From assembly GCA_030295235.1 (NCBI GenBank), contig AP026144.1:496001-560000 (forward strand): a stretch of 64,000 nucleotides of DNA, written 5' to 3'. The stretch comes from Fistulifera solaris (lineage: Eukaryota). Both the position numbers and the translations under genes were made by a program. The notes below the pieces were generated by a model. That model was given only the letters and a program-made list of their open reading frames with translations, had not been told where the DNA came from and made no database searches. Shown here piece after piece: positions 1 through 64,000 of the stretch (its first letter is position 1; each line of letters begins with the position of its first letter).

Positions 1-2094
1 CAAAATAATCAAGTTCAAAATCTTACCGTTGTGTCCAAGTAACGCAGTTATCTGTCCATTGTACATTGAAAGACTGAGACCATCCACGGCAATCTTATCA
101 CCAAAAACCTTTCGCAGCGATCGCACCTCAATAGACTTGCCTTCCTGAGCCTGCCTCTTGAGGGTGTCGCTTACGGGTTCCAGGGGTATTGAGCTGTTAT
201 CGCTGTCATCATCTCCTGGATCCGTTACGGACGAAGTGGAGGGAGTGGTGCGATTTGGAAACCAATATGATAAAGTCATTGGAAACCAGAGCGGCAAAGC
301 CTGACCATAATCGGGCTCGATGGTGCGATTCAAATACCAAGTCATTACACCCCAGAATATCGAATCGAAAATCAAATATCCAAGTGCATCATTAAACGTA
401 AACCCAGACTGGTTGTCACTTTGGGCCATAGAATTACTATTGAGACCAAGTCCTCTATCTTCCAATCGACCTATTTCCTGTAGTCCATAAGAGAATGCCG
501 CCACAGGATGTAAGCTAATCAGCCCGACCCATGTGCCATCATCTCTCGTGTAGTCAATGGGCACTGAGATTGTCAGAAACACGCCAATGAAGAAAGCAAG
601 TAACCCAAAAAGGACAGCACGCGCTGACTTGGATGAGAAACTAGATATCATCATGGAAAACACAGTCACGGCCAAGAAAGTAAAAGCCCAAAACTGAAAA
701 AGATAGCGAAACTCTGACGCTTCGTAAAGAACACTCGACATGACTGTCGTGAAGAAGGCAGAAATCATATTCCACAGAATGAAGGTCATGAACCAAGCCC
801 ATCCAATGTCAGATTCCGAGACACTCATCATTTTCATCAATTCCTTTTGACGCAACTCCTTTTCTCGCACAATGTACCCAATCATGGCGGCAACAGGATA
901 AAGCATTCCCAAGGTGACTAAAAGCGGGCCCGTTTCTGGGGGTTAATTGTTTAGACGATGATTTTATGCGAAGAAGGATGATTCTGAGTAGTGTTCCAAC
1001 GTGGAATGAGTACTTACCTGCAATCGAAGAGTAGAAACCGGAATCTTCGTATTCTTTGATCGGAAACTGCACGAATCGAACTCCTGCTTCCGCCACTTTG
1101 TATCCTGCATCAGCGGCCCCCGTCTGATTTAAGATAAAATCTCCAACGAGTCTCTGAAATGTCAAAACACCGTTGTAGACATATTGACCCGTACAAGAAA
1201 CTTCCAGCGGACCTTGTCTCGGTGTATTTTCGTCGGGCGTGCAAACACTAAAATCATTGCGAGCGTAATGTCGGAAAAGTCGACTCGTATCCGGTGTCGT
1301 GGAGGTTGCAGGTCGCGCCGCCGCCTCGGGAGCATTGAAATTCGTCGAATTCTGGCGAAGAGCATAATAGTACTTCATTGGGTCATCACCCTCCCAGACG
1401 ATCCCCATGGCTATTTTTGGCGTATCGAAGCCTTCATAATCGACCGCTGTAACATAGGCGTCCATCGCCTCGGGGCTGTCAAAGTGTTGCACCACATCGA
1501 ATGGAAGCAAACCAACTAATTCGGGGTATTTGGAATAAAGCCACGATTCAAAGTCCAGAGCACGACGCTTGCCGCCTTCATCATCCAAACGACTTGGTGC
1601 CAAGGCGATTGTTCCGTACTCACAGAACTGGGACGCATCCTGTCCTTCTCTTTCACACAGAGTCGAATCGCATTTCACCAAAGGTACTTGCCAATTGTAT
1701 CCGTTTCGTTCAATTCCCGAAATGATAAACTCCAAATCTCCTTCTTTCCCTTTGATGCACGTACGCTGGGCTTGCATAAAAGTAAAGTAATCACGGGCGG
1801 TCAAGGGCGTCAACGCGAACGGATCCGGAGGGAAAAACGCCGGGATCGTGCCCGAAAACAGTCCCTCCGAATCATCAACCGCCGATTTGATGCCCACCAA
1901 AACCCCAACAAATCCCATGGGGAGTAATATTTCCAACAGCTGTGTTGTTTTGATGATAACAATGAATGAGTGAGAGCTGAAAGCACAAAGTATGAACGAA
2001 GCATCCTTCTAATACTTACACTCCCCAGCCAATTGCGACGACGGAATATCCAGTTCCGTCGCATCAACGCCAACCATGCGCGTGAAAAGATCAT
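1..2094 (-). CDS. ABC transporter, subfamily A (N-terminal part; runs off the window start)
   Basis: Exon 2094-2020 (MIFSRAWLALMRRNWIFRRRNWLGS), GT-AG intron 2019-1940, exon 1939-1018 (LLEILLP, extracellular domain), intron 1017-936, then ETGPLLVTLGMLYPVAAMIGYIVREKELRQKELMKMM, the typical ABCA 'EKE..LKE.M' motif, followed by TM helices. Another donor lies near position 27. Confidence 0.9.
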
Positions 2095-2603
2095 TGTGTG
2101 AGCGGAATGCGCGTGTGAGACAATTTCGTCGCACTACAAGTACGAGGTCTCCCCACCAATGCGTTCGGACGACGACGACTAACTTTCCAGGTCACAAGAA
2201 TGCTTCAATCCGTCAACTGCTGTTTCCAGTAAGCTGTTTCCCTCTCTCTTTCACACAGACTACTCGAAATGAGAAAAGAAACAACAAAACTCTTGTTGTA
2301 TGGTTCCAATGTTGAGACTAAAAGGTAGAAGAGACAAACGCAAGAGAGTGATGGACCAAAGACATTTTGAACAATGCACATGAATAACGCGACACGTGCA
2401 GGGACTGGCGAAAGGAGGTAAGAATTCGCTGGAACATGGGTGTACTCTGACTCGCACACAAAATGGTTACCGATACGACAAAAACATGAAGGACGACTCA
2501 ATCACGAGGTCTCTCTCAGAAGTACAGTACCGGGTGGTTGTACACTACAAAACATCTTCCGTGTTATTGCGTCTTTTGCACGGTACCCTCAAATAAATAA
2601 TGA

Positions 2604-2837
2604 CGACCCTCCTCAATTGGCAACAGCAACAACAGTACACAGGTTCAAGAGCTTCGAGGAGATGTTTCGGCCTATGGCTTTTGGAATGAGAGACGAACGA
2701 CCATTTTCGATGTCCGAGTTACTGATACCGACGCACCGTCATACAGAAACCGTGACCCGATTAAGGTTCTGGCTTCTCAAGAGCGTGAAAAGCGTAGCAT
2801 GTACGGACCCCCTTGCCACGAGCGAGACTTCACTCCT
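2604..2837 (+). mobile_element. CRE-like non-LTR retrotransposon remnant, 5' half of the restriction-like endonuclease (RLE) domain
   Basis: A frame absent from the ORF track translates as ...QELRGDVSAYGFWNERRTTIFDVRVTDTDAPSYRNRDPIKVLASQEREKRSMYGPPCHERDFTP. This matches the RGD..GFW..FDVRVTDTDA.SY..KVL..EREK..Y..C..FTP pattern of CRE-clade RLEs. 5'-truncated; no RT domain upstream. Confidence 0.8.
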
Positions 2838-2908
2838 AGTCTTTAACATTTAACATGTAATTTTAGATTTCACGTCCTATAATTACATGTTAAATGTTAA
2901 AGACTAGG
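2835..2908. repeat. Perfect 28-bp inverted repeat (hairpin) with 18-nt loop
   Basis: Arm CCTAGTCTTTAACATTTAACATGTAATT (2835-2862) is the exact reverse complement of AATTACATGTTAAATGTTAAAGACTAGG (2881-2908). Loop is TTAGATTTCACGTCCTAT. Confidence 0.97.
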
Positions 2909-2910
2909 GA

Positions 2911-5900
2911 ACGCTTCGCTTTTGGAAACTTACGCTTTTGCAAACTTACGCATTTGCACACTTACGCTTTTGAAAACTTACGCTTTTGCACACTTACGCT
3001 TTAGAAAACTTACGCTTTTTGAAAACTTACGCTTTTGCACACTTACGCTTTTGGAAACTTACGCTTTTGCACACTTACGCTTTTTGCAAACTTACGCTTT
3101 TGCACACTAACGCTTTTGCACACTAACGCTTTTGGACACTTACGCTTTTGCACACTTACGCTTTTGCACACTTACGCTTTTGGACACTTACGCTTTTGCA
3201 CACTTACGCTTTTGCACACTTATGCTTTTGAAAACTTACGCTTTTTGAAAACTTACGCTTTTGCACACTTACGCTTTTGCACACTTATGCTTTTGAAAAC
3301 TGACGCTTTTAGACACTGACGCTTTTGCATACTTACACTTTTGGAAACTTATGCTTTTGAAAACTTACGCTTTTGGAAACTTACGCTTTTGCACACTTAC
3401 GCTTTTGAAAACTTACGCTTTTGGACACTTACGCTTTTGCAAACTTACGCTTTTGCACACTTACGCTTTTTGGACACTTACGCTTTTGCACACTTACGCT
3501 TTTGGAAACTTACGCTTTTGGACACTTACGCTTTTGGAAACTTACGCTTTTGGAAACTTACGCTTTTGAAAACTTACGCTTTTGGACACTTACGCTTTTG
3601 CAAACTTACGCTTTTGCACACTTACGGCCGGCTTTTTGGACACTTACGCTTTTGGAAACTTACGCTTTTGCAAACTTACGCATTTGCACACTTACGCTTT
3701 TTGAAAACTTACGCTTTTGCACACTTACGCTTTAGAAAACTTACGCTTTTGCAAACTTACGCTTTTGCACACTTACGCTTTTGGACACTTACGCTTTTGC
3801 AAACTTACGCATTTGCACTTACGCTTTTGAAAACTTACGCTTTTGCACACTTACGCTTTAGAAAACTTACGCTTTTGCAAACTTACGCTTTTGCACACTT
3901 ACGCTTTTGGACACTTACGCTTTTGGAAACTTACGCTTTTGGACACTTGGCGCTTTTGAAAACTTACGCTTTTGGAAACTTACGCTTTTGCACACTTACG
4001 CTTTTGCAAACTTACGCATTTGCACACTTATGCTTTTGCAAACTTACGCTTTTGAAAACTTACACTTTTGAAAACTTACGCTTTTGCACGCTTACACTTT
4101 AGAAAACTTACGCTTTTGGAAACTTACGCTTTTGCAAACTTATGCTTTTGCACACTTTCGCTTTTGGACACTTACGCTTTTGGAAACTTACGCTTTTGGA
4201 AACTTACGCTTTTGAAAACTTACGCTTTTGCAAACTTACGCTTTTGCACACTTACGCTTCGCTTTTGGACACTTACGCTTTTGGAAACTTACGCTTTTGC
4301 AAACTTACGCATTTGCACACTTACGCTTTTGAAAACTTACGCTTTTGCACACTTACGCTTTAGAAAACTTACGCTTTTGCAAACTCACGCTTTTGCAAAC
4401 TTACACTTTTGGACACTTACGCTTTTGGAAACTTACGCTTTTGCACACTTACGCTTTTGGAAACTTACGCTTTTGGAAACTTATGCTTTTGAAAACTTAC
4501 GCTTTTGAAACTTACGCTTTTGCACACTTACGCTTTTGCAAACTTACGCTTTTGGAAACTTACGCTTTTGGAAACTTGCGCTTTTTGAAAACTTACGCTT
4601 TTGGACACTTACGCTTTTGCAAACTTACGCTTTTGCACACTTACGCTTATGGAAACTTACGCTATTGCACACTTACGCTTTTGGACACTTACGCTTTTGC
4701 ACACTTACGCTTTTGCACACTTATGCTTTTGAAAACTTACGCTTTTAGACACTGACGCTTTTGCATACTTACGCTTTTGCAAACTTACGCTTTTGCACAC
4801 TTACGCTTTTGCACACTTACGCTGTTGGACACTTACGCTTTTGCACACTTACGCTTCGCTTTTGGACACTTACGCTTTTGAAAACTTACGCTTTTAGACA
4901 CTTACGCTTTTGCACACTTACGCTTTTGCACAGTTACGCTTTTGAAAACTTACGCTTTAGACACTTACGCTTTTGCAAACTTACGCTTTTGGACACTTAC
5001 GCTTTTGGAAACTTACGCTTTTGCACACTTAAGCTTTTTGCACACCGCGCTTTTGGACACTTACGCTTTTGCACACTTACACTTTTGCACACTTACGCTT
5101 TTGGACACTTACGCTTTTGCACACTTACGCTTTTGCACACTTATGCTTTTGAAAACTGACGCTTTTAGACACTGACGCTTTTGCATACTTACGCATTTGC
5201 ACACTTATGCTTTTGAAAACTTATGCTTTTGGAAACTTACGCTTTTGCACACTACCGCTTTTGAAAACTTAAGCTTTTGGACACTTACGCTTTTGCACAC
5301 TTAAGCTTTTGCACACTTATGCTTTTGAAAACTTACGCTTTTGGACACTTACGCTTTTGAAAACTTACGCTTTTGGAAACTTACGCTTCGCTTTTGGACA
5401 CTTACGCTTTTGAAAACTTACGCTTTTAGACACTTACGCTTTTGCACTTACTCTTTTGGAAACTTACTCTTCCACACTTACGCTTTTGCAAACTTACGCT
5501 TTTGCACACTTACGCTTTTGGAAACTTACGCTTTTGCACACTTACGCTTTTGGAAACTTACGCTTTTGAAAACTTACGCTTTTGCAAACTTACGCTTTTG
5601 GACACTTACGCTTTTGGAAACTTATGCTTTTGGACACTTACGCTTTTGCACACTTACGCTTTTGCACACTTAAGCTTTTGCAAACTTACGCTTTTGCACA
5701 CTTACGCTTCGCTTTTGGACACTTACGCTTTTGGAAACTTATGCTTTTGCAAACTTCACGATTTGCACACTTACGCTTTTGAAACTTACGCTTTTGCACT
5801 TACGCTTTGAAACTTCACGCTTTTGCACACTTCACGCTTTTGCACACTTTACGCTTTTGGACACTTCACGCTTTTGGAAACTTACGCTTTTGGACACTTA

Positions 5901-6620
5901 CGCTTTTGGAAACTTACGCTTTTGGACACTTACGCTTTTGGAAACTTACGCTTTTGGAAACTTACGCTTTTGAAAACTTACGCTTTTGGACACTTACGCT
6001 TTTGGAAACTTACGCTTTTGCACACTTACGCTTTTGAAAAGTTACGCTTTTGGACACTTACGCTTTTGCACACTTACGCTTTTGCAAACTCACGCTTTTG
6101 CACACTTACGCTTTTGGACACTTACACTTTTGGATACTTACGCTTTTGCACACTTACGCCGGCTTTTGCACACTTACGCTTTTGCAAACTTACGCTTTTG
6201 CACACTTACGCTTTTGAAAACTTACGCTTTTAGACACTTACGCTTTTGAAAACTTATGCTTTTGAAAACTTACGCTTTTGCACACTTATGCTTTTGCACA
6301 CTTAAGCTTTTGGATACTTACGCTTTTGCACGCCGGCTTATGGACACTTACGCTTTTGGAAACTTACGCTTTTGCAAACTTATGCATTTGCACACTTACG
6401 CTTTTGAAAACTTACGCTTTTGCACACTTACGCTTTTGCAAACTTACGCTTTTGCACACTTACGCTTTTGGACACTTACGCTTTTGCACACTTACGCTTT
6501 TGGAAACTTACGCATTTGCACACTTATGCTTTTGAAAACTTACGCTTTTGCACACTTACGCTTTAGAAAACTTACGCTTTTGCACACTTACGCTTTTGGA
6601 AACTTACGCTTTTGCACACT
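2911..6620 (+). repeat. ~3.7 kb tandem array of a 16-nt unit CTTACGCTTTTG[C/G/A]A[C/A]A, about 230 copies
   Basis: Directly visible. Constant core CTTACGCTTTT with 5-nt endings GCACA, GGAAA, GCAAA, GAAAA and GGACA, plus rare variants. Copy number estimated as length/16. Confidence 0.98.
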
Positions 6621-6850
6621 CCATTGACGGAATGATGGGACAACAGGCTATTTCAGCATCGAGACAGCTTGCAAGAAAACTTCAGCGGAAGTGGAACAAG
6701 CCATACTCCGAGATCTGTGGCTTCATCCGGGCGCGCATGAGTCTTTCCCTGGTCAGGTCAGTTAGTATGCTTCTGCGAAATCCAAGAGAAGGAATGCCAA
6801 AACGGAATCCCCCTCATTGGGAAACGGGCTCGGGACTGGCCCTCTACTAG
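6620..6850 (+). mobile_element. CRE-like non-LTR retrotransposon remnant, 3' half of the RLE domain and ORF C-terminus
   Basis: SIDGMMGQQAISASRQLARKLQRKWNKPYSEICGFIRARMSLSLVRSVSMLLRNPR...PHWETGSGLALY* matches the S.DG..G..A...LA..L..KW..PYS..CG..R.R.S..L.R C-terminus of CRE-clade elements. It continues the motif broken at 2837. A 3' UTR may extend to ~6970. Confidence 0.8.
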
Positions 6851-7067
6851 CGCACTAAGGCTAGGGAGTTAGAACCAAAGCTTACTCATTGAAGTGTCAG
6901 ACTGAAATATATGTGAATGAAAAGTGGAAAATTCAGTCGAATGTCAAGATTAGATTCTGACGATTAAAAAATTAGGAATTTTTCACTGCCGAAACGCTGG
7001 CTAATTTAAGAACAATGACTAGTTGAACAGCAAACATTAGGAGAATTAAACATAACATGAGCCACCA

Positions 7068-8197
7068 TTATCTATACCTCGGGCTCTCCGAAATGAATAC
7101 TTCCATGGAATCTGGATGGCTCTGGTCATCGATAATTAAGTTATGCTTCACTGTTCCTTGTTTTCCGGAAGCATCTCGCTTCCTATGAAAGGACCTGAAA
7201 CGCGAAAACCGTGATTGATCGTCTCCTGAATGACTCGAAGCGATTGAGCTGGAATCCATAGACACCGAATTGGGTATCGTCGCCTGTAGCTCTCTCCTTC
7301 TCCTTCTTCCACTCTCGTCATCATCATCATCATCGTTACTTCCAACAGACTCCACTGAATATCCATTTCTCGTTTCCAGTGTATTGGACAGCCAGGACTT
7401 TTTCTGGCGAGTTGTTTGCGGCTCTAACTCGGCTGCAATTTTGGCCTTTTCCGATCGGGACAAGGGAGAACTTGATGCTTCGCTGGGACGCAAGAATGCG
7501 GCTGAAAGAACCATCGTAGCAAACCACAGTAATGACCCCGCCACCATGACCAATCCTCCTTCATCTACTTCACATTTATTCTCGAGGAAAACCGAATTGC
7601 AGATTGCGGATTTCATCACCATGAACGTCATGCCACAACACAATGTTCCCATCATCGCAATGAAACAGAATATAGTAATTTGTAATCGATTAAATTCGAC
7701 GAAGATCATGAGCAGTTCCCATATCAACAATAAAAAAGACAAAACAATGGCAATCACGGCAAAAAATCGCGCCGTTTCAAACGGTGTATCGGACATTTCT
7801 TGCAGCATCGTTTCTTGATATCCCGCACAGGAACCATCCGACCAATGACTGTCTTGACGAAAGGGGCGCAGAAATTGGAAAAGACCGATCCCTACTTTGT
7901 GCGTCGCGGTCGGGCGTCCTGCGGCGGCTTCTTGAATGTTGGTAAAGAACGTTTCGAAATTTCCCGTTTCCGAGACAAAAGTGACCACCAGGAATCGACA
8001 AGACGCAGCCGCATAGAGAGTCGTGGTCATGGCGGCTGCTCCCGAGAGTAGTAAACCAAGCACGGTGTAACCGCCATGTGGGTACGAGCTGAAGGGAAGA
8101 TACGATGAGAGATGTAAGAACAGGATTAAAATTTTGTGTACCCATCCTGTTACGCCCGTGCGTCCACAGCAACTTACCACAGTCCTGTAAATTTCAT
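7068..8197 (-). CDS. Claudin-like four-TM membrane protein with low-complexity C-terminal tail
   Basis: Short exon 8197-8178 (MKFTGL..), GTAAGT intron to CAG at 8089, then YPHGG. TM1 plus SCRF, GIGLFQF..C..Y extracellular loop, three more hydrophobic helices and a C..C loop. Confidence 0.65.
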
Positions 8198-9217
8198 GGA
8201 TCGATGCTAACTATTTTCTTGATTTTTCAAATAACGTGAAATCGTTCGTTTCAAACCGCGACGATGGCAAAAGATGCTCACCATTTTCTGCGGCAAAAAT
8301 AAGTGTCCCCCCCCGCGCACCGCAAACGAGGTTCATGACTGAAACACAGTCGTGATTACTTCCGTCTACACTTCGGGTTTGAAAAAAAAACAGTAGATCC
8401 GAAATCAATGATCCATACGGCTTTTCGACGCAAACAATCGTGGCATGCATCAAGTTTACAGCTGAAAGATATTACAATGACATCATAGAGAAAAGAAAAG
8501 CTCAACAAAGTTGCAGAATCAACATAGTTTGGGTAACATCAGACTCAGCTATTCATTCATGACTGAAATGCAGTCTTGAAAAACACTTTGAGTCTATAGT
8601 GAACTATGTAGAAAATTGCACCAAGGATTTTTCATTGCTAAGAATCGTTGCGTGCATTGAGAATGCATCCGAACGTTATTGCATTGTAATAAACGCAACG
8701 TTAGCACAACAAGCTTGCAGAATGAAAGAAGAGTTGTAGCAGCTTTAGTTCCGGAGAATGCTAATTCGTGACTACATTCAGTCATGAGGATATAAGCACG
8801 CTAAACTCTCAATTTTTATTTTATTTTATTTACATTCAGTCATGAAGAATGGTCCCCTTGACTTTGGGTGTAAACCCCTGAAAATTCGAACTTTACTCTA
8901 GAGATTGATAAATTACGAGAGGAAGTGGACGACAAGAGGCTAAAAATAGAGTAGTCCGCAAATAGGATTTTAGGACAAAATAAAGCCGAGACGAGAAAAA
9001 CGTGCATACTTTGACGCTCTTATAAATTTTTTTTAGGGGAAGAGTTTTGACACGGAAGCGAGAAGTACATCGCAAATAAAAGAATTTATAAGCAATCCTA
9101 TTTATCTTATATTGTAACCCAAATAAGTGCGAGTCAAAAATTGAGCATAGACAAATTATTTCTTTTCCATGAATACAGCCGCTCTGTGGTCGAAAGCTAT
9201 TGCTAGCTGACTAACTC

Positions 9218-12200
9218 CTAAAATTTTAACTTCCGCTTCTTGGTCGAAGGCTGGATTGTATTTTGGGAACGTCCAATCACTTTGGAAAAGAGACTTTTGG
9301 AGGGACTTGTCGTTTCGTTGCCAACCACCGGGGAAGAGCTCAATGAGTTTAGCGCAGAAATAGCTTCTAAATCGTTCGCCATAAGATTTGAACTGTCTCC
9401 CCAAAAGTGAGTTACTTTGTTGCCATGATCCGAATTTGAAGAGGTCGATGATTTAGCGGAAGACGGAGTTTGCGGAACGCCAAACATGTGAGAAGGAGCA
9501 GCAGTAGTATCCATCGGAAAATCGGAATCTTTGATCAAATTAGACGTCTCCGGAAATGTATGCAATGTGAGAGAAGGACTTGCCAAATGTTTCAGTGCGG
9601 GAGATAGCATGGACCCAAATTCGCAAAACGAGTGAGCTGTGGGGGTATTCGCTGTGAGACGAACGGCCGCTCGTGTAGGAGTTTGCTCTGTCTGCCTTTT
9701 CTTCGCCTTGATGGGACTTTCGAAGATGCTACCGTGTGCGCTGAATTTAGATGGTGGCGGCATGGCAATTGAATTATTGTTCTCGTTCACTGCTTCGTCA
9801 AAGAAAGCTTTTTCGGGTGATTTACTAGGAGCGTCTCGCGACGCGCCAAGACGGTACGAGTCCAGCATTGAGAACCGACTATTACTGTCATCATTATCCG
9901 TGTATTCCGCTGGATACGCCGTAGACAACTTGGTGACAATGTTCGTTGCCACCATGCTCTCACTATCGCTTTCTATCGAATGTTTCAAACCGCCCCCCTG
10001 ACCTTCGGCAAGCTTTTCAAAAGCAAAGCGGGATCCTGCATCCTGAACTAATTTCTCGAAAGCGGCTCTGGAACAATCTTCTTGGTTTAAACCGAGCTCG
10101 TACGATGGAGCAGGTTTGACAGCGACGTGGAACTGCGGCGACTTGGTTACTACGAATGGCGATTTTTTGGTAGACGATTGTTCAGCAGGTGTGCGCGGAC
10201 GATGGGAAGTAGTATCGGCATTCATCAGAGGAGGTGGATAAATATTTTTCGGATGATCAGATTGATCAGGACGACTCTTCCCCCTTGATGAACTTCTTTA
10301 CGTATCTCTCCTTTCGTGCTGCGAGTGACTGTGCTGTGAGTCGCATGTGGCAAGCTCGGACATTGCGGTAGGCTTGTCGGCGGCTTTGGTCGCACCGTAT
10401 AGTCAATTCTCTTCTCCCTCGACACCGCGGCTTTTATTCTTCTCTGCAACACCAAATATCTTTTTCGAATATGTCCTCTGTCGCGATGAGGAAGATACCT
10501 GGAAGATATTTCAGCCCACATGGTACCAAAAATTGGAACAGCCTTCAGTGTGGTAATATCTTCCTGTAGGCTCCAGCGATGAACATTGAGAATAGCTGGC
10601 GCTGGTACGCGTCGCAATAAACGCGCCTTCTTTTCGTCTACATCATCGAAATTGTCGTACTTTGCTGGAGCTTCTAAATTACCTTCATCATCAATCACAA
10701 CTCCGTTCGCTTTGAAAAGCATAACGCACAATTTTGCGTAGCGCTGTGATATTATGTTGACAGACCTGTCCGGAAGCAGGCGATCGGCCAAAAGAATCCA
10801 TTGCTTTTCACCATACAAATTCACACCTTGAAGGACAAGGTTGTCCTCTCCAAACGTAAACAAATTTCGATTTTTTCGCAAAATCGTGTTCTGCTCTGGG
10901 GTGCACGGAGCAACAAAGTCCACCCCGAGAGCCTCTTCCACGTCGGCAAACAACGCTGACAGATCACGCGCCAAGGGTAAAAACTCAGCTTCGAAGGTAG
11001 CTCCAACATGCTTAAAGGCCTTTTGACATGCTTCCGCATCCTGTAATATAAATTGAGAAGGTGGCTGATCGGAATATGCAGAACGCATGGCCCTTTACGT
11101 ACCGTATCGGTTGGCAGAAGCCGGTCGAGGGAGTCATCGGCCTTCTCAGCCACCTTAGCTGTATCATTCGTCGCTTCGTCTTGGGCAGAAGACGTAATTT
11201 GAGTTTGTGCTTTTAAAACCTCGACACTCTTGTCAATCCAATCAAAAGTCTCTTTCAACTGCTTCAGCCCCTTCACATCGAATACCGTTTCCAACGATTG
11301 CTGTTCCTCCAGGGTTTTCGAAAACTGCAGTCGCGTCAGTCGCTGCGGCGCTCCCTGTTGCACTTTGGATAGAATAGCATTTCGTCGATGCTGGTCAATA
11401 TCTTGTAACATGCCAGTTGCGTGATTGACTATCTGCATCAAATCGGAGGCCGATTCCATGGTCTTACTTTGTGTTGGAGCTGCTCGAGCAGCGAGCACGG
11501 TTTGTTGAAGGAGAAGCTGGTAATGTCGATGTAGTAGCTGTTGCAGCCGTTTGTATTGCGTTTCTGTGACATTCGTTGCCCGCGCAGCTTCACGAAATGG
11601 TGTACTTTGTGACCGCGGGCTTCCTTTTGCGTTGAAATGGATGTGGCAGGACTGCCCCAACTGTCATGCTTCCCGGTGGGACCGCCGCTGGTATTGTGGG
11701 TGAGTGGAGTTTTGGGTGGGTCCAGCAAAGTCGTCACAGCAGCCTCCATATCTTCCTCTTCTAGCCACCCTAGTTCCTCTTCCAGTTCTTGATAATACTT
11801 TTCTCCTAAATGGAATAAATCGGGATCTAATGGCGACGTTTCGTTTGCAGGTTGTTTCGTTTGCTTTTCGAATGATGCTGACCGTGAACTATCCCCCAAA
11901 CCAGTTTCATCTGCATCTACAATCTCATCATCCCTGTCGTCGTCATTTTCGTCATCATCGTCGTCCTCTTTCTCGAGACGAAATTCCTCCGTGTCTTCTT
12001 CCTCGTCATTGGTAAAAAGAGCATCATCCCATAGCGATTTCATAAAGCGACCGTATTCTTCGTCATAATCGTCAAAGTTCCACGAAGGAGGATTAAAAGT
12101 AGATTTTGGCGGCTGCTTGTTACAATTGTGGTAAGGTTCGGACGCAATGCCGGATGCTGTTTCATTCGCCGGCGGATGTGGTAGTGGTTGAGGTGCCGGT

Positions 12201-12544
12201 GGATACTGAGAGTGATAAGGAGGTTGCGGGTAGTGATAAGAGTATCCATAGGGCGTTGAAAGAGGTTGCCGTTGTTGCTGTTCGTGTTGCGAAGGATACG
12301 GCTTGGTGGGATCCGTCGGATGTTGTAAATGTTTCGGAAGAGGCGGCGGAGGAGGTGGATATTGCGGTGGCGGTAACCTCCGTCGCGCTATCGCGTGATT
12401 CCCCACCAATGAGGCGGGCAGATGAATGAACTTGGCTCGTTCCCGTTCTTTTTTCCGTGTCATGTCGGAAAGAGCATAGGCTCGAGCTTCCGCTTTGATT
12501 CGCTCAATATCTCTTTGTCGGGCTTCATCGTCGTTTCCGCTCAT
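9218..12544 (-). CDS. GON4-like/DUO3-like nuclear protein with Myb/SANT repeats (spliced; apparent frameshifts)
   Basis: Joins ORFs 11438-12640, 10821-11660, 10225-11088 and 9218-10225. Contains an acidic region, QYKRLQQLLHRHYQLLLQQ, Myb-like FTFGEDNLVLQGVNLYGEKQW and RWSLQEDITTLKAVPIFGTMWAEIS. Intron ~11102-11042; frame changes near 11625 and 10245. Confidence 0.7.
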
Positions 12545-13117
12545 TTTGATCGCTTTGCGCGAATGCTCAGGAACCCCAGGACAGCTTATAAAGCTAGTGA
12601 AAGTTTCAAAATTTGTTGTTTCGTCGTCGGTGGGAAGCAACAGAGCGCGCAGTATAATATTCTTTCGCTTATTGATTTATTAACTATTGAAGCCTTCATC
12701 ATTTGTCACAGCAAAATGGTCAGACTGCACCAGCCTATTTATCGCGGTCGACGAGAAATCAATTCTGGCGCGCTTTTTTTCCAACCACCGTAGAATTCCT
12801 ACGAGCGTTCGTATGTAGTAGCACACTGCCATAAAATTTTGGTACCGGTACGTACCTGGTATCCCTGAATATGTAGTCGTGTTACCGCCAACGTTATAGT
12901 CGTAGAACCGAAGCGCCTTTTCCGCACAATCCGTTTCTCCACTTTTCCAAATGAGGATCGTATCCATCAATACTTTGTACCAGGTACTCACTCGCGCACC
13001 CAAAATCGGACGGCGCAACCACTCAATCGCGTTCCGAGAAATAGCGCACAATGGATTCGCATGCATTTGCATTTCAAAGTATTCCACTTTATTATCCTCT
13101 TCTTGAAAAATTTGAAA

Positions 13118-15108
13118 ATGGCTGGAGCTCATATTCTGAGTGCTGTGGAGGGTAAGAGCAATTTTGGGTAGCGTTCGTTTTCGTAACCAACTCTCATCAT
13201 CAACCTTTCTCAGGTGCGACGACGGATCTGGTCAAGATCACTCGCGCTCTGATCAGTGTTTCCGACAAGACAGGTATTGTCGACTTTGCTAAGTTCCTTG
13301 CGAGTCAAGGTGTTGAACTACTCAGCACAGGCGGCACTGCCAAGGCTTTGCGAGATGCCGGCTTGGCAGTCAAAGATGTATCGGAGTATACTGGAGCAGC
13401 GGAGTGCCTCGATGGACGAGTGAAAACGTTGCATCCCGCGGTCCACGGTGGCCTATTAGCGGTTCGCGGGAATGAGGTCCACGATCGACAGATGAAGGAG
13501 CAGGGCTTTCAGCCGATTGACATGACCATCCTCAATCTGTATCCTTTCGAAGCAACGGTCCAGAGTGGTGCAAACTTTGCTCAGTGCATCGAGAACATTG
13601 ATATCGGAGGGCCTAGCATGATGCGATCGACGGCCAAGAATCATGCTTTTACGACGATTGTGACGCAACCCGCGCAGTACGCTGTTGTGCAGAAGGCTAT
13701 GGAAAAAACGGCGGCGCCACGACGTTGGCGCTCCGACGTCAGTTTGCCGCGAAGGCGTTCGCATTGTCTGCGCAGTACGACTCGATGATTGCTTCCTACA
13801 TGGCCGAACAACTCAAAGAAGACTCACCAGTGGCGGTTCGCGTCTATGAACCCCAAACGACTTTGAAATATGGATGCAATCCCCACCAAACGCCCTCGCA
13901 AATTTACAGTCGCATGGGCCACCAATTGCCGTTTGACGTTTTGAATGGCGTCCCTGGATACATTAACTTGCTAGACGCTGCGAATGCATGGCAGTTGGTC
14001 AAAGAATTGAACGAGGCTACGGGGTTGGCTTCGGCAGCGAGTTTCAAGCACGTCAGCCCCGCTGGTGCAGCCGTCGCCGTTCCTCTGACGGATATCGAAT
14101 GCAAAGGTAAGTTGAATTGTGTTTCCTTCGTCGGCTTGAAGCACAATAACAATAACTAATACATTACTCAATCCCGATACAGCCTACGAGATTACGTCGG
14201 AGGACGCAGCCAAATTGACGCCCACCGCCTTGGCCTATTTGCGCGCCAGAAATGCGGATCCGATGTGCAGCTTTGGTGATTTTTGTGCTGTCAGTGGCGA
14301 AGTTGACGAAGACACGGCAAACATTCTGAAACGCGAGGTCAGTGATGGAATCGTGGCCGCGAGCTACACACCCGGTGCCTTGAATATCTTGAAGGCGAAG
14401 AAGGGTGGCAAGTTCATTATTCTCAAGGCCACAGATAACTACGACGCCGGCGCTCTTGAATACCGTGAAGTATACGGAATGACTTTCTCACAAAAGCGCA
14501 ACGATATCGTGATCGGAAAAGATCACATCAAGGGTAACGTGGTCACCTCAAGCAAAGATCTCTCCGAAGCGGCGGTTCGGGACTTGATCTTGGCTTCGAT
14601 CTGCATTAAATACACGCAATCGAACTCAGTCGGCTTTGCTAAGGATGGTATGATGGTCGGAGTCGGTGCTGGACAACAATCCCGAGTCGATTGCGTCAAG
14701 TTGGCAGGGCGAAAGGTGGCAACATGGTATTTGCGACAACACCCGAAAGTTCTCGCGTTGCCATTCAAAGACGGTGTGAAGAGACAAGACCGCGTGAATG
14801 CGCGCGTTAGATACATTGAAGGGGATTTTACCGAGGAAGAGAAAGTGCGCTGGCTTGAACAATTTACGGAAGTTCCTGAACCTCTCACGGCTGAAGAAAA
14901 AGAAGACTTCTTGAAACAAAGTACAGGTATTTCAATCAGCAGTGACGCCTTCTTCCCCTTCCGAGATTCGATTGACCATGCATCCAAGTTGGGAGTTTCG
15001 TATGTGGCACAGCCTGGTGGTAGTGTACAGGACGGGCAGATCACAGAAGCCTGTGACGAGTACGGAATGACCATGGCATTCACAGGAGTTCGTCTATTCC
15101 ACCATTAG
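13118..15108 (+). CDS. purH: Bifunctional AICAR transformylase/IMP cyclohydrolase
   Basis: [62 protein letters not shown] and LFHH. Introns 13152-13213 and 14107-14182. One-base frameshift in the A-run at ~13703-13708. Confidence 0.97.
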
Positions 15109-15681
15109 TGTGTTGATGTGTGCAACATAAATTATGATTGCAGGGTTACGTTTCTATCTATTCACCAAGCCGTGAATATTTAATTTCTCTGTTAATAATG
15201 GAAATTTTAGGAAGAAACAAGAAACCTAGACATGGACATGGACATAGTTCTCTGTAGAGAGGAGAGTCTCAACTATGGCAGAAGGAAATAAACGCACAGC
15301 GCAAACGTAAGGTTAATGGTTTTGGACACCGGAGTAATTGGTAACTAGTAACATAGAAGACAAGACTTCTTTTTTAAAGATACTGCTCGAAATCCGGCAT
15401 TAAATTATCTATGAAAAGTTCTTCCCCTATCGCATGTTTATTTTTTTTAGGCAAGGTGTGTAGACCGAATAGATAGCGCTTCGAAACTCTTCTCGCTCAT
15501 TGTGGGATTCTCTTTAAATAACCATGTTGTATTAGATTTAGAGTAGATGCAGCAATACAAAGTAGATACCAAAATTTCACAACACTTTTCTTTTTGAAAG
15601 ACTGTCACAACAAACAACAAATATCCCCCTTCACATTGAAACGCTGAACGTACCATCACAAGAACTCGAAGATCAACTATT

Positions 15682-16776
15682 ATGAGATACGGTAACGATG
15701 GGAAAGTGTCTCCTGAGATTAACACGAAGACCTCAGCTGGAAAGTCTTCTCGGCGCCAGGGACGCCGCCTTCGCCGTGGACAAGGCACAAGTTGCATGAC
15801 AGAGCCCTGGAGCAAGCTGACAACATGGATTGATCAGTGGTTAGGCCCAGACCAGCGACCCACGAGGAGTGAGCTGCTTTTGCCTTGTTCAGGACATTCT
15901 GTTAGACACGAGGAGAGGGACGAACAGTTCAACCAACCAGTTATCAAAAACAAAAAGGCTAACCTGACCCTTGCCATACCGCAAAGCCAAGAGTCACTCA
16001 TTGCGGCTCTTTCACCCTGTATGAGGGACAGCGAGAGTGAAGAGTCGGACTCTGAAGAACGGACACCGGATCGCTTGATCCAAACAGCCTCTGAAGAAGA
16101 CGAGATTGACCAATTACGTCGTCTTGGTAGCTGGGATACGAACGGCACATTTGGTACAATTGGAACAAATCTCTCTAGTTCCACTCTATCAATGAATGAC
16201 CTTCATACCAATTTTTCTCCCGTATTCGACGATGATGGAAATGAAATTGACCCAAAGCTGCTTCAGAAGACGATTGAGTCTAGTAAGAAGCGACACTCAC
16301 AGCGAAAGCGCTTGGTCAAATTCGATTATCCACCCGTTTCGTCAATGAGAGAGTGCCCGCGAGTCGATGAGGATGATTTGTCTAAAGTTTTCTTTGCAGA
16401 AGGTGAATTGGAACAGTTTGAGGATGATCGCATCTCTACGAATGTCGCTGATGACATTGAAATTGTTGCAGTTGCTTCATCCTCATCCACTGAACAGGAT
16501 CATAGCCCTACTGAAAACACGCCCCAAGGTAGACTGGCAAGTAACTACGTCCCCACTCCAAGGCGGAAAAAATCCTCAGGTGAAGAAAGCACGACTTTCG
16601 AACAAGCAAGCAATGCGAAGGAAAAATTCTCGATACAACGGCATCACACGCCTAACGGCGACAGCCCAATCTATCGATCAAGCAATAGTAACGGGTTACC
16701 GAGAAGAAAAGAAAAAAGGCTGATTAAAAGTGTGCAAATCTATCTTCGAGAACGTTCCGTCTATCATTCTCGATAA
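15682..16776 (+). CDS. Hypothetical low-complexity protein
   Basis: 364-aa uninterrupted ORF, Ser/Glu-rich, with a short structured segment (VKFDYPPVSSMRECPRV..FFAEGELEQF). Confidence 0.65.
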   Translation: MRYGNDGKVSPEINTKTSAGKSSRRQGRRLRRGQGTSCMTEPWSKLTTWIDQWLGPDQRPTRSELLLPCSGHSVRHEERDEQFNQPVIKNKKANLTLAIPQSQESLIAALSPCMRDSESEESDSEERTPDRLIQTASEEDEIDQLRRLGSWDTNGTFGTIGTNLSSSTLSMNDLHTNFSPVFDDDGNEIDPKLLQKTIESSKKRHSQRKRLVKFDYPPVSSMRECPRVDEDDLSKVFFAEGELEQFEDDRISTNVADDIEIVAVASSSSTEQDHSPTENTPQGRLASNYVPTPRRKKSSGEESTTFEQASNAKEKFSIQRHHTPNGDSPIYRSSNSNGLPRRKEKRLIKSVQIYLRERSVYHSR

Positions 16777-17445
16777 TTGACAGTAATTGCTCCTTCCCCG
16801 CTTCCTAGTTTCACCGACATGCTCGTTACCTCCTTTAATACGTGCAATGGTAAATATGTTTCTGTTATACGAGCCTAGCCTTTTATTTTGTAATTGAAGA
16901 CCTTAAGTCCGAAGTTTCCGATCATAAATCCATATTTTTATCAAAAGGTCGTACACGACACGCAATTCTACCAAAGAGCAGTATGTATTAACGACAGCGT
17001 TCACTCTTACTCTAGTTTTTGGTCTAGTGTAGACTAATGACCAAGGCTTAGTTTAATAGTCTACAGCATCCGATTCAGCTATGGCAACTTTACCAGGTTA
17101 CGGCCTGGTATGACCTCAAGATTTTCTTGACGTTCCGACCTACATGGCGGAGTACCCAGAACAACGATAGGATGTTAAACTAGCATATTCATTTTTGTTT
17201 TATTTTATTTTACAGTCTACAATGCCGTCGATAAAATGGCGGGACTCAACTCCAGTTGAGTCACAGTGAGTAAATCCACACTTCGTTTTACAGTACTTAC
17301 CCGGTATCGAACTGGCATCATCAAAAATCAAAGCGCAAATCAGTTGTTGGGTAACACGTTTACATAGCGTCGCTCTAATATCTGCAAACAATCATCGATC
17401 CACGCAGTGCCCAAGAAATAAGCCATTGAGCTCCTCAGTTGAACC

Positions 17446-19210
17446 ATGTCCGCGGAAATAGAGGATTTAGTGAACGAGGAAGCAAGGCGTCAGCGAGAAC
17501 GTGAAGAAGAGATGGAGCGTATGCTGCTGGCGCAAGAGCAAGACCAAGAGGAAACGATGAATCCACCGCAAGAAGAAGAGCCACCGTTGCCCGAGTTGAA
17601 TGAGCAGCCCATCTTACAGGAGACTTCTCATTCCCCGCCAAAAATATCCTACCGACAAGCTTCTTTCATGGCGGCCGCAGCGTTGATTTTTCACGCATTT
17701 CGATCGCGAGAGCAGTACTACCTGGCCGCTGTTTATTTATCATCTTCCAAATGGGCGTATGTCATCTTGGGAAATGCCTTAATTGCTTCGTTGGCCGCTG
17801 TATTTGATGGTTTCACCGCTGTCTTTTTTATCCGGATTGCGGCTACAAGAAGCCGAAGGCCTGCAAGATTACTTTCGATGGAATCTTACTGAAACGTGTA
17901 TTGCTTTGACAATGTTTCGCGCTGAGCTCAGTCTCTCCACAGCGATTGAGTTTCTTATTCTTATTCTTGTCAAGTGCTTACATCAAGTCGCTATGATGCG
18001 AGAACAATTGCTTCGTGTGACGGAAGATGCCGTGATACCCTTTAGTGACCATGGAGTGCTCGCAAGCATTCCCGTCATTCGTAGAGGACACGCCAAACTT
18101 TTCGTTTTTTTGCTATTACTACAACTTCTCGATCTCTGGGTTGTTCAACGAGCTGTTGCAATATTGATCCAGAAGGGGCCTTCAGTCAACATTCTTTTTG
18201 CTTTCGAAGCAGCAATATCATTGGTTTCGGCTTGGAGCCATCTCCTGCTATGGACGTTGCATGTGCTCGACGGATTATTGCACTACGGTCATGATCAGCT
18301 TCAATCGATTTTCTTCCGACATATCCTTCATCCATGGCGCGAGTACAAGGCCACACTTACCTTTGCAGTTGAGCTACAGGCGCAGGCAATTCAATTTCTG
18401 TTCTATCTTACTTTCTTCTCAATCGTGTTGACCTATTACGGAATGCCAATCAACTTGTTCCGTGAAGTCTACGTTTCTTTCTCTGCGCTTCGGGAAAGGC
18501 TGAATGCTTTCTTCAAATACCGTCGTCTGATGGCTAACATGAACCGATTTGCAGCTGCGTCTGACGAAGAACTGGAGGAACAAGGAAGCGTCTGCATTAT
18601 TTGTCGCGACGAAATGACTGTTCGTGATTGCAAAAGGTTGCCAGGCTGTCGACATATTTTCCACAAATCATGCTTGCGCGAATGGCTGGTACAGCAGCAA
18701 AGTTGCCCCACGTGTCGAACGGATATTTCCACAATGCAGGCACAAGAAGGAGCGGCGAATGCCGCGCAACAAAGGGGCGAGGATCAAGTAATTGCGGAAG
18801 CTGATGACAGTCATGGAATGCAGAACGCTACTGACGTTGAACAAGAAGTATTTTCTACGAATAATGTGGACACGCAACAACAGAACAAGAACCAGTCTGA
18901 CGCAATACCAGAAAAACATAATGATGCTGGTCTCACGAAAACAAAAACGATTCGATTTGCTGCCACTCTTGAAAGTACTGCCATACCGAGTGACCGCACC
19001 GTTACTCTACTGAGAGTCTCATGTCCATTAGGGGCTCCAGTGACACGATCTGACGGATCATTTGTGCGATTTATTCCGTCGGGGTTACTTGTTCTCGGAT
19101 TCCCGGAACGAATGAGTAGACACGGTCTGCAGCTGGTCAAAATAGCAGATGGATGGATTCCCGAAAGTACCGTTGATCAACTTTCCGAGATCGAGCGGCC
19201 AGACTGTTAA
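17446..19210 (+). CDS. HRD1: HRD1/synoviolin-like ERAD E3 ubiquitin ligase
   Basis: REQYYLAAVYLSSSK, LRLQEAE, TETCIALTMFR, multiple TMs, YGMPINLFRE and RING-H2 CIICRDEM..CKRLPGCRHIFHKSCLREWL..CPTCR. Frameshift in the T-run at ~17824-17829. Confidence 0.88.
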
Positions 19211-19291
19211 TAAACCCAACAAAAGGGCTACATTGAAATCTTAGTTTATAACTTTTAGATCTGACATAATTGGATTCCATAGTTTGACTTC

Positions 19292-20265
19292 CTAGTCTGT
19301 TGTCTGTTTCCGACCTGTGTTGAAAAGCCGACCCAAACCTCTCGATTTATTCTTGTTGACATCTTTATCACCTTCTTTTTCGTCTGGACGCTTCTGAACC
19401 AGGTCATCAACAACATTGGACCATTCACTAGCACTGGTGAAACGGTCCCTTCCACCGCTTTCGCGCCTCGGTGCTACCGATTTAACTTTGTCATCTTCTG
19501 GTGCATTAAGCAATGACGGAGTGTCCGCACCTTTGCTCCCTTGGCCTCTAATACCGGGTTCTCCTCTGTGCTCAGCCCCACCTGATACCGCTTCTCCATG
19601 ATCTTCATCTAGTTCATCGTCTAGAACATCGGTATCAGAATCATTCTCCTCTAAATTGATTTTGACTGACTGAATTCTTCCACCACGAGACCTCGACCTC
19701 GTCGACCTTCTCGACGACGAGCGCGCATTTCTATCTTTGAGCAAAATCTCGCGTCCTCGAGACGAATCGCTCTTTTCTCAGTACTATTAAACCCCACATT
19801 TTCGTCCTTTACGACTTCTAGCGCTGCGATATCCAAAGCACCCGCAGGTACCTTGATCGATCTGCGATTCTTCACCCCGGGACTGGGCGTCCTGGTGGGA
19901 TCCTTCGTACCTTTCTTCTTTCGAACAATAACCTTCATCTTAACCTTGTCACCCAAGGACGGTACCGGATTCAATGCCAATTGCGCCTTCGCCAAGTCGA
20001 GCAATTCTTTATCTTGTTCATCAGAACTATTGGACCGCCCCGGAGAACGCCGCTTCGGGGACGCACATGCTGCAGCACTACCGGAAAACTCCTTTTCGGT
20101 AAACGTTCCACTGGAATTGTTCTGTTTGAGCCCGGATTGAACGTCCGTTGACGCAGCAGCTGATTTCTCAGATGAACTCGTCCCGTCGGCAGAGCTATTC
20201 GTCCGTTGTGGCGTCGTGCGACTTCGTGACCGAAGAGGTGCGTGTCGTGTCCTCCCTCGCTCGCT
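19292..20265 (-). CDS. Hypothetical disordered basic/acidic protein (5' exon uncertain)
   Basis: Open frame from a likely acceptor TTTCCTACAG near 20265 through ORF 19651-20004, continued by ORF 19292-19744 after a probable T-run frameshift. Confidence 0.5.
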
Positions 20266-21637
20266 GTAGGAAAGCCATTATGGTCAATTACCAGATCTAC
20301 CATGTTTATTCGTTTGCCTTTTATATCAGCGCAAAGCCCTTGTAGTTTATCTCCAACCCCAAGTTTTGCTCTCCAGAATGTTTGGATGCAATTTGGAAAT
20401 TGCGAGTTCCCTCTTAGCAAAAAAAAGTTCACTGGTTAAACAAAATACCTAGGGAGAGTACGTAGCCCCATGTCATTGTACTACCAAAAGGTAACCAAAC
20501 ATCCAATCAATAGGTAAATGACCGATTTGGCGGACAAAGGGACCATTGATGACTATTTGTATTTAAAGCGTACATTGCGCGAGCAGGATTGTTTACTGGA
20601 AGACCTAAGGTACTGGTATTTTATAAAGTCCCATTTCCAAGTCACATGTCGCACATGTCGTTCGCAATTCCACAAACGTTGCATCTTCATCTCTTATCAT
20701 TTAAAACGGCACACACCATACACGCACCATCCAAATGAAGCACAGAGCAGTTTCATTCTCAAGGAATAGTTCACCAGCATGGAATCTTTCAAGGAATGAC
20801 AGCGATGAGCCAACTCGAAGGATGCAGAGCGTTTAGAGTGTCGTCTGGACGGAATACATTTAGTACTTAGGTAGTAATCAACTGAGAGAGACAAATCAAA
20901 GCATCTGTATGTACTGGTTAGTTACAACAGAAAGCTATCATTTACTTAAAAATAGTGTCAACGCGTATTGGCTGCTGGCCGAAGAAACGTTGGGAGCACA
21001 AATCACTTACAATCGACTCCAAGCACTGCAAAGCAAAAGAGCAGACAAGCCGACAAAGTGTCGCTTCAATAAAGTGACGGCTAATTTGCCATTTCGATTG
21101 AAAATTTGCGCCGGGCGAGCGAATGCTTCATTCAGATAACCGAGAAGGCAATTCACTTCAGATTTGTAGGCCAACTGGGAGATGATCTTCTCGATGAGTA
21201 AGTTGATAATCCTGAAAGGGACCTATTTTGCTCTGGTCGAACGTCAAACGAGAAAGCAAAACGGACGAAAGAGTATTTGATTGATTGAAACGATTCACCA
21301 TGATTCATTATCAACTATCGCCTATCATCGTGAGGAAGATCACTGGCACAGATACTATCATTGCCTTCTTGCCTTTCGGCGTCTGTGGGGACGATGCTCG
21401 TCACAGCACCTAAACAATGAACCTATATTAGAGCCGAGCTCCATGTTTTCTGCAGTATTAATTTTACAGGCTCTACTTTTATTGATCGATTTACTCTCGC
21501 GCTTATCGCGATAAAATGCGAATGTCAGTTGTGACCACATTGAGCCACTGAGCACCCAATCGTCGGTCGCTGAAGCGCACAAAAAGTTCCCCGTTTGCGC
21601 GCTTCTTTTCTATCCATCCTGTGCAAAAGATCTTGCC

Positions 21638-22669
21638 TCACGGACATATACTGCCACCTGTTGACCCAGTTGCGGAGATAAGTCTGTCAAGGCAGCAACC
21701 TTTGACTAGAAGAGGCCAATTGCAACTCTTTCTCTCTTTGCTTTTTCGCCATGTGAAACGACTTTCTTGTGTTGCGTTCGAGTCGATCCATGTCAACCAC
21801 AAGAAACCAAGGTCCTTTTTGGTAGCAGCAAGGAAACGGCCTCCCCGCCTGTGCACACTTTTTATTATCTTTTCCACAATGCCTTTCTTGTAATCGGCAA
21901 GGAAGTATTCTTCACAACTATCGTAGATTTCTCGGTGGAAGCGCTTATTCCCTTCGTGACTACTGCATGTCCGCCCTGGACAGTATCGAACAATACAAAA
22001 ACAGTACAAGAAGCAAGTCAGACGAGCTCTTTACGGCAGTTCAAATCTTTGATTGTGACGTCGTTACTAACCTGTACCGATCAAAACATCATCACAAGTT
22101 GGTTCGATTTCAGCATCTAGTGTGCCGAAAGCGATAGATTCGATGTTTTTGACGTCGTGAATGCTGTCATCTGAAACAACAGAAGCTGACCTGCTTCCTT
22201 CTTCGAACTCGGTATCCTCTATCGGTTCACTTTCAGAGCCCGTCTTGCTTTCATGAGAAACTGGCGCCTCGATCATTTTCCAAGTCGTTGAAATGATAGC
22301 GTCCGTGTTAAACACGCAAGAGGCTCCAGCAACTTCCACTGAGCACTCTCTTACGTGACCACCGAACGGCGACAAAGGATGAGCTTGCTGCTGACCGATT
22401 GGATACATGGCACGCGTCGTAGAAGTAGGCAGGGCTTGTGAGTTTAGGGTCAAATCTCCATGGCAGCAGTTTAGGGAGACGATTTCTTTGCAATCGTTTA
22501 CAAGTTGGCTGTCTTCACATGCTTTCAATTTGCTTCGCTTTGTTTGACGATTCTCATAAGCCCGAAGATCATGGAATCTCTTCTTCGGCGGCAAAGTCTT
22601 CGAACTTCGCGCTCGGCTAAGATTTAACAGACAGTCGACGACCGTGATTTCAATGTTGTCCAGGATCAT
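21638..22669 (-). CDS. DUF6824-like diatom protein (3' end uncertain)
   Basis: EPTCDDVLIGTG, then an intron (~22071-21978), then RTCSSHEGNKRF..Y..K..IV..I...V...GGRFL, the DVL.GRG..H.GN..GGRFL pattern. Confidence 0.7.
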
Positions 22670-23573
22670 GATGAGTAACTTGTCCTGTTTATCTTAGACG
22701 CTTGAGGGTGTGAAAAGATCTGATTTATTGCGCATTGATAAAACATATACTTTTCAGGTGAGGCAAAAAGTGATGCGATTCTTCACGTCCATCACATGGC
22801 AACATATCGCATTTCGTGCTTTTCACGATATTTGTGTGCAGAGGGTGCGGCCATTATGGAAGCTAAAAAAATAAAAAGCTACAGACTACACATTGGGATT
22901 ATACAGACTTTTCTTCCATTTACCTTTCCTTCAATCGTGCGCTTCGTGCTTTGCTCGTGCTGAGTGTGTGTCATAAAACTTCATCATGCATTCACTATTT
23001 GAAAAACCTGTACTATTTAGTAACGTAAGGACATCTCAGAGACATCAGCTATCGTTGAAAACAGTCTTTCAATTACTACGTAAGTAGGACGTGAATCAAC
23101 CGTCAACCGTGTGCCACGGCGCGGCACGTGACACGTGACTCGTGACGACTATTGACCAAATAATAAGGATCATGAATCATGAAGGAAAGCCTCTTTAGAT
23201 ACTCTAAATGAATCTCGTGATGAATCGTGAATTATTATCATCTTATGAATCACGTGCAAACTAGATCTATTTCAGCACCAGATCGATGCCGTTCGAGTTT
23301 GCAGTAAAAGTGTCTGTCGAGGGCCTCTGCACTCTGTATTCTTCCTAGTTCGGCTTCTCTACCTAGTCTTGAATCATTTTTTTCTCTGTGCTGTAGCTCT
23401 ATTGTCTTGTATAAATGAAAATTCTAGCAGCAGTGGAATCGCAAATATTCACATTAGGTTACGACTACATCTCATGGCTTCTCCATAATTCAAATATTAG
23501 CAAAGTGACATGATCGGTTCGAAGGTGAAGTAAGGACTGACTAGAACACGGAATCACCTATCCGCTTCGTGTA

Positions 23574-25273
23574 TCACCAATTATTGCGATTGACATTCCC
23601 TTCTGTTTCATTTTCATCGTCATTTAAAATGCATTGCACAGTATCCGCTGAGATTTCTTGGAAAATCGATAGACCACGGGTATGCTGACGTTTCGATTTG
23701 GGTTTGATCTCCTTGCAAACAACGCCGCTCGCCAGATCGAGCTTTGCAGCTGTGGCCTTGTCATGATGCTTCTTGCACATGCCGCCGAGAATTGCTTGTT
23801 TGCTGCAGTTATCAACTAAACAAACGCGCTTCTTTGCACCATGGGAAATGCACTTGCCACCTTGTACAGCCACTTTATCACAACCTTCAGCATCGCAGCG
23901 TTTTCTTGCCGGTCCATGCGTACTGCAAAGCCCCGCTTTCTTCACATTCTTGTCACACCCTGGGTGCTTGCACGTCTTGCGCTTTGCGCCGTGCGTAATA
24001 CACAGACCTCCTTGAACGACACGATTGGCGCAGCCTTCGACCGAGCACTTGCGACGCACGCGTTTGCTGGTACCTCCGGTGGCCAATTTCGCCTCGGATC
24101 GTACTGCCATGGGTCCAGGTACTCCCAGCTCCGTAGCAACCTCGGCATCTGCGGCTTGGAGATTGCGCAAAAGGTATCATCCACATCGCCCATCGAGTCG
24201 AGAAATGAAATTGACGAGGAAGTAGCACGATGATGGCCAACCTTGAGAGGATGCATACTTGCTGGTGGTTCATTTCCATTGAAGAGAGCAGGACCAAAGA
24301 GTGCACTTAGACTGATTGACGACAACTTTCGATGGTGTGCTCCGGAGTTAGGTTGCTGTGAGTTTTCTCCGTTGGCCACACCCACTGCTGGTGCAACTAG
24401 CTGGTTACTTGCGCTGTGAAGTCGAGCGTCTGCAGGCCTCTCCAGTATCTCCATCGAACCGCGCCTTTCCTCCATACGAGGATGGGCCTCACTTGGAGGA
24501 TAAGCATACGGGGCCATGGGGCGACCCGGCATACCAGAGAAATAGGGAGCTCCCGTCGGCATGGGGTAAGCGGCAAAGTGTGATACTGGCGCGTATGGCA
24601 TTACAGGGTGCGGCCCAGCATGTCGCAATTGGGATAGATGCATACGGTAGGGGTCCGCCATTTGTGGTTGTGAAAGAGGATGCTGCTTGTAGGCAACCGC
24701 GTCGAATTCCTCCTTCCCAAGACCCGCGGAAGCAGCGGCTGAAAGCATATCTAAACCTCCACTATCGACACGGTGATGCTGGCGAGTTCTGCTTGTTTTC
24801 TGATCTATAGGCACAGCCTTTCCCTTCGAGTTGATACGGCGATGAGAAATCGGAGGCTCAAATTGGCTGCTTGGATGCGAAAGCATGTGCTTACGGCTAC
24901 CTTCGATGGTTGGATCACTATAGGACCCAAGTACCGTGACATTGCGCTCGTTCATCATTTGTTGCGGATCGTGCATATGTATATTGATGGGACGCGACGT
25001 AGACCTGACGGGAGAAGACCTTTGATAATGCGCATCACCGAAAGAAGGTTGAATGATAACAGCCGAGCCGGGATCCATTTTTGAGATTGGTTCTCTCGCA
25101 GATTCGGAAGGATGCATATTTCTCAATGAACCTTGAATATCATTTAAATGGGAGGGCATGTGGATCATAATGTTTTCACAAGGGCTGAATAGTTGTAGAA
25201 CTGTAGTTCCCACGAGTATTGCACTTTCAAATTTCTGATGGTCGGAGTTCATTGTTTGGAAATGAGATAGCAA
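23574..25273 (-). CDS. Protein with C-terminal WRKY19-like Cx4C..GGxCxxHG repeats (start uncertain)
   Basis: Four repeats: CSVEGC..VQGGLCITHG, CKHPGC..AGLCSTHG, CDAEGC..VQGGKCISHG and CLVDNC..GGMCKKH. Fused to the upstream 443-aa ORF through a T-run frameshift at ~24170. Confidence 0.8.
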
Positions 25274-26159
25274 TAGAAAGGGAAGCTAGGTTAGTTTCCA
25301 CGGTGAAGTAAGCACTTTGCTTGTCGCATTAGTCAAGGGTTCAATAAAGCAATGTTTCAAAGGCGTGGAGTTGAACATGCACAGTGAAATGCACCTCATT
25401 CTTCAAATATTTTTGTTGCATCATGTCAACGTTTTCAAGCAAAAGGAGTCCCGAGTCATTTCGGAATCCATCACTATCGTTGATTAACTGAAAATTCTTG
25501 ACATCGCACCAATTTTCTGACGTCAAACACACGTTTAAAAACGTGCATCAACATCACCACAAGCAACAACACGTCCGTTTCACAGCCATGGGCGACAGCG
25601 AGCGACGTCACGAACGGTATGGTTGCTTGTTGATTAATTCAACAGTGAAAATAATTTCAAGATTGATTTCAGCGCCGCGACGACCAAGACAAATGGCTTA
25701 CCTTGAAAGGAAAAAGATGAGTGAGGAGGAAAGACAACAAAAATTTGACTTTCTCTTGTGATGATTGTGAGACATGAATGTCCAGCTACTCCGATTGTGC
25801 TGCGATACTCCGAGGTTGCAGCAAGCTCGCTGCTGGCTGCTGGTCGCAGTGTTTCATTCGCAGTTGAATTGAGGCGCGTGCACGAGTACCGGTATGATGA
25901 GTTAATAGTACAATGCAAAAGTATAGCAATATATAAGAGACAGGGCTGCGAATAGTACCCGTTCTGCTGGCGTGGTTGAGGTGATAACTAAAGTACACTC
26001 GTCGTGACAACCAGTGTTGATATCGGAGTTCGATCGAAATTTTTCAGTTTTCCATATTATCTTCCTTAGCTAGGGTTTAACATATCTTAGGTTAGTTCGT
26101 CGTAGGCTATTAACAGCAAAAAATTTCTATCCAGACTTCAAATCTTTATCCCCCGTTGG

Positions 26160-27452
26160 CTAATGCTCACTTCTCAAGTTGAATTGCATTCCTATAGTAG
26201 CATCGTCAATAAGGGCCGGTAAGCGAAGATTTCCTCCATCATCCTGATGTCTAAAGAGCACCAAATCAACCATTCTTCTTCCAAATTTCGAGGCCAAGTT
26301 CTGGTGCGAAAGCTTAACCCAATCATCTATTGTCCAGTCTCGACACATGCCGGTAACTGGCACAGCGGGCGGTTCCTTTCTTTCCACCAAGGGGCTTTCT
26401 GAGTAGCACAGCATTCGCTCGTCACGAGTACTTTGCGTTTCCCCCCTCGGAAGACAAAGAGCAGACCCTTGGCTCTGGATATTACTTTGGGAACTTATGT
26501 CGAGCGGCAAGGATCCGTTGGAAGGTGTAGGGCTTGTCCTGAGGTCATTGTCGGCCAAGTCGGAAATGAATAGCTGGCATGGTTGAAGCGGTGGCTTGAT
26601 ATTCGTTCTCCAGCTTGAATCCAACGTATCTTTGGTTTTGAATTGATTATGCGGTGTGATGAGACTTCTCTGTGCGTTAAATGCATCTTCTTCTTCTTGG
26701 GTGTCCAATTTATCCCCACCCGACGAGCCGCTTTGGTCGATAGAACTAGAAGGAGATTGGCGCAATTGCATGGTTACTCGCGTTTTATGATTGGTGATGA
26801 AACTGTTCTGATCGTGCGCGCAAGGCCTGCGATAACTTTTCTCGTTCGAAGCAATACCATCCATAATAAATTCCAGAGAATCTTCCCCGCCTTTGTCAGA
26901 GTGAAAAAGTCGCCTACGCGTTTGCGAGACGTGTCCTTCATCTCCTATTACTACAGAGGAGCGATCCGGCGTGACAACTGGGCGCATTCCAATGTTGAAT
27001 TTCATCCAAGGCTCCTCGGGTTGTTTCAGAAAATCGCCAATCATCATAACATAGCTTTCACCGCAATCTAATCGTTTCATACTTGTAAAGTGCACACCAC
27101 CATGTAACCAGAGTATTATTTCAGAATGCTTGGCATGTAAATCGACATTTCCGGAAGCATCAATGGTGAGGATTTCTCGAGAAAGGAGTTCTCTGTGACT
27201 CTTACGCCTGACAGGAGAGCAGTATCGCTCGCACGGTGTTGATTCGGGGCGCTCAGCGTGGCAGGCCTGTGGACAATATTTCCACCAGAGTTCTACCAGA
27301 TTGCGTCGTCCCAAAGTACAGGGAAGTGATAAAGTTAACCCCTTATCCACGACATCGCTGGTACATCCGAAATAAATAGGAGCGATGCGAACTTTTGCAA
27401 CGAAATTGTCACTTCGACTTTCGTCTCTCCGCCTCTTTCGAACCTCGCTCAT
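26160..27452 (-). CDS. Hypothetical protein
   Basis: Long ORF; likely start MSEVRKRRRDES at 27452. No family recognised. Confidence 0.6.
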   Translation of the reverse strand: MSEVRKRRRDESRSDNFVAKVRIAPIYFGCTSDVVDKGLTLSLPCTLGRRNLVELWWKYCPQACHAERPESTPCERYCSPVRRKSHRELLSREILTIDASGNVDLHAKHSEIILWLHGGVHFTSMKRLDCGESYVMMIGDFLKQPEEPWMKFNIGMRPVVTPDRSSVVIGDEGHVSQTRRRLFHSDKGGEDSLEFIMDGIASNEKSYRRPCAHDQNSFITNHKTRVTMQLRQSPSSSIDQSGSSGGDKLDTQEEEDAFNAQRSLITPHNQFKTKDTLDSSWRTNIKPPLQPCQLFISDLADNDLRTSPTPSNGSLPLDISSQSNIQSQGSALCLPRGETQSTRDERMLCYSESPLVERKEPPAVPVTGMCRDWTIDDWVKLSHQNLASKFGRRMVDLVLFRHQDDGGNLRLPALIDDATIGMQFNLRSEH

Positions 27453-27765
27453 AACTCGCGAGATTCTTTGATACAGGCAAGAGTGTGATTTGAATCCACA
27501 ACAATGCAGCCAAGATGCAATGTAGTTGCAATAAACGCAATCCACAAACAACGAAAAAAAACGCGCGACACACAAAAAATCTGTCCGAAACATAGGTCCG
27601 AAACGGCGAGGCGGATAATGCAGAATCAAGCTCACTAAGGTTAGCGAATACATTACACGTTAGCTTTAAGACGCTAATGCTATCCCAAAAAAATAGCCTG
27701 ATGATTTGTGTTAAATTTCACGTCGCATGCGCGTGAGATGTTCAGAGCGTTTCTTCTTATGTACA

Positions 27766-28416
27766 TTACCTCCGTCTCCGTCGACGCAAAACACCATCAA
27801 TGCCATTGCCAACTCCATCCCCAGCTTCCAAACGTAAAACATCTCGAGCATCGCCACCTGATTTGACCGAGTTTGTGACCATCCGCGCCAGCGTCCACAT
27901 TCCTCCGTCACGATCGAGTCCCCCGCCGACTGTTTCTGTCATCTTGGCGACTTCTTTCATGGTGGCCGCATCCATGAATGGAAGATCGTGCCCTGTTTCT
28001 TGCTTGAACCAGTCTTCAAAATCATCCGAGTCTTTGTCGGCCTCGGATCGCAGTATAGCCGAACCATTCGGACCCTCCACAATTTGTTCAAATGCTTCGC
28101 GGGCGGCAATGAAAATATCGCGACTGTTCGCCATACTCTCTTCGTCCTTTTTCGACATGGTATCAGGGTGGTGTTCCATGGCGATTCGTAAAAATGTCTT
28201 TTTCACATCCTTGAAAAGAATAGAGTCTTTCCGCTCGGTCACCGCTATTCCCAATATTTGAAAGGGGTCAGTTTGTTTCTTTTTCTTTCGGAGTTTGTGG
28301 TATTGTTGATTTCTATAGGACGAGAAGGACACTGCTGGCGGATAGTAACATAGAGGAGGCGGAGCGCGGAGTGTCGCTGTTCGAACAATTAGCCTAGTGA
28401 TTGTGTGCGGCGGCAT
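27766..28416 (-). CDS. DnaJ-domain protein, probably mitochondrial
   Basis: DPFQILGI..DVKKTFLRIAMEHHPD..FIAAREAFEQI J-domain with HPD motif; Arg-rich presequence-like N-terminus. Confidence 0.85.
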   Translation of the reverse strand: MPPHTITRLIVRTATLRAPPPLCYYPPAVSFSSYRNQQYHKLRKKKKQTDPFQILGIAVTERKDSILFKDVKKTFLRIAMEHHPDTMSKKDEESMANSRDIFIAAREAFEQIVEGPNGSAILRSEADKDSDDFEDWFKQETGHDLPFMDAATMKEVAKMTETVGGGLDRDGGMWTLARMVTNSVKSGGDARDVLRLEAGDGVGNGIDGVLRRRRRR

Positions 28417-28762
28417 CTTTGAATAAACATATGATCGTTACTTCTGATATCGATTGACAGAGGCTCAGAGTCGATATGTGCAAGCAACAGAAACAGTATA
28501 ACGTATTTGTAGCTTTTGTAGTTTGTAGACAACAATAATGCGGTCGCAACCGAACGGTGCGTTCCGCTAAGGTTAGAGGTCTTGAGCAGGCCACAAACAA
28601 TTCTCGCTATTTGTAATGCTGCGGCGATCCCATTCTTCCTACTCCGTAATAAAAAAGTCACAGCATTGCTCGTTCGTTGGACTTTCCTCACACGACAAGA
28701 ACATAGCAATACCTAAACATGTAAATGCGATCGAATATCTATGTTTAACTATTATTGCTAAA

Positions 28763-29938
28763 TCACAGTAGAAACCCAGCCAAGATCGCCATACCAAACA
28801 AAAGGACAGTTAGTAGTAGAAAAACACCGTCCGAGGGATCTGCTCCCTCTATTAAGCTGTGAGTGGGTTGGGCATTTGCATGATCGTCCTTTGCTTTCTG
28901 TTGTTTTTCACTTGCTCGATAATCGATGCCCGTGGCTCTCTGGTATGCTTCCAGCGAGAACCGGGGCATCTCATAGTCAATAGGATACGCAACGACGTCT
29001 TTAGTATGTCTCTTGGAAGGAATATGCTTGTTGACCCAGAAATCTGACATGACGACCTGATCCGCCTTCCGAACGGCCAATTTGTCGCTGATGCCAATGT
29101 GTGCTCTTTGCTGTTCAAATGGAAACGGATCCACCATGGCTTGCCGAAGAGTCATTTTTCCCCAGTTTGTGTTATCCTTATTACGAAGAAACTCATGAAA
29201 CGCATAAGTGTACCGTTCGATTACGGAAAGTCCTAGATTTTCGTCCGCGTGATGCGCATAGGAGCTTTCTTTACGGAGGGAACTCCCAATCACTGTAATA
29301 TTCGGGCTTATGAATGCATCTCCTAATGTAAAAGCTTGGCAAGTGTCAGCAACGAATAAAATCTCGTGATACCGCTTTGCTGCGTGCATTTGCTGAAAGA
29401 CGGCCGACAAATGTTGTGTCATGATTTCCTCCACATCTTGAAACTTGAAAAACTGATCCCCACCGTGTCCCGTCAAGTAAATGAGTATATTGCTCTTTTC
29501 GTCGGTATTCAACACCGGTAAACCGGCGGTATGGTGTCCCGTTAATGCGTGCACCAAGTTGGATACGGTCACGTCTTCCCCTCGGTAATCCACTTCCGTC
29601 GACGCGTCGTACAACGACGGTCCTTCGGGTGTCGTCAAAATACGATTTTTGAAAACATTTCGTGGATTAACCGCATATTCGTCGGCCAACATGAGTATAA
29701 TATTTTCATCACGGAAACCGTTTTCTTTCAAGAACTGGTAAATGGTCAAGGCGTTGGCGTTGTGTCGGTAATTGAACCAATATCGTGACGAGCTGACAAT
29801 TACGGCATGATTGGAAGTGTGTTGTGCGCAAGAGCTGACGAGAAGCGATAGCAAGTGAACGAAAATCTTCAGTAATAATGTCAATTCTTTCATCATCACT
29901 ACCTTGACGAGAACATGAACACCAAAAGGGCGCCTCAT
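28763..29938 (-). CDS. GPI8: GPI-anchor transamidase catalytic subunit (peptidase C13)
   Basis: HTSNHAVIVSSSRYWFNYRH, EVDYRGEDVTV, LTGHGGDQFFKFQD and ADTCQA; signal peptide and C-terminal TM. Confidence 0.95.
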   Translation of the reverse strand: MRRPFGVHVLVKVVMMKELTLLLKIFVHLLSLLVSSCAQHTSNHAVIVSSSRYWFNYRHNANALTIYQFLKENGFRDENIILMLADEYAVNPRNVFKNRILTTPEGPSLYDASTEVDYRGEDVTVSNLVHALTGHHTAGLPVLNTDEKSNILIYLTGHGGDQFFKFQDVEEIMTQHLSAVFQQMHAAKRYHEILFVADTCQAFTLGDAFISPNITVIGSSLRKESSYAHHADENLGLSVIERYTYAFHEFLRNKDNTNWGKMTLRQAMVDPFPFEQQRAHIGISDKLAVRKADQVVMSDFWVNKHIPSKRHTKDVVAYPIDYEMPRFSLEAYQRATGIDYRASEKQQKAKDDHANAQPTHSLIEGADPSDGVFLLLTVLLFGMAILAGFLL

Positions 29939-30550
29939 TTTGTCATGACATGATAATATAGCAGCAAAATGGAGAAAACTTTGTATCGTTACGAAAAAGG
30001 AGTTTGTGCTACCCCTATAAGGTTAGTGTCTTTCTCTGTTATTACCGCAACCACAAGGTACAAAGTACCTGGTCGAAACCCATGACTCATGACTGCTTTT
30101 CAGTCGTGAGCGAGTCGTGATTACCGCCACAAAAAAGATCGAAAGAACGCATGTTTGCTCTCTAGGTCGTCATTTTCTATGTTTTTATCACTATTCTTCT
30201 CTGGTTGAAGCAAGCTGACTTTGAGCTGCATACGAAAAAGGCATTTGAATGTTATATTTTATCCTTCTGTTTTTAATCGGAATTTCGGATCAGGCCTTGG
30301 TAGCATTCTTCTCATGACTGATTTTCATTCGTGAGTCATCAGCCTCATAACGTCATAACAACGATTTTTCTCATTTGAAGCTTTTTCACCTCCAGTACTA
30401 GGTATCCAGCATCCAGCATCCTTTTGCCACCTTCACAAATCGACCGGCCTACTAGTAACAATGCAGTATGCAACAGGAATGAGCGACGGTCCATCTTTAT
30501 CGAATCAAACTTTCCCAATACAAGTTCATTGCGGTTTCTTACAAACAAAA

Positions 30551-31399
30551 ATGATGAAAAGTCGTCGCCTCGCAATTGCCCGCCTCATTCTTCTTGAGTG
30601 TCTCCTACACCCTGTGACATCCATCACTGTGCACGAATATGCGGCTCGTCCTATCGTTCAAAAAGCTCTGGCATCTCCACAACGACCGGAATCCGTCTTG
30701 TCCTTCTTCTTTGCGGGTGTCGATTACAACGATGCTGCACAAGTCGATGACATTCTACGGAATGGAGCGTGTTTGCAAATTATGCAACCTTTGTGGTGGA
30801 CGGGTGACCCAGAATACGATGCACTCTGCCGAGGCTTCTCCGAAACGGTGCGGCAAGTAGGGAAAACGGGATCGTTCGGCAGCAGCAAGGACGATAGTGG
30901 TGTATTATCGCAAATAGACAAAACAATGAGTGAGCTGATACTGTGCGACCAATTATCGAGAAATTGCTCTCGTGGTGAAGCCGAAGCTTTTGCTTACGAA
31001 CCTATCGCCATTCAAGCAGCTCGATCAATAGCTGAAGAGGCACTTGGTTCCCTCAAAGTGGGATGTATAACAGACAAAGGAGAGATTTATCCACCCTATT
31101 TGTCGTTCTGTGCTACTGCTATGATGCATTCCGAATCACTAGCAGACCATGATTTGGCGGTAAAGGTGATAGAGTTAGGAAAGGCCTTTTCGCCAAGTCA
31201 AGTGAAGCGATTCTTTGAACTACAAATGGGTATGGAATTAGCGCACATGGATGTTATTAAGCGTTTCGGCCGGTTTCCCCACCGCAACGATGCACTTGGT
31301 AGGCAAAACACTAGCGAAGAAGCACTCTGGCTATCCGATTACGACAACTTGCCGGCTTGGGCCAAGTCTCAAATGAAGTCCTCGGGTAAAAAGTTATAG
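30551..31399 (+). CDS. DUF924 family protein
   Basis: LILCDQLSRN, HSESLADH and IKRFGRFPHRNDALGR..T.EE motifs; hydrophobic N-terminus. Confidence 0.88.
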   Translation: MMKSRRLAIARLILLECLLHPVTSITVHEYAARPIVQKALASPQRPESVLSFFFAGVDYNDAAQVDDILRNGACLQIMQPLWWTGDPEYDALCRGFSETVRQVGKTGSFGSSKDDSGVLSQIDKTMSELILCDQLSRNCSRGEAEAFAYEPIAIQAARSIAEEALGSLKVGCITDKGEIYPPYLSFCATAMMHSESLADHDLAVKVIELGKAFSPSQVKRFFELQMGMELAHMDVIKRFGRFPHRNDALGRQNTSEEALWLSDYDNLPAWAKSQMKSSGKKL

Positions 31400-31609
31400 G
31401 ATCTTCTTTGCATACACGTTTCATTAATGGAATGATCCTTCGAAGCAGTCCAGCTAAAATTTTCCATTACCGAGGATTACCTGAAGTTGTTTTTAAAATG
31501 CGTTAAAGCTTCCCCGAGGAAGCCGATTACCTACTGTCAATCGACACAAATATATGCTCCCAATTCTTCTGCACGAATGCTCCGTTTTTCGTTTTCCGAG
31601 TCCGTGTGC

Positions 31610-32098
31610 TTATAGACACAAGCCGGCAACAGCCAAGACAAGCCCAGCACATGACGACACAATAGAGGAGGAAGAAGAAGTTGAAAGAGCGACGGGAGTG
31701 GCGGTAGGAGTAGCCGTTCCTGTTTCGTCGCCAGTGCTTGGAGGAAGGGTGACCGCCGTTGGCACAGTGCCTGTGACAGGAGCGAGAGTCACTCAGGCGG
31801 AACCGGTGGCATGGAGGTATAGATGCCACCCGACGGAGGGTCCGAAACAAAATCACTTGGAAGGTCGCTGGGGATATCCGAGCCTATTTAATACGGCCGT
31901 AAACAGATTTGTAAGTATAAGGAGCAGAACATCATGACGAAATTGGCCATAGCACGACTTACCTTCAGCCATGGTAGGAGGCGGGCTAATGGTGGGGACA
32001 AGCGAGGGGAAGTCGCTCTCATCCTCTTGAAGATCACGGGAGCTGATAACTTCAGCGGAAACAGCAAGTAGCAAGAAAGGGAAAATGGAGAGCTTCAT
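31610..32098 (-). CDS. Small secreted Ser/Thr/Pro-rich protein, possibly GPI-anchored
   Basis: Signal peptide MKLSIFPFLLLAVSA, PS/PT repeats, intron ~31961-31884 and a hydrophobic C-terminus after a Ser run. Needs one frameshift near 31793. Confidence 0.6.
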
Positions 32099-33013
32099 GG
32101 TTAACGGTTTGTTGATTTTCTTCCGTTGCTGAATGAATGTGGCGAGCTGTTGGGGATTGGGGATCGGAAGAAGAAAAACTCGGTTGCGTTTGTATTCGGT
32201 CGAATGAGGAGTGAGTCGGAGTATAACTTACGGGTGGAGGGAAAGTCGACAAAATCGCTTTCCGTTAATAAGGTGCACCACTATGTAATCTTCTTTTCGA
32301 AATTTAAATACAAAATAAAGTAGCCAGCACCCTGCACGTCTTGCCTGGTGCGTTTCCTTTAGGGTCAATGTGGGTGCTCTACACTATCAAAAACTGGACG
32401 ATGCAAATTTTGTGTACACAGATTATGTAAGTATTCATAATGACCGATAGCTTGAGTAGTCCAAAATCCCCTAGAAAGAAATATGCCTTCTACGGATACT
32501 TAACTTCAAAGCGTTAAAATGGCGTTTTGCTTGGCGTTTCAGTAAAGAAGTCCCGCATTTACAAAATGGCTCCAGTGTTTTTCGAAAGCCGGCCCGGCAC
32601 CGGACATTTCAAGCATTCATTTCTTCGTTTTCGTTCTACGTGGAGACAACAAACGGATGACCACTGTTGCGAGCGTCATTGGTTTCTCTTTGGGACTGAT
32701 TTGCAAGGATTGCGTTCCGTGTTCCGTCCCGTGCCCATCGCGTGGAGTTTATTACGCGATATTTATTGGCTTGTTTCCCATGACACGTCTGGCTGTCATC
32801 CAGTAGCTTTACCTCGAATCTCTAATGAAGTCGATAGGACCGAACCCCAAAATGATAAAAAATCGAAACACAAAGTACCTGTATAGGTACCATCGATCGT
32901 TATCGATGTTTATCATCAAGCCCATATAGAAAAACGATTGCATTGTACCCATAATCACGTTCAACTCTTCCTTTTTAACTCGATTCTCCGATTCTCCGAT
33001 TCTCGATCACAAT

Positions 33014-33354
33014 ATGCTTGCTTCGTCCCTCATCCGGCAACGCTTGCTTGCTCCTCGTTACGCACGAACGGTAAGGATTCCTTTTTCTACAGCCCGAGAG
33101 TCCTCCCACAATGCGTCTTGTACTTACCCAAGCTCTTCATTACTCGACTTCAGGTAAAGGCCGCGGATTTCTCTACACAGACGCCGGTAGCGACGGCTAA
33201 TATCTTTCAGCGGATGTCTTCATTCTTGGTCGGAGCTGGTTTGTGCGCCCTGGCGACGCAATTCTATATATATCAGGAAATTCGCACGGGGAACGCGTTG
33301 ATGATTGCGAAGCAAGCGGAACTAGAAAAACGGCTTCGAAAGTTGGAAAAGTAA
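33014..33354 (+). CDS. Small single-TM protein, probably mitochondrial
   Basis: Exon 33014-33070 (MLASSLIRQRLLAPRYART), GT-AG intron 33071-33153, then an exon with a TM and short coiled coil. Confidence 0.7.
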
Positions 33355-33543
33355 GAAACGTCAAAGCCTATTCCATGCTGTATCTTTAGAGACTATGCCG
33401 GCAAAGTACTTCTTAAGCTGCGTAAATATGTTGGTAGAAGATTTCTATAGACAAATTTAACGATCCATCTTGCTTCGGTGATGGATAGTAGGACGGCGCG
33501 CCTTTATGCTTTATTTTGGTGTAGATGATAAATCACCTTTGTG

Positions 33544-36266
33544 TTAGGATATTTTCAATTTGGCCGCGTTCTCTGCTTTACAAGAGAGTGCTTCAGCAGA
33601 ATGAGCGATAGTAAAGGTGGAGTGATGCGGCTTCTCTACCCATTCACCATGCCCGTCATCTTGCATTATGATACACTCGATTTTGCTTGAATCATTTGAC
33701 GTGAAGTCATAAAATGGTGTCCCTATCAGGTCTCCTTTCACTTTGCTCGCCAATACTTGCTCTCGAATCGTTTCGAAATCGTGAATCGGAACCCCCAACT
33801 TTTTCAGATACTCTGATACTTTTGCCGATGGCACAAGCTGGTCTTTATAAGACAAGACAATGTGACACGGCACATGAATCTGATCAGCAAAAGAATAATT
33901 CTCGGCCATGGGAATTGCCTCTGTATCGTGTGTCGAACGATTGCATCCGTGCGAAGAATGTAAGAGATCGTTCCAATGTCGGGTCTGGTGTAAACGAACG
34001 ATTTCGTTAACCGTGGGTAATGCAAGCAGAAGCAAATCGGGTCCAAGAAAAGTAAAGCCGAAACAGCTTCAGGGGCCAGCTTCGTCATATAAGATAACCA
34101 CGATGTGCCATACGAGTGGCCTATCCAGGTAGCTGTAAGGTGCCCATGACTAGCTAGCATAGCAGACATTGTTGATGCGACGACTGCAGGAGGCAAGACC
34201 GCGCTCGAAGATTGCCATGGGCGGAAGCCAGATACGTAGGGAATTTCAGGAAGGAAGATCGGCCTCTTGAATCGAAGGAGATCATCAATAAAGGGAATGT
34301 AAAAAACAAGTCCGAGTCCAATACCATGGACAAAAACGAACGGTAGCTTCGCATCGACGACGTCAGAATTGTCAATAGCGTCACTTCCAGGGTGGAAATA
34401 ATAGGCAACATTCCCGACTTTCCTCCGCGAGAACCCACGTCGATGCATCATCACTCGCAAGGGTATTTCTGTGCATCCGATGAGCAGTAAGTGCAAGCAT
34501 AACGGGAAGGTTGCCACGTTTTCAATAGGGTCAGCGGAATACTTTGCATATCCTTGCGGCTCTTTTCTTTGCATAAAAGCAGGTAAGGTCTTCAGGGCAA
34601 AGCCCGTGAAGTCTACAAATGCAGCCTCGGCTCGACTCTCCAAGCTTTCCATAGCCTCGTAGCATTCGGTAATGCGTCGCATTAAAGAAGCCATTTGTTT
34701 TGACGGTACCCCAGCTGACATGTCCAACATTCGGTTTAACATCAGCCTGTAGCCTACCATTTGCTGTTTTAATCGATTGCGTTGACTGGAAAGGAACCGG
34801 GCCGTTTCCAGGCGACGCTGATCATTCAAGGCTTTAACCGAGTTCCAAGCACTGTGTAGTTGCAAGTATGTGGCATACAATTTCTTGTCCACCATTGAGC
34901 CCATTGGCACAATACTTTCGTAGATTTGACTCGCTTTTTGACTCGCCGCCGCCTCCGCTTCTGCTATGCTCTGGGCAGTCCCCGCTACTAATTCGCGAAA
35001 GTCTTTTACGGGATGAAAGTTATCGCCTGTTGCTTTCTGCACCATTTCCTTTAAATCCTGAACTGGTCTAAACTCCATCTGATCGTACCGACGGCGATAT
35101 GATTCAAAAAGATTGGTGAAGAAGTTACCCTCTTCTTCATGTGCGCTACCTCCTGGAAACTGGAAAGCTTTAATACCAAAGTGTGAGCGGAAAGTCTCGG
35201 CCAAGAAGTCGACCTTAGCAATTGCTTTCTTACATTTTTTGGGCTTCGGCAGACCAACTTGCCATGCCGGTACTGACAGTAGGCTTTCGCCCACAAGCCC
35301 AAGATTGTCACTGTCATCATTGCCTATTTTCGTCTCAGTCTCTGGCCCATAAAGCTCTAGCGAAATACGCCATTCAAGTTCCTCCACAAAAGATTCCACT
35401 ATAGCGAAATGAAGGGGCGCGTCAGAAACTTCACTCGACAACAGCTAGTCTGGCAAAACGAACTTACTTTGCAACAACTCGCTTTCCGACAAATGTTCCT
35501 GGTGCCGGCATTCAAACATGCTCCAACACACAAAGTCGCGAACATCATACGCGCTGATATCTTGGCAATCATGATCGAAAAACCAACCGGATAAAAACTC
35601 ACAAACGTGCCCGTCCTCCACTTCTTGCATTCGACGCCAAAGACTCTGCCGTTCAGATAGATCCATCAGGGGAGCAGCTGACAGACTTGACTCTAAAGGA
35701 TCTTTATTTCGTAACCATCGAATACGGATTCGCATCAAAATAAAGAAGAGTGCCTCAAAGGAACACCATATCTCAATCCATAACCACAGCCATGTCCGAG
35801 GATTGCGTTCCATTGTAGAAGTGGACTCGAGGATGTTTGGAATAGTGAAGCTGCTGCCACTTCCCGTCGAATCTAGCACTCCCTCAACAACCAAATCAAG
35901 AGAATCGCCGATGATGAGATCGTGTGGCATTTTAGGTGGCCGCAAATTGGAAATGGCGGAAGCTAGAGTCCACTGGTGTAAAAGCGGTAGGTAATTTTGA
36001 CCAACGACGAGCAAGTATTCACCAAATAGTTCTCGTAACACCACCATACCGATATAAAGATAGCTGATAGGTGCCAATAAAAACATAAATACCCACACGA
36101 CGGCGAGGGGCGAGAAAAGCTGGTATTCATCCAATATCTGTTCGCTCGAGCCTTTATAGCGATACTTTGAAAAATACTGGCGATTTTTCCGGTTCGTCAA
36201 CGAGAACGACTGTCTTCGGACCGGAGAGGCAGCCATGAAAAACTTTTGTTTGAAAGGCGATGACAT
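33544..36266 (-). CDS. Alpha/beta-hydrolase fold membrane protein
   Basis: PFVFVHGIGLG, nucleophile elbow WIGHSYGT, LLFLDPICF, and later D and HG. Intron near 35467-35399; frameshift near 33890. Confidence 0.8.
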
Positions 36267-37409
36267 GTTTTTTCTTTGTGTTCCCTGAAAGAAAGGGCGC
36301 ATTGGATTAGAGCAGATGACGAAGAAAATTTGGCGATTGATTGACAGCATCGTGTCAAGATTGAGTCAAGGAGAAGCAGCTCGATCAAGAAGCTAACGAA
36401 AAAGGAATATCCGCCTTCATGATACACTTGACGACGGTGAAGCATCTCACTAGTCGTGATGTCACTTGGCATGCTATGTATCTCCAGTCTCCAGTTGCTA
36501 GTACCCGCGCAAGAACCTACCTCTGCACGCCGCTTAATTACCTGCAAAAATCACTTACTGACAAAATCAGACTTTTGAGTCGATTCTGCGATACAGTTGC
36601 CACTTGACGGGGGAAAATTGACGATGCCCTCGGTATTATATGTCGTGAGGTTCGCGAATGGTTGTGCTCCACCGAACTGCTTTACTAAAGCAGCTCAAAC
36701 GTTCCAAGCTCTTGAAGTTGTTCGCCTCTCACTTATGAATATGAATGGAAAACAACAAATTCAGGCTTTGCTGGATGGTTTTTAAAAAGGAGTTCGTGTC
36801 TTTGTTAAGTGCAATAAGAATGTGCGTCAATCAATTATTACCAGGTATTAAAGGCTACGATCGCGATCGTGGGGGGAGGAGGAAAAACGACGATGCAATC
36901 ACCAAAAATGTCGCAGAAGTTGCTTTACTTAAATGACACAGAAATGTCAATGAGCCCCGTCCTACTTTAGAGCAATATTGAATCACATCGTAGCGGTACA
37001 TGAACCTTATTGGGACTTTGAAAAATTAAGAGGGTGTTGTGACGACGACGACTCGTGACAGCAGACGATCAACATGAAACCGCCTTTTGTTGGGCCTTTT
37101 CTGTCCCGCCCTCACAAAATGAAACAAAATACATAAATATTGAAGACTTCTCGCAACTTGTAAGGGAGATCTGTTTCTGTCACTATTTGATGTAATACTA
37201 GTAATTTTTGTCGTCTCGAATGCATCACGCTTGATAGAAGGCCGTGGTGGGAATATAACTCTAATGCAAGGAGGCTGAGGATGCCATCGTTTCAGCGGCA
37301 ACATTCGAATGTGCTAGTTGTCTCCACCTTCGTTAAAGTAAGCTTCATTAGTAACGGTACCTGGTAAATGTGCGATACTCCGTCTTTCGCTATCAGTGAA
37401 AAAGTCGTC

Positions 37410-38660
37410 CTAGATGTTGACGTCAGCTGCCTTCCAGCGAAAAGCAGCGTCCACGGACATGACAACTGCATTCTTATTCGATCCACTCAATGATCCTTTC
37501 GGTTGACCTCGTAGCTGCAGCCGAACGTGTCCCGGCGCTGACGGCCCGTGAAGAATCGGAGTAAATTCCACCGTGATGACTGGCTCGGGTAATATATCGT
37601 AGCTTTGTGATAGGCGGGCAAATTCCACATTCCAATGGTGCGGTTTGGTAGAGCTTGAGAGAAATACCGAGTCAAACTCATTATCGTATTCGTCTTTGGT
37701 CCATGTAACACGCTGTTCGTTGGTGTTCTCCTTGATCGGCGGTGAAATGAGAACATCGCCCAAGCGTTTCGCCATTCTCTGCATGACTTTAAAGTAAAGT
37801 TGTAGCGACTCATCCCAAGAATAGTCGTGTCGAGAAGCATTAGGGGGCCAACTGGCCACTTGGTTGCCCCCTTCGGTTCGAATGCGTATCCGTTCCACAG
37901 AATCCGATAACGAATGAAAGGAACAAGCGACAGCATCATTGTAATAAGACAGTACATCATTCGCCAAATGGATATGTTCTTCCAGAAGTTGACTAGGCAC
38001 TCCGTGCCCTTTCAAGAGAAACTTATGTTGCACCGGTACCAACTTGCGCACCACCTGTAGAAAATCATGCTGGCCACGCAACAAGCGACGCGCCGCGGCC
38101 GTACCGGACTTGGTCGAGTTCTTGGCCGATTTGACACAATAACTCTTTGTATGCAGCAACGAACTAGCGTTTAGTACGGGCAACAGGCCCGACTTGGGTT
38201 TTCTTGGTACTTCTAAAATGGGTTGACCCAGAGTATCGAAGACTTCGACCGGATCTTTTTCAGTAAGCTTCTTTTTCCGGCGTTTGGGAGCTCCAGTGAT
38301 GAGACCAACTGTATTTGCGCTTTTTGAAGAATCTTCTAAACCGACGCGGCGTTTCACAATCAAACGTCGAGGGACGGGTGGAGGTGGATCTTCCAAGGAT
38401 GGCTTCTTTCCGTCCTTGTTTTTGTGATCACCAGAATGTCCCGTCGAGTCATACTTTTTGGCGTGAATTGGCGTAGCAGCTTCCATAACCGAATCGGGTA
38501 CAGCATTTTCAAGTATCATTCGTTCCGATAACCGAGTTGTTGACGATATTATCATGTTTGTTGACATTCCCGAAGGAGGTGCTTTGTCGTGAAAATGCCG
38601 GCATCGTGTCGCGAGCGAACTTGGCGTCCGTAAGATTCGAATGTTATTCCGAAGGAACAT
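37410..38660 (-). CDS. Hypothetical protein with mitochondrial-like presequence
   Basis: Likely start MFLRNNIRIL. FLLKGHGVPSQLL weakly resembles the N-terminus of non-haem dioxygenases. Confidence 0.55.
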   Translation of the reverse strand: MFLRNNIRILRTPSSLATRCRHFHDKAPPSGMSTNMIISSTTRLSERMILENAVPDSVMEAATPIHAKKYDSTGHSGDHKNKDGKKPSLEDPPPPVPRRLIVKRRVGLEDSSKSANTVGLITGAPKRRKKKLTEKDPVEVFDTLGQPILEVPRKPKSGLLPVLNASSLLHTKSYCVKSAKNSTKSGTAAARRLLRGQHDFLQVVRKLVPVQHKFLLKGHGVPSQLLEEHIHLANDVLSYYNDAVACSFHSLSDSVERIRIRTEGGNQVASWPPNASRHDYSWDESLQLYFKVMQRMAKRLGDVLISPPIKENTNEQRVTWTKDEYDNEFDSVFLSSSTKPHHWNVEFARLSQSYDILPEPVITVEFTPILHGPSAPGHVRLQLRGQPKGSLSGSNKNAVVMSVDAAFRWKAADVNI

Positions 38661-39169
38661 ATTTGACTCCAAAATTAATCGCGATGCAGTCTTTGCAAGA
38701 ATATAGAAATAAAGGGCACTATTTGGAATGAATATGTTGAAAGGCAATATACTGACACCATCGCACAAAAGGCGTTTGCGATGAAAATACGCTCTTGCTA
38801 TTTCAAAAGCGCGAGAAGTCGGTCCGCCGTCACCACTTTTATTTACTGACTTACCGGTACTGCGCCGGTAGTGGGTACCGGTACCGGTACCCACTTAAAT
38901 CGTACCGGAGTAGTATTTACCAGGCTCTCGCACGTCTCAAAAACGTCTCACGAAAGTCGTTTTCACAGATCCGTTTCCTTTGTAAACGATCCTGTTGTCA
39001 ATGAAAGCGTAAAGAATGAAACGACACGATACAAGTAAAACTGGACCCCATTCAAATAGTTTTATCGCAACAACGCCGTAGTTTAAAATGATTTTTTCAC
39101 AAATTGACCGATCGACAACTCGAAGTCATTCGCGGTCATTAACTATCGTCACTAGCCGCACCTTTCACC

Positions 39170-39921
39170 ATGACCCGCTCAGCCAATTGCCTCACCTTCC
39201 TGATGTTTGCCTTCGCGGCAATTATCCTTTGCATCGGAACTATCGTTGTCTACGAAAAGGTAAGTTTGTTTCCAATCTATTCGTTTACCGACGGAATTTG
39301 ATACGCATACTCACCTGTTGTCATGATCAGGTTGTGGTCAACCAGGATACGGACGAAAAAACACTTCCGGTTACGATCGACGGAGAAGGAGTCGTCCAGA
39401 ACGGACCCTTTCGTACCTGTGAATGCTCGGGAAACATTTTCTTTGGAGAAGATCGAGTTGAATGTCTTTTGGAGCGATCGCACCTAGCTGGAGACATCGT
39501 CGTCTTTTGCATCTGGAATGAGATGCTACAAATTCGGGCGATCGATCATGTTTTTGTAAAGATGAATCAAAATCGGACCTATCACCTAATTCAAGATGGT
39601 ATTCCTGATATTCATACCCAGTCTTTTCTCCAAACTCGTGCGGCCGTAGTCACTACCGTACTTGATCCTGTGTGGTTTCTGGAAACAAGCACCATTCTTG
39701 GTTTACAAGTCGAACTGCAGGGCGGGGCGAAATTCCAGACAACGGACGAATACGGTATGCTTCATTTGATGGACGTACAGCGAAACACCTACCATGGCCT
39801 ACCAGTAGTGACGGAAGCGGAACCAGAACCAGAGTCACTCGACTCTTTTTATTTTGAATGTCTTGTGCTTGCGCTGTTGTCTCTTATCTTCGTGGGGGTG
39901 ATCATAAACAATTGTAACTGA
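39170..39921 (+). CDS. Uncharacterised membrane protein, tandem copy 1 (C-terminally truncated)
   Basis: Exon 39170-39259 (N-terminal TM), intron 39260-39330, exon 39331-39921. Core near-identical to copy 2. Confidence 0.75.
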
Positions 39922-40694
39922 AGTCAGAGGATCTGTCCGGGCATTGTGAAAGTTTTTACCGAATGGAACAGCAAAGACATTGGGTTGACCGTGAAGTGAA
40001 AAGCCGCAAAGTAGCACAATCGATATCTATCATTCGAAAAAAGACGACCACACCTCGACGACTGCTCAAGTATCCAATTAATGAAGGTTTCTTATGATTG
40101 ATTCTGAAAATTAAGCACGTAGCCTAGTGAAAACGGAAATATTTATCTCGATGCTTTGATCCGTAATGAGGCTGACCCAGACGCTCGCCCCATCACCGCT
40201 TATCCTTCGGAATGACAGCATGCATTGGACATAGTTATCTCTTTAGCGGCTGCTAGATTAATGACTACGATGAAAATTGTATAATGAACGTGTGGTCTCT
40301 GACGAATCATTTAGTAAGTTGAAACGATTTTTGTTGGTGAGAAAAACTGAACTTTTTTAAAAATACACTACGCGGGTATTTTGCGATTGCGATCCGCGAG
40401 TCCCGTTTGAACGGATTTTTCTGACAAACCGGTACCCAGTACCCAGTCAAAACCGGTCTTTCATCTCTCACTTTTCTGGAAAACGTCGTCTCTCCATGTA
40501 AGTCGTTTTCTCCCTGTGATGTCCTTCAAAGTAAAAATAGTGAAACGACACGACACAAAGAAAACTGGACCACATGCAATTTGTTTCATCGTAACTTACC
40601 CGGATCTTATCATGAACCTCTCATAAATTCGACCAATCGACAATTCGGAGCCATTCGCGGTCACCAACATCCCTCATCCACCGCACCTTTCATC

Positions 40695-41682
40695 ATGACA
40701 CGCGTCGTCAATTGCCTCACCTTCATGGTCTTTGTCTCTTTGGCCGTAATTCTTTGCATTGGAACCATCGTTGTTTACGAACATGTAAGTCTTCTGATGA
40801 AATTGAGGGCAACTCGGTCACCAGACAATGCATTCTCAATCATTTCATTGCTCTCTTACACAGGCTGCAGAAAACAAGGATTCGAATGAGCAGACACCCC
40901 CGGTTACGATTGACGGAGAAGGCATTGTTCAAAACGGCCCCTTTCGTACTTGTGAATGCTCGGGAAACATTTTCTTTGGAGAAGATCGCGTTGAATGTCT
41001 CCCGGAGAATTCTCATCTTGCCGGGGACGTAGTCGTCTTTTGCATCTGGAATGAGATGCTACAAATTCGGGCGATCGATCATGTTTTTGTAAAGATGAAT
41101 CAAAATCGGACCTATCAGCTTATTCAGCACGGCATTCCTGATATTCATACCCAGTCCTTCATTCAAACCCGGGCGGCGCTAGTTACGACCGTACTCGATC
41201 CTGTGTGGTTTCTGGAAACAAGCACTATTCTTGGATTGCAAGTCAAACTGCAGGGCGAGGCAACATTCCAGACAACGGACGCGTACGACATGGCTCATTT
41301 GATGGACATAAAGCGCAATCCCTACCGTGGTCTCCGTCAGCTTGCAGAATCCGCAAAAGGTCCCCCCGACTGGGAAACGCGAGATGAGATTGTCTTTTTT
41401 ACAATGATTTTGCTTGGGTTCTTGGCTTCATTTCTTTTGATAGCATGCATGTTTAAATCATTTGAGCGTCAAGCGGCACGAATGCGCCGTGCGGAGCATT
41501 GGGAACAAGTTCGCCGAATGGACCAGAGAGAGTTCGAAAAACACTGGGTTGACCACGGAGAGCCGCACATTGTCACAATCGATGTTTACTATTCGGGACA
41601 AGACGACCACACCTCGACAACTGCTCAAATATCTGCCGGTGACAATGACTCGGTGTCTACGAAACACAATTCCGAGCGATAA
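40695..41682 (+). CDS. Uncharacterised membrane protein, tandem copy 2
   Basis: Exon 40695-40784, intron 40785-40863, exon 40864-41682. Same 90-nt first exon and core (GPFRTCECSGNIFFGEDRVECL) as copy 1. Confidence 0.8.
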
Positions 41683-41883
41683 GTGTTACTTTAATTCAGT
41701 ATAAAATGCTTGATTCTTTAATCATTGAGCTCGTTATGTCGCTATTCATGTCTATAATGGGATGAACCAACTTGTTCAAAAGATTGTCCGCCCCACTCTT
41801 TGGACTGACAGCATGTGTTGAACATCTTTCTCCTCTACACGCCTAAATGACAATTTTATCCACAGAAACATGGCATTCTACCA

Positions 41884-43147
41884 TTAAGCGCCTCCTACCG
41901 CTGGAGGTTGTGATCCTTGTATAGAATTTTGACCAGCTCCGTGCACAGAGCCTGGCTGCTGCTGTGGCGCGCTCCCGTCCCCCGCATGGCTACCATACCG
42001 CAAGCCCCCAGTAGCTTGATTGATAGCAGCGTCTTCCGCATTAACACCATTGCCAGACCGACTGCGTTCCAAGTCATCCGCTTTGCGAGCTTCATCTTGT
42101 CCATCATTTTCCCCATCCGCTGGTCCGAGAGGACGTTCTGCTGGGAGACGTGCGCGTTCTTGTTGCAGATTCAGAACCGTCCAGTCAAACAAGTTATCGT
42201 ATTGAAAGCCTTTGCGATAAAAGAGTTCTTTGAACAGCCTCTTCAAGTAAGCGTAGTCCGGTCTGTCCTCAAATCTCAATGAGCGACAGTATTCAAAGTA
42301 ACTTCGGAATTCTGTGGGATAGCCTTTGCAGAGTTGCTCCGTACTGGTCGACATCTTTCGATCCATGATGCGCTCGTACTTTTGCTTCTTCGTGTTAGCC
42401 TTGAGTCCTTGCCAGGGAAGTGAGCCACGAATAAAGTACATGAGGACGTATCCGAGAGACTCTAAGTCATCACGTCGACTTTGTTCAATACCAATGTGAG
42501 TATTGATTGAAGCATAACGAGCCGTACCCGTCAAATTCTTATTTTCGCGGTAGGGAATGTGCTGATGCGATCGAGGATCACGGTACTTCTTGGCTAAACC
42601 GAAATCAATGATATGAATCACCGACTGCCGTTTCCCTAGTCCGATCAAGAAATTGTCCGGCTTGACATCGCGATGAATGAAAGACTTCGTGTGAACGTAC
42701 TCCAGACGACTGAGTAGTTGATCTGCCAGCATGAGAACGGTCTTGAGCTGAAAACGCCGACCGCAATAATTAAAGAGATCTTCGAGCGAAGGACCGAGTA
42801 AATCAAGAACCATGACGTTGTAGTCGCCTTCAATACCGTACCAGCGGACATTCGGAATTCCCACTAATCAAGCGAAATCATAATGAAGTAAAGTGTGAGC
42901 AAATCGAATAGGCAGAGCAAACTAAGGAGAAAGCATTTTCCTGCATGAACCCATACTCACATCCACCGTGAAGAATACGATAAATCTTGCTTTCGTACAA
43001 TAACTGAGGGTGTTTTGTTTTAACGCTTTCCAGTTTAATGGCTACTTCTTCACCCGTCGTCATGTTGGTGCCGAGGTAGATGTCACCGAACGAACCGCTA
43101 CCGATTTTGCGGCCCAAACGGTATTTCTTCCCGACCCGCAATTCCAT
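41884..43147 (-). CDS. CK1: Casein kinase I
   Basis: [51 protein letters not shown] and [12 protein letters not shown]. Intron 42960-42864. Confidence 0.98.
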
Positions 43148-43749
43148 TTTGGAGCAACCGTGACGAAAATGAAGCCGCTGAAGATAGAGAGCGCTTGACG
43201 CAAATGTTTTCCCTACTTCTTATAAATGTCTAGAAGGGCTTGCCTGAAGACGACCGAGTGATTGGACGTTATTTGCAACAACAACTTCGATAAAAACAAC
43301 AGCAACAACAATCAATAGCGACCGCCTCCGTGTCCATCGTCGCTGCTGCTATGGCAGTTTGTGTAAGATTGGTCTTCGAAAAGGAGAAACCCGTATTTAG
43401 AAGCGAGTACCAGTAAATCATTTAGTTTGAATACATTTAATGATCAAAATACCGGTCTATTTTCTCAACTACTTCCATTGCTAGCTAGAGAGAGTGTAAG
43501 ATAAACAACGGAAATACATTGTTAGCGAAAAGAGAAGGGGTGAAAAAGGGTGGAAAAAGCCTCTAAACATGATGATATGAAGCCATTTCTTCTACAGTAC
43601 TCCGTAGTTAAAGAAGCCAAGAACAAGGAGGAACATAAAGATACTTGTCGTGGATATACTTCTCGAGCGCGCTTCTCGATGAAGATGGCTTGATTCGATC
43701 GCCAGCAATCCTCCCACATCATCTTAGTTCAACTTCAAGCTGGAAAACA

Positions 43750-43990
43750 TTTGGCTCACGTTTCTATGGAGCGATGCGATGTCACTTCCAAATCCGGACG
43801 AGGCATAGTAGTATTGAACGGAGGAAAGCTCACGCTTTATCAATGTAACGTTCACAGTTGTGCTGCCACTGGATTATACATGTCTGGGAGCAATTCCACG
43901 GCAAATATTGCTTCAACAGACATTATTGGTAATGGTAATGGTTAATGGTAGAAGAGGTCTCGCCGGAGGACATTCGGGTGTTCATTTGCA
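43750..43990 (+). pseudogene. Fragment of a right-handed parallel beta-helix protein
   Basis: AHVSMERCDVTSKSGRGIVVLNGGKLTLYQCNVHSCAATGLYM..ANIASTDIIGNG* shows beta-helix periodicity. No intact start, and an early stop. Confidence 0.5.
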
Positions 43991-45217
43991 AGCCTATCCT
44001 AATTTGTTTTTCGGTTCACTTTTTTGCAAGACTTGCTATGCACACATTGTAGTTGTAATGCAATGTTGGGCGCATTTTTTGAAAGGAACGATTTGCTGAT
44101 AAGTCAACTTTTGTTTCTTATTCGTGAACGAACAAACTGCCCAATCTAAAACCAATATTCCTGTGCAAAGATTTTGCCTAGAATACCCAGGACTCAGTAG
44201 ACGTGACTTTTCAAAATTTTCGTGAAAGTCAAGTGAAAGTAAAGTCACTGGCCTTCAAGTGAAGTTAGCAGCGAACAGTGAACTAAGCGGTAATGAGCTA
44301 CTAAGGCGTTATGTGTACTCAAGGGTGTCGCACTGAGCTTGTGAAAGTCAGCCCTGTCTTTCTAATCCCTAATCTACGCAGTCCTACGTACATTTACGTT
44401 GGTTGGGTACTTCAAGTGAACTCACCGAAGTCTCAAGTAAAGTGAAAGTAAAGTAAACTTCAGGTGCTCAAGTGAAGTTGCAAGTTACAGTGAAAAAGCC
44501 ACATGTCTAGGACTCAGCACGATGGCTCCTTTAGACTTAGGATTCAAGTCTAACGACTGACCCGTTCAACGTAACTTTATTACTCCGAGTGGCTCTTTCA
44601 TTGCTCGCTAGACTACTCCGTATACTTGTACTCCGCGTAAGACTTACTCCTAAGTCGTGACTCCCTAGCGGTAATGTGGGAGAAATTCTGGATAGTGTGG
44701 GTTGTGGGTAGACAAGTGGACAGTCGACAATACTGTACAAGTACCTGGTAGACAAATTTTAGTCCGCTAAAATTATCGCAATTCATTCTATTCCCTAATT
44801 TCCTAAAGTTAGAATGCAATTTTGACATAAAGACTGATTTTCCCATTGTCAATTTTCATTTTCTCGCATATATTCCCTTGGGACAAAGAACAAGGAACAA
44901 ACAAGAGCTCTAAAAATGATGTTTACATATTGCACGATAGTCTTTAAATTATTAAACCGAGTGACTTCGAGTTTAGAAAGTACGAGCTAGGACGTAGGAC
45001 GTTGGGCAACTGTCGTCCGGTCATAAGTCTTTCCGGTACTCGTTACCACGTCATTTCTGATTTCCGGTATTTCTGACTTCTTCCGATTTTTTTCCCAACA
45101 TTTTTAACCGACAACGCCTCTCATCGACTTCAGATGTCGCTAATTCGTTCAACAACAAAGTTGTCTTACTAGGAAACCCCTGATCAAATATATTATTCAA
45201 TTAGCAGCGGAAAATTT

Positions 45218-46780
45218 ATGTGTGAAGAAAACGGAAACATGATACGAAGGAAAAAGCATCATGACGACGCGTGTTGTTCCGTTCCAGACCATTTTCATGC
45301 ACCAGCGCCAAGACTAGCGAATCCGCCTCATAATTTGTCAAAACGAGACTTTAGTTTACGTACACGCAGAGGATTTGTAATAACTCTTGCAGGTCTTCTT
45401 CTTTTATCGACGGCTGGCTTTTGGCCTATCTGTGAATTCATTGTCGATACGCTGAGGTCTACTACGTTTTCGAAGAGCGTATCGAGTGATTTGACGCACA
45501 GTAGCGATGTCACTACGGGGAAATATTGCGCCCACGAAAACAGACGATGGACTTGCTATGAGTGCAAAGACGGAAACTGTCGGATCATTCGTGGGCGTAA
45601 TAAATGTCCCCAATTCCGTCGCGTTCCTGGCGATTATCCAGTTCCTCGGGCTCAACCCGCGGATGCGGTAGAGAATGCAGGGTTGCCCATGAGGACTTTG
45701 TCATGGATGGGGATCCGATACTATCATGAGCAACCAATTTGTACTGTTGCGGGATGCTTCAATCTCGAAAGATGCAGTGACTCAGTTTTGAAAGTTTATG
45801 TCGATCATGAAGGAGAGCATACATTGCTGGATTTTGCGGCTGAACATTCCAACCCCATTCCAGTGCAGCGAGTGCAAAATGCGAATGACGCATGTCTTAT
45901 TGTCGTTCTAAGCGATACTTACGCATCTGTGCATGACATGAAAAGCTCTGGACATTGGAATGATGGTGAGAACCACTTGCTGTGGGATTTCAGTCACTTT
46001 CCTGACCGTAAAATAGCCCCCGATGCTGCCTTTAACATGTTTCACGTCGGCAAAGCTATTATTGCCAGTGAAACGATTGGTACAGCTTATGCTAGGCTGG
46101 GCTATGACTTAGTTCTGCCGTTGCCAAGAAGGTGGGGACGATCTGTAGCGCCTAATGATGTTGATATTCATCGACCAAGGAGGTATTTACTTTCTTTCCG
46201 AGGGAGAGTGATCGATTCAATTGCTGCAGCTTATCAGCATAGGTGGCTCGCTGCCGAACATTGGGAAGTGGCCGAAGATATTGTGGTAGACGTGGAGTGC
46301 TGGCACTTTGACTGGCTCATTGACAAAAAATCCTTGATTAAACCATATGAAGAATCGCCTAGCATATTCAACGACATAATGTGGAACTCAACATTTGGCT
46401 TTACTCCTGGAGGTTCTGGCATGAGTTCCTATCGTTTTGGTGAAGTGCTTTCTACAGGAGGTATCCCAGTTGTGGTACACGGAGACTTTGTTCCCCCGCT
46501 GGCTCCGGAACTGGATTGGTCCAAATGCATTGTCTGGGTGACGGAACAACGAATCATTGATCTACCGCGTATTTTGCGCCAACTTCCAACCGAAGAAGTT
46601 CGCGCGAGACAAATAGCTTGTTGGAAGTTACATTCGGCAGTTTTTGGAGAAAAGGAGGTTGATGGGAAGTGGTATAGTGACGAAAGAATCGTGTTTACGA
46701 GAGGCTTACAGATTATTGCGCAGAGAATATCGAGCGCTGTCCATACGTCAAAAATAGTTAATGATTTTGCAATTACATAG
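45218..46780 (+). CDS. Exostosin-like glycosyltransferase (GT47)
   Basis: Type II TM anchor, CFNLERC, HWNDGENHLLW, RRYLLSFRG and NSTFGFTPGG..SSYRFGEVLSTGGIPV..LDWSKC. Confidence 0.9.
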   Translation: MCEENGNMIRRKKHHDDACCSVPDHFHAPAPRLANPPHNLSKRDFSLRTRRGFVITLAGLLLLSTAGFWPICEFIVDTLRSTTFSKSVSSDLTHSSDVTTGKYCAHENRRWTCYECKDGNCRIIRGRNKCPQFRRVPGDYPVPRAQPADAVENAGLPMRTLSWMGIRYYHEQPICTVAGCFNLERCSDSVLKVYVDHEGEHTLLDFAAEHSNPIPVQRVQNANDACLIVVLSDTYASVHDMKSSGHWNDGENHLLWDFSHFPDRKIAPDAAFNMFHVGKAIIASETIGTAYARLGYDLVLPLPRRWGRSVAPNDVDIHRPRRYLLSFRGRVIDSIAAAYQHRWLAAEHWEVAEDIVVDVECWHFDWLIDKKSLIKPYEESPSIFNDIMWNSTFGFTPGGSGMSSYRFGEVLSTGGIPVVVHGDFVPPLAPELDWSKCIVWVTEQRIIDLPRILRQLPTEEVRARQIACWKLHSAVFGEKEVDGKWYSDERIVFTRGLQIIAQRISSAVHTSKIVNDFAIT

Positions 46781-46908
46781 TTGAGGCGAACATAGAGAAG
46801 ACAATGAATGGATGTATATGTGCTGATTATATTGATCCCAAGGGAATCGTCCTTTTTATGTATGTTAGGTGGTCACCGGGTACCGGTAGCTGTCAACCTG
46901 CATAGAAT

Positions 46909-48283
46909 TCATTGGATCACATCCACAAGAAAGTCGAAAATATCCGTCTTCTGGATAGCTTCTTTAACGTCTTCTTTTTGCAAAGTGCGTCTCTTGTGTA
47001 ACTGGCTGTATTCTGCCAATGCAAAGCGAGCATAATTAGACAAGAAAGGTTCCAACCCCAACCACAAACATCTTGTTTGAACTTACCAAACGCACGAATG
47101 GATAAATCCAAAATAAAAAGTTCGCAAGCTTTCGCAAAAGGACGGGCGCTTCTGCCGATATCATGCGAACATCCTCGTCACTCTTCATAATGCGCTTGAT
47201 TCTCGCCAACGGCAAGTCATTGTGATTCTTAAAATCCTGTTCACTTTGATTCTCCAAGGCCTGTATGGAAGCATATGAATCACACCAGAATTGCTGCAAG
47301 CGTTCCTGTAACTGCTGCAAAAACGCGGCCGAGTTCGCCGCTGGCGGAGGTTCCGACATGTCAAAGTCATCGTTGTGGTCCCCGTCCGGCATGGGATCCG
47401 CTTCTTCCGCTACACTCGGTTTCGCGGGCGGTGCTTTCCGGGCAGGCGGTTCCACTTTGACGGCCGTATCTTTCGTCGGCGCCGCATCCCCCTTGTAAAT
47501 TCCACTTTGAATTTGTGCTTGCGTATGCGCGTGCACAAGTGCTTGTGCTTGCAATTGAATTTGTGTTTGAATTTGTGAAGGCGTGAGATTCGTGGTGGTC
47601 TTTCTCGCGTTCACAATAGCCTGGGCTTGAATTTGTGACAAGGTAGCAATCTGTTGTGCATTCATCGGAACTAGGCCGTCCCCGCGAGATTTAGCTGCAG
47701 CTATAGTAGCGGTAATTGGTGAGATACAGCATGTTTGGTGTGTTGACATACGCGTTATCGCAAAACAAGACAAGGTCCGGCGCCAAAAACCCTTCCGGGG
47801 GGGGGGGGCAAAGCTGCCTTTCGCCAAACGTAATGGCTGAACTGACTGCTGATCCAGACATTGATCGCTTTGACAAACTTCTCGAGGGAAGGCAAGCATG
47901 TTTTCTACTCACCTACAACCGCTTGAGCCTGTGCGGCAGCCTGGACCATAGCTTGAGCTTGGGCTTGAATTTGTTCGGGAGTAATACTGGCTTGCTGTCC
48001 TGGAAGAAGAGAAAAGAAGAAAAATTAAGGACATTCGATCGAAGAGAGAAGGAGGCAGAAAGAATCATCAATTTGTTTCGATCTTACCGCGTTCCGCGGC
48101 CGCTTGAAGCTGTGCTTGTAGCTGTTGTTGCAGCTGATGTTGGATCTGTTTCTGGAGTAGTTGTTGTGTGGTGGATGTGGGTGTGGTCGATGTCGTCGGT
48201 GTCGGTGCAGGTTTCTTTTTATTGGGATTGTCTTCATTTGTTTCCGCCGCGGGGCGCTTTCCTCCTCCTCCGTCTTTGTCCAT
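46909..48283 (-). CDS. NF-YC: NF-YC (CBF-C/HAP5) histone-fold transcription factor with Q/A-rich N-terminus
   Basis: DFKNHNDLPLARIKRIMKSDEDVRMISAEAPVL(F)AKACELFI and last exon KRRTLQKEDVKEAIQKTDIFDFLVD. Four exons; one-base frameshift at ~47137. Confidence 0.93.
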
Positions 48284-48821
48284 TTTGTTTGTCGTTCCTT
48301 GGAGAGTAATGTAGAAAGAAGCGAACTGTCGCGATGAGAAGACAATCAATGAAATTGTTCGTGGATGTCAACAGGAAACAAGAATAAGTTCTGAATGATA
48401 GCAGGTAGCAATGACCAATGACACACCCGAGAGATGCCAAGAATCTTTTCAAAGAACAATGGAAAAGATCGCAATTGGTCTGACTTGTGTTGGGATGGAA
48501 TGAAAAATGCAAAGTGGCTGTGCTGCTGCCAAATGGAAGTCGCTGGAGTGATGAATGAATTGCCAATCGAAATTTTTTATCGCGATGGAGGGAGAAATTG
48601 GGTGGTTCAGACTGCTCGGACAGACGTACGAACTTGCGAAGAGCGCTCGAATGAATTACGGGACTGGACTTAAATCCCGACTTAGAATCGTACTGGTTCC
48701 GTTGGAGTACCGAATGCATTGGGAGATTTCACTTCATTTTGGCTTCATCATCATCAAAGTGCTGCTATAATCATATCATTATAACGTTACAACAGATTGT
48801 TTGATAAATAATAGAAACATC

Positions 48822-49553
48822 ATGGCAACACGAGAAGAAAAGATTTACGTCTTGTACGGATCACAGACAGGAAATTCCGAACAACTCGCGCGCGACTTGT
48901 GCTCGCAAGTGCCCGCTCAACTCGGTCCGGCCCAAATTCAACAAATCACTGGAACGTCCGCAACCATCACCGTCGTACCCAAATGCATGCAATTGGATGA
49001 TTTTTTAGAGATCGATCGTGCCGAGTGGACGCGATTGGTTATCATCGTTACGAGTAGTTATGGCGTCGGTCAAGCTCCGTTGGGTTGTTATCGCTTCCGT
49101 GAGTTGTGCGATGCGTGGACGAAGGAAGGAGACGTTCATCAAGGAACATTGGAGGGTATGACCTACGCTTTGTGTGGTTTGGGCGACTCCAAGTACACGA
49201 CATACTTTCGCAATCCCACTGTTATTGACGAAGCGTTGCAATTCGTTGGGGCGAAACGAGTCGGTCCTTTGGGAAAAGCCGATGCCAGTGGCCCGGAAGA
49301 TCAAACCGCCGTTTTGGAGCAGTGGCTGCACAGGATTTGGCCTTTTTTAGCGAAAGTAGTCGCAGAGCCTCCGTTGGATCGTGTACGTCTGCAACAAATG
49401 CAACAACGAACGATACAAGTGTGTCGAAGAATCAATCCAGATTTCGAAGCCAAAGCTCCGTCGCCACAGCCCCTTGCTTCCAATGTAACGATCGTTCTCT
49501 TGGCACTTTTGGCAATTATACTGGGTTACTATTTTACTTCAACAACCAAATAA
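48822..49553 (+). CDS. Flavodoxin-like (CPR/NOS FMN-binding type) protein with C-terminal TM anchor
   Basis: VLYGSQTGNSE, TSSYGVGQAP and YALCGLGDSKY motifs; hydrophobic tail. Confidence 0.88.
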   Translation: MATREEKIYVLYGSQTGNSEQLARDLCSQVPAQLGPAQIQQITGTSATITVVPKCMQLDDFLEIDRAEWTRLVIIVTSSYGVGQAPLGCYRFRELCDAWTKEGDVHQGTLEGMTYALCGLGDSKYTTYFRNPTVIDEALQFVGAKRVGPLGKADASGPEDQTAVLEQWLHRIWPFLAKVVAEPPLDRVRLQQMQQRTIQVCRRINPDFEAKAPSPQPLASNVTIVLLALLAIILGYYFTSTTK

Positions 49554-49582
49554 TGGAAAGGATGAAGAAGAGTATGCAATTT

Positions 49583-50267
49583 CTAAATCTTTTCATCTCT
49601 CTCTAAAGTAGGTTTTGAAACTTCCCAGGTCCCAGCAACAATATCCTCCTCCTCTTCTTCTTCATTACTTTTCGATTCTAGCATTCTTATATCTACTGGT
49701 TTCGGAGGTCGTGGAGCAGGAACATCGAATCCATCTTGATCCGTCTGATGAGACGATGTTGACGTCGAAGAATAAGAAGAAGAAGAAGAAGTGTCGACAT
49801 AACCCAATAATAGTTTTCCAATCAAACTGTGCGACGGGAAAGAGTTGAGCGACTACGAGCAAGCTAAGAACACATCAAAACAACACGTACTTTTGTTCGT
49901 TTACCCATCGATGATACTTGTCGTACAGTTTCGTGGCATCTTTCCCCAGTACACCCCGTAGTATGTTTTCGCCTCCGGGATGATACGCGATATAGGGTGA
50001 TAAATTGTATACTTTGCCACGCAATACAATCCATCCATCGTGTAGCGATTTGTGTTGCTGTACTTCCGACATACTGATTCTCCGTAACGGCTGTCCTTTG
50101 CGTTGCGCCAAGTCTTTCGATAATTGCAACAAACGATTCCATTCGGACAAGCCAAAGCGGCCGGTTTTGTGTCGCGGTGGTGGTGGTTGTGAAGAAAAAG
50201 GCGGTGGCGGAGGCATGGTGGTGTCATTCATGACACGTTCGTTTGTTTCTAAAGTCGATTCACTCAT
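49583..50267 (-). CDS. Cytochrome b5-like heme-binding protein (similar to the CYB5R4 N-terminal domain)
   Basis: EVQQHKSLHDGWIVLRGKVYNLSPYIAYHPGG..GKDATKLYDKYHRWVN, intron ~49889-49828, then LIGKLLLGYVD and an acidic tail. Confidence 0.9.
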
Positions 50268-50757
50268 AGTCTCGTGAACAAGAAGTGCAAAAGAAAAGAT
50301 AATTCATCATAACATGCGTATTATTTAGTTCTGCGTATTCGTCTGCGATCGTCAATACCAACATTTTCGGGACTGGAAAATTAAGTCGTCGGAAAATGGT
50401 CACCCTTCCTCTCTACACAAAAGTCACACCTACGTCCTTAGTCACACCCGATAACACACCTGTCACTCCTCCGATGCCCTTAAAAACTTAAAATACCGTT
50501 GTGCTGTGGGATGAACGCAGCTTCTTGAGTGTCGTGGTAATCAGTGTTCTCTTGACCTCTGTTGTTCGAGAACAGGGCTTTACGGCTTAAAGTCTTACAG
50601 TACCGTAGTAGTTTACAATGTACTTTGTATTGAGAAAGCGGTCAAAAGCTCCGGGACTGAATGAAAATTGAGTCGGGGACTGCGTTCCCTTTGTCAACGA
50701 AACAATCAAATATAATAAACACATGCTGCACAAACCCTGCGGCCATTTCGAAAGAGT

Positions 50758-51018
50758 ATGTTGCGAAACACTTTTCTTCAACGCACTCCCCTAACGAGAA
50801 AATGCAGTAGATGGGTTTGGCATGCCGGTTTTCTGCAGCAGACGGAAGCAACAGAATTATCACAAGCGATTGCACAGAAACGTCAGGAAATCTCTCGATT
50901 GACCAAAGCATCTTCTTCGATGACGACTCGTCTAACTGAGTTGAAAGAGGAAGTAACGGCTTTGAAAAAACAATACGTATCTTTGTGCGGAGAAGAGTGG
51001 GAAGAGGGCATCAAATAA
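50758..51018 (+). CDS. Small coiled-coil protein
   Basis: 86-aa ORF with presequence-like N-terminus and a heptad-like C-terminal half. Confidence 0.45.
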   Translation: MLRNTFLQRTPLTRKCSRWVWHAGFLQQTEATELSQAIAQKRQEISRLTKASSSMTTRLTELKEEVTALKKQYVSLCGEEWEEGIK

Positions 51019-51312
51019 AGGAAGCTGAATATTGTTTTTTTTTCAGAAGGCAGGAAAATTCAGAAGTGTAACCAATCGGTGACCAGATCGATCCATTTTC
51101 AATTACATCGCACGAACGACCAAAAACTTTCCTACTTGGGCGGACTATCTAATTGATTTCTGTTACCTTTAAGAATCTCTAAGTTTACTTTACTTGTATA
51201 TTGTCACTTTTCGTTCTAGAAGCTTGCTAATTAAGCATGAAAGGCAGTGTATTGTCCCGGCATCGCGACTACTACTTGGTTTTTGCATTCATCTCTTGCA
51301 AATGATCTTCCG

Positions 51313-51915
51313 TCAAGGGGCCTCAGCCAGAACCTTCGACAGTGGATCCCATATCGATTCTATCCATTGTCGAATTTCTTCTTGCTGTTTCATTCGATTT
51401 TCCGCGTCTGTTGCGCCGACGTCACCCACCAAGTCAGCTCCAGCCACGGTCAATGCTTTCGCAATCGTTTTGGGATTCTCCTGATACGTTTGGTACTTGG
51501 AATCACCTTGTCCACACATCGCTATGTGAATACCTTTCAGAAATCCTTCTTTGTCTGGGTTGTCGGTATAATCCGTAATCACTCGATCGCAAAATTTTCG
51601 AAAGGCCTGAGCACCCATAGGTGCCCCGCCCGTCCCAAAGCTACTGACGAAAATGACCACTACCTTTCGCCACGATGGAGACTCGAGGAAATCATCCATT
51701 TCCACGATTTTCACTTTCACATTCAGGCGCTGGGGTGCTTCTTTCGCAAAGGCTCTGGCGGCGTCTTCACTGGTGCCGCGTTGCGATCCGAAGAGCACCA
51801 AGATTTCTTCTTCTTCGGTCATTGTCGTTTCTTCTTCGGTCATGGTAGTTCCAGGTTGAAAGTGTGACAGCGGTCGATTATCTCGTTTCGAGGGAGGTGT
51901 CGCTAGACCGGGCAT
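51313..51915 (-). CDS. Soluble flavodoxin-like (FMN-binding) protein
   Basis: ILVLFGSQRGTSE, FVSSFGTGGAP and IAMCGQGDSKY motifs. Start may be at 51843. Confidence 0.85.
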   Translation of the reverse strand: MPGLATPPSKRDNRPLSHFQPGTTMTEEETTMTEEEEILVLFGSQRGTSEDAARAFAKEAPQRLNVKVKIVEMDDFLESPSWRKVVVIFVSSFGTGGAPMGAQAFRKFCDRVITDYTDNPDKEGFLKGIHIAMCGQGDSKYQTYQENPKTIAKALTVAGADLVGDVGATDAENRMKQQEEIRQWIESIWDPLSKVLAEAP

Positions 51916-52455
51916 GGCAGTGATTGTTGTTCAAAAGTAGTTCGTTTTACACTTGGTTTTGGCTTTTTATAATCCGTGTTGTCGTCATTAAGAATGCTTT
52001 GGCAGTCATTTTGTGACGGTTTTGGTTTCTTCATCGTGTCACAAAAGTCACAATAACATCCTCTTTCTCACATTGTCGTACCGGCCACCGATTATGTAAT
52101 ACAGTTTATGAAACAAGTACCGTTGCATGGACTCTATTGTTAAATGTAAGCAAGCTTTCTGCGGGCAAAAAACGATCGCGTTTCCTTTTTTCCCACACTT
52201 GCACACTGCCTCGACAAACACTTTCCTGGCATGGAAATGTGCTATTCCCGCCATTCGTACTCTTTCCTTCATTCAAATCACACTTCACATCATCGACAAA
52301 GTATGTTGGGCAGTAGGAAAGTCACGCGCGAGGATGAAAGTTTCGTTCCTTTCACTTCTTGACGCTTGAGGCGCTCTCGCATTTGGTGCCATCGTTATTT
52401 TTTCGAAAACAAAATCCTTTTGCGTCCATCAAAATACATCTTATCATCAACACAC

Positions 52456-54726
52456 ATGAAGCCCTCGCTCGTTTTATACACGTCTCCGACCTGCTGTGAG
52501 GAGTCGGATGAATTGAAAGACTTTCTCGTGCAAGGGGGCTTTGATTTCGAAGAAAAGCGAGTGCTGGTGGTGCCCGGTAAGTGGATGGAAGTCCGACGAA
52601 GCTCCGTGCCTTTCTTCGCTTTGATCTCTTTCTCACAAACAGTCCTTTCAGCTGTCTTGAAATTAAAGTGGGGGCCCGAGGCATCCTTACCGGTGTTGCG
52701 CTACGGAAAAGATCATTGGATTGCCGCGCGCGATCACGAGTCGCTGCGTCAACTCTACGTCGACCAGCTTCTCATCTCGCACAGTCCTCGTCCTTCCATA
52801 CGATCCCCAAAGACTGTTCTTTCACCCAAAGAGATCAGCTTCTCTCCCAACAATGGGAATCTCAAAAAGCCTACAGTTTTCGTGTGCCTTCGTTCTGTCC
52901 CATCGAAGATACGACGTCGACATCCGCGTCGTCCACGATCGAAATCGAATTCGTTCCTAGTAAGCTGGAGGGAAGCTTCCAAGCCGTTGAAGAGAAGGAT
53001 TCGAGCTCGCAATTGTATTTTAAAGAGGAGGAGCAATACCAACGCACAACAAATGAGGACGATGAGGATAGCCAAGAGTACATGGAAGAAATGTCGGTGA
53101 TGGAGCGAGGAGATGAAGCAAGCGACGACGAGGAGGAAACTCTCATTGCCACATCAAGCCGCGTCTCGCATGAGGCGACAAAATTACATACTATGCCGCC
53201 AGTGCCGGAGTTGATGCGTCAGTTGTTAATATCTCTTCATCATGAAACCTATCAGGACCGACAAGGACAAACGCATTACTACGTCAAAGGCCGCGACGCA
53301 GTACGCATGCTCCGTGTGCACCTAGAAAAGGAGGGCAACACGCCGAATGTTTCCGACTTTGATGCCATCACCTACGGGAAACAGCTCCTCCAGATGCAAG
53401 TTTTGCAGAATTATACGCCGGACGAGGATGAATTCGAAAAGTGTCTGTTGGTCTTGCAGCCATTCTGGACTCCGCAAGTCTTGAATTCGTTCATGATCTG
53501 GCCTGAGGACCGGGAATCGACGGAATCCGCCGAAGAAGTATTGCATCGTTTGTCGAAGCAAATGGATGCGTTGACGAATGATCCCATTGCTGAAGACGAC
53601 GAGACGCTTTGGGACGCGTTAGAAGTAGCTGTCTGTGAGCTACAAATGGTAGAATTTCCTCACGAATCACCCGAGTTTGCTCTCAATCTCTATAATCTGA
53701 TTGTCCGTCATGCTGCACATAAGAAAAGTAACAATGAGTGGCCTACAAGTCTCGAATCGATCGAGAAGATGTGGCAGTCGATTGGTTACAACGTCGGTAG
53801 CGAATGGATTGATCTCATGACATTACAGACCATGCTCTTGGGGCAGCAGAAACGAGTCGAGAAAAACCGCGACGTCATGAATCAGTTGCTTCGTCGGGGA
53901 CGTCGCACTGAAAGTTACGATGGTTTCAGTCCATGCTACTATAATTCCGTGGCACTTGATCCGCGTTACATATTTGCGATGACTTGGGGGTGCCAGTCGA
54001 GTCCGGCTGTCTCTACTTTGTGTCACAATCTTGAGCAGTCACTACAACAAGCCGCGGAGCGCTATTGCCGGAAATATGTCAAGATTTCGAAGCAACGAGT
54101 CGTCTTGCCGACCCTAATCTCGTGGTATTGCAAAAGCTTTGGAGCCACACACGCCACCCAAGTCCTCAAACGTGTCCGATCGTACCTCACTCAAGAACAG
54201 GACAATTGTATCAAGAAATACAAGCTACGCAATCCTCAGTTCGAAATTGTGTTCGCCGATTCGTCGAATTTCAAATGGGAGCGTCGCCTATCAGATAATA
54301 CGGAGGAAGGCCTCAGCGGAACCGATGAAATTCATAGCCAAACTACAGCGACTGAAAGCCTCCATGATGCTTACATGAGCTCTCACAGACGTCGAGTGGA
54401 GCAGCTTAGGGCGTCGAGACCCTCTCCTTCGCAAACTGATGGCGATACCGAAACGCAAACAAGAGCCTCGTCTGGTCTTTTGGGGCGAATTGATTGATGA
54501 AGAGCCACCAAGCGAGAAAGATTATGATGATCCAATTGACTACAACGACGAGGAAGTCATTCAATTCGGCTCCAGAAGTTTATTGGGTGATCTGGATTCA
54601 TTTCGCGATCGTGGTGCACTAACGCGGGGTCGCTCGCTCTACCTGACGATGCGCAAAGAGATTTCTGCGCTCACTCTAGACATCGCCTTTCACGACGAGC
54701 CTGGATTTCAACGTTTGCAACTATAA
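52456..54726 (+). CDS. Glutaredoxin-like + DEP-like + DUF547 protein
   Basis: N-terminal LVLYTSPTCCEES..LPVL (Grx fold), KGRDAVRML..AITYGKQLLQ (DEP-like), and FALNLYNLIVRHA..DPRYIFAMTWGCQSSP (DUF547). Intron near 52577-52631; frame changes near 52880 and 54480. Confidence 0.7.
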
Positions 54727-54827
54727 ATAATTATTACCTTTTCAAGATTTAATTCATTTCTCTATTTCGTATGCAGTGTACGTCCTTTAAAAGGTTCTCA
54801 AAATGCTCCGCTCTTTCTAAAGACTAC

Positions 54828-56123
54828 TTAACCATCACTCGCTTTGACATCAGTATCATGGATACTGCATCCGCCGTACTTGGCACGCTGAGGCATTGAA
54901 GCATGTATTCTGCGATGATCTTCACGTGATCTAGCCTGGTGAAGTTTGGCTGAATTTGGTTGCAACGTATTGGCTAGACCGCTGACACCAAATAATTCGG
55001 CTGGCGAATGCTCCTCGGACCATTTCCAGGTGGGAAATACATCTCCGCCGTAAACACTATTCGTGAACTCGACAATAAAGACACAAAAGGCAAATGCTGA
55101 TGTCGCCCATCCAACTATTACCTGCATGTACGCTAACGGTCCATCGTTATCGTTTCGTAGTAATCGCAATGCTTGGATCACAAGTTTCATGCAAGACAAA
55201 CTAATCAACATGGTGGTGAGTTTCGATAAAGAAATGATTGCAGCCAGAGACCGCAAACAAAGGCAAAGAGAAAGGAAGTCTGCACGAAATTTCCTACGTT
55301 GTCCACTGGCCCCTCTAGCAAATTCTCGGCCATGGTGCCTTCTGATGAGAAGTGAGTCTCAAGAATGATTTGAACACCTTTTGAAAACCAGAACGTGCCA
55401 AAACCCAAGAATGCAACTGCCCCAAACAAGTTGTTCCGGAATACTTGCAACATTCCAACTGTTACTTGTAAAAGCCCCCCTACAAAAAACCATGTAAGGT
55501 CCCCACGCCAAACGAAACGAAGATTCTACTAAAGTGGGAAAGATGGCATTCATCAAAGCAGTGGTCTCAAGTCCTATCATCATTGACAAAGAGAAGAGCG
55601 CAGGAGCAATCGAGTTTGAGTGAGATGGATTCAAAGCCGAAGACGCTAATCCGAACGACTCCAGTTTCCTTCCCGCGGGTGCTTTCATCAAACGAGGTTT
55701 TGAGTATTCCTCTTCTTGCGGTTGATCACTATGCAGGCCTGACAGACGAATGTTCAATATGCCAGGATCTTCGTATGAAGTACTGCTAAAATCCCACTCA
55801 ATATTGTTGGCTTTGCAAGCTTCAATGCGCATGAACGACTGCAGCTTGTCTAGGTAAACTTCAATCAAACGTCCTGGCACGGCTATATCTTGATGCTGCA
55901 AAAACAGACTCACATGTGCCGGTGAACAAATGGCTGGTGGGTTAAACCAAATACGCGCCACAGCATTGTCGAGACCATAACCCGGTCGATCGGGGAAGTA
56001 CCGAATCACAGCAAGTCGATTAGTATTTCCTTCTTTCGCATTCTGGGAGCTCGGCGGACGAACTTTCATGTACGTTTTAGTTTCGTTTAGGGCCGTATAT
56101 TTATTGTTATTATTGTCAGTCAT
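54828..56123 (-). CDS. GPR1/FUN34/YaaH (SatP/Ato) family transporter with N-terminal soluble domain, copy A (frameshifted)
   Basis: SNSIAPALFSLS, WGPYM..GGLLQV..FRNNLFGAVAFLGFGTFWF. Paralogous to 56355-57726. Frame breaks near 55485 and ~55230. Confidence 0.78.
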
Positions 56124-56354
56124 GGCTTCGAATTTATACACGCGCCATGATGAGAAAGTTCACATGAAGGATGCTGGAATGGGACAAGAAAAATGAACAA
56201 GCAAATTGATGAGAACCGTGCATCCTTCGATAAGAACCGAACCGAATCCCCTGTTTCGCGGGTCGCGGAGTACACGAATCCAAGGTGGAATGTTGCATTC
56301 ATCAAATGTTCTCGTTTTATAGCTCTTCTCTTCATTAGTGTGACTTCAGTCGTC

Positions 56355-57726
56355 TCAACTGGTCTTGCTCGTGTCTTTAATGGTTTCCAGCTCGCCGTTA
56401 TCACCCTTATTTTCCGATACGTCACAGCCGCCAAACTTCTGACCCCGCGGTAAAGAAGTGTGCACTTTGCGATGGTAGTTGAGAAACTTGGCTTGACGAA
56501 GCCTCGCCGCTTTTGATTGCAATGTTCCGACATTGCCACTGGCTCCGAACACTTCTTCAGGTGAGTGTTCTTCCGACCACTTGTAGGTCGGATAGACCTG
56601 GTTTTTGTATACTCCGTTCGTGAATTCGACCAAGAACATCCAGAACGCAAATGCAGATGTTAACCAACCGATGATCAGCTGCATGTAGGCCAGCGCACCA
56701 TCTTGATCGTCACGCAGCAATCGAAAAGCATGTACAATGAGCTTAGCGCACAACAGACTAATCAACGTTGTACTTAGCTTGGACATTACAAACGTTTGCT
56801 TCCATAATGCACACGTGAAAAGAAAGACAAAGAGCACTCGGATGAAAGAGCCAATGCTGTCAACTGGCCCCTCCAGTAGCGATTCGGCCATGCTTCCTTC
56901 GGATGCGAAGTACGTTTCAAGAATGGACTCGGCGCCGTTGGAAAACCAAAAAGTACCGAAGCCCAAGAATGCAACCGCGCCATACAAGTTGTTTCGGAAA
57001 ACTTGTAATGTTCCCACAATAACTTGTAACAGACCGCCCACGAAGAACATGTAAGGTCCCCAGGCGAGACGAAACGAAGGTTCCACGGAACCCGGGAAGA
57101 GAGTTCCCATCAATGCCGTTGTCTCCAAACCCACCATTAACGAGAAGGAAAACAAACCCAGGGGGGACCGAGTTAGCGTGCTCTGGTCCTCCCTTTTTCT
57201 CGTGGCAATGGGATGTGGTCGGCATGGAATCTCCCAGAGCCTTGGAACTCTGGGAGGTTGCCGTGCTACCTGCCGTGGAGGCGATCATGGAGGGTTTGAA
57301 GGATAAAGATAAATCTTCTTGCCAGTGAGGGCTCTGCAAATCCGTGAGACGAATATTGAGTATGCCAGGGTTTTGAGGAGACGAGTCGCTAAAGTCCCAC
57401 TCGATACCGCTCGCTTCGCACCCCTCAATGAGCATGAAGGATTGAAATTTATCCAAGTAGACTTCCACCAATAGACCCGGCAACGCAATGTCTTGTTGCT
57501 TTAAAAACAAGCTCACATGCGCCGGTGAACAAATTTCGGGAGGATCGAACCAAATTCGTGCCACGGAGTTGTGAAGGCCGTACCCGGGCCGATCGAGGAA
57601 ATATCGAATGACGGCGAGACGAGGTTCGTTTCCTTCTTGAATGCTTTTGAAGCTCGGCGGGCGCACTTTGGTGTGCGTCTTCTTTTCCTCGCGGAACACC
57701 ATGTACTGATTACCGAAATCTGTCAT
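56355..57726 (-). CDS. GPR1/FUN34/YaaH (SatP/Ato) family transporter with N-terminal soluble domain, copy B
   Basis: ANSVP(L)GLFSFS resembles the NPAPLGL motif. Followed by FFVGGLLQ..FRNNLYGAVAFLGFGTFWF and about six TMs. One extra base in the G-run at 57161-57166. Confidence 0.85.
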
Positions 57727-58683
57727 GCTGCTTGCCTTCTGTTATTTATAAGAAAGGTTGATTATTGTGTTACGTCGTCGTTTATTATATTTCGGAATAC
57801 TATCATGTGCCAATTCCGCTTTTTCTTAGGCTGTGGTGGAAAGAGGAAAACAAACAATCGTTGGAGATGATGGCGATGCGACTGTTCATTGTATAATGTT
57901 TGAAAGTAAAAATTTGAGTCGGGTTCGCATTTTTTCTTTTATAAGGAGTACCAGGTACCGTACCGGTACCGGTACTTGTACCTACCTGGTACCTGGTACT
58001 AGAGGTATTGCGTTCTTCGACTTCGGATGGTGAATGGTGAATCATAATCGCGAACAATCATCGTTCGTTCAAAATGCGGTGACAAAGATCCCCAAGATTT
58101 TTCAACATCTCGACTTGATGCGTGAATTACGCTTGCTGGTGACGTTATTAAAAGTGGGTTTTAAAAGCAACAGGAATCCAGCTAAGGGCTACGATAACAA
58201 GCAAGGATCTTTACCTGATAGAAGTCTTACTCGCAGGAAATATTCATGACTGAAATACAGTCGTGGCTATCTTTCCGTACGTACGGAAGGCAATTATGCT
58301 GTATCCTATTATAAAACGCCTTTCGATATCACGCCGCGATGCGTACACTGGCTTTTACGAAGCTAGACGAACGGACAGAAGTTATTAAGGCTGCCGTCTA
58401 GCTTTACGGATAAGGCAACGCGATGCTTTTTTCTCAAACAGCCCTCTTTTTCGATTGAAGGACCAACGTTCGATCAGAGAGATCTTAAACTATTCGCAGA
58501 AGTTTGAAAGAGCTACATGTTGATAAAACAAGTCGATTCGCGTGCATACTGTTACTGTAGCCCCAGGTGATAACGTGACGGAGCATCTTGTAAATCCATA
58601 TTCTTAAATACATTAACTCACTCACTTGACACATTCGAACACCTTGATCCCGCCTTCGCACACTTTCGCTTTTGCAATTTTTC

Positions 58684-60051
58684 TTATTTCTTGTTCATAT
58701 TGATCACGGGCGTTACCATAGAGCAATCGTTGAAAAAGTCGACCATGACAATGTTTTGCGTTTTCCCGTCCCACTCATCTTCGACCCAGTTGGACACTTT
58801 TGGAGTCGCACGTTTGGCAATGTTTCGAATCGACAAGTCTCCTCGGCCTTCGAAGATTTCTTCCTTGATCAGGTCCGTATCCGGCGTCAAAATACCTTGC
58901 AAGACAAAGAACTTGTTCTTGGGTCGCGCTTCGACCGTATTCTCGAGCTTGGAACGGAGCGTTTCCGTGTCATTGGCTTCGGGCCATTTCGAGTCGATGC
59001 AATTCTTGAACCAGAGCTTGCCGTTGGAGGCCTTGTGCGTGGCTTCGTCGTGGTAAATGACGACCGCCTGAGCGCCTTTCTCCCAGTACTCACGGACCGG
59101 GCTGTCGGGACTCAATCCCTCTTTTGATTGGCCATTTTGGGACCGAGTTTCTGCGTGATACGTGCCGCCAGCAGTTTATGATGTTCTGGAGTCATATCAT
59201 ACAAGTGATTGAAATCCAAAAGAACAATCTCTTTCGGATGATTGCTGAGGAACCGGGAGACTTCATCGAGTACCGTGTCAATGTTGACACAGTACACTCC
59301 GTGACACGTATAGAACTGATCTTCACCGTGACTTGCCACACGCAAATCAAGGTAGCGAATGCCTTCATTCAACTGCTGCGAAATAGTCAATTCTTGGCAT
59401 TTGCACAAGCGTTCAAATACCACGCCCAGAACAGCATCATTGATCTTTTCCGTCAATTTGCGGAATAAGCCGCGGCCCACTTCCAGTTTATCCTGAATTC
59501 CGGAGGTCAAATCCGAATCCGGCGAAGCCCCCAGCTCTTCATGGAACTGGTAAGTCCCACTGTCGTGAGTTCCGGGCAACGCCACTTGACAAAGCGGTTT
59601 GTCGGCAATCACCTTGCCCAAGACTTTCATCCAGTCTTGCGGGGGGAATGTAATCGTGGATTTTGATATCAATCCGATAATTCCCATCGTCTTCGACACC
59701 CACATCGGCACTGATGGCGAGAACGGGCTTGGCCTCGTCTTCGGCAACACTGCGGGCCCACCACTTTTCGGCGTCGCACAAGAGTTGCATCTTGTCGTCG
59801 CCTTGTTCGTGTTGCGCCACGAGCGTCAACTGACCATCTTTCTGAATGCGCTTCTCGGCTTCACCTTCGATGTAAGTATAGTTTCCGCCGTACACTTTGT
59901 GGGCCGGTTCGGCAGGCAACTGCTTTCCGGTGGCGAGTGTGCCTTGCAATTGGGGCATGCCCTGATCTTCAATGCGGGCCTTTCCTTCGATGACTATGGT
60001 GACGGAACGCGTTGAGCGGTTTTGAATACGAACGTAAGCACCTTTTCCCAT
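58684..60051 (-). CDS. PI-PLC X-domain protein (PLCXD-like)
   Basis: LPGTHDSGTY, CQELTISQQLNEGIRYLDLRV, CHG, HPKEIVLLDFNH, FFVLQGILTP and NIVMVDF. Frameshifts at ~59643 and ~59122. Confidence 0.9.
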
Positions 60052-60524
60052 GATTGATGAATACTTTTCGAAGAAGAACAAAGATGAAGCTTATTATTTA
60101 CTCCGTATGTTATTGTTGCGATGAAAGATACAAACGCGAAAAGAGAGATATACTCCGAAAATGCAGATCTGCGTTGTTGTAGATGTTGGACGCGATCGTT
60201 TTTGTATCTTTTGAACGAAGTAAGGAGTCGAGCATGCCACGTGTACTTAGTACTATAAAAGAGACAGTTATGTAAGAACATGTGCCTACTGATGATCGTA
60301 AAAGCTCTACCCTTACTATTACTCGAATAACGCCGCGCCGCCTCCATTCTTCATTAGAAACTTGAAAGCTTCAAGTTTCAAGCCAATTCATTCGTCCGTT
60401 TCATTTCCTGTGAAACATCAGTTGAAGATCAAATAATAAATACTATTACCGTTCTCTTATTCAAAAGGTTCTTTGAACGGTTACGCAAAGCAGCCTATTC
60501 TGTTCATTGACCATCTCCATTTTT

Positions 60525-60917
60525 ATGACATCCCCTCCGCAGGCCACTCAACAAGTAAGCAACCACGATACCATATACCTTGGCAATGTACCTTTACAAT
60601 ATGCTACGGAAGTCATAATTGAAAAGTTATTACAACGGTACGGCCGTGTCGAACGTGTATCGATCGTACGACCGAACGATCGGACCGCGTACGCGTTTGG
60701 GCAATTCGCTACTGCCGAACAAGCCAAAATGGCGCGACAAGCACTGCAGGGACGGAAATTGGGAGGACGGATCTTACAAGTACGACCCGCACGGTCATCC
60801 CCAACGGCCACAACGAATCTTACCGAAACAGAAACACCACGACAATTGGATCATCGGATACGAGCCATCCAAGAGAAACTTCATCAAAAAACACACGAGA
60901 AATCTTCCCCAAAATAA
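60525..60917 (+). CDS. Single-RRM RNA-binding protein, RBM18-like
   Basis: RNP2 IYLGNV, RNP1-like YAFGQF, LQGRKLGGRILQVRPA and C-terminal RIRAIQEKL. Confidence 0.8.
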   Translation: MTSPPQATQQVSNHDTIYLGNVPLQYATEVIIEKLLQRYGRVERVSIVRPNDRTAYAFGQFATAEQAKMARQALQGRKLGGRILQVRPARSSPTATTNLTETETPRQLDHRIRAIQEKLHQKTHEKSSPK

Positions 60918-61020
60918 GAAACTGTTGCGTATAGAATGCATGAATGTCTCAACTCTGTAAGAAAATCTAGTTTTTAGCCTACGTTTTCTTCTAAAAACTG
61001 CTGCATGACAAAAAAATGAA

Positions 61021-62513
61021 TTATGCATCCTTCTTTTCGTCATCTTCGTCGGGAATCTCTTCTCCCAAAACTTCCGCAAGTTCTTTCTTAGCCTTCTTCA
61101 ACAATTCTTGTTGCTTACGTTCCTGACGCTTCTTAAAGTCCGCCAATTCCATTTCTTCATCCACTACTTCACCCATCTTGATACGGTACTTCAAATCACC
61201 TTCCAACAAGGCGCGGTCCCAGACCGTTTCCTTGAATTCGGCTTCGGTCATGTCGTTTTCGACCGTCCCCGCCATGGACTGACGGAAATATTCGCGCTTG
61301 ACCCATTCGTTGGCAATGGCTTCAATTTCTTTCGTGCGTTCGTCTTTTTCTTGTTGCTGTTCCGCCAAGAATCGTTCATCCGATTTGCGACGACTTTTCT
61401 GGAATTGTTCCTGTTCCCACCAAGCGTTGGTTGTGTATCCCTTGGCCGCATCGGGGTTGCTGGTGAGCCATTCTTCAATCGCTTTTTCGTAATTCTGTTG
61501 AAACATGCGTCAAAAGTGAGTCTGGTAACACACACGACCTGTCAAGACACCCCAGCCCTGCGTACCTTGGCTCCATCCCGGAGCATGTGATCGATTTCTT
61601 GCAAACGCGCGTAACCAGCTTCTCGTAAACCACGAATCAATCGAACTTCAGTCGCGTTGACATTGTAAATTTCAGCAAACGAGAGAGCTCTGTTCGCACC
61701 GGCCTCCAATTGCAACATTTCTGTAATCATGCGGTACGATTCTTGGCGAGAAAAGATGGCCTTGGCGGGCAATGTACCATTGACCGTACCAAACTGATCG
61801 AAATGGTACGCGTGTTTGCCTTCGGGTTCATCAGTTAGTTGCCCGACGGCCGCGATGGAATAGGTTTTACCGGTTTTCTGAATGGCCTCCAATGCCGCCG
61901 CACTGGCCGTGACATCCAATTCATTTGCCCCCACCAACAAAATGGCAATATTCTCGACACTGGGTGCTTCTGCTAAAGTCTTAGCGATAATTTGTACTTG
62001 TTCGAGCAGATTATCACCCTGCAAATAGGCCAACCAACTCTTGACACCTTCCAATTGAGCCGCTGTGGGCAAGCTGTCGCCTTGCGCAAAATCGAGTTTA
62101 TTCAACAATCCCGTGTACCGCGCCGATCGACTGATGAGTTGCTTCTTTGCCAATTTCGTGTCGGGACAGAACGCGACAATTTTGTTAAACTCGAACGCCG
62201 AATCTTGATGATTGAGTAAATCAAACAAAAATTGATCATCCGTTGTGACCCCCGGTCGAATGAGTCCCGAAACAAGACACGTCCCATCAATCGTACTACG
62301 GGCTTCGACCGGTTCCGGTGCTTTCAAATAGGCTTGTACTTTTTCGGCAGGATTCTCTCGTTCCATGGTACGGAATGCCGGTGGTCCTTTGACGCCCCAG
62401 GACGAAATGTAGAGTGCCGTGGTCGACGACGACGACGACGACGACGCGGAAGGTTGTACGACAAACGCCGTCGATGTCGCGGTCGTCGCGAGGAATAAGA
62501 ACCCAATTCTCAT
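61021..62513 (-). CDS. Conserved-looking plastid-targeted protein
   Basis: Bipartite presequence MRIGFLFLATTATSTA|FVVQP followed by a Ser-rich transit peptide; KKQLISRSARYTGLL. Intron from ~61565 into a charged helical C-terminal exon. Confidence 0.75.
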
Positions 62514-63005
62514 CTTTGTTGGCTGAATGAATGGATAATTAAGATAAAATATAAAGACAAAAAGAGAGAGAGAGAAGAAAAGAGAAAGTGTTCGGAAGGA
62601 GAAGCCCAATTTTTGTCAAGGGAAAAAAAAAAGATATCGTTCTCACTTCTCACTTGAGTTGCACGGAAAACAACGACGAGAAGAACGGAGAAGAAGAATG
62701 ACGATGACGGCGGTGACAAAGAGGGGCGCGAAGTGGTGTCACGAATGCGTAAGCCGTTGGGTGTATAAGGGAAGAGAGTACGACAGGGCACGCGGGACAC
62801 GCGGAAGCCATCTGTTCCATGAGGTTAAGTAAGTCGTAGTGGTACCCAGTAGAATTCGGAGTTCCGATCTCAAAAGCAACGACGAGATGCCAAAATCTCA
62901 AAAATGAGTTACTACGTATTTTGTTCTTGTGCCTGGTACAGTACCAGGTATTGTGTTGTTTTAGCATCACAAATCAAATCACCTTGCCACTTGAACATAA
63001 ACAAA

Positions 63006-63484
63006 ATGAATTTCTTTTCCAGATTATTACTCTCCTTCTTTTACTCAATTTCCACTGTTCAATGTTTTCTCATTCCACTCAGAATCTCTCCGCATCGTCC
63101 GCATTATCAAACACCGCGTGACATTGAAGAGCGCCTCGACGACTCCTTACGACCACCCCCCTTCAATTTACGCAAAGAATCCATTCTTTTGATAACAATG
63201 CTACTACCATGGCCAATAACAATGCATTGCGAATATGGCGGCTCATGCGCCGGCGATTGCCTCTTCTGTTGACAGGCACACAATCGGACGAGAACCCGTG
63301 GGGTGCCATTTACAATACTCTGCTAGTACGATTCCCCACACTGGTGGCGGGAGTTTTGTACGGAAAGAATGTGGTACAAGGACATCCTCTGATTGTGGAT
63401 CTGGGAGATGGTCCCTTTGAAGTGCCTCCTCTGATAGTAGTCGGAATTCTAGCGAGTATTCTCCGCGTACCGAAACCATCATGA
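63006..63484 (+). CDS. Small putative plastid-targeted membrane protein
   Basis: Signal peptide ..VQC|FL, PPPFNLRKESIL, then after a frameshift (~63190) NNNALRIW..LPLLLTG..NPWGAIYNTLLVRFP. Confidence 0.65.
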
Positions 63485-63644
63485 CAGTCTTTTTTTATCA
63501 ATTCCTTTTCGAGCAACGATAAAAAAATGCAAAACCAAACTTTTGCCTTTCAGCTTATTTTAAGTAATGATAGTTTACGTTCGTAAATATGCGAGCCGTT
63601 GTGTGTCCCCAGAATTCATCCATTCGAGTTATTCATCATTGATT

Positions 63645-64000
63645 CTACGAAAGAGAAGGAAAGGCTTTCTCATCGAGTGGGTTGATACCGCGTCCTCCAC
63701 GTCCTCCACCACGGTCACCACCGCGTCCTCCACGACCACCTTCACGACCTCGGCCTCGACCTCCACCACGGCCGCCTTCGCGACCTCCACGTCCACCGCC
63801 ATCACGACCTCGTCCTCCTCCTCCGCGGCCGCCACGTCCTCCGCGGTCATTCGCACTACCACTTTCTACTCGGAAACCCAGTTCCACCACCGGCTTGTCG
63901 CCTTCTTCTTCCTTCTTGCTCTTTCCTCCTTTGCGTTTCTGTTTTCCTGTCGAAAAGTACTCTTCTTCTTCCGCCTTGGCCTTGGCGGCCGCTTTGTTGA
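63645..64000 (-). CDS. HABP4/SERBP1-like RGG RNA-binding protein, C-terminal part
   Basis: EEEYF..KK..K..VELGFRV, a long RGG tract and terminal DEKAFPSL. Runs off the window end. Confidence 0.8.
   Translation of the reverse strand, partial: NKAAAKAKAEEEEYFSTGKQKRKGGKSKKEEEGDKPVVELGFRVESGSANDRGGRGGRGGGGRGRDGGGRGGREGGRGGGRGRGREGGRGGRGGDRGGGRGGRGINPLDEKAFPSLS

Follow-up and report, generated by a model that had tools for sequence, protein, structure and literature searches.

A 16-bp satellite block at one T/T site of a putative R2-type retrotransposon copy in the diatom Fistulifera solaris looks like a repair-mediated insertion

By what route satellite DNA escapes from its home arrays into gene-rich DNA is debated, with transposon carriage, reinsertion of eccDNA and gene conversion all under discussion. 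Fold-back synthesis at breaks is related to synthesis-dependent and polymerase-theta end joining. In yeast, the available text of Yu et al. (2024, PMC11724301) describes fold-back templated inverted duplications of ∼5–34 bp at breaks, the other end being captured by end joining, and documents insertion of distant DNA. The Cast satellites of Tribolium form euchromatic arrays with poly(T)/(A) junctions and microhomology, and spread by eccDNA or transposons has been proposed (PMC11610590, in the text available). The non-autonomous Helentrons termed HINEs, as the available text on Cg_HINE from Crassostrea describes them (PMC7492417), carry a palindrome in a 3′-module and a central tandem array, and insert at T/T without duplication (a slash between bases marks a join throughout). 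Here we analyze a repeat block in 64,000 nucleotides of F. solaris DNA (the window), which looks more like a repair-mediated satellite insertion than like a new kind of mobile element. The case is useful because its apparently young, multi-copy target defines the empty site with base precision, and because each junction is legible: a plain join on the right and a likely fold-back scar on the left. It also offers a concrete case, open to testing, from the diatoms, whose satellites have hardly been described.

The block interrupts a non-LTR retrotransposon copy (Table 1). When six related proteins were aligned with the window by tblastn, one half of each was placed at 2619/2649–2837, and in five of them the next residues align from 6611/6620 onward (for P0005, residues 975–1049 at 2622–2837 and residues 1053–1127 at 6620–6847); the second alignment of P0003 begins within the array (6452 to 6754). 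The two flanks form the adjoining halves of a single copy from a single element family, as the earlier note on this DNA had proposed. Summed contig depth is 400–1500 over 2605–2847 versus 13 in the unique flank, and the element is thus multi-copy; by its abundance the family is probably active. The contig of the unique flank stops 30 nt inside the repeat, other copies continue upstream from 2617/2618, and another contig departs upstream of 2741. The window copy is a 5′-truncated member of a multi-copy family. Apart from a 6-nt gap it has 0 mismatches to high-depth contigs over 2617–2770 and 2752–2836, and judged by this identity it is probably a very young, dead-on-arrival copy.

Table 1. Features of the interrupted retrotransposon copy and of its insert (window coordinates)
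Positions	Strand	Feature	Basis
2617..2844	+	Left half of the 5′-truncated RT + restriction-like-endonuclease (RLE) non-LTR copy, multi-copy; ends ...DFTP(LVF)	tblastn of 6 relatives, contig depth
2835..2844	+	Outer 10 nt of left arm (CCTAGTCTTT), retrotransposon coding sequence P-L-V-F, not inserted	depth-473 contig, homologues
2842..2855	+	7-nt perfect tandem duplication TTTAACA/TTTAACA, first copy across the boundary 2844/2845	sequence reading
2845..2880	+	36 nt, no source identified: inner 18 nt of left arm plus 18-nt loop	match search
2881..2909	+	Right arm, inverted copy of 2835–2862; last 11 nt (AAAGACTAGGG) are inverted retrotransposon flank	
2910..6619	+	Array of ∼230 copies of a 16-nt unit, all in the same direction, 39% G+C, five main unit variants	Tandem Repeats Finder, unit matches
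6620..6850	+	Remaining (right) half of that RLE domain, SIDGMMG... up to the stop codon at 6848–6850	tblastn
6851..6990	+	Presumed 3′ UTR of the interrupted copy (end not delimited)	membership in the element taken from position

A Foldseek search of the PDB with an AlphaFold2 model of P0001 (mean pLDDT 80.4) returned R2 proteins at ranks 1–6, all with probability 1.00 and with TM-scores on the query of 0.40–0.54, followed by other PD-(D/E)xK nucleases. On this predicted structure, the interrupted domain is an R2-type restriction-like endonuclease with a PD-(D/E)xK fold behind a Cys/His motif. All 13 full-length relatives share, without exception, residues C917, C920, H928, C932, D989, D1005, E1029 and K1032, which presumably include the catalytic ones. 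The motifs YADD and QGDPLS can also be read, and PF00078 is precomputed on one relative (P0047). The host element shares with R2-type elements the succession of a putative reverse transcriptase, a CCHC motif and a PD-(D/E)xK nuclease fold, but differs in that the three proteins searched matched no Pfam family at E ≤ 0.01, and in its weak similarity to known reverse transcriptases: a profile of the 13 relatives detected an RNA-directed DNA polymerase chain (8c8j_A) at E 0.0034, LINE-1 ORF2p chains at E 0.0065–0.091 and an R2 protein at E 0.4.

The empty site could be read from a high-depth contig of the same organism (...ACTCCCCTGGTCTTT/TCCATT...). Past 2836, the depth-473 contig reads ACTCC followed by CCTGGTCTTTT, that is ACT CCC CTG GTC TTT T(CC), encoding TPLVFS, and homologues read FTPLVFS. 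The window has ...TAGTCTTT/AACATT at the left and CACAC/TCCATT at the right junction. The insert therefore comprises 2845–6619 (3775 bp) and sits at T/T in a T-run (...GTCTTT/TCCATT...), with no target duplication and no codon lost; 20-nt flanks share a k-mer of 3 at longest. Of the block limits given in the earlier note (2835–6619), the right one stands, and the left one moves to 2845, since 2835–2844 is element sequence. Residues LVF, which had been read as missing, are encoded by CTA GTC TTT at 2836–2844 and are merely out of frame because the C-run in the window is 2 nt short. The view that the block occupies one point within a copy that already existed is borne out by the contiguous halves and the exact empty site: in the depth-473 contig the element continues across the join with codons intact. 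We found no inverted repeats between the ends of the insert when comparing its 80-nt head with the reverse complement of the last 150 nt (best local score 6; shuffled sequences average 8.1, and 291 of 300 of them reach 6 or more). The right junction bears neither poly(A) nor another 3′ tail mark, and the array runs directly into the element with no intervening module. As described before, the block has neither TIRs nor poly(A) nor any coding capacity of its own, and in addition it has no target duplication. A TIR DNA transposon or MITE does not fit, as neither terminal inverted repeats nor a target site duplication are present.

The left junction lies in a 74-bp palindrome (2835–2908) with two perfect 28-nt arms (2835–2862 and 2881–2908), which are the only two matches in the window (0 expected by chance). 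Its predicted DNA fold has −27.8 kcal/mol, compared with −4.8 ± 1.9 for shuffled sequences (z = −12.3; 0 of 200 shuffles equal it). AAAGACTAGGG at the end of the right arm is the inverted complement of CCCTAGTCTTT, in which 10 of 11 positions agree with CCCCTGGTCTTT, the family consensus, and GGG at 2907–2909 fits the C-run of the family better than the window's own CC. We estimate that the end of an unrelated insert would match the flank this well in less than 1 in 1000 cases. The 36-nt filler has no match of at least 8 nt near the flanks and none above chance elsewhere in the window. Self-complementary sites (AATT, and TAG with CTA) are located at the fold. The flank-derived outer 10–11 bp and the 7-nt duplication straddling the boundary fit a fold-back junction made at insertion. 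The best reading of the hairpin is that it represents the left junction rather than a mobile head. The earlier note had regarded it as a fixed head, with which it is hard to reconcile that 10–11 of the 28 bp per arm are retrotransposon flank and its inverted copy, and that at a second locus of the array family, described below, coding sequence adjoins the head side of the array and the translated stretch leaves no room for a hairpin.

We considered whether the block could itself be mobile, a non-autonomous element ending in a hairpin and having satellite DNA as its body, either a degenerate Helentron/HINE or a member of an undescribed class, and regard this as unlikely. In a rolling-circle element the hairpin would be the 3′ end, placing the element on the − strand, and the extension of the stem into the flank would represent subterminal 'guide' pairing with the target. 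Helitron-type elements have 5′-TC and CTRR-3′ terminal motifs with A/T or T/T neighbors, which the ends of the block lack in either orientation. The window contains no Rep/helicase or transposase, and the palindrome has no match in viral, metagenome and prokaryote collections (the F. solaris genome is not among them). In its favor, the array family occurs at two loci at least, and a coding sequence is interrupted at both; at the second one, though, coding sequence occupies the head side, and stops occur in each of the three + frames of the hairpin. As in Cg_HINE (PMC7492417, in the text available), an array lies inside the unit in one orientation relative to the end, a palindrome, here in part made of target sequence, is found near one end, and insertion occurs at TT or in T-rich sequence without target duplication; from a single site, this T/T match is weak evidence. 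In contrast to Cg_HINE, the block lacks subterminal inverted repeats, a left module and a microsatellite, its array of 3.7 kb meets the right junction directly whereas the HINE array is short, target sequence makes up 10–11 nt of each palindrome arm, and a second copy with the same ends is not known. Of the Helentron-like candidate class suggested earlier, the T/T site, the missing duplication and the single palindrome thus remain, and the end motifs and end inverted repeats do not.

A related alternative, in our view rather improbable, is an undescribed self-priming mobile unit consisting of a conserved core (AACA...TGTAATT, the loop and the inverted core) and a satellite body, which would integrate into T-runs by snap-back or by guide pairing over 10–11 nt. 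Guide pairing has a precedent in IS200/IS605 elements, which choose their target by a 4-nt guide. Snap-back would build the outer stem of each copy from its own flank. Copies of such a unit would have a common 54-bp core with differing outer stems, or would all be located at the same retrotransposon site.

The array itself was identified by Tandem Repeats Finder at 2917–6620 (period 16, 229.9 copies, 85% matches, consensus CGCTTTTGCACACTTA). Allowing up to 2 mismatches, the unit has 182 matches in the window, all on the + strand and all in 2917–6622 (0.06 expected), and the repeat tail is indeed polarized. A Drosophila-type foldback (FB) element, which needs inverted arrays in both arms, does not fit this uniform orientation. 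The main unit variants are distinguished by positions 9 and 11 of the unit and account for 45, 30, 25, 21 and 18 of the 230 units, the others being rarer, and no internal duplications of at least 150 bp at ≥93% identity were found within the array. Given the heterogeneous units, the lack of internal duplications and the young host copy, the array was probably not made here recently. Birth in situ, with the array growing from a junction seed by replication slippage or reiterated templated addition, could draw on a unit 10-mer (GCTTTTGGAA) in the left flank at 2677–2686 and an inverted 11-mer at 2788–2798. The 10-mer sharing is, however, at chance level, as 20% of 249 control chunks (228 nt each) share a 10-mer or longer with the array, and the same five heterogeneous variants occur at the second locus while the host copy is young; we consider birth in situ most improbable. 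The earlier note had left open whether the block arrived or grew: arrival is the likelier part, growth, including templated repeat addition, is disfavored by unit heterogeneity, and the array most likely came as a pre-formed block.

The second locus is known as a protein model from F. solaris (GAX13835.1), in which a hairpin could hide in an intron. Its residues 63–103 translate the unit variants of the window with up to 88% identity, and residues 1–62 correspond to an H-NOX N-terminus, which the window does not contain. It is the sole same-family match among 1459 candidates, and the only match of 85% identity among the 150 best-scoring of 167 matches at E ≤ 0.001. We favor the interpretation that the units belong to a dispersed satellite family, a class the earlier note had listed, with the same units at separate loci and one further locus found. 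The resemblance to the Cast satellites (PMC11610590, in the text available) lies in one family at separate gene-rich loci, a T-run junction with minimal microhomology, and the fact that no regular end structure is required. Here the unit of 16 bp is far shorter than Cast units, two loci are known, and the empty site is known to the base, as the target is a multi-copy element.

Template jumping is a property of LINE and R2 reverse transcriptases, and a non-LTR reverse transcriptase, of this element or another, may have jumped onto a satellite transcript. The jump would have taken place while this copy was being retrotransposed or at a break formed afterward, and snap-back priming would have produced the palindrome. 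The array has the orientation of the element, the copy cannot be told apart from the family consensus across 239 nt save the 6-nt gap, the halves are exactly contiguous, and the family is abundant and probably active. For the enzyme to leave the element RNA and resume at the adjoining nucleotide would nevertheless be unexpected unless the RNA was cut there, end-to-end jumps leave the inverted flank copy unexplained, and the right junction lacks a poly(A) or 3′ tail mark. We thus judge an RNA-mediated origin distinctly unlikely.

Long-read assembly of such a repeat-rich place could in principle have produced the palindrome, the junctions or the array length. Contigs of four sequencing runs neither cover 2848–2901 nor bridge from the element to the array, so that the palindrome is read from this assembly only, although contigs drop rare paths and missing cover proves nothing. 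The window under-calls homopolymers at both differing places in its unique part (2273 and 2573), and because of such errors single-base details (CC versus CCCC, 17-nt units) are unreliable. Against an artifact, 16-mer units are abundant in contigs of run X1 (summed depth 450–7100 over 2902–2990), an independent F. solaris gene model carries the array family, the element halves meet to the base, as a chance mis-join would not, and the right arm retains the C-run of the flank as GGG. An assembly artifact therefore appears highly unlikely.

Capture of a satellite fragment at a break, leaving a fold-back scar on one side, has in our estimate about an even chance of being correct. A pre-formed block of heterogeneous 16-bp satellite would have entered the young R2-type RLE copy after integration of the latter, in the T-run and without loss or duplication of target bases. 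The broken left end, bearing ∼36 extra nucleotides, would have folded back on itself at AATT or at TAG-CTA and been extended by 28–29 nt, copying 18 nt of filler and 10–11 nt of flank in inverted orientation, before being joined to the satellite fragment. The right junction is a plain join, overlapping by no more than 1 nt (T). Another array of the same family probably served as the source, supplying satellite DNA that was extrachromosomal or had been copied. The break with fold-back synthesis, the nature of the donor and the order of events are what we infer from the junctions: the right arm at 2881–2909 inverts 2835–2862 including flank sequence, and microhomology is present at the fold.

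Compared with the fold-back insertions in yeast (PMC11724301, in the text available), the locus likewise shows an inverted copy of break-adjacent sequence, here of 28–29 nt and within the ∼5–34 bp range, microhomology priming, end joining at the other side and possibly insertion of distant DNA. It differs in that the fold-back end also bears 36 nt with no identified source, in that a 3.7-kb satellite block was captured, far exceeding the insertions in the yeast work, and in being a natural germ-line event in a diatom rather than an induced break. The 36 nt between flank and fold have no identified template, and capture thus needs an unexplained first step. In addition, T/T insertion without duplication is also expected of a Helentron, and a fold-back junction of this type was examined at one site only. 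A striking 'hairpin head' may be a by-product of joining, which calls for caution in repeat annotation.

Downstream of the stop codon of the interrupted element, 6926–6949 agrees exactly with a portion of the 'centromere/ARS' consensus motif published for F. solaris (24 of 24 positions; motif text from the available part of preprint 10.1101/2021.11.10.468027). By this match, the published centromere/replication-origin motifs seem to be located within the 3′ end of this family of retrotransposons; should they belong to it, the published motifs would read differently.

The hairpin and one-directional array that the earlier note saw splitting an endonuclease domain are present, as the palindrome, the repeat search and the tblastn placement of the two element halves confirm. 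Pfam returned no match for the two flank ORFs. A search at E ≤ 0.001 gave 55 relatives of these ORFs; those of the diatoms Fistulifera solaris and Fragilaria crotonensis are among the closest, and several of the 55 are ORFs of 1076–1245 residues. All six proteins used in tblastn placed one half on the left flank, ending at 2837, and in five of the six the next residues follow from 6611/6620 on (P0005 aligns residues 975–1049 to the left and 1053–1127 to the right flank); the second alignment of P0003 runs from 6452, within the array, to 6754. The same relatives thus span both halves, left then right, and both flanks belong to one family. For the C-terminal domain, a model based on 22 natural fragments reached a mean pLDDT of 80.4 and has R2 retrotransposon proteins as its best six matches in the PDB (probability 1.00), followed by other PD-(D/E)xK nucleases. 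The reverse transcriptase part has no Pfam match and weak matches to LINE-1 ORF2p and R2 (E 0.003–0.4). The predicted fold, taken with these weak matches, supports assignment of the interrupted element as the restriction-like endonuclease (RLE) domain of a non-LTR retrotransposon, and the insertion point falls within a β-strand of the modelled nuclease fold (model residues 105–113). The remaining window is gene-dense host DNA (ABC transporter, Myb protein, AICARFT/IMPCHase, RING ligase, flavodoxins), and a search of it turned up no second reverse transcriptase and no transposase or Rep/helicase. The ABC-transporter gene (1–2008) and a gene at 7068–8210 flank the interval with the element.

Coordinates of the interrupted element, its insert and neighboring features in the window
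Feature	Position	Strand
A-run, one base short	2273–2277	
Contig ends of three small runs	2277–2325	
T-run, one base short	2573–2577	
Element, left half	2617–2844	+
6-nt gap relative to family contig	2820–2823	
Hairpin, left arm	2835–2862	
7-nt duplication	2842–2855	
Insert	2845–6619	
Filler	2845–2880	
Hairpin, right arm	2881–2908	
Translated head ORF	2901–3110	
16-mer array (Tandem Repeats Finder)	2917–6620	+
Element, right half	6620–6850	+
Centromere/ARS motif match (context 6905–6990)	6926–6949	
Solitary 20-mer	58658–58677	+
ORF next to the 20-mer	58684–59175	−

We compared the window, over 2200–2990 only, with contigs of four runs from one organism. Contig depth is 13 in the unique flank and sums to 400–1500 in the element part, and the element family is therefore multi-copy; the unique contig stops 30 nt into the element repeat. 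In other copies the element sequence goes on in frame to the left of 2617/2618 (a further contig departs from the window upstream of 2741), so that the window copy is 5′-truncated at 2617. Two high-depth contigs agree with 2617–2770 and 2752–2836 at every aligned base, apart from one in-frame gap of 6 nt, and the host copy is therefore young. At this gap a high-depth family contig has two Arg codons, within ...ERRRDFTP..., that the host copy lacks; being in frame, the gap is probably a real variant of the host copy.

A contig of depth 473 continues past 2836 as CCTGGTCTTTT, and intact copies thus read ACT CCC CTG GTC TTT T.., encoding TPLVFS, the reading of the homologues. In the window, the left junction instead reads ACTCC--TAGTCTTT and then AACATT..., and at the right junction the array end ...GCACAC is followed by TCCATTGACGG. 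This comparison delimits the left flank and the insert and places the insertion site at T|T within CTTTTCC, with neither duplication nor loss of target sequence. The two halves are contiguous to the base, which upholds the proposal that one block was inserted at one point. It also speaks against an assembly artefact, which we regard as improbable; the stretch 2848–2901 is without contig cover in the four runs, as an artefact would have it, but contigs drop rare paths and this gap is uninformative either way. The C-run at the left junction is 2 nt short, probably an assembly under-call, because the window is also one base short of the contigs in an A-run and a T-run, the sole differences in the unique part compared. 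Reading frames and 15-/17-nt array units in the window therefore need care, and we discarded junction-clustered mutations as a sign of error-prone repair, since homopolymers are under-called in this assembly and it is a C-run that is short. The contigs of the three small runs (depth 65–89) end upstream of the element and the fourth run goes on at depth 13; if the three small runs are RNA, the stop would be the end of a minus-strand ABC-transporter transcript, ∼300 nt before the retrotransposon copy.

The hairpin is a perfect palindrome with 28-nt arms and an 18-nt spacer, and with one mismatch allowed it has a stem of 32 nt and a loop of 10 nt; its core, the inner arms with the loop, is the 54 bp at 2845–2898. 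As single-stranded DNA it folds with −27.8 kcal/mol, compared with −4.8 ± 1.9 kcal/mol for shuffled sequences, none of 200 folding as well, and its G+C content is 27% (array 39%, window 46%). In the left arm, the outermost 10 nt (CCTAGTCTTT) are the P-L-V-F codons of the element, and the right arm terminates in AAAGACTAGGG, an inverted copy of this outer left arm and thus of the element flank. With its GGG the right arm is closer to the C-run of the family than is the CC of the window, and the right-arm end matches the family consensus (from high-depth element contigs) CCCCTGGTCTTT at 10 of 11 positions; by our estimate, fewer than 1 in 1000 unrelated insert ends would fit this consensus so well, correctly placed. 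A perfect 7-nt duplication (TTTAACA TTTAACA) spans the boundary between flank and insert. A local template for the 36-nt filler was sought and not found.

The simplest reading of the hairpin, drawn from its sequence, has three steps: the left end, with the 36 nt already attached, would fold back at AATT (or TAG/CTA), be extended along itself and then be joined to the array. Fold-back inverted duplications of ∼5–34 bp are described at breaks in yeast, where end joining captures the opposite end and the junctions sometimes include DNA from elsewhere (PMC11724301); the extension in the window would measure 28–29 nt. The likeliest history, in our view, is that a satellite fragment was captured where the T-run had broken, with such a fold-back junction, and we give it about an even chance. 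An RNA-templated origin via template jumping would fit the shared orientation and exact contiguity of the halves, but it leaves the inverted flank copy unexplained and appears quite improbable. We also considered an origin hairpin of the CRESS-virus type and rejected it, the nonanucleotide of such origins not being present in the loop when read by eye. Rfam returned no family in the whole window, and none of five candidates scored in a search with the translated head ORF.

The array begins nine bases past the palindrome and has a period of 16, 229.9 copies and 85% matches. Of the 230 units obtained by segmentation, 201 measure 16 nt, and five variants differing at unit positions 9 and 11 account for 139 units (45, 30, 25, 21 and 18 copies). 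All 182 near-consensus units lie on the plus strand and are confined to the array within the 64 kb. We detected no strict higher-order repeat in the array, only short recurring unit strings, and no internal duplications of ≥150 bp at ≥93% identity. Derivation of the unit from the flank was rejected, as their likeness is at chance level. Growth in place is disfavored for the same reason and because a heterogeneous array sits in a young host copy, which argues for an outside origin of the array. A mobile element with a hairpin end, of Helentron type or new, would likewise yield a T|T site without duplication, and a 3′ palindrome as well as central arrays are described for HINEs (PMC7492417). Such an element is nonetheless unlikely: the stem is partly target sequence, no subterminal inverted repeats connect the insert ends, the left module is absent from the insert, and the end motifs of such elements are not present.

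We translated an array ORF and searched it against protein collections. The one same-family match among 1459 candidates is F. solaris GAX13835.1 (103 amino acids), which is also the one match at 85% identity among the best 150 of 167 library matches at E ≤ 0.001. Apart from this match (P0056), those in the representative library are different repeats of 16-residue period (23–59% identity), in clusters without names. Residues 1–62 of GAX13835.1 form the N terminus of an H-NOX domain, which is not encoded in the window, and residues 63–103 translate the window's unit variants with up to 88% identity to the array. The satellite family therefore occurs at one further locus at least, where the array appears again to cut a coding sequence, on the side that matches the hairpin side in the window. 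Stop codons interrupt the hairpin in all three plus-strand frames, and it therefore cannot sit in the translated stretch of GAX13835.1, although an intron in the gene model is possible. The notion of a mobile unit headed by a fixed hairpin is not supported, the stem being partly flank and this translated stretch being without a hairpin. On the favored history, the insert of the window would be an instance of the kind of dispersal proposed for satellites of the beetle Tribolium (PMC11610590), here at base resolution in a diatom.

Many predicted proteins in ENA assemblies (P0057, P0060, P0062, P0070 and P0073, contigs up to 695 kb) are made up of a 16-residue period, TQTLLHTDAFTHRRFY. It looks like a translated DNA repeat of 16-nt period, with CGCTTTT.CACAC in common with the window's unit, and these gene annotations probably cover satellite arrays.

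The viral, metagenome and prokaryote collections that we searched do not include the host genome. An 18-mer of the inner arm had one match in viral contigs, single-armed and by chance, and 62 loci in metagenome contigs, all single-armed, extending ≤22 nt and none with the 16-mer. Nine of the 62 loci, in one assembly, have 21 nt in common; we dismissed this as chance because the match is embedded in an unrelated AT-rich repeat of >800 bp. Neither the gapped two-arm pattern nor the 16-mer dimer, exact or degenerate, occurred in the viral or prokaryote genome contigs. Within the window, a solitary 20-mer 52 kb from the array and on its strand matches an array unit junction (GCACACTTtCGCTTTTGCAA) at 19 of 20 positions; a minus-strand ORF lies right next to it. 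No match arose in 100 shuffles, and among 249 control chunks its own is the sole one to have a 17-mer in common with the array. Such a 20-mer could be a rare coincidence, but also a relic or a seed.

A preprint on the F. solaris nanopore assembly reports three centromere/replication-origin consensus motifs on 43 of 44 chromosomes (10.1101/2021.11.10.468027). Part of the third of these 'centromere/ARS' motifs is matched at 24 of 24 positions downstream of the element, starting 76 nt past its stop codon, and the first published motif overlaps this match on the opposite strand when compared by eye. Taken with the GAX13835.1 match, this points to F. solaris or a near relative as the source of the window. 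From this position, the published motifs may belong to the 3′ end or 3′ UTR of the multi-copy retrotransposon family.
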